The notes under the pieces: generated by a model | Databases searched by the model: none | The model's input: only the letters and a program-made list of their open reading frames with translations | What the model was told of the DNA's origin: nothing | IMG/VR virus record: IMGVR_UViG_3300009079_000101 | Location: 1-27,018 of that record | DNA from: a virus | Lineage: Duplodnaviria; Caudoviricetes | Length of the DNA: 27,018 nt | Reading direction: 5' to 3' (one strand) | Shown here: positions 1-27,018 of the stretch, piece by piece | Numbering within the stretch: the first letter of the stretch is position 1 | How the letters are laid out: each line of letters starts with the position of its first letter | Translations under genes and position numbers: made by a program

Positions 1-1071
1 CATTGGATTAGTCATCCCTCCACTTGAAACGGTTGCCCAACTTGTCGTTGTTCCGTTTGTGGTTAAGTATTTACCACTATTGCCTGTTTGAGATGGTAAT
101 AATCCATCGGCAGTGTAAGTAGGGATATTTAGTGTATTGCTCACAAAAGTAGCAGAACCACTACTACCTGTTGTTGTGAGTGTAATTTGCGCTTGTGGTG
201 TATATCCTAAAATCGTGGCAATTGTTTTATTCTTCCATAATGAAGTAGAACTTTCATAGGTTAGAATATCGTTGTTTGTAGGAGTGGCAATAGCAACATC
301 ATGTAATTCGTCTAATTCATAGCCATTTTGAATCCGTAATACTATTGTTCCATTTGTCGGTGATGTTCGCGTAACTACACCAATATAAACAAGATGGTTA
401 GGTGCTGATGGTTTTACATTTGTAACATACCCTGCGTTATTTGGATCTAAATATAATTTATCACCATCTGATAATGTGACAGCAGTAATTGGGTGTGGTG
501 CTGTTGTCCGTGTATCTAAATTATCAACAAATCCTGCGCACATTACATACCCATCCGTATTATTAGGCATATCAACTAAAACCATCCCAAATGTACCTGC
601 TGATGTTGATTCAGCATTGGCTCGTGATAATGTAAAATTAGGTCTATTACCTGTTGAACCACTAATATAAACAATTGAACCTTTATATAAGGTTGCTCCT
701 GTTGAATTTCTCCCTAAAATAGTAATCCCTTCTGCTTTGTCAACCACCCCTGAATTATCCGTATCATAAACGGACTTCAACATCACATCAGTGAATAATA
801 CCCCACTATCTTTAATTAATTTGCCTGTTGTTCCATCAAATAGAACCACATCGCCATTTACGGACGAAGCAGGACCAACGACATCCCCAATCACTAAAGG
901 AATGGTTGGTTTGTTTTTAATGTAAGCGTATGATGTAATATCCGTTTCCGTCCAATCTGCTTGTACCTGTTCAGGTAAATCAGCATAATTCAATTTTTGA
1001 CGCGATAATTCCACCAATTTATTTTGGATGTATTGGAAGGAATAAACAGGATATACTTTTTGCGTTGACAT
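1..1071 (-). CDS. Tail fibre / receptor-binding protein, 3'-truncated at the window edge (absent from the ORF track)
   Basis: Manual translation from ATG at 1071 gives 357 open codons to base 1 (MSTQKVYPVYSFQY...). It carries motifs typical of phage fibres: VQADWTETD..AYIKNKP, GDVVGPASS..FDGTTGKLIK, LKSVYDTDNSGVVDKAE, IQNGYELDELHDV, LPSQTGNSGKYLTTNGTTTSW. Confidence 0.8.
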   Translation of the reverse strand, partial: MSTQKVYPVYSFQYIQNKLVELSRQKLNYADLPEQVQADWTETDITSYAYIKNKPTIPLVIGDVVGPASSVNGDVVLFDGTTGKLIKDSGVLFTDVMLKSVYDTDNSGVVDKAEGITILGRNSTGATLYKGSIVYISGSTGNRPNFTLSRANAESTSAGTFGMVLVDMPNNTDGYVMCAGFVDNLDTRTTAPHPITAVTLSDGDKLYLDPNNAGYVTNVKPSAPNHLVYIGVVTRTSPTNGTIVLRIQNGYELDELHDVAIATPTNNDILTYESSTSLWKNKTIATILGYTPQAQITLTTTGSSGSATFVSNTLNIPTYTADGLLPSQTGNSGKYLTTNGTTTSWATVSSGGMTNPM

Positions 1072-1075
1072 AGAA

Positions 1076-1083
1076 CAAAGTTA
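1076..1083 (-). promoter_or_regulatory. Bacteroidota -7 promoter box TAACTTTG, 4 nt upstream of the tail fibre ATG
   Basis: Exact match to the TAnnTTTG consensus, intergenic, directly downstream of a hairpin. Confidence 0.6.
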
Positions 1084-1092
1084 CAAATTAGA

Positions 1093-1114
1093 GGGGAATA
1101 CCGAAGCATCCCCC
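1093..1114 (-). terminator. Hairpin GGGGGATGC-TTCG-GTATTCCCC after the holin-like genes
   Basis: 9 bp stem with a cUUCGg tetraloop. G-U pairs favour the minus strand; the U-tract is weak (TCTAATTTG). Confidence 0.65.
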
Positions 1115-1124
1115 AACTAATTCT

Positions 1125-1373
1125 TTAAGGTTGTGATGTTTCTTCCAATTCCGAATGATCAACGGTTAACTTGGAAATGGCAGTTGCTACCGAACCGACA
1201 GCAATCATATATCCTCCAACTGCTACAATTGCAGTAGGAATAATAATACCACTTGCAGGTAATGCCACAATCGAAGCACCCACTGCACCAAGACCAATGC
1301 CAATCTTCGCAATTTTTTGGAATAGTTTAGGGCTTTTCGTTGTAAGCCTCTTTTTAATAGTTAAATCAGCCAT
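1125..1373 (-). CDS. Holin-like membrane protein (82 aa)
   Basis: Basic N-terminus followed by two hydrophobic segments (IGIGLGAVGASIVAL; AIVAVGGYMIAVGSVATAI). Confidence 0.55.
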   Translation of the reverse strand: MADLTIKKRLTTKSPKLFQKIAKIGIGLGAVGASIVALPASGIIIPTAIVAVGGYMIAVGSVATAISKLTVDHSELEETSQP

Positions 1374-1374
1374 A

Positions 1375-1593
1375 TCAATGGTGTTTTTTAGGTGTAATCC
1401 ATTTCACAATTAACTTGAAAAGCCATCCACCTAATGCAGTAATGAAACCAACAAATAAAGCCATTACTAACTTTATAATGAATTCATGCACTGTGCTTGA
1501 TAAATGAATCGAAAATAAGCCATAAGAGAATCCCCCTACAAAGCCTATTGTTTGTTCGATATGTACGGACAGCCAATCTCTGAAATGTGTCAT
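1375..1593 (-). CDS. Holin-like two-TM protein (72 aa)
   Basis: Two hydrophobic segments and a basic C-terminus (KWITPKKHH); abuts the next gene. Confidence 0.55.
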   Translation of the reverse strand: MTHFRDWLSVHIEQTIGFVGGFSYGLFSIHLSSTVHEFIIKLVMALFVGFITALGGWLFKLIVKWITPKKHH

Positions 1594-1607
1594 AGTTAGA
1601 AAATTAA

Positions 1608-1637
1608 AATAGGGGAATGTTACAGCACTCCCCTATT
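1608..1637 (-). terminator. Intrinsic terminator after the tail tube gene
   Basis: AATAGGGGAGTG-CTGTAA-CATTCCCCTATT followed by TTAATTT, immediately after the stop codon. Confidence 0.75.
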
Positions 1638-1638
1638 A

Positions 1639-2181
1639 TTAATCACATACAAAGATGCCATCAGGCTTCAAGTAAGGAACAGGGTGGTCCTCCTGGATGA
1701 ATGAGAAACTAACTTCCCAAACCACGCGTTTCTTCTTGTCATTCTGAATGACTGCTTTTGGTTGAATTGTAACCATACCTTCGGAAATGTGAACGAAGTT
1801 TTCAGAGCAGAAAGCAATCTTGTAATCCTTGTGGGCAGTTTTACGTGCTTTGTTATAAGCAACAGCGTTTGCTTCATAGTTGAAGTCGCTAAACATACCT
1901 TTGAATTCAGATGTTTCGTACTCTTTGTCATCATTACCAAATCCTTCACCGTATTGCTCAGTTCCTCCATCAAATTGTCCGTTAGTTTTTGGAATAACGA
2001 AAATTGAACCTGCGGAGATACCTGTTGCCCATTCGGTTGGATCGGTAGGATCAGTGAAAGCAAAAGATTTATGGATAAGAGCCACACCACGAATTCTTCC
2101 GTGTTCAATAGGAGCGCACGGCTCACATTGGAATGCACTCAAAGCCAAACATCCTGTGCCGTAAGTAGTACCGTAAGACAT
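1639..2181 (-). CDS. Probable major tail tube protein (180 aa)
   Basis: Follows three neck genes, has suitable size and beta-rich character, and is followed by a terminator as expected for a high-copy structural gene. Confidence 0.6.
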   Translation of the reverse strand: MSYGTTYGTGCLALSAFQCEPCAPIEHGRIRGVALIHKSFAFTDPTDPTEWATGISAGSIFVIPKTNGQFDGGTEQYGEGFGNDDKEYETSEFKGMFSDFNYEANAVAYNKARKTAHKDYKIAFCSENFVHISEGMVTIQPKAVIQNDKKKRVVWEVSFSFIQEDHPVPYLKPDGIFVCD

Positions 2182-2215
2182 TGTCTTTAAAGTTTAAAAT
2201 TAAATTGATTGTTTA

Positions 2216-2809
2216 CTACACCTCCGTGCAGTCGCAGATGCTGAAGCAATCCTTTTCAAAAGTCGAATCAATTGTATAATTGATAGCAAAATACAAGTGG
2301 TCGTTTTGCAAAATATTGCTCACACCTTTAAATTCCTGACCGAATAACGAATTTTTTTCGTAGTTCGTAGATGTTGGCACAACAAATAGGCTAAAGAATG
2401 GTTTAAGATTCATTTGCCCAAAAATTGCTCCCGATATGGCAGATTCTAATTCGTGTTCCGAAAGAAACCCTACTTTAGAGGACTGCGCCCACACAACCAT
2501 TTGCATAGTCGTGACCTGTTTAACGATTGAATAATCATCCCCATAATCTTCATCCTCCACAACGCTATATGTATTCCCAACTAATTTATGGTAAACGATT
2601 AAATTGTATTTGTCATCTAATACGATGGCTTTTGCATCTTTGCTATTTGGAACACGTACACCTGGAAAAGTGGCCGTTCCATTTTCTTTTAAAGTACGCG
2701 TGATTGGAATGGTGATGCCACTATATTGTGCCATCTGAAATTCTTGTGATGGCAGTTTCGCTTGAATCTGCGCATTGATATTTGCTACGATGTTACTTAG
2801 TAAGGGCAT
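2216..2809 (-). CDS. Putative tail terminator / neck protein (197 aa)
   Basis: Synteny (immediately before the tail tube); C-terminal CFSICDC. Confidence 0.45.
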   Translation of the reverse strand: MPLLSNIVANINAQIQAKLPSQEFQMAQYSGITIPITRTLKENGTATFPGVRVPNSKDAKAIVLDDKYNLIVYHKLVGNTYSVVEDEDYGDDYSIVKQVTTMQMVVWAQSSKVGFLSEHELESAISGAIFGQMNLKPFFSLFVVPTSTNYEKNSLFGQEFKGVSNILQNDHLYFAINYTIDSTFEKDCFSICDCTEV

Positions 2810-3239
2810 TGATTAACGCATCTTTGGCGATTTCACTCGCTATTTGTTCTTCTTCTTTTGTAAGAGCATAAACTGTATGCCCGAACCGATTATCATTCCA
2901 CACTGCCTTCTTATAGTTTTCCGCGTTGTTATATCCTAACCCATAGGAATTATTGCCAACTGCTTGAACAGTAAAATCATTCTCCATTTGTCTTGTCAAA
3001 GATAATACAACTTTTGAATCTGCTGTTCGGTTATATTTCCGTTGTCTTTCTCTAAGATACGCATTGCTATATGTTCCAATTTCACTCCCATCACCTGCTA
3101 ATCCATCATTGTGTATTCTTGCCTTCACAGGACCTAACAAAGCCGATGCGACTTCCAATGCAATGAACTGCTTAGTGGCATCGTTTAACTTTGCCTCCAA
3201 ATTGTTTATTAAAGCATCTATGTTAGTCGATACAGGCAT
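2793..3239 (-). CDS. Putative virion morphogenesis / neck protein (148 aa)
   Basis: RIH..G...DGS.IG.YS..Y and L.LTRQM pattern resembles phage tail-completion proteins; synteny. Confidence 0.5.
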   Translation of the reverse strand: MPVSTNIDALINNLEAKLNDATKQFIALEVASALLGPVKARIHNDGLAGDGSEIGTYSNAYLRERQRKYNRTADSKVVLSLTRQMENDFTVQAVGNNSYGLGYNNAENYKKAVWNDNRFGHTVYALTKEEEQIASEIAKDALINALTK

Positions 3240-4264
3240 TACATTCTTGATTCACGTACTTGATATGGATAATTGCACTCAATACAACAATTGCGCAAAC
3301 TGATTTCTATTCCATCCAACGCATTGGATAAACGCTTTTCATATTCCACTTGGAAGATGGCACGTAATTCTTCAGCATCTGCACGTTTAACGGTTGTAAA
3401 TTCATTTAATCGGTCAGAATAGGCTGTTTCAACCATCAATTCCGTACCTAATAGGTATAAGTAAGCATCCGCAAAATTCATCTTGTTATCGCAAACAATA
3501 CCATCATAAGAACAACCGATACTGAACACGCCTGTTAATCCAAATGTGTCCCAATTTTGATCATAAATAGTCGCATCTGCTCCGTGTGATTCAATACCAT
3601 ACAACATCGCGCGACAATTTGGTCCATAAAGGAATAATGAACACGATTGACATAAGCCATAAGCCGCTTGTGGAATTGGTAAACTAACGCTATCCAATCC
3701 ATTCGCATCATAATAGCACATTAATGCAGTAGTACGGAATGATTGATTTACGTTAATATCTTGCCATCCTGTTGTTGTAATGGTAATGTATTTGCTCCAC
3801 ATTGCCTCCCCTGTTTCTTTGTTCACAATTTGAACTAAAACAGGATTTGCAGGGATATTATCTGCATACAACGATAGGCTTTGAACGCGTATATGTTGTA
3901 ATTGTGTTTCTGCTAATTGGTTGCCATTTGGCACATATCCTAAATCTACACTAAAGCCACGATATTGTGTGCTTGTTGGTGTAGTTGCTACCGCAGGATT
4001 AAAACGCTTGCCCAAATTTATGGATTGCGTAATGGTTTTTAACTTGTAACGCTTCTTTAGGTAGTTGATAATGTCTTGTTGAATCTTCAAACCTGCACGT
4101 GCTTCAACTTCCTTAAATACCTCCACAAAGGTGATTTGTTCAGAATTGGCAATCATATCAATGCTCTGCAAGGTCACGCCTGGCAACGAATTGATGTATA
4201 AACCGCTTTCGCTTTCCGCGCCCTGACATCCTTTAACCCCTATGAAACCTTCAAAGCAAGACAT
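3239..4264 (-). CDS. Putative head-tail adaptor with an inserted beta-rich domain (341 aa)
   Basis: First gene after the capsid; helical N- and C-terminal parts; SDRLN motif and C-terminal CCIEC. Confidence 0.45.
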   Translation of the reverse strand: MSCFEGFIGVKGCQGAESESGLYINSLPGVTLQSIDMIANSEQITFVEVFKEVEARAGLKIQQDIINYLKKRYKLKTITQSINLGKRFNPAVATTPTSTQYRGFSVDLGYVPNGNQLAETQLQHIRVQSLSLYADNIPANPVLVQIVNKETGEAMWSKYITITTTGWQDINVNQSFRTTALMCYYDANGLDSVSLPIPQAAYGLCQSCSLFLYGPNCRAMLYGIESHGADATIYDQNWDTFGLTGVFSIGCSYDGIVCDNKMNFADAYLYLLGTELMVETAYSDRLNEFTTVKRADAEELRAIFQVEYEKRLSNALDGIEISLRNCCIECNYPYQVRESRM

Positions 4265-4283
4265 AATTTTTGATTTTATTGTG

Positions 4284-4291
4284 TAAAGATA
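4284..4291 (-). promoter_or_regulatory. Variant -7 box TATCTTTA overlapping the terminator U-tract
   Basis: One mismatch to TAnnTTTG, 19 nt upstream of the ATG at 4264. Confidence 0.4.
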
Positions 4292-4323
4292 AAAAGGGGA
4301 TTGATATAAACCAACCCCCCTTT
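4291..4323 (-). terminator. Intrinsic terminator after the major capsid gene
   Basis: GGGGGGTTGGT-TTAT-ATCAATCCCC followed by TTTTT; G-U pairs are consistent with the minus strand. Confidence 0.8.
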
Positions 4324-4345
4324 ATCATTTTATTGCTGATTCAGA

Positions 4346-5449
4346 TTAAGCAACGTTTGTAACTTCGTATGCCAATGAACCACGATTACCTGTAAGAACA
4401 TCACTTGCTTTGTAAGCATCAGTTGGGATTGTGTACAATCCGAAGTTTTTGCTCAAAATCATGTTATATCCTTTCTCGAAAGTTTCTTCACCTTCAGTTA
4501 CAGCACAATCGTTGTAACGTAATTGGTAATCGAACTTCACAGGAACCAATGTACCATCTGCGTTAGGCATAGGCAATGTGATTGTACCGAAGATTGAAGC
4601 ACCTGGCTTAGCACCTGCTTTGAAACCTTGATACTTCATGTATTCTACAATTTGGATAGCATCCTTTTCGTAAACTACGATGTCATTACCATTACCTTCG
4701 ATTGCATTACCCATAGTGTAATCCAAGAAGAAATCCATACCTGCCGCTTGTACACGTGTGTCCAAACCTGTGAATGAAGAACCTGTTGAAGCACCTGCTT
4801 GTAAGAACCAATTATACATCAAACCACTACCAACGATGATAGGACGTCCTGAAAAACGATTCTGCTTGAATTCGCTCATCAATTGAGTGACACCTGCAGA
4901 AAGGTAATTTTTAGTCGCATCGTTTGTGATGTTTAATGTAGTAGCGGCAGTTGAACCTGTAACGATGTTTTTACCTACGTTAGCAACTGCTAAAGCAACT
5001 AAATCTTCGTTAACACCTTGAAGAATTGCGTTAGCCGCAACCATCATTGAATCCAACATTTCGAACATCAATGGATTTTCAGGAGCCATGCCTGGAACCA
5101 ATTGCAATTGAGAAGCATAAGCATCAAACGCCGCAACTGTTTCGTCAGATAAACTGAAAGCCACTTGACGCACGTTAGCAACGCTAACTGTATCTTCAGT
5201 GTAAGGAATTGGCGCACCCATAGCACATGATAGGCTTGTAGATGTATCGCTAACTGTTAGACGCTTCTTTTTCTTAACTTTCACCGTCTTGAAGTGTCCA
5301 TCATAAGAATCAACTTTGATAGAACCTGGAGAGTGAGCAGTGTAAAGAGAAGCCAAGAACCCGTAAGGATCTAATTTGTACGCAGGGGTAGCACTTTTAG
5401 TAACTTCCTTCATCATCTGAAGTAACCCCAAAGAAAAACCATTTGCCAT
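4346..5449 (-). CDS. Major capsid protein (367 aa)
   Basis: Follows the scaffold-like gene, has typical HK97-fold size, visibly biased codon usage and a downstream terminator. Confidence 0.75.
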   Translation of the reverse strand: MANGFSLGLLQMMKEVTKSATPAYKLDPYGFLASLYTAHSPGSIKVDSYDGHFKTVKVKKKKRLTVSDTSTSLSCAMGAPIPYTEDTVSVANVRQVAFSLSDETVAAFDAYASQLQLVPGMAPENPLMFEMLDSMMVAANAILQGVNEDLVALAVANVGKNIVTGSTAATTLNITNDATKNYLSAGVTQLMSEFKQNRFSGRPIIVGSGLMYNWFLQAGASTGSSFTGLDTRVQAAGMDFFLDYTMGNAIEGNGNDIVVYEKDAIQIVEYMKYQGFKAGAKPGASIFGTITLPMPNADGTLVPVKFDYQLRYNDCAVTEGEETFEKGYNMILSKNFGLYTIPTDAYKASDVLTGNRGSLAYEVTNVA

Positions 5450-5511
5450 TTTAGTAAATGTTTGTTTTGATTGTTTAAAATAGATTAAGCAATTGCCTGT
5501 TTATTTTATGG

Positions 5512-6420
5512 CTATGCTTGACCTAATTGTGCGTTAATATCAGCAGTTAGTGATGCTTCAAATGCAGAAGTTTTACTAATGCCTCCATTCGGTTGGATAA
5601 CACCTGGAGCAGAAGTTGCAACAGGTTGTTTACCTTGGGCAGGATTACTACCCGACAGGTCAATTAACTTATTTTGGACGAGTGTTTCATCCACGAACTT
5701 ATCAATCAGGATTTGAGAGTTTTGTTTGTCTAATGCCATTGTTCCTTCTTTAGTGAACAATTGTAACTTACCTCCTTCATTCTTTACCACTAACCCCATC
5801 TCGCTCATTTTGTTCTGCAATGCAGTCATAGCGATTTGTTGTTTCATATCGGAAGCCATAGCATCAGGTAGTGCATACTTTTTAGAAGCCAACATATTGC
5901 TCAACTGATAATTAATCATCGATTGAGAATGGCTATCTAATAAAGATTGCTTTTCTTGGTTAAAGGTATCTTGCAACGCTTTGTAATCGTTAGTCAACTT
6001 GGTAACTTGCGCCTTCAATGCTTCTTCAGCATCGCTATTTTTTGGTGCTTTACCTTGTACTGATTTCAAAGCATCTAATTGCTCCTTCATAGCAGTTTCA
6101 ACCAACTTTAAACGCTTGAATGTTTCCTTTTCAGTAAGGATGCCTTCGCGTTTGTCATCGGCTAATTCTAATGTGTTCAAATAGTTTTCGATATTCTTAT
6201 CTACACCATTGAATACCTCCGCGCGGATTTTATTACGCACTTCAGGATGTTGTGAAGCAGTTTTAATGGTCAATGTAGATTCCAAGATGGCATCTGCAAT
6301 GCTTTGTTCTACTTCCACGTTAGTTGACAAAATATCAATAAACGCTTGTGATGATTGGTCAATAGTTCCAACCTTGTCTGCCAATTGTTTTACCAATTCG
6401 CCAATTTTGATTTTACCCAT
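5512..6420 (-). CDS. Capsid scaffolding protein (302 aa)
   Basis: Helical/coiled-coil, charged, with a low-complexity P/G/Q linker and short C-terminal helix; directly upstream of the capsid gene. Confidence 0.65.
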   Translation of the reverse strand: MGKIKIGELVKQLADKVGTIDQSSQAFIDILSTNVEVEQSIADAILESTLTIKTASQHPEVRNKIRAEVFNGVDKNIENYLNTLELADDKREGILTEKETFKRLKLVETAMKEQLDALKSVQGKAPKNSDAEEALKAQVTKLTNDYKALQDTFNQEKQSLLDSHSQSMINYQLSNMLASKKYALPDAMASDMKQQIAMTALQNKMSEMGLVVKNEGGKLQLFTKEGTMALDKQNSQILIDKFVDETLVQNKLIDLSGSNPAQGKQPVATSAPGVIQPNGGISKTSAFEASLTADINAQLGQA

Positions 6421-6439
6421 AATTATTGTTTTGTGATGA

Positions 6440-6865
6440 TTAGGTCAGTTCAGAAATGCGCTTTTTAACCGCTTTCAATATTGTTGAACGCTTGTCAGTA
6501 CCTGCAATGCGCTCTACTTCTTCAATTGTATGTGCTGAATTAATGAACCCTATCACCACTTTGGCATTCATAGGTGTTTCGATATCATTTGGCAATTCTT
6601 TTTCTTCCTGTGCAATTTGCATTGCTTGAAGTTCTGCCAATTGTCGCTTTAATTCAAGGATTTCATTGTCCTTGCTAATTTCTTGAACACTTGGTGTAGT
6701 GAAATAGCCTGACTTATTACGCCAAGCATTAACTTCCTCACGTGTTCCATAAAACCATCCACGCTCATTGGCTTGTAACATAAGATGCTTATGTGTTTCT
6801 GCCGTCAATCTGCTCATTTTGTATTCCAATCCTTTAGGGGATATGGCGATAATTGAATTAGACAT
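6440..6865 (-). CDS. Hypothetical head-module protein (141 aa; start revised to ATG 6865)
   Basis: The longer track ORF runs through the promoter region. ATG 6865 (MSNSII) lies 19 nt below a TACTTTTG box. The protein has a coiled coil and a small C-terminal helical domain. Confidence 0.65.
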   Translation of the reverse strand: MSNSIIAISPKGLEYKMSRLTAETHKHLMLQANERGWFYGTREEVNAWRNKSGYFTTPSVQEISKDNEILELKRQLAELQAMQIAQEEKELPNDIETPMNAKVVIGFINSAHTIEEVERIAGTDKRSTILKAVKKRISELT

Positions 6866-6884
6866 AATTGCCTCGTTGTTTTCA

Positions 6885-6892
6885 CAAAAGTA
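6885..6892 (-). promoter_or_regulatory. -7 box TACTTTTG driving the scaffold/capsid operon
   Basis: Exact TAnnTTTG match in a divergent intergenic region. Confidence 0.7.
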
Positions 6893-6900
6893 ATTTAGGA

Positions 6901-6932
6901 TTTGGATAATTGATAGGTTGTTTTTATCTTTA
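6901..6932 (+). promoter_or_regulatory. Promoter TTTG-N20-TATCTTTA for the thyX cassette
   Basis: -33 TTTG at 6901-6904 and -7 variant at 6925-6932, with Bacteroidota-type spacing. Confidence 0.6.
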
Positions 6933-6959
6933 CGGAACCAAATAAACCAAAGCAACCAA

Positions 6960-7577
6960 ATGAATAAAGTTGAATTAATAGGTCACTATGGCAATGACCA
7001 AATCCACGCACAATCTGCCTGGACTTCCACAAGTAGAGATTTAACAATAGAAAAAGTTGAACGCATCCCTGCTTTGTTGACTATGTTAGCAAAGGAAGGA
7101 CACCACACGCCATTTGAGAAAAGTAGTTTGCATTTTTTAGTAACAGTTGATCAAGCAACACACATCCATTTGTTAAAGCATCGCATAGGTGTGAGCATCA
7201 ATGGTGAATCTGCGCGATATAAGGAACTAAAGGAAGATAAACATTATATGCCTGAAGATTGGAATGAAAAATGGACAAATGCGCTGTTTACTTATACCAA
7301 TTTAGGCAATACACTATATCACGAATGCTTGGCTGATTTAACCCCTATTTTAGGTCGCAAAAGAGCAAAAGAATCCGCACGATTCTTTAAGACAATGAAT
7401 TCGCAGATTACTATGGATATAATGTTCAATTGGCGCAGTTTTGTTCACTTCCTGCACCTTCGTGATTCTGAACACGCGCAGGTTGAAGTACGCAATGTGG
7501 CTCGGCAAATGTTGGAGCAGGTAAAAGCAATCAATGGCAACCCATTTGAATTTACAATTAAAGCATTTAACTTATGA
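6960..7577 (+). CDS. thyX: Flavin-dependent thymidylate synthase (205 aa; start revised to ATG 6960)
   Basis: GHHTPFE, KHR-x8-SARY (variant of RHRx7-8SxR), NWRSFVHFLHLR and HAQVEVR motifs. Confidence 0.9.
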   Translation: MNKVELIGHYGNDQIHAQSAWTSTSRDLTIEKVERIPALLTMLAKEGHHTPFEKSSLHFLVTVDQATHIHLLKHRIGVSINGESARYKELKEDKHYMPEDWNEKWTNALFTYTNLGNTLYHECLADLTPILGRKRAKESARFFKTMNSQITMDIMFNWRSFVHFLHLRDSEHAQVEVRNVARQMLEQVKAINGNPFEFTIKAFNL

Positions 7578-7765
7578 ATTCACACCTCCTTCAATCCGTT
7601 ATTAGCGATTTAGAGAGCAGAGAGCAACGCGGAATAGCAAAATACAACACCACGATGGACCGAAGCGATTTAACGCATAAAGAGTGGCTACAACACGCAT
7701 ACGAGGAAGCATTGGATATGGCTTTGTACTTAAAGAAAGCAATCAATGAATCAGAATCTAAATAA
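7574..7765 (+). CDS. Small phage protein, possibly an all-alpha NTP pyrophosphatase (MazG-like)
   Basis: KYNTTMDR...WLQHAYEEALD..LYL with an EExxD motif; overlaps the thyX stop by 4 nt. Confidence 0.5.
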   Translation: MNSHLLQSVISDLESREQRGIAKYNTTMDRSDLTHKEWLQHAYEEALDMALYLKKAINESESK

Positions 7766-7802
7766 TTTCATTTCAATTTTAAACCTTCAAACAAACAATC
7801 CA

Positions 7803-8066
7803 ATGTCAGTAGAACTAAACCAAAAACCCGAACCTGTATTTGCAGATGGCATCTTATTTAAGCGCAGTCCAAATGCTCCTGATTTTGTAATCGGTCAAAT
7901 GTCCTTCAAAGTGGAGGAAGCCATTAATTTTTTGAAAGCCAATTCGAAGAATGGATGGGTGAATGTGGATATTAAGCGTGGTCGCTCGGGTAAGGAATAT
8001 GTGCAACTAAGCACTTACGAACCAAAGCCAAAACCAACTACTTCACACGATGATTCACCATTTTAA
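7803..8066 (+). CDS. SSB-like protein (87 aa; start revised to ATG 7803)
   Basis: Beta-rich core and acidic-aromatic C-terminal tail DDSPF; A-rich leader before ATG 7803. Confidence 0.5.
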   Translation: MSVELNQKPEPVFADGILFKRSPNAPDFVIGQMSFKVEEAINFLKANSKNGWVNVDIKRGRSGKEYVQLSTYEPKPKPTTSHDDSPF

Positions 8067-8334
8067 TTCACAACAATGTCAGTTCTGCCATTCCGCAATG
8101 AGTGGCAGAAAGGACAAAAAATATTGTTCAAATAAATGCAGAAATATGGCTAACAATGGCAAATCTGATATTAACGATAGTCCAATCAAAATAAGCATTA
8201 CCCTGAAGAATGTTCCGCAGGACATCTACTGCTTGTTGCTGGACAAACAAACCGAAATTAAGAAGAAAATTGGTGGTAACTTTGGACTTGAAGCAACCAT
8301 CTACAAATTATTGCGCGAAGCAGTTAAAAACTAA
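8050..8334 (+). CDS. Zn-finger plus ribbon-helix-helix-like putative regulator (94 aa)
   Basis: CQFC...YCSNKC, then ISITLKNVPQDIY...LEATIYKLLREAV, which resembles Arc/FitA-type RHH domains. Confidence 0.5.
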   Translation: MIHHFNSQQCQFCHSAMSGRKDKKYCSNKCRNMANNGKSDINDSPIKISITLKNVPQDIYCLLLDKQTEIKKKIGGNFGLEATIYKLLREAVKN

Positions 8335-8337
8335 TCT

Positions 8338-8541
8338 ATGTTAGACTACGAAAAAATGGATATTAATACTCTTAAAATGCTGTTTGATGAGTATAAAAAA
8401 ATGGAAAATAACAAAAGAGCAGAATTACGTGTTATAACTGCTGAAATTGAATTAATAGAAGCATTTTTAGACCATGCATCAAAATGTATATATAAAGCAG
8501 AACAATTTGTTAAAATAGAAAACGAAAAACCTAAACAATGA
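8338..8541 (+). CDS. Hypothetical coiled-coil protein (67 aa)
   Basis: Tightly packed in the operon; ATGA overlap with the next gene. Confidence 0.6.
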   Translation: MLDYEKMDINTLKMLFDEYKKMENNKRAELRVITAEIELIEAFLDHASKCIYKAEQFVKIENEKPKQ

Positions 8542-8915
8542 GCAAACTATCAACTTTTATTAAGTCTTTTGGCTCTGCACTAGCATCCTCTATGGAAGAT
8601 GCAGATTCATTAGCAGTAACGCGTATTTCTACTCCACAGGTTGAGAAAGTAGACAATTATTTGGGCAGTATGACGATCAAAAAAGGTCATACCTTATTCA
8701 AGATTGAAACAAGCGATGAACCTGCTGATGGATTTATATATCATTCTCCGACTTGTACCTTCATTAAGATAGAAAAGCATAAGCGTGAATTGAATGACAT
8801 TGGAAATATCATTGCTGAATTAAAACAAGGTCATTTGTATGTATCAGCCTTGAATGAGAAGAATGCGTTGAAATGGTATGCGAAGAACTTTTCTTCGTTA
8901 GCCTGGAAATCTTGA
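8538..8915 (+). CDS. Hypothetical protein (125 aa)
   Basis: Last gene of the plus-strand cassette; overlaps the convergent minor head gene by 18 nt. Confidence 0.6.
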   Translation: MSKLSTFIKSFGSALASSMEDADSLAVTRISTPQVEKVDNYLGSMTIKKGHTLFKIETSDEPADGFIYHSPTCTFIKIEKHKRELNDIGNIIAELKQGHLYVSALNEKNALKWYAKNFSSLAWKS

Positions 8916-9806
8916 ACGAATATCTAACGGAACAAATCTTGCATCAGTGGGTGTCAATTGATGCCCACAATTATATCCCCCACGATACACAAAGAAATTA
9001 GTGGCTGTTGTTCCATCGACCATCCCTTTCGGTAATCCTGTTTTTGGATTCATATTATCCGTCTTTTTAAATGGCTCAAAATCGCCTCGAACAATAGCAG
9101 GAAGTTCACTTTTATGAACATATCTTTTGGCAACTAATGCCTCACAAAATGCTCGTGAGGTGCGCAATAAACTGCCTGTATAAATAAACCATTTGTAGTT
9201 TAAACTATCCGCAATAGTATAGGTATATTGTGCGCTGAATTGATTTAAACTATCATTTGTGATTTGCGTGGTGTAGCGTTGCAATGCGCCTAATCCCTTT
9301 TCATTATTCAAGATATAATCCTGCACCATCTTATTCAAATCGCGCCAACTTCCCCCTGCTGTGATATTCGTGCGTAGCATTTCAGTCACTGGTTCAATCA
9401 CATTTGCATTGATTCCTGCCTCCGTTAAACTATTCGCTGTTGCTTCGATAGATTGGTTGCGTATCTCGGTTAGGATGGCTTCAGGTTTAAACGACTTATT
9501 CATCGATTTAAAGTACTGATTCTGCAAAGATGCTACATCAGTAAACTTATTCAAGAACTCGGCTACATTCGCCTCTAATTGCTTATTAAGGACTATATTG
9601 GATATCTCCTGCTTGATTTGTCCCATCAATCGCAGATTCTTTACGTTATTGACAATGTTTCCTTGATTGTCAATATCCAAATCTTTGATCAATACGGACA
9701 TCCGCATGGCTATGTTTTCCTGAATGCCTGGAATGGAAGCATTGAACTTGTCAACGCTCCCATCAATCAATTCATGCAGTTGTTTAATGTAGTCCTCTTG
9801 GCTCAT
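8898..9806 (-). CDS. Minor head / head morphogenesis protein (SPP1 gp7 / Mu F-like, 302 aa)
   Basis: Immediately downstream of the portal; YTGS...SRAFC and RGGYNCGH motifs. Confidence 0.7.
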   Translation of the reverse strand: MSQEDYIKQLHELIDGSVDKFNASIPGIQENIAMRMSVLIKDLDIDNQGNIVNNVKNLRLMGQIKQEISNIVLNKQLEANVAEFLNKFTDVASLQNQYFKSMNKSFKPEAILTEIRNQSIEATANSLTEAGINANVIEPVTEMLRTNITAGGSWRDLNKMVQDYILNNEKGLGALQRYTTQITNDSLNQFSAQYTYTIADSLNYKWFIYTGSLLRTSRAFCEALVAKRYVHKSELPAIVRGDFEPFKKTDNMNPKTGLPKGMVDGTTATNFFVYRGGYNCGHQLTPTDARFVPLDIRSRFPG

Positions 9807-9807
9807 A

Positions 9808-11655
9808 TTATGCTAATGGTAGTGGAGATGGATTTTGCATTGGTTCTTCAGTTTCTTCAGGGATAGCAGGCATATACTTTTTAGGATCGATAGTATAACT
9901 GCTTTGTGCTAATGTTACTTGTGCAAATTTAGCCATTATTTTCTTTTGCTCTGCTAATGGTAAATCAGTGAATTCTTCATTCTCGGCAATCGCACTTTTA
10001 ACAAACTGCACCAAGTTACACCAAATAACAAAGTCCAATTTATCAATACCGCCATTTTGCAATCCTGCATTGATTTCATCTATGCTCTTGCCTGGAAATG
10101 GATCTAAGTTCATAGTACAAACCAATTCATCTGCAACCTCATCATCACTGCTGAAATACTTACGTGCGATATCCAATTCCATTTGAGTGATAATAGTTGC
10201 ATTGATTTTAGAATCACGCGCAATCTTCAATTCTTCAAAGGATGATTTAGTGCTTAACAAATCGTACTTTTCAGGAACTGCAATATCAGGACACAATTCT
10301 TCACGCATCATAGGATCAGGCACTGCTTGGAAGTAACGATAATCGGCAATAAATCCGTAGATTTTATCTAAAATAGCAACAATATCTTCCGCAATTGCGT
10401 GAACGAAGTTATTTAATTCATCCTTATCAATTTCCTTTGCTACTCCTGACTGATTCAATGGTGCTTCGGCAAGGAATTCCATATTGATGGCGGATAGGGC
10501 ATAATAGGCTTGTTCTTTGATAATCTCGTTAAGCGTTTGTGTCATTTGTGCCACATCCGTTTTTTGGATATATCCTGCAGGAGGGCCTGAAGGTAATGGG
10601 GCTTCACCTGCGTTTTGGTTAGTAGGTGTAACAATCACCAAATTCTCATAAGGTGAAGTCATTACTTTCTGCTTACCATTACACGTAGGACATATCACAG
10701 TCCCTGTTGCGCCATTCCCGATGATGCTACCTGTACCATTACAATGTGTACAATCTTGTGTAGCCAAAATCCAACGCGTTGAATGTACGTGCTGAACAAT
10801 CTCGGCTTTGAAATCACTCCATAAGGTAGCAAATTCATTTAAGCGTGGAACGATGGAAGATATGCGACTTTCAAATATGAAATGCGTATCTAAAGCCTGA
10901 CGGAAAATACCTTGAAATTGGAACACAGGCAACTTATTCAAGTTATGGATGTATTCTAAGTCCAATACTAATACTACCTTCTTTTCTGCCTCGCTGTATG
11001 CTTCCTTGTAACGCAAAATGCGTGTTTTATCAAAGATATAGAACACCTTGCCTTGCTTGGTGATGCTATTCATTTGATAAGGAATCGTATCTTGCGATTC
11101 TACAATAGCATATTCATCAATGCAAAAATCAATTACGTGGTTTGAATTGAAGATTAATGGATATGGCTTTAATAATTCAGTAGGTGCCACGTTTGTGTTC
11201 AATGGCATAACTGCTACCAATCCGTTAGGATCAATCAAATAGTTTTTCAATCCTACATTAAACATCCAATTGGTGATGCTTGTAAAGAATGGGAAATGTT
11301 CCTCGCAGTAATCGTACATTGATTCACCCACTGGGATAGTTCCGATTGTTTTTTCAACCTCGTTTTCATACTTCACGGACCAATCAGGACTTCTGCGAAT
11401 CTTATATAGCGATGAAATAATCTTATTTACTATCGGCTTTGTATGTGGCTGATAGGTTTTTTTACGATATTCCTTTATCTCTCGGCTTTCGCTTGGACGC
11501 AATTCATCAATCAATTCTTTAGGATATTCTCCATTTGCGTGGATGCGTAGTGAACGATAGATCTCATTCGCTATCACATAGGCAGGATGCTTTTGGTGAT
11601 GCGAATAATAATTAGCCAATAATTCGATTGGATCAGAAGAAGGAAGAAGTGCCAT
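9808..11655 (-). CDS. Portal protein (615 aa) with a DnaJ-type zinc finger insertion
   Basis: Size, HNL..LP motif, QSGVAKEID motif (SGxA typical of SPP1-like portals), position before the minor head gene, and CTHCNGTG...CPTCNG. Confidence 0.75.
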   Translation of the reverse strand: MALLPSSDPIELLANYYSHHQKHPAYVIANEIYRSLRIHANGEYPKELIDELRPSESREIKEYRKKTYQPHTKPIVNKIISSLYKIRRSPDWSVKYENEVEKTIGTIPVGESMYDYCEEHFPFFTSITNWMFNVGLKNYLIDPNGLVAVMPLNTNVAPTELLKPYPLIFNSNHVIDFCIDEYAIVESQDTIPYQMNSITKQGKVFYIFDKTRILRYKEAYSEAEKKVVLVLDLEYIHNLNKLPVFQFQGIFRQALDTHFIFESRISSIVPRLNEFATLWSDFKAEIVQHVHSTRWILATQDCTHCNGTGSIIGNGATGTVICPTCNGKQKVMTSPYENLVIVTPTNQNAGEAPLPSGPPAGYIQKTDVAQMTQTLNEIIKEQAYYALSAINMEFLAEAPLNQSGVAKEIDKDELNNFVHAIAEDIVAILDKIYGFIADYRYFQAVPDPMMREELCPDIAVPEKYDLLSTKSSFEELKIARDSKINATIITQMELDIARKYFSSDDEVADELVCTMNLDPFPGKSIDEINAGLQNGGIDKLDFVIWCNLVQFVKSAIAENEEFTDLPLAEQKKIMAKFAQVTLAQSSYTIDPKKYMPAIPEETEEPMQNPSPLPLA

Positions 11656-11657
11656 TT

Positions 11658-12542
11658 TTATTCTTTGGTACGTTCAGTTAGATAAGTGCGTTTGTCGGTG
11701 AAGTTCGTTATTTGGAATGGGATTGATTGCAACCCTAATTCGTTAAACGCTCTTTTGACTACTGCATTGTATTGCTTCTTTGAGGATTCGTCAACATACG
11801 CTCCTCCGATTGATAAAGTAAGATAAAGTTCGGCTATTTGATGCAAATGTAGGTCTTTTTTTTCTCGTGGGTACCAAAAAGTAGGCACATAGTTGTCTAT
11901 GCTTGGGTAAAATTGTAAGATGCTCATTGCCACTGCATACGCATATTCATCAGGATAAGCACCTGCAAATTCTTTTGGTTTAACTTTCGGCTTAGTATAT
12001 ACTTCACGTATCTTTTCAAAAAGTGTACGTATATTATCCGTACGTTTAAAGAATATGAACTCCGAGTGAATCTTGTAGAATCGCTCATCGGTAAATTCAT
12101 AAGCAGTACGTACATCCTGCATATCTGACCAATTTTCAGCCTGTGGGAAGATGATATTATCGAATCGAACATAACCACTATTTTCAATCACATATTCGTG
12201 CTGTCCTAATTCTTCGAATATTTGTGAAGGTGTCTTTTCCCAAAGCCACACCTGGTCCACATCCAAAAACAATGTCTCCTCGTATGGTGTTAATTGATCA
12301 AGATGAGCCTTTGTTTTGATGTAGGCTTTGTTGTTCTTGCCTAATGTATGCATCTTTTTGTTGACCTCAACGAAATGATTGAAAAGTGCCTTTTCTTCCT
12401 CGCTGATATGGGTAACTGCGCTATCAGTATATGCCAAGCAGATATTAATGTCCTTGTCAACTAAACGGATGGATGAAGCCAAATTGACTGCCATCCTTCC
12501 GTAATTTCTATGTCCACAAGCGATTAGTAAGATACCTTTCAT
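11658..12542 (-). CDS. GT-A fold glycosyltransferase (294 aa)
   Basis: N-terminal strand GILLIA then Y..MAVNLA.SI helix; K...L..LTPYEETLFLDVD with a DxD motif; later PDE motif, as in GT8-like nucleotide-sugar transferases. Confidence 0.7.
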   Translation of the reverse strand: MKGILLIACGHRNYGRMAVNLASSIRLVDKDINICLAYTDSAVTHISEEEKALFNHFVEVNKKMHTLGKNNKAYIKTKAHLDQLTPYEETLFLDVDQVWLWEKTPSQIFEELGQHEYVIENSGYVRFDNIIFPQAENWSDMQDVRTAYEFTDERFYKIHSEFIFFKRTDNIRTLFEKIREVYTKPKVKPKEFAGAYPDEYAYAVAMSILQFYPSIDNYVPTFWYPREKKDLHLHQIAELYLTLSIGGAYVDESSKKQYNAVVKRAFNELGLQSIPFQITNFTDKRTYLTERTKE

Positions 12543-12551
12543 AGTGTAAAT

Positions 12552-14165
12552 TTAGCAATTTGTATTGACACTACACGTATTAATTGTCTTGTTTACCTTC
12601 ACCGTTCCTTTGGCTAATGGATATGGCTTTGTTTTGCTTTCCCAATTGATAGTGTAGTTGTTTTGCGCTGTTATTTGGTCATTTATCCCCATATTACCTA
12701 ACGCTATCACTGTATCGTGTGCTAATGCTATCTTCAATGCTTTGTGCGTTCTTGCTTCTAACCAATCCGTTGTCAATGTCCATTCTTCCTGAATACGCTC
12801 GGATAGTTTAACCCACGTGCCATCTGACTTTTGATAGCCTGTACTTGTGGATGGATATTGCACATCTCTAAAGTACATCGGTAGGCGAATGCTTTGGATA
12901 TAGTTAGCATCCTGCGAATAATAGAAGCATAATTCGTCATTGTTTGAACGGAAGCGTAAAACAGTAGTATAGCATTCATCATTGATCAATTCAAAGCATC
13001 CATCCATACACCCTAAAATAGTATCAACCCATTCACCGCCACCCCCTTCTGCAGGGTCGCGTTTGCATAGGCATATTTTGAAACAATCGCCTATTACGTG
13101 ATTCCCTTGAATGTAATTCCATAATCCACTCCAATCAATATAATCATTCACATAAATTTCAGTGCCTGGAACAGGAATCCACGTATCTAATTTAGCAACA
13201 TGACCTCCAAAATCAGGTGCAGTTGCAATTTCAGTAGGTATTGTACAATCATCACATGGAGCAAGGTATAATTGTGTTCCATGATTAATACCATCCCCCA
13301 AAATTGGTGTAGGGAAATTACCATATTGTCCACCGATTGAAACATCCACATACATTTGGAATTGCACATCATCCATTTCTAATACAGGCAAACAAGCAGT
13401 TTTATCATAGGCACAAGTAGGTGTTATCTGCCCTTGCCCGAATGTTACAAATGAATGCTCGCTTACGTTAATAGTTGGTAAATCATAACTATTACTTCCA
13501 AACAAAGCATACATATCCGCATATCCAACTAAATTAAGCGAAGGGCAATAATATCTTGCACGATAATGCTTTCCTTTATTTGCTTCACTAATTGGAATCG
13601 TAATGCTTACCGAAGCAGTATAACCTCCTGGAGATGATTGCGTATTGGCAGGGCATACCACGCTGTTTAAATTCGTCCATACGCCATTAACTTCTTCCCA
13701 TACGCTGATACTTGTTTCATAAGGTAGTAACAAATCACCATCAAACTGCAAAGTACACGTACAATCAGTTGGACTTGTACCTGTTTGTGTTAGATTTACA
13801 CGAGGAATCGCATAATAATTCTTAACCGTACTACCTGCAACGCAACTTGCATCCAAATAACAGCCATACGCGTGGCATTTAGGTACTGCATAGGCTCCAT
13901 ACGGATAGATTGAATCCGTTTCCCAATCCTTTTGTTGCCAAATGGCATTCCCTGCTCCACCCCAATGCGTAGTTTGTGTCACAGGTCCACCAACGGTGAT
14001 TGTACCTGTATGTCCTGTGTTTACACAAGAAATAGTGTTTGCCGTACCATCAACGGAAGCATATTGAACGGTGTATTCTTTATCGGATGAAGTGGAACAC
14101 GATGCTCCACCTGGCACTCCGAATCCAAATATTGCTCTTGATTTACGTTGTAATATGAATGTCAT
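12552..14165 (-). CDS. Cys-rich minor tail / tail-tip protein (537 aa)
   Basis: Second gene after the tape measure; beta-rich, T/G/C-rich. Confidence 0.55.
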   Translation of the reverse strand: MTFILQRKSRAIFGFGVPGGASCSTSSDKEYTVQYASVDGTANTISCVNTGHTGTITVGGPVTQTTHWGGAGNAIWQQKDWETDSIYPYGAYAVPKCHAYGCYLDASCVAGSTVKNYYAIPRVNLTQTGTSPTDCTCTLQFDGDLLLPYETSISVWEEVNGVWTNLNSVVCPANTQSSPGGYTASVSITIPISEANKGKHYRARYYCPSLNLVGYADMYALFGSNSYDLPTINVSEHSFVTFGQGQITPTCAYDKTACLPVLEMDDVQFQMYVDVSIGGQYGNFPTPILGDGINHGTQLYLAPCDDCTIPTEIATAPDFGGHVAKLDTWIPVPGTEIYVNDYIDWSGLWNYIQGNHVIGDCFKICLCKRDPAEGGGGEWVDTILGCMDGCFELINDECYTTVLRFRSNNDELCFYYSQDANYIQSIRLPMYFRDVQYPSTSTGYQKSDGTWVKLSERIQEEWTLTTDWLEARTHKALKIALAHDTVIALGNMGINDQITAQNNYTINWESKTKPYPLAKGTVKVNKTINTCSVNTNC

Positions 14166-14168
14166 CGT

Positions 14169-16535
14169 TTAAAAATTTGCGGATAATAGTGTAAAGTTAG
14201 CAATTCCCTGATTTGGTTTATACTCAATATTGAGAATATACCCATTTTGATATGTAATTCCATCGGAACTATATTTCACGTAGCCATAAGGTGATAATTT
14301 GATGGTATTATAGTCAGCCATTGACATCGGATAGTCGAATTGGATTTGTTCAGGCTTCCATAATGGAACAGCAATATTAGGATCCGTCAACATTGCACTT
14401 TCCAACGCATCATTCTCAATCAATACCTGCCCATCCGTTGAACACGCTTGGGTATATTGCCCACCTGCAAAATAGTTACCTGTTCCATTGGCGAATATTA
14501 ACTTGCTTGTCAATGGATTCTTCAACCCTGCAAACCACGTTTTTAACCATCGCGTTGCATTACGAATTGGACTAATCGCAAAATTGTATACTGTGTTAGG
14601 ATCAACAATATTCACATCACCTGATATTTGCCCTTGCTCCACCACAATATCCCCTGAATAACGCTTCATGCAGATAACAAATATGTCATTGTCTAATCTC
14701 CAATCACTCGTTGTTAAATGCCCTTTTCTACGTGTTACTTCCAACGCATACCCTGAAGCAATGAAGTTACACACTCGGCTGTCTTTGTTGCGCGTTTGGC
14801 TCCATTCCGTGCGATATTCACGTTTGGAAAGGAATTCATCAATACCTGTAATGTCCTCACTCTCATATTTGGCATATCCTCCTTCAATCTCACTATACAT
14901 TCGGGTAGGCAATACCGACCTTGTAATGTTGAACACATTACCGCAAGTCATTATTGGCGTAGTTGAATCATAGAAATGCGCAACAGGTTCAATGCGGATA
15001 ATTTTCTCGCGACCACCTCCGTAATTATCATCCTCCAAACCTATCCCGATATTGTGGATGCAGTTAAACCCTGTAAACAAATCTTTGAATGAGATATTCA
15101 ATTTAGGCGTATTGCCTGATACCAATTGCTCGCGGATTAGTAAGCCTGTGGTGATGCTTTCTAAACTACCACAGCCATCGGTTAACGCTTGATAAGGTTG
15201 GCTATCCGTTCTTCCAAAATAATCCGAATAAACGCTCATTTTGTTATCCGTGATTGCTTCGGTTGTACGCGCAAATGATTCGTTCACTAAAAACGTGTCC
15301 GTGTTCGTTGTCGGCTTGTAAAGAATGGAATTGATGTTGAAGTAACTATCAGATGACTTTTTGAACGATTGTGACCAATAAATATCCTCTTTATTAAATA
15401 ATTGACGATGGTATTCGCCTTGTTGCCTTACCTTTAAATAAACAGCCACCACATCGCCATTGCTCAATGTAGCAGTGGTTGTATATGATTCATCAATAGG
15501 TATATTAGCAATTGTAGGGTTGTTTTCATCAAATGTATTCAATGTTGGTGTAGGTCCACCTCCATATGTAGGATGACATTCCATTGAAAAACCTGATGAT
15601 GTTGTTGGACTTTGATAAGCAATAGATAAATTTTGCGTAGTAGTGCTTAAATAATAACTTCCTATAATTGTTTCGACATAATTTACAGCAAATATTACAT
15701 CTACCCACATATCCAAAAATCCATTTTCTAATGAACCTGGACTGCCTCCTAAAATTGTTGCTTCCGTTTGCGCTCCACCTAATACAATACCTTTAACACG
15801 AAAGTCAATATCATATTGCCCATCATCTTCTATGATCATTGTGGACATACTGCCACTACTAAAATCCCACATATCCACTGCCTGCCAATTCTTTACTTCA
15901 TCATTTTGCGCGTTCTCGTAATCTAAATCCCAATACATTGTCACATCTTTCGTTTCTAATCCACTACCTGCGCTAATGTCATTCTTACGATAGACACAAC
16001 CTTGTGCTATGTAAAAATCATTTTCCATATAGCGTAATGTGCGCTTATATAGTCCTTTTGATGGCAGATAAATGTTTTTTGGAAGGTTGGTATAGGTTGT
16101 GAGTGCTGTGCCATCTAACGAAGTTGTAGTGGCTAAATCCACAGCAGTATCAATACGATTGCGGAAAGTTGTAACCACATCTTGTTGCTCCGTGCGTATA
16201 GACACACTGCACAAATCGCTGATTGTTTCCTTATAGGTATCGAAAATTAACTTGCCTGTATAGAACGTATCGTAGTTGTCATCATCGCAGGAAGCCTGGA
16301 CCACTATATTCACATTCGCCTCCACTCCATAACCATTATACGCATCACGCAAGATGCTCATACCTTCTTTGTAGAATGTCAGTTCATTGCCTGTGAATTC
16401 AAAGAATATCCCATGCATTTCTTCATCCCTGCGAATGTTTAACGAGATATTCTCCCATCCTTGTGGTTCGGTTACTTCCGTTTCCACTCCTGCAGGATCG
16501 TAGGTAAAATCTATTAATTTGAACTTCCAATTCAT
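14169..16535 (-). CDS. Tail tip / baseplate hub-like protein (788 aa)
   Basis: Directly after the tape measure; beta-rich with a probable central insertion. Confidence 0.6.
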   Translation of the reverse strand: MNWKFKLIDFTYDPAGVETEVTEPQGWENISLNIRRDEEMHGIFFEFTGNELTFYKEGMSILRDAYNGYGVEANVNIVVQASCDDDNYDTFYTGKLIFDTYKETISDLCSVSIRTEQQDVVTTFRNRIDTAVDLATTTSLDGTALTTYTNLPKNIYLPSKGLYKRTLRYMENDFYIAQGCVYRKNDISAGSGLETKDVTMYWDLDYENAQNDEVKNWQAVDMWDFSSGSMSTMIIEDDGQYDIDFRVKGIVLGGAQTEATILGGSPGSLENGFLDMWVDVIFAVNYVETIIGSYYLSTTTQNLSIAYQSPTTSSGFSMECHPTYGGGPTPTLNTFDENNPTIANIPIDESYTTTATLSNGDVVAVYLKVRQQGEYHRQLFNKEDIYWSQSFKKSSDSYFNINSILYKPTTNTDTFLVNESFARTTEAITDNKMSVYSDYFGRTDSQPYQALTDGCGSLESITTGLLIREQLVSGNTPKLNISFKDLFTGFNCIHNIGIGLEDDNYGGGREKIIRIEPVAHFYDSTTPIMTCGNVFNITRSVLPTRMYSEIEGGYAKYESEDITGIDEFLSKREYRTEWSQTRNKDSRVCNFIASGYALEVTRRKGHLTTSDWRLDNDIFVICMKRYSGDIVVEQGQISGDVNIVDPNTVYNFAISPIRNATRWLKTWFAGLKNPLTSKLIFANGTGNYFAGGQYTQACSTDGQVLIENDALESAMLTDPNIAVPLWKPEQIQFDYPMSMADYNTIKLSPYGYVKYSSDGITYQNGYILNIEYKPNQGIANFTLLSANF

Positions 16536-16537
16536 TG

Positions 16538-18895
16538 TTATAGTTTATATCGGTTATCAATCACTCTGCGCTCACTGATGCCATTGAGGATGCGCGTTTC
16601 AAATCCTTTCTCATCAATGTTAACGCTTACCTTTTGGCTATTCTTTAATTCCTCTCCCAAAGTACGCGCTAATTTCTTGTAATCAATATCCAACTTGGCA
16701 GATATATTTTGCTTGGTAACCGCATTCATATTACGCAAGTTCATCGCAGGGATGTTGGTCTTCAACAAAGCCTCCGTTAAATTGTTAGGTAGGATGATGC
16801 TATCTGCATTCACGTGGTCTAAGGTTGCACGATTATACATCTTCATACTTCCATCGCTATCTAATCGTAATTCGCGACCTGCTTCTCCAATGATTGCCAT
16901 TCCTTCATAGCCATCTAAGTTCTTACCTTTGGCGAACTTTGGTACCGGCTGAGAATCTATCACACGCACTTGGGTAGCAGTAGCAATAATGGACGCGGCA
17001 GTTAAAATACCTGCTAATACAGGATTTGCACCTGTTTCTGCCCATATTTTAGTAATGGCTAATGCTCCATTAATGATGGCTTGTTTTTTCTTTGCGTCTT
17101 GTTCTACTTCCCACGCTTTCTTCTTTTGTTCAGCCTCTAACTTATCATATTTAGCCTGAATTGCTTGTTTTTGTGCTTCGGATAAATTCTTATTGGCTAA
17201 TTCGTTTTCTTTTCTTTTTTCTAACGCATCAATATTTGCTTGAAGTTCAGCATCACGTTTATTTTGTGCAATTTGGAATTCCCCATTTGCAATTTCTTGG
17301 GCAGATGCAATGGCTTCATTTTTTAATGCTTGCCTAAGTGCTTTGGCTTCATCCAATTTCTTTTGTTCTGCATCGGTTACTGATTTAATCCACGCAGAAT
17401 ATTGTTGAGAATAAGCATCTAAATATTGTTTATCAATCGCACTTTTTTCCTTGTTTGCTTTAATCCTTAATTCTTTTGCTTTGTTTTCGTAATCTTGTGC
17501 ATTCTTATTTTGATTAGATAATTGTAACAAATCATAAGCATATTGTGCGTCTACTATTTCTTTTCTCAAATCACGCGCTTCTATGCTATCTTGATTCATT
17601 TTGGCTAATGCCTCTTGCCTTATAACTATTTCTTTTTGATAACTTGCATCAATATCATTGATTCTTTGTTCGTTATCGCGTTCTAATTGTTTCTTGTCTT
17701 TATCACTTTCCTTCTTTTTAATATCCGCTCTTACACCTTCAATTTCAACCAACTTTTTATTATAATCTTCACTTCCTTTTTCCAAGATGCTTAATTCATC
17801 ACGCATCAATTGTAACTTCAATTGATTTACATCTCTGCCTTGTTTTTCGGCTAATTCAATTGCCAATCTACGCGTTTCAATTCCTGCTTTTATTTGTAAT
17901 TCTTTGTCTTTTTCTGCATATCCTTTATTATATGCTTCAGCAATATTACCACCGAATGCTTTTGCATCATTTGCTAATGCTGTAAAATCACCTGTAAAAA
18001 TATCGCTTAATATCTTACCTAATCCTTTAAACCCTGCAACAACTGCATCAATTGCACCTGATGCAATTTGTCTAAAATTGGTGAAGAATTTTGTAACCAT
18101 TTCAAGTTGTGGGAATGATTTAGTTAACCACCCAACAAATTCCTTCCAATTAGCAACTAATGCTCCAACTGCTAATACGATCAATCCAATACCTGTACTT
18201 GCTAATGCAACACGGAATATCTTTAACGCTCCTGTGCTTTCTCCAACAACAAATGAATATGCTTTAGTCGCTGATGTATTTAATACAACCGCGAGTGTGC
18301 TATCTTTTAATAAAGATTCGTGGATTTGTTGGATTCCATTAGCAATTGCCATTGCCGCGTTTACCTTTAACAACGCTTTTTCTACTTCCTTATTCTCCTT
18401 TCCAAATAATGCTGATGCACCCTGCGCAACGGAATAAGCAGATGCCATTGCTCCAACTGCCTGGCTTACCGCCTTGATATATTTTGAATCATCCCCTAAA
18501 ACACGAATACGATTGGATGTATCACCAATTTGATCGCTTAAATGACCTGCTCGTTCTGCCATTCGATTGAATTCTGCAGTGTTTGCTTTTCCTGCATCCT
18601 CCATCTCTTGCAACTTATTCTTCAAATCGCGCAATTCAGCCTTCATTGATTGCTGTTTGCTAACGTTCTCCGTTATTGCCTGGCTGTTTTCCTTGATGGA
18701 TGTAGTTGCCTCATCAAATCCTTGCGATATGACATTCATCGGCATATTCTTTGCCGACTGACTTAATTTATCAATAGAGGAAGATGCTTCATTCGCCCCT
18801 GTTGATAATTGCTCTAATCCTGAAGATTTTAATTGCCCTAATTTATCCTGCAACGGACTTAAATCGGCATCAAATTGTATCGTAACCTTCTCCAT
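16538..18895 (-). CDS. Tail tape measure protein (785 aa)
   Basis: Ala/Lys/Glu-rich helical protein with hydrophobic segments (ALASTGIGLIVLAVGALVA) and C-terminal PKFAKG...IGEAGRE; preceded by a frameshifting chaperone. Confidence 0.85.
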   Translation of the reverse strand: MEKVTIQFDADLSPLQDKLGQLKSSGLEQLSTGANEASSSIDKLSQSAKNMPMNVISQGFDEATTSIKENSQAITENVSKQQSMKAELRDLKNKLQEMEDAGKANTAEFNRMAERAGHLSDQIGDTSNRIRVLGDDSKYIKAVSQAVGAMASAYSVAQGASALFGKENKEVEKALLKVNAAMAIANGIQQIHESLLKDSTLAVVLNTSATKAYSFVVGESTGALKIFRVALASTGIGLIVLAVGALVANWKEFVGWLTKSFPQLEMVTKFFTNFRQIASGAIDAVVAGFKGLGKILSDIFTGDFTALANDAKAFGGNIAEAYNKGYAEKDKELQIKAGIETRRLAIELAEKQGRDVNQLKLQLMRDELSILEKGSEDYNKKLVEIEGVRADIKKKESDKDKKQLERDNEQRINDIDASYQKEIVIRQEALAKMNQDSIEARDLRKEIVDAQYAYDLLQLSNQNKNAQDYENKAKELRIKANKEKSAIDKQYLDAYSQQYSAWIKSVTDAEQKKLDEAKALRQALKNEAIASAQEIANGEFQIAQNKRDAELQANIDALEKRKENELANKNLSEAQKQAIQAKYDKLEAEQKKKAWEVEQDAKKKQAIINGALAITKIWAETGANPVLAGILTAASIIATATQVRVIDSQPVPKFAKGKNLDGYEGMAIIGEAGRELRLDSDGSMKMYNRATLDHVNADSIILPNNLTEALLKTNIPAMNLRNMNAVTKQNISAKLDIDYKKLARTLGEELKNSQKVSVNIDEKGFETRILNGISERRVIDNRYKL

Positions 18896-19196
18896 TATTG
18901 GAAGATTGTTTTGATTGATTTTGTGCTGTTATTATTACATCATTCCATTTGAAGTAATAATCGTCTATGGTAGTCCAATCGTGCAGTTCAGGACAATGTT
19001 TGGCTAAGGTTGTTATTGCTCTACGGACTTCGTCTTCTGTTCGGATGACAAGTGCGAAAAAACTAACTGCGAGTTCTTCGCTAATTCCTCCGCTTGTATC
19101 GTCATCTCCATAATCTTCTGCAAATACTGTTGGGTATCTCCTGCGGATTGTTTCAAAAAGGGAACTAACTCCTGCACTGGCATTTGCAAAAAAAAA
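18870..19196 (-). CDS. -1 frame extension of the tail assembly chaperone (gpT-like part of a G-T fusion)
   Basis: 108 sense codons (FFFANASAGVSSLFETIRRRYPTVFAEDYGDDD...GEGYDTI*) begin exactly at the U9 run after an in-frame TGA; the frame has no ATG/GTG/TTG start. Confidence 0.8.
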   Translation of the reverse strand, partial: FFFANASAGVSSLFETIRRRYPTVFAEDYGDDDTSGGISEELAVSFFALVIRTEDEVRRAITTLAKHCPELHDWTTIDDYYFKWNDVIITAQNQSKQSSNNGEGYDTI

Positions 19197-19675
19197 TCAT
19201 ACATGGATGCGTTTTTCTTCCAAAATTCAATCTTTTTTTGATTATATCCGTGTTCGTAATGCGTTGGACTTTCTGATTTGTCAAAGAATACCACACTCGC
19301 CAACTTGTAAATCAAATCCGAGTCAGTAATCATTGCCACACGCTCCTTTAGGTTAATATCCAATTGTGCTGACTGATTCAACAAAGCAATGGTCTTATTC
19401 AGGTCCAACTTATTATTCTTTACGCTCATTGAATCGATAATCTTCTGCCCAATGTTGGCTTTTGCTTCACAAAACGACATCAAGAAGTCCCTATCGCAGT
19501 TCATCTGCATCTCTCTGAAGAACGTAATGGCTGTTAGTCCTCTTTGGTAAGGTAGGTTAAACACATCATCGAATTGGTAGTATTCCACTCCACCACATAC
19601 AAATGCTTTCTTGATCCTATACTTGGAAGTAGGGACGGAAGCAAAGCGTAGTTTAAGTTTCTCAATAAAGTTCAT
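19013..19675 (-). CDS. Tail assembly chaperone (gpG-like, 220 aa)
   Basis: Upstream of the tape measure; contains the slippery GAT TTT TTT TTG. Confidence 0.75.
   Translation of the reverse strand: MNFIEKLKLRFASVPTSKYRIKKAFVCGGVEYYQFDDVFNLPYQRGLTAITFFREMQMNCDRDFLMSFCEAKANIGQKIIDSMSVKNNKLDLNKTIALLNQSAQLDINLKERVAMITDSDLIYKLASVVFFDKSESPTHYEHGYNQKKIEFWKKNASMYDFFLQMPVQELVPFLKQSAGDTQQYLQKIMEMTIQAEELAKNSQLVFSHLSSEQKTKSVEQ
19188..19196 (-). promoter_or_regulatory. Slippery site U UUU UUU for -1 ribosomal frameshifting
   Basis: A9 on the plus strand; correct X XXY YYZ phase in the chaperone frame. Confidence 0.8.
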
Positions 19676-19678
19676 CGG

Positions 19679-19930
19679 TTATGGCGTTAGTTTTGTCAAA
19701 GATACATCAAATATTTCATTATTGCCACTCAAAGACCTTCTCCCAAATTTGTCATAATATGCCCACGCTTTCTTGGTTGGGTAAATCTTTAAGACGGATT
19801 GTGGTAGTTCAGGATGCTTATATCTGCGTTCAGGATAGCCTGGACACATACACGAATGGAAATGCGTCCAACCCATTGTGAGCGCAAAGTTGTGCATCTG
19901 CTCCCCTGTTTGTAGGTTAGAATTGGTCAT
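19679..19930 (-). CDS. Hypothetical protein (about 83 aa; start revised to ATG 19930)
   Basis: This start reduces the overlap with the upstream gene to 14 nt; HSCMC motif. Confidence 0.55.
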   Translation of the reverse strand: MTNSNLQTGEQMHNFALTMGWTHFHSCMCPGYPERRYKHPELPQSVLKIYPTKKAWAYYDKFGRRSLSGNNEIFDVSLTKLTP

Positions 19931-20201
19931 AGGTTTTGTTAATAAGTCCGTTGAGAATTGCATTGCATCCAATGACGCAAGGGAAATAAAGCACGTTTGT
20001 GTAATCATTGGTGATGAAGATTAACCCTGTTGCACCCCAAAAACCACCCATACATACCAAACAATCGAATAACGGACTGCTCACGTAATGTGGTAGCATT
20101 GAACGGAATATGTTGCCGATACATCCTAAAAGGAAGCCATCGCGGAATACCATATTTACCCCTGTGCAAAATAGCGAGATGATGATTATTGCTTGTAACA
20201 T
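19917..20201 (-). CDS. Small membrane protein with CxxC (DUF1360-like, 94 aa)
   Basis: Hydrophobic segments and PLFDCLVCMGGFWG. Confidence 0.55.
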   Translation of the reverse strand: MLQAIIIISLFCTGVNMVFRDGFLLGCIGNIFRSMLPHYVSSPLFDCLVCMGGFWGATGLIFITNDYTNVLYFPCVIGCNAILNGLINKTYDQF

Positions 20202-20202
20202 A

Positions 20203-20574
20203 TTAATCGCCTATGATAGTTGCAGGTGGAACCACTCCTTCATAATGTTGGAACGATAATAGAACGCATTGTGTTAATACAACCCCCACATAAAAGTTAA
20301 GTGGAGTTAAATATTGCGTATTTAAGACACGCATCTTGAACATCCCGCTATGCTGTGTGAATAATCCTTCAGGAATATCTGCGTTACCTAAAACAGGGAT
20401 ATGAATCAATCCTACTGTCGGATATGGTTGCTCAATCAATGTGGTATAAACATTATCGAACTTATCGGTGAATTCGATTAGGTAATCTAATGATTCATCC
20501 AATCCGCTCCACTTCATTGAGATGAATTCAGGGCAGGATGGCAATGTGTACGTGACGCATTCTAAACAGGGCAT
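20203..20574 (-). CDS. Hypothetical protein (123 aa), possibly structural
   Basis: First gene below a TATATTTG box; N-terminal MPCLEC. Confidence 0.6.
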   Translation of the reverse strand: MPCLECVTYTLPSCPEFISMKWSGLDESLDYLIEFTDKFDNVYTTLIEQPYPTVGLIHIPVLGNADIPEGLFTQHSGMFKMRVLNTQYLTPLNFYVGVVLTQCVLLSFQHYEGVVPPATIIGD

Positions 20575-20592
20575 AATTTTAATATTTTAACA

Positions 20593-20600
20593 CAAATATA
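20593..20600 (-). promoter_or_regulatory. -7 box TATATTTG driving the tail-tip/portal operon
   Basis: Exact TAnnTTTG match 18 nt upstream of ATG 20574. Confidence 0.7.
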
Positions 20601-20631
20601 CTTATTCACATCAATTAGTGGAAAATAATTG

Positions 20632-20639
20632 TATTTTTG
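20632..20639 (+). promoter_or_regulatory. -7 box TATTTTTG for the candidate small RNA
   Basis: Exact TAnnTTTG match 5 nt before the first hairpin; no plausible plus-strand gene follows. Confidence 0.55.
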
Positions 20640-20643
20640 TTAC

Positions 20644-20714
20644 GCATTGCGGGGTGGTAGCCGTAGTGGTTGGTTATTGGGAAAGGGGGTGCAGAAATGT
20701 GCCTCCTTTTTTTT
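20644..20714 (+). ncRNA. Candidate ~70 nt small regulatory RNA
   Basis: Promoter box, hairpin CAUUGCGG/CCGUAGUG, unpaired GUUGGUUAUUGG and terminator hairpin. G-U pairs in both stems indicate a plus-strand transcript. Confidence 0.6.
20682..20714 (+). terminator. Intrinsic terminator GGGGGTGCA-GAAA-TGTGCCTCC-T8
   Basis: GNRA loop, three G-U pairs and a U8 tract; oriented opposite to terL. Confidence 0.8.
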
Positions 20715-21954
20715 ATTTAGCCTTCAGGAACCATCCCATAAAACTATTGCACCAATATCTGAACGTATCTAACGCATCCGCTTGTTGGCTTAAATCCGCA
20801 CGATTGCTCTTTTCAATCTTGCCATCCTCACTGATTTTCACGTTCTTCAGGTCATAAATCAATGCTTTTGCTTTTTTATCCTGGATTTGCACCCCATAAT
20901 TGGCTAACAAACTATTCACTAATACCTGATTCTCTTGAATTGGTGGATTTATAATCGGTTGGCGCATTTGTCCACTACCTAAACGCAATCGGGTACGAAT
21001 AACAGTATAATAGTTCAAATTGTCCTTTACTAATGCTGATGTGTTTCTTCCTGTAGCATCCCCTGTGACAATGTATAGACAATTTGGGTAGTATGATAGG
21101 ATGTAATCACATAATGCGTAAATGTCGGAATTTTCGAGCTTGATGGTTTCCAATACCCATATGGTCCTATCGTAATGCTGGACAACACTACACGAAATGG
21201 GATTCTTGTTAAAGTCAAATGATAGGTAAACAGGCTCATTTTTATTAAGGTTGATTGGTTGATCAGTAATGTGCTTTTTGCTATCAAATGCAAATGCCCA
21301 TAGCATTCCTTTCAAGTCCACATCCTCTGCCAAATATTCGCAACGGAAATAAAGGTCACTCATTGTTCGCCTGGCTGAATCTACCTCGCTTGATAGGATA
21401 TGCGGATTGTCATAAGTTGTAAACGTCCACGATTGCCATTCGTGGCTATATTCTTCATTATCCTTCAATCGACACAATTCCTTGAAATAGGTATCGCCAA
21501 ATTTAGGGGTGGATAGAAACCACGCATCCCCAACATAGTCGGTTAGTGTCGCACGGATGGTACCATTCCACGCCTGCTCTAACTTACGCGCCTTTTCGCA
21601 CTCATCAATCACCACGCGTTTGTACTTTCTGCCTCGTCCACTATCAGGCTCATCCAATGACCACATATCAATCACCCCACCTGTAATTAATCGTATTTGT
21701 TTCAACTGCTCATTCTTAGACGCAATAACTTCATAGCACGTTTCGGTTATTACGCGCCAAAAGTCGGATAAGTCCTTATAAGTTGGTGAATAGTATGCAA
21801 CAGGAAAGCCATCTAAAGCAGGCTCAATGATTAGTTCTTCTGCTAATGATGTCTTCCCAAATCTTCGACCACATTTTAGTACATTGAACCGCTTGGCAGT
21901 TTGAATGATGTGTTCCTGATTAACGTGCCTACTTTTTAATTTGACTGTCTTCAC
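20713..21954 (-). CDS. terL: Terminase large subunit (413 aa)
   Basis: Walker A CGRRFGKT, Walker B VVIDE, STP coupling motif, nuclease motifs FDFN, GDATG, DALDTFRY. Confidence 0.93.
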   Translation of the reverse strand: MKTVKLKSRHVNQEHIIQTAKRFNVLKCGRRFGKTSLAEELIIEPALDGFPVAYYSPTYKDLSDFWRVITETCYEVIASKNEQLKQIRLITGGVIDMWSLDEPDSGRGRKYKRVVIDECEKARKLEQAWNGTIRATLTDYVGDAWFLSTPKFGDTYFKELCRLKDNEEYSHEWQSWTFTTYDNPHILSSEVDSARRTMSDLYFRCEYLAEDVDLKGMLWAFAFDSKKHITDQPINLNKNEPVYLSFDFNKNPISCSVVQHYDRTIWVLETIKLENSDIYALCDYILSYYPNCLYIVTGDATGRNTSALVKDNLNYYTVIRTRLRLGSGQMRQPIINPPIQENQVLVNSLLANYGVQIQDKKAKALIYDLKNVKISEDGKIEKSNRADLSQQADALDTFRYWCNSFMGWFLKAK

Positions 21955-22204
21955 GAATTACTACAATTTTGTTATCGGTTACTGAAACATCGTTTTTCAT
22001 CTCGGTAGGTATTAGTTTCGATGCTATCTTGTAGAATTCGGTAGTGTTTTCTTTTGCCCAAGTAGTCAAATTTGCTCTTGGATCATCCTGAAGTTCTGAC
22101 ATAGTAGTTTGTACCATCTCTTTGAACTCCCTTGTTAATTTGCTGACTGCGCCTTTCGGTCTGCCTCCACGATTAATCGGTTGACCTTCTCCAAATTTTG
22201 CCAT
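21929..22204 (-). CDS. terS: Terminase small subunit (91 aa)
   Basis: F..GQ..N.GGRPKG N-terminal motif; overlaps the terL start. Confidence 0.75.
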   Translation of the reverse strand: MAKFGEGQPINRGGRPKGAVSKLTREFKEMVQTTMSELQDDPRANLTTWAKENTTEFYKIASKLIPTEMKNDVSVTDNKIVVIREDSQIKK

Positions 22205-22227
22205 AATTAGCCGTTTTTTTTCAGTTT

Positions 22228-22620
22228 TTAAGTGGTTAGGTAGTTATCCACAACTTCTCTAAATTCATCGAATGAATGACATATTTTGCATTCATAACCC
22301 AAAGATAGCATTTTTTCCATAAAGTGAACCTGTGATAAGGTTGGCTTTCCTCCTGGAGCCTTCATCTCAATGAATAATCCTGCAAATTTGCTATTAGGTT
22401 TTGGCATAAATAGGTCACTCACTCCTGCCAATAATCCTTCATCCTTTAACCTAACTGCTTCAATTACGTTTCTGCTCCCTCCGTTAGGGATAGAGAAAAT
22501 AATCAATTGCGGATAGGCGAATCTGAACCAACGCACACAATTCTTTTGAATATCGGATTCGTGGTGCTTGATTTTCTTTTTAGCAGGTGCTTCGGTGCTT
22601 TTATACTTATTCCAAGTCAT
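22228..22620 (-). CDS. VRR-NUC domain nuclease (130 aa)
   Basis: ESDIQ, IPNGG, GVSDL, FIEMK, T..Q motifs of the PD-(D/E)xK VRR-NUC family. Confidence 0.85.
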   Translation of the reverse strand: MTWNKYKSTEAPAKKKIKHHESDIQKNCVRWFRFAYPQLIIFSIPNGGSRNVIEAVRLKDEGLLAGVSDLFMPKPNSKFAGLFIEMKAPGGKPTLSQVHFMEKMLSLGYECKICHSFDEFREVVDNYLTT

Positions 22621-22712
22621 TAATCGTCATTTAGGGATTTAAACAATAGGATTAGTCCAATAATTAGTAACACGGTGCTAAATTCTAATAAAATTATGAT
22701 TTGATTATCCAT
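22620..22712 (-). CDS. 30 aa single-TM peptide (absent from the ORF track)
   Basis: MDNQIIILLEFSTVLLIIGLILLFKSLNDD*; overlaps the endolysin stop by 8 nt and the VRR-NUC start via TAATG. Confidence 0.6.
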   Translation of the reverse strand: MDNQIIILLEFSTVLLIIGLILLFKSLNDD

Positions 22713-23193
22713 AGATTGCTTTCCATACGTTAGGGGTGTATTTAACATAGGTCATCTTACCTAATAAGTTGCGTTTTGCTACCCACACCTCCTTTCGGTT
22801 AGGCTTGGATGATGTGTAGGAACAATGAATCCATTTAGGCTGTCCATTTAGGTAATCCTCAGCAATTAATTGATCAAATTCGACATTATTCAATAGAAAC
22901 AGGAATAATTCCTTGTTTGATTTGCCATTTGTCATTACAAGGTCCAATGCTTCGCCTTTTGTATGTTGGCTTGTTGGCTCTCCTCCTATCGCTGTATTCA
23001 ATTTTGGGCAACGATAACCACTACTGATGATGATTGGAACACCAAAATGCTCTCTTGCTGGCTCAAATATCTTTTTAGCAGTGACTAACAAATTGGCTAA
23101 CGCTTCCTTTGTAGGGGTGTTATCAATTCCTTTGCGCAATGCTGTACCGCTATGCGTCAATTCTGCGAGTGATAAGTGAGTGCTTACTTGCAT
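22705..23193 (-). CDS. Endolysin, peptidase M15 family (162 aa)
   Basis: ISSGYRC..LN..IGG..TSQH.KGEALD...WIH zinc peptidase motifs. Confidence 0.9.
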   Translation of the reverse strand: MQVSTHLSLAELTHSGTALRKGIDNTPTKEALANLLVTAKKIFEPAREHFGVPIIISSGYRCPKLNTAIGGEPTSQHTKGEALDLVMTNGKSNKELFLFLLNNVEFDQLIAEDYLNGQPKWIHCSYTSSKPNRKEVWVAKRNLLGKMTYVKYTPNVWKAIYG

Positions 23194-23212
23194 TTTAGTG
23201 TCATTTAATACT

Positions 23213-23220
23213 CAAAAGTA
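23213..23220 (-). promoter_or_regulatory. -7 box TACTTTTG for the endolysin-terminase operon
   Basis: Exact TAnnTTTG match 19 nt upstream of ATG 23193; identical to the box at 6885. Confidence 0.7.
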
Positions 23221-23279
23221 GTGGTTTTTGTGCGTTTTATGCTACATTATACCAATTTATTGTGATTAATGTACGATTT

Positions 23280-23882
23280 TTACCACTTTCCTTCTTTTAC
23301 TTCATAAAATCCAACTTTGTACTTGATTTGCTCATTATATAAACGGATTGCATCCTGCTCATCTTCGATCACCCAACCTACATTTAGGAATCTAACGCAA
23401 TCATCACAATTACAAGGTGACTTATCACGATAGATGCGCTTCCATATGCGTTGCAAAAACCAATCCATTGGAAGAATCTCCAATCCTTTCTTATTTTCTA
23501 ATGGATGAGTGGTCATCTCTGACTTCATCATCTCTGACCTATACTTTTTTAGATATCCTGCCATATAGTCGCGCATATATTGATTGCGCTTTTCTTTGCG
23601 GATATTGGCTGATTCTTCCTGGCTTTGAACAACTACATCTTCAGATGATGTTTTTTCTGCCTTTTTAACGCTTTTGCGCTTCTTAAATATTTCAGATGAT
23701 AGAATGTACTCTACTTCTCCGTTCTTGCGTCTAATCGGGAAAAAGGTGCTTCTGCTACTATCGTACATCATATTTACCTTGATATACATTGTGTCTTTCA
23801 GCACATACAATCGCTTTTCTTCATAATTAATGAAGTAATTGTGCATTGTTTCAAAATCAAATGTTTTTGGTTCGTAGTTCAT
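23280..23882 (-). CDS. Hypothetical basic protein (200 aa)
   Basis: In operon with the methyltransferase; Lys/Arg-rich helix (YMRDYM) and CNCDDC motif. Confidence 0.65.
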   Translation of the reverse strand: MNYEPKTFDFETMHNYFINYEEKRLYVLKDTMYIKVNMMYDSSRSTFFPIRRKNGEVEYILSSEIFKKRKSVKKAEKTSSEDVVVQSQEESANIRKEKRNQYMRDYMAGYLKKYRSEMMKSEMTTHPLENKKGLEILPMDWFLQRIWKRIYRDKSPCNCDDCVRFLNVGWVIEDEQDAIRLYNEQIKYKVGFYEVKEGKW

Positions 23883-23894
23883 ATTATTGGTTGG

Positions 23895-24857
23895 TTAAAA
23901 AAGTTTGGTTTGATTTAATAATGGTTGTATGCGCTTGTTGGCAATTTTGATATATTCTTCACTCATTTCACTACCGATGAATTGTCTATTGGCTCTGATG
24001 GATGCAATGGCTGTGCTTCCACTACCCATAAAAGGATCATAAATAATACCACCTTCAGGACATCCTGCTAAAATTGGTTTACGGATTAATTCATCATTAT
24101 ATTGAGCATAATGCTTTTCTCCGCTTGGTTTTGTATTTATATCCCAAAAATCAGCAACATCGCCTGGATTTTTGCCTAATGGATTAGAATATTTTTCTTT
24201 GCTTTGATACCTTGTTATTTTGCCAATTCTTCCTGCTTGTGCTGTGAATTGTGGCGTATTTTCTCCTTCAAATTCAACTTTGCTTTTAAAATTATCCCTA
24301 ATTATATCCAAATCAAAAAAATACTTCTCAGATTTTACCAAAAAAAAGAAATATTCGTGCTTTTTGCTAAATCTATCCGTTACACTTTCAGGCATTCCGT
24401 TTCTTTTTGCCCAAATAATATCATTTCTAACTATCCACCCACGTTCAATACAACCTATTGCAAATCTATGAGGAATTAATAAAAGACATTTATTTGGCAA
24501 ATTTTTAGGCTTAATTAATTTACCTGATTCACCTCTATTCGTTAAGTAAGTAGATTCAGAATTAAATTTATTCCCTTTTGCAATTGCTAAATTAGTTCCA
24601 CTTTGTGTTGAAAAACTATCACCTAAGTTAATCCATACTGTTCCTGATGGCTTTAATACACGATATATTTCATCCATCATTTCCCAAAGATGTTCAAGAT
24701 ATTCTTGGAAGGTTGGCTCTAATCCCCATTGACCTTCATATCCATAATCACGCAGTTGCCAATAAGGTGGTGATGAAATAACACAATCAATGGAATTATC
24801 TTCCATTTTTTTCAATGTTTCAAGACACGGTTCTTGGTAAATTTTATTTGTTTGCAT
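23895..24857 (-). CDS. DNA amino-methyltransferase, beta class, probably N4-cytosine (320 aa)
   Basis: Catalytic SPPY motif precedes the SAM-binding DPFMGSGST; no cognate restriction enzyme is recognisable. Confidence 0.9.
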   Translation of the reverse strand: MQTNKIYQEPCLETLKKMEDNSIDCVISSPPYWQLRDYGYEGQWGLEPTFQEYLEHLWEMMDEIYRVLKPSGTVWINLGDSFSTQSGTNLAIAKGNKFNSESTYLTNRGESGKLIKPKNLPNKCLLLIPHRFAIGCIERGWIVRNDIIWAKRNGMPESVTDRFSKKHEYFFFLVKSEKYFFDLDIIRDNFKSKVEFEGENTPQFTAQAGRIGKITRYQSKEKYSNPLGKNPGDVADFWDINTKPSGEKHYAQYNDELIRKPILAGCPEGGIIYDPFMGSGSTAIASIRANRQFIGSEMSEEYIKIANKRIQPLLNQTKLF

Positions 24858-24874
24858 TTTGTTTTGGTTATTGG

Positions 24875-26890
24875 TTAAAATCTAAATGGATTATCAACAT
24901 CAGGCACTCCATCACCATCCTCATCCTCAAAATCTAACTGCTCGCGCTGATACGTTGGTGTAGGTCGATTCATTGCTTCCTGCAAAGTAATAACGGAAGA
25001 TTTTAGGCTTTCAGGCATATTTTGACTGCCTCTCAAATAGGCAATAAAAGAATAACCATCCATATCTTCAAATCCAACTACCCCTTTGCGTGAACGTAAT
25101 TTAACAGGATTCTCAAATGGTGTAACCTGCCCCCCTGTTTCCGTTTCTTTTACCTTTCTAATATGCAATTCGGTTATGTTGTATGCTTCGATGTTCCCCA
25201 CTAAACGATGAATCGTAATAAATTCATCCGCTTTGTTGGCAAATTTGTTACCTCCTTCCGTATCTGATTTGCCTGGAGCAGGAATATCTCCCTTTCCAAA
25301 TCCGCGACCTGCTGAAGATACCACGTGCATATTAATGTAAATGGATAACTTGTGCATCTTAGTGAATAGTTTTATTTCACTGATGGCTCGGTAATGATAT
25401 TCGTGCGTATTCAACCCTGCTTTTGGATTCAATGTGATGTCTAACGCATTGTATGGATCAATCAGTAAAGAATGATATTTGCTATGCTGTAATTCATTTT
25501 CAGCGATGGCAAGAATGTCTTTATAATTGTACATTTCCTTATCTGACTTGATAACTATGAAATGCTTTTCGAGAAATTCCAATGCTTCATTAATCATATT
25601 ATCAGGCATCCCTTGAATTTCCATGCACCAATATAATTCAATCATCTTACGAAAAAAGGAAAATTCATCATTCTCTGCAGTATAGATTAGCCACTTCCAA
25701 TTATGGCGAATGGAGGAAAGCAAAGCCATATACCAAATCATTACCGACTTTCCTACGTTGTCGAATCCATTAATAATGACCAAATTGCCTTGCTTAAATC
25801 GGAAGTGCTTGTCAATTTCAGGATAGCCTGTGTCTAATCCCATTTCATACTTCCCATCTCGCCATTTCATAATGTTCTTGTAGTAATCCTCACGCTTGAC
25901 TAAATAATCGCGATTGTCAGGCTGTATGTTTACTTTGGTTGTGATGGTTAATGGTTCAGGTTGAACGCTAATGGTTTTATTTGTGTCCTTTTCACCATAT
26001 CCTTCTGCCATTAATTTACGTGCAGATGTTTGAAAATCCCCATTGCATTCCAACATCGCGTACACTGCGGATGGTTTGTAGCCTCGTTCAGGATCAAAGA
26101 TGGAAGATGTGGTGAATACGCTAAATAAATTCAAAGATGAATCATAGTTCCCTGATGTTTTAGCATCCGTTGAACCTGGACGCAAAAAGAATGTTTTAGT
26201 TCCTCTTGTTTCTACAATGCTCCATCCGTGTGACTGCAATAATCCTATGACATCCCCACGATTATCGTAATCTTCCCAAGATGCCAATCCTTTAATCTTG
26301 ATTTGCTCCGTCTTTTTGTATTCAGTAACTTCCTTGAATACTTCGTTAAACCTTCGTGCAATATTGTGCAGTAGCATTCGTTGGTCCACTCGGATAAGTT
26401 GAATATTATCCAAACCCCCTTGCACCATTTCATAGCCTGGCGATGGATGAACTGCTATTTGCCCACCTTCACCGCGTGTTTCAATTAATACCTTTATTTT
26501 ATCGCCATTTTCAATTTCTTCAATGGTTGCGTGACGCTGTGCTAACTTTAGATTTCCTTCAAAATATTTGCAACGATAAATGTAGTGAAATCCTCCATTC
26601 TTTGTCTTTTGAATGGTTAGCAATGGGTAAATGGTTGCATCCTCTTTGTTCAGGATTGAATTAAATCGTTTGATTAAATCGCCTGTGATGTCATATTTTA
26701 GGTCAAAGTCAATGACTTCCACCCCATCTGATAATTTACCACAAACTAAGCCAACGGAATGCGTATCTAATTCAAATTGCTCCGTGCTTGTTTGCCATCC
26801 TTTTGCTAATGGCTGTTTTTTGTCATTCAGTGGAATAAATTTGCAGTTGGTAATCTGCTTTAAATGGTTGTAGTTATTGGTTGTTCTCAT
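24875..26890 (-). CDS. Bifunctional primase-polymerase fused to an SF4 (DnaB/gp4-like) helicase (671 aa)
   Basis: N-terminal prim-pol motifs IDFD, T.NGG.HY, IETRGEGG; C-terminal Walker A GFDNVGKS, LLIDPYN, NKADEF. Confidence 0.8.
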   Translation of the reverse strand: MRTTNNYNHLKQITNCKFIPLNDKKQPLAKGWQTSTEQFELDTHSVGLVCGKLSDGVEVIDFDLKYDITGDLIKRFNSILNKEDATIYPLLTIQKTKNGGFHYIYRCKYFEGNLKLAQRHATIEEIENGDKIKVLIETRGEGGQIAVHPSPGYEMVQGGLDNIQLIRVDQRMLLHNIARRFNEVFKEVTEYKKTEQIKIKGLASWEDYDNRGDVIGLLQSHGWSIVETRGTKTFFLRPGSTDAKTSGNYDSSLNLFSVFTTSSIFDPERGYKPSAVYAMLECNGDFQTSARKLMAEGYGEKDTNKTISVQPEPLTITTKVNIQPDNRDYLVKREDYYKNIMKWRDGKYEMGLDTGYPEIDKHFRFKQGNLVIINGFDNVGKSVMIWYMALLSSIRHNWKWLIYTAENDEFSFFRKMIELYWCMEIQGMPDNMINEALEFLEKHFIVIKSDKEMYNYKDILAIAENELQHSKYHSLLIDPYNALDITLNPKAGLNTHEYHYRAISEIKLFTKMHKLSIYINMHVVSSAGRGFGKGDIPAPGKSDTEGGNKFANKADEFITIHRLVGNIEAYNITELHIRKVKETETGGQVTPFENPVKLRSRKGVVGFEDMDGYSFIAYLRGSQNMPESLKSSVITLQEAMNRPTPTYQREQLDFEDEDGDGVPDVDNPFRF

Positions 26891-27018
26891 TGGTTACGAA
26901 TTGAATGTAGTCCTTGATAAATTTCATTAATGGGTGCGATTCGCCAAGTTTAAGGTATTCTTCTTGGTCCCTATCGCGTAATTTTTGGCAGTGCTGATAT
27001 ACCTCCGAACATTCTGCG
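26874..27018 (-). CDS. 3' end of a hypothetical protein truncated by the window edge
   Basis: Open frame ...AECSEVYQHCQKLRDRDQEEY...VTNENNQ* overlapping the primase start. Confidence 0.5.
   Translation of the reverse strand, partial: AECSEVYQHCQKLRDRDQEEYLKLGESHPLMKFIKDYIQFVTNENNQ

Follow-up and report, generated by a model that had tools for sequence, protein, structure and literature searches.

Regulatory RNAs closest to the locus

Small RNAs carried by phages are, as far as the accessible parts of the literature describe them, mostly directed at host genes or at a single phage transcript. SviR from the PLE satellite, VpdS from VP882 and PreS from lambda are, in the accessible descriptions, trans-acting RNAs with several targets, some of them phage mRNAs, and the c4 antisense RNA of P1 and P7 is reported in the available text of PMC12197685 to pair near ribosome-binding regions of phage mRNA, with complementary sequences that are likely positioned in loops. 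In Bacteroides thetaiotaomicron, according to the accessible portions of the two reports, the FopS sRNAs are ~65-70 nt long, are made from canonical sigma-ABfr promoters and act as repressors that base-pair where translation of the target initiates (PMC11697453), and GibS uses two seeds, R1 and R2 (PMC7366714).

The locus considered here lies in the window, by which is meant the entire 27,018-nt stretch of phage DNA that was analyzed (IMGVR_UViG_3300009079_000101, positions 1 to 27,018). Its candidate RNA shares with FopS and GibS, as these are described in the accessible text, a canonical TAnnTTTG promoter, a predicted length of ~65-70 nt and an intrinsic terminator, and with GibS also the presence of two seeds. 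FopS and GibS are chromosomal with host metabolic targets, FopS being multicopy, whereas the phage RNA is phage-borne, single-copy and predicted to have targets in its own genome; their seed is an unstructured 5' end of another sequence, whereas one seed of the phage RNA is located in a hairpin loop. The R1/R1' seed consensus of FopS/GibS, as given in the available part of PMC11697453, is absent from 20644-20714 when compared by eye. With c4, as far as its available description goes, the locus shares its phage origin and a pairing sequence in a loop (here of a predicted structure), but c4 acts on a single transcript, ant, from the immunity region of a temperate phage, whereas the phage RNA matches 11 of 23 dispersed early starts. 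SviR, VpdS and PreS come from proteobacterial systems; VpdS and PreS bind Hfq, and most PreS targets belong to the host. In their accessible accounts none of the three is described as using a tag common to start codons of the phage itself.

The locus had been put forward in a first-pass annotation as an RNA of no recognized family, and this agrees with a search of all families of Rfam 15, including C4, which gave no match in the window at the gathering threshold, the best sub-threshold match being CsrC with 15.6 bits versus the 61 needed. Conserved single-stranded seeds complementary to several distant mRNAs, by which trans-encoded sRNAs are generally recognized, are predicted here. Judged from its sequence, the putative RNA is one that would work like GibS/FopS or c4 but belongs to neither. 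In a literature search covering mainly openly readable journals and main texts, no description was found of an sRNA from a Bacteroidota phage that is directed at start codons of the phage itself. The terms Bacteroid, Flavobacter and crAss are absent from the main text of a 2025 review (a supplementary table of which lists 38 uncharacterised sRNAs), and in the accessible part of PMC10367356 the relevant terms occur in the reference list only.

The phage genome, its relatives and its host

The window constitutes most of one tailed-phage genome and encodes a portal, terminase, tape measure, tail fibre, endolysin, thyX, a DNA methyltransferase and a primase/helicase. It is 99.99-100% identical to a record designated G001, which contributes an extra 8.3 kb of presumed early genes, and a second near-identical record, L203, extends it by 1.4 kb and supplies the gene of a winged-helix protein of 84 aa. 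A relative, G002, shows 87-93% DNA identity, and the window and G002 combined appear to cover the whole gene circle. The early and structural gene classes used throughout were assigned by inference from gene function and position. Among annotated phages no record covers the element, the best one covering 23% of the query, and the best match of terL is ~30% identical.

The host of the phage is probably a member of the Bacteroidota, as suggested by TAnnTTTG boxes in front of several genes and by the relatives of two of its proteins: the sole relative of terL in the genome collection sits in a Chitinophagales MAG (50%), and RecT has two named relatives, one from Arachidicoccus (62%) and another labelled Sulfurimonas. 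To our knowledge, Bacteroidota hosts lack Shine-Dalgarno signals and Bacteroides lacks Hfq.

Within the structural region a block of six genes including thyX (window 6918-8915, plus strand) is inverted, and its first leader overlaps the divergent promoter box of a 141-aa gene at 6892. Two enzymes are swapped between the window and G002: an N6/N4 methyltransferase (window 23895-24857) is replaced by an unrelated C5 enzyme (L163:4693-5865), and a peptidase-type endolysin (window 22705-23193) by a glycosyl hydrolase 108 (L163:3484-4032).

Architecture of the candidate RNA gene

The features of the locus are as follows.

20632-20714, plus strand: whole unit (promoter box, hairpin, linker, terminator), occupying the space that separates the terL stop from the 123-aa gene
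20632..20639, plus strand: Bacteroidota -7 promoter box of the TAHHTTTG type, TATTTTTG, by consensus match
20644..20714, plus strand: candidate sRNA, ~70 nt, with ends predicted from box, fold and terminator
20645..20668, plus strand: hairpin 1, with an 8-bp stem whose sequence varies and whose pairing is kept
20653..20660, plus strand: candidate seed 1, hairpin loop GGUGGUAG, complementary to CUACCAC tags just in front of the start codons of six early genes
20667..20680, plus strand: candidate seed 2, U/G-rich linker, complement of five non-structural start regions
20685..20714, plus strand: intrinsic terminator, on the plus strand only, its T run overlapping the terL stop codon
20601..20631, no strand: conserved block between back-to-back promoter boxes, with invariant alignment columns
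20593..20600, minus strand: divergent -7 box of the 123-aa gene in the virion/tail block, also conserved in G002 and L205
20203..20574, minus strand: 123-aa gene, function unassigned, with no PHROG or Pfam family; downstream neighbor
20713..21954, minus strand: terminase large subunit (terL; phrog_2, E 2e-30), upstream neighbor of the candidate sRNA gene

The candidate gene lies on the strand opposite to both terL and the 123-aa gene. Upstream of its -7 box no -33 box is recognizable, and promoters of F. johnsoniae, as described in the accessible part of PMC6847099, have the -7 consensus with 4-5 nt spacing to the start and a -33 box that is also weak. From that spacing transcription is predicted to begin at 20644-20645, which is the base of the hairpin. 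The plus strand of 20645-20714 folds at -30.1 kcal/mol (z -5.6, with none of 200 shuffles as good), versus just -8.7 kcal/mol (z 0.2) for the minus strand of 20640-20716. The window contains a single TAnnTTTG box with a strong terminator behind it, and such a combination turned up in 2 of 100 triplet-shuffled windows.

The coordinates of the first-pass annotation for the promoter box (20632-20639), the stem (20645-20668) and the terminator, which comprises a stem with a GAAA loop at 20685-20706 and T8 at 20707-20714, proved correct, and its claim that the stems fold on the plus strand is borne out both by the z scores and by the pairs themselves, all 50 of which are canonical on that strand over three copies, with 10 G-U and no A-C pairs. 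Its unpaired linker at 20667-20680 holds as an exposed stretch, but in the predicted fold the strictly unpaired part is limited to 20669-20678, the 14-mer borrowing 2 nt on each side. A plus-strand RNA gene at this position is predicted with high confidence. Two other candidates for the gap between terL and the 123-aa gene were rejected: a minus-strand or bidirectional terminator, as the minus strand there has no terminator, and a minus-strand peptide, as the 10-codon ORF of the window and G002 shrinks to a start-stop in L205. The 31-nt block 20601..20631 between the back-to-back promoters is a possible shared regulator site.

Conservation across relatives

In the DNA downstream of terL in 33 loci, a unit is present in L001 (the same phage), G002 (L002) and L029 and absent from 30, about 20 of which form one closely related group. 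A third clear copy was found in the metagenome contig L205, in which the neighboring proteins are 55-71% identical, so that the clearly homologous copies are three only, two of them close. The unit is single-copy in the window, G001 and G002, which contain no multicopy paralogues, a second unit in the early block being different in sequence.

Between the window and G002, 7 of 75 positions of the unit differ, five of them in stem 1, one in the terminator stem and one in the tetraloop; the absence of changes in the loop or linker amounts by itself to only about p 0.09. The promoter box is kept in G002 and also in L205, where two free positions are changed. In L205 the hairpin stem is replaced and the GTGGTA (GUGGUA) loop, invariant in all three copies, is retained at the same 14-nt distance from the box, the whole loop reading UGUGGUAA. 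Should the two-seed model be true, early starts of the L205 phage, which lie outside the L205 contig, are predicted to carry UUACCACA-type tags. Covariation of the stem, which had been named as a check, was found for helix 1, in which five of eight pairs are changed on both sides and 95.8% of cells are paired, on three copies only. The terminator tetraloops of the three copies are GAAA, GCAA and cUUCGg, and together with the stem pairs they form a pattern that is, on comparison of the copies, that of a plus-strand RNA. Conservation of the linker, also named as a check, held in part: unchanged in G002, it is altered in L205, the most distant clear homologue, and hence not invariant.

A unit with the same layout behind terL and a different sequence is located at L029:7206-7312 on the minus strand (the same as L207), with a promoter box one base short of the consensus. 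A covariance model built from the three copies recovered only those copies from 56 sources, the L029/L207 unit at the syntenic place scoring 18.5 bits (E 2.5), below significance. Further homologues were also sought by sequence patterns. A loose linker pattern (3 of 64 parts scanned) returned among 119 loci a single one with box and terminator, L096, of another sequence; an 11-nt linker pattern gave 35 loci which, beyond G001 and G002, were chance matches or members of one unrelated family; a loop pattern (23 of 64 parts scanned) found G002 alone among 117 loci; and a promoter-block pattern found G001, G002 and two matches without hairpin or terminator.

The hairpin loop and a heptamer before early start codons

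The GUGGUAG of the loop is perfectly complementary to CUACCAC. Counted on both strands, all six copies of CTACCAC in the 8.3 kb of early genes added by G001 are positioned 1-4 nt before an ATG.

L162:14487, 14750, 16765, 17027, 18113 and 19349: CTACCAC tags at six early starts

Three other copies, within the window, lie away from starts, and three of the five non-self copies in G002 are located at starts. When all 7-mers in the 20 nt preceding 50 start codons are ranked, CTACCAC comes joint first (6 genes, all early), and 7-mer counts along the RNA peak only at the loop (6) and the linker (2-4). It has to be noted that the tagged leaders of the 69-aa and 77-aa genes look duplicated, so that the independent tagged leaders number five of six.

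CTACCAC precedes an ATG in none of 53 copies in 39 terL-related loci without the unit and in 7 of 136 copies in 80 unrelated viral loci, and among 81 viral loci picked by one tag, at least three tags are found in G001 and G002 only. In 121 bacterial genomes of the likely host phylum, CTACCAC-N-ATG occurs 543 times, which is of the same order as a reversed control, the largest count in any one genome being 28 versus 14 in that control. The loop tag is, on this comparison of sequences, private to this phage lineage.

These findings bear on a model of action in cis, in which the RNA is fully antisense to terL read-through and trims or uncouples the packaging and virion messages, or in which the terminator stops antisense transcription, the start-codon matches being a by-product. 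Such a model would fit with the unit filling the gap between terL and the 123-aa gene, where the minus strand has no terminator, and with the L029 unit of different sequence at the same place; yet the conserved loop, which is needless for cis pairing, is the invariant part, the lineage-private tag is left unexplained and the 123-aa gene has a promoter box of its own. Action in cis is therefore judged improbable.

In one gene compared in three genomes the tag reads CTACCAC, CTACTAC and TTACCAC, all of which can pair with the loop through G-U. Both variants at that gene are C-to-T changes, and C-to-T is also the commonest mutation. In L335 the tag is retained in a leader that is otherwise different. 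The leader of the 233-aa gene near RecT contains both tags in the order of the complement of the RNA, and it gives the best cofold, at -16.6. The loop duplexes comprise only 7-8 bp at -9 to -11 kcal/mol, in an 8-nt loop, and loop-only targets reach -6 to -9 by cofolding without pseudoknots, a calculation that cannot form loop contacts.

The order of the tags in the 233-aa gene leader is also shared by the minus strand of the element, where in the window and G002 a 10-codon ORF follows them, as would be expected if the tags were recognized by a protein of the phage, such as a nuclease or translational repressor like T4 RegA/RegB, and if the element were an inverted relic of an early leader or a minus-strand decoy. 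However, the ORF is reduced to a start-stop in L205, the non-Watson-Crick pairs and the tetraloops all favor the plus strand, and a relic would not retain compensated stems, which leaves a protein-read tag quite improbable.

The linker and its predicted targets

The linker was compared with the start regions from -25 to +25 around start codons, a match being a perfect linker complement of at least 8 nt. Such matches occur at 5 of 19 non-structural starts, versus 0 of 27 in the structural block and 1 of 435 coding windows, the five starts being those of the methyltransferase, the 200-aa gene, the primase/helicase, RecT and the 233-aa gene near RecT. This result is equaled by 0.4-2.5% of 3000 shuffled seeds and by 0.05-0.2% of 2000 shufflings of the start regions, and among 17,596 genomic 14-mers 0.5% match as many starts as the linker, the equally good 14-mers among those listed being mostly T-rich and from the strand opposite to the genes. 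The difference in helix energy between early and structural genes reaches only p 0.07. The individual sites are listed below.

24864..24874, minus strand: predicted target, N6/N4 DNA methyltransferase, -17..-7, 11 nt; best site genome-wide
23888..23897, minus strand: predicted target, 200-aa gene, -15..-6, 10 nt; 12 perfect nt in G002
26865..26880, minus strand: predicted target, primase/helicase, within its first codons; duplex of 8+6 nt interrupted by a 2-nt bulge
8032..8042, plus strand: possible target overlooked in the first-pass annotation, 94-aa gene of the thyX block (start region), from the accessibility-weighted scan and cofolding
21970..21984, minus strand: upstream of the terL start, weaker wobble-containing match; the one structural-block gene scoring high (-13.4)
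6936..6959, plus strand: thyX leader with AACCAA repeats, unsupported as a target; 6-nt perfect match, helix -6.0
903..911, minus strand: tail-fibre CDS, 9-nt linker match, 160 nt inside the CDS, treated as chance

The perfect complements that the first-pass annotation had reported at the methyltransferase (11 nt) and the next gene (10 nt) were both recovered, as was its bulged 14-nt match in primase/helicase, and the enrichment at start codons over shuffled controls that it had asked for is seen in the counts given above. Its broader claim of complementarity to the phage's own gene starts stands as exceeding chance, but its set of targets was too narrow, missing RecT, the 233-aa gene and the loop seed. 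The thyX leader does not survive as a target, since its site falls outside the 30 best accessibility-weighted sites. The 9-nt match in the tail-fibre CDS that had been raised as a caveat is present, and it too lies outside those 30 sites.

A U/G-rich linker can pair with many A/C-rich leaders, and by a top-5 measure about 16 of 3000 shuffled linkers score as well. This would be expected of an RNA that, as FopS, mainly hits host mRNAs, its phage matches arising from the A/C-rich starts of Bacteroidota genes. Against it, the structural genes of the phage, which are also A/C-rich, have no long match in 27 starts, and the loop tag is not enriched before ATG in the 121 genomes of the phylum; host mRNAs as the main targets are very improbable.

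Matches are retained where the surrounding genes have changed. The leader of the unrelated C5 methyltransferase of G002 still pairs with the linker over 13 bp with one G-U, so that tags or sites survive gene swaps, as also in the leader of L335. The linker of L029 pairs over 14 bp (one G-U) with the leader of its own methyltransferase at L029:4180, with 9 of 400 shuffles as good, and the seeds of the window RNA score lower on L029 leaders than on their own. The L029 unit nevertheless pairs equally well with a start region of the window phage and is thus cross-reacting; L029 was for that reason rejected as proof of seed-target co-variation, which is only weakly indicated by the sequences compared.

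Both seeds in a genome-wide scan

Counting at least 7 perfect bases with the loop or at least 8 with the linker, and including the 84-aa winged-helix gene from L203, the two seeds combined match 11 of 23 presumed early genes. An accessibility-weighted helix scan of 36,626 sense-strand bases returned 433 sites, and start regions account for 11 of the top 20 (7% expected), early genes for 10 of these 11; the other nine lie away from starts. Because start regions are open and thereby favored in a scan of this type, the loop and linker were shuffled with the stems fixed, which gave a mean of 3.6 starts, with 1 of 150 shuffles reaching 11 starts and none of 150 reaching 10 early genes. The RNA is considered likely, as a prediction, to pair with the phage's own early leaders.

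Proposed mechanism

In the model considered here, which we regard as reasonably probable, the phage sRNA would pair with two start-codon tags via its loop and its linker, jointly lowering the translation of early genes. Host polymerase would make the ~70-nt RNA from about 20644, presenting the two seeds, which would bind at about -18 to -2, or just after the start in the case of primase, in the phage's own messages for early functions, recombination, methylation and replication. Adenines at -3, -6, -12 and -13 promote initiation in F. johnsoniae, according to the accessible text of PMC6847099, and as the tags cover -3 to -13, positions used by Bacteroidota ribosomes, repression would be the expected sign.

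The position of the sRNA promoter back-to-back with the promoter of the virion block, across the conserved 31-nt block, suggests that the two are jointly controlled, and makes the damping of early genes as late expression begins the most likely role. This late shut-off is the weakest step of the mechanism and ranks below the claims for the existence of the RNA and its pairing, the arrangement of the promoters being what suggests it. A wider proposal, which has to be regarded as speculative, is that a lytic phage makes its early-to-late switch by RNA alone, with private tags and a two-seed 70-nt RNA turned on with the virion genes so that the whole set is silenced, and that this RNA belongs to a class of phage master-regulator RNAs that is widespread and as yet undescribed.

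The main rival, relative to which action in cis, a protein-read tag and host targets explain less, keeps the same RNA and the same pairing and differs in purpose: made at once from a host-type promoter, the RNA would repress early genes while the phage persists in a carrier state or when a sibling superinfects. The promoter box is of the housekeeping type, the targets are the genes needed first and c4 of P1/P7 offers a precedent. On the other hand, the proteins scanned (33 against PHROGs; 23 and 26 against Pfam) included no member of an integrase, repressor or antirepressor family, and hence no counterpart of the antirepressor mRNA that c4 controls in its immunity region, and the window and G002 together appear to cover the entire gene circle. 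A plasmid-like state of the phage may exist, and a winged-helix protein without an assigned role is encoded. A role in dormancy or immunity is considered unlikely.

Should early-gene repression through the two tags be true, roughly half of the early genes would share an address system and form a phage-internal regulon at the level of translation, which would show how Bacteroidota phages could time their program; the 7-nt tag could also serve as a compact translational switch for Bacteroidota genetics.

Other RNA-like units and genes

A second sRNA-like unit occurs in the same lineage (L163:9303-9378, plus strand; L203 ~258-335, minus strand; L334 ~3360-3438, minus strand), antisense in the early block and directly behind the winged-helix gene. 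It consists of a TAnnTTTG box, hairpin, short linker and terminator, differs in sequence from the first unit and shows, over three copies, differences compatible with pairing; by eye, its loop could pair with the linker of the first RNA. The L096 unit (301-367, plus strand) is short and FopS-like, with a TAnnTTTG box, a stretch antisense to an ATG-containing motif, and a terminator. An unrelated family of ~90 nt (L164:3001-3095 and L166, L167, L169, L171, L175-177, L182, L185, L188, L191 and L192) has an invariant U/G-rich core and a co-varying terminator; its contigs have no match to the phage's proteins, and the surroundings in L164 resemble those of a cyanophage genome. In L335 the interval from the winged-helix gene to the next early gene (~2088-2170) contains a stretch that looks tRNA-like by eye, within a spurious 73-aa ORF. 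Finally, L162:18124-19997 encodes a DUF3440/PAPS-reductase gene followed by a gene without a Pfam match, a pair which we take to be IbrA/IbrB-like and which is present in G001 and was not seen in G002; both genes carry the CTACCAC tag.
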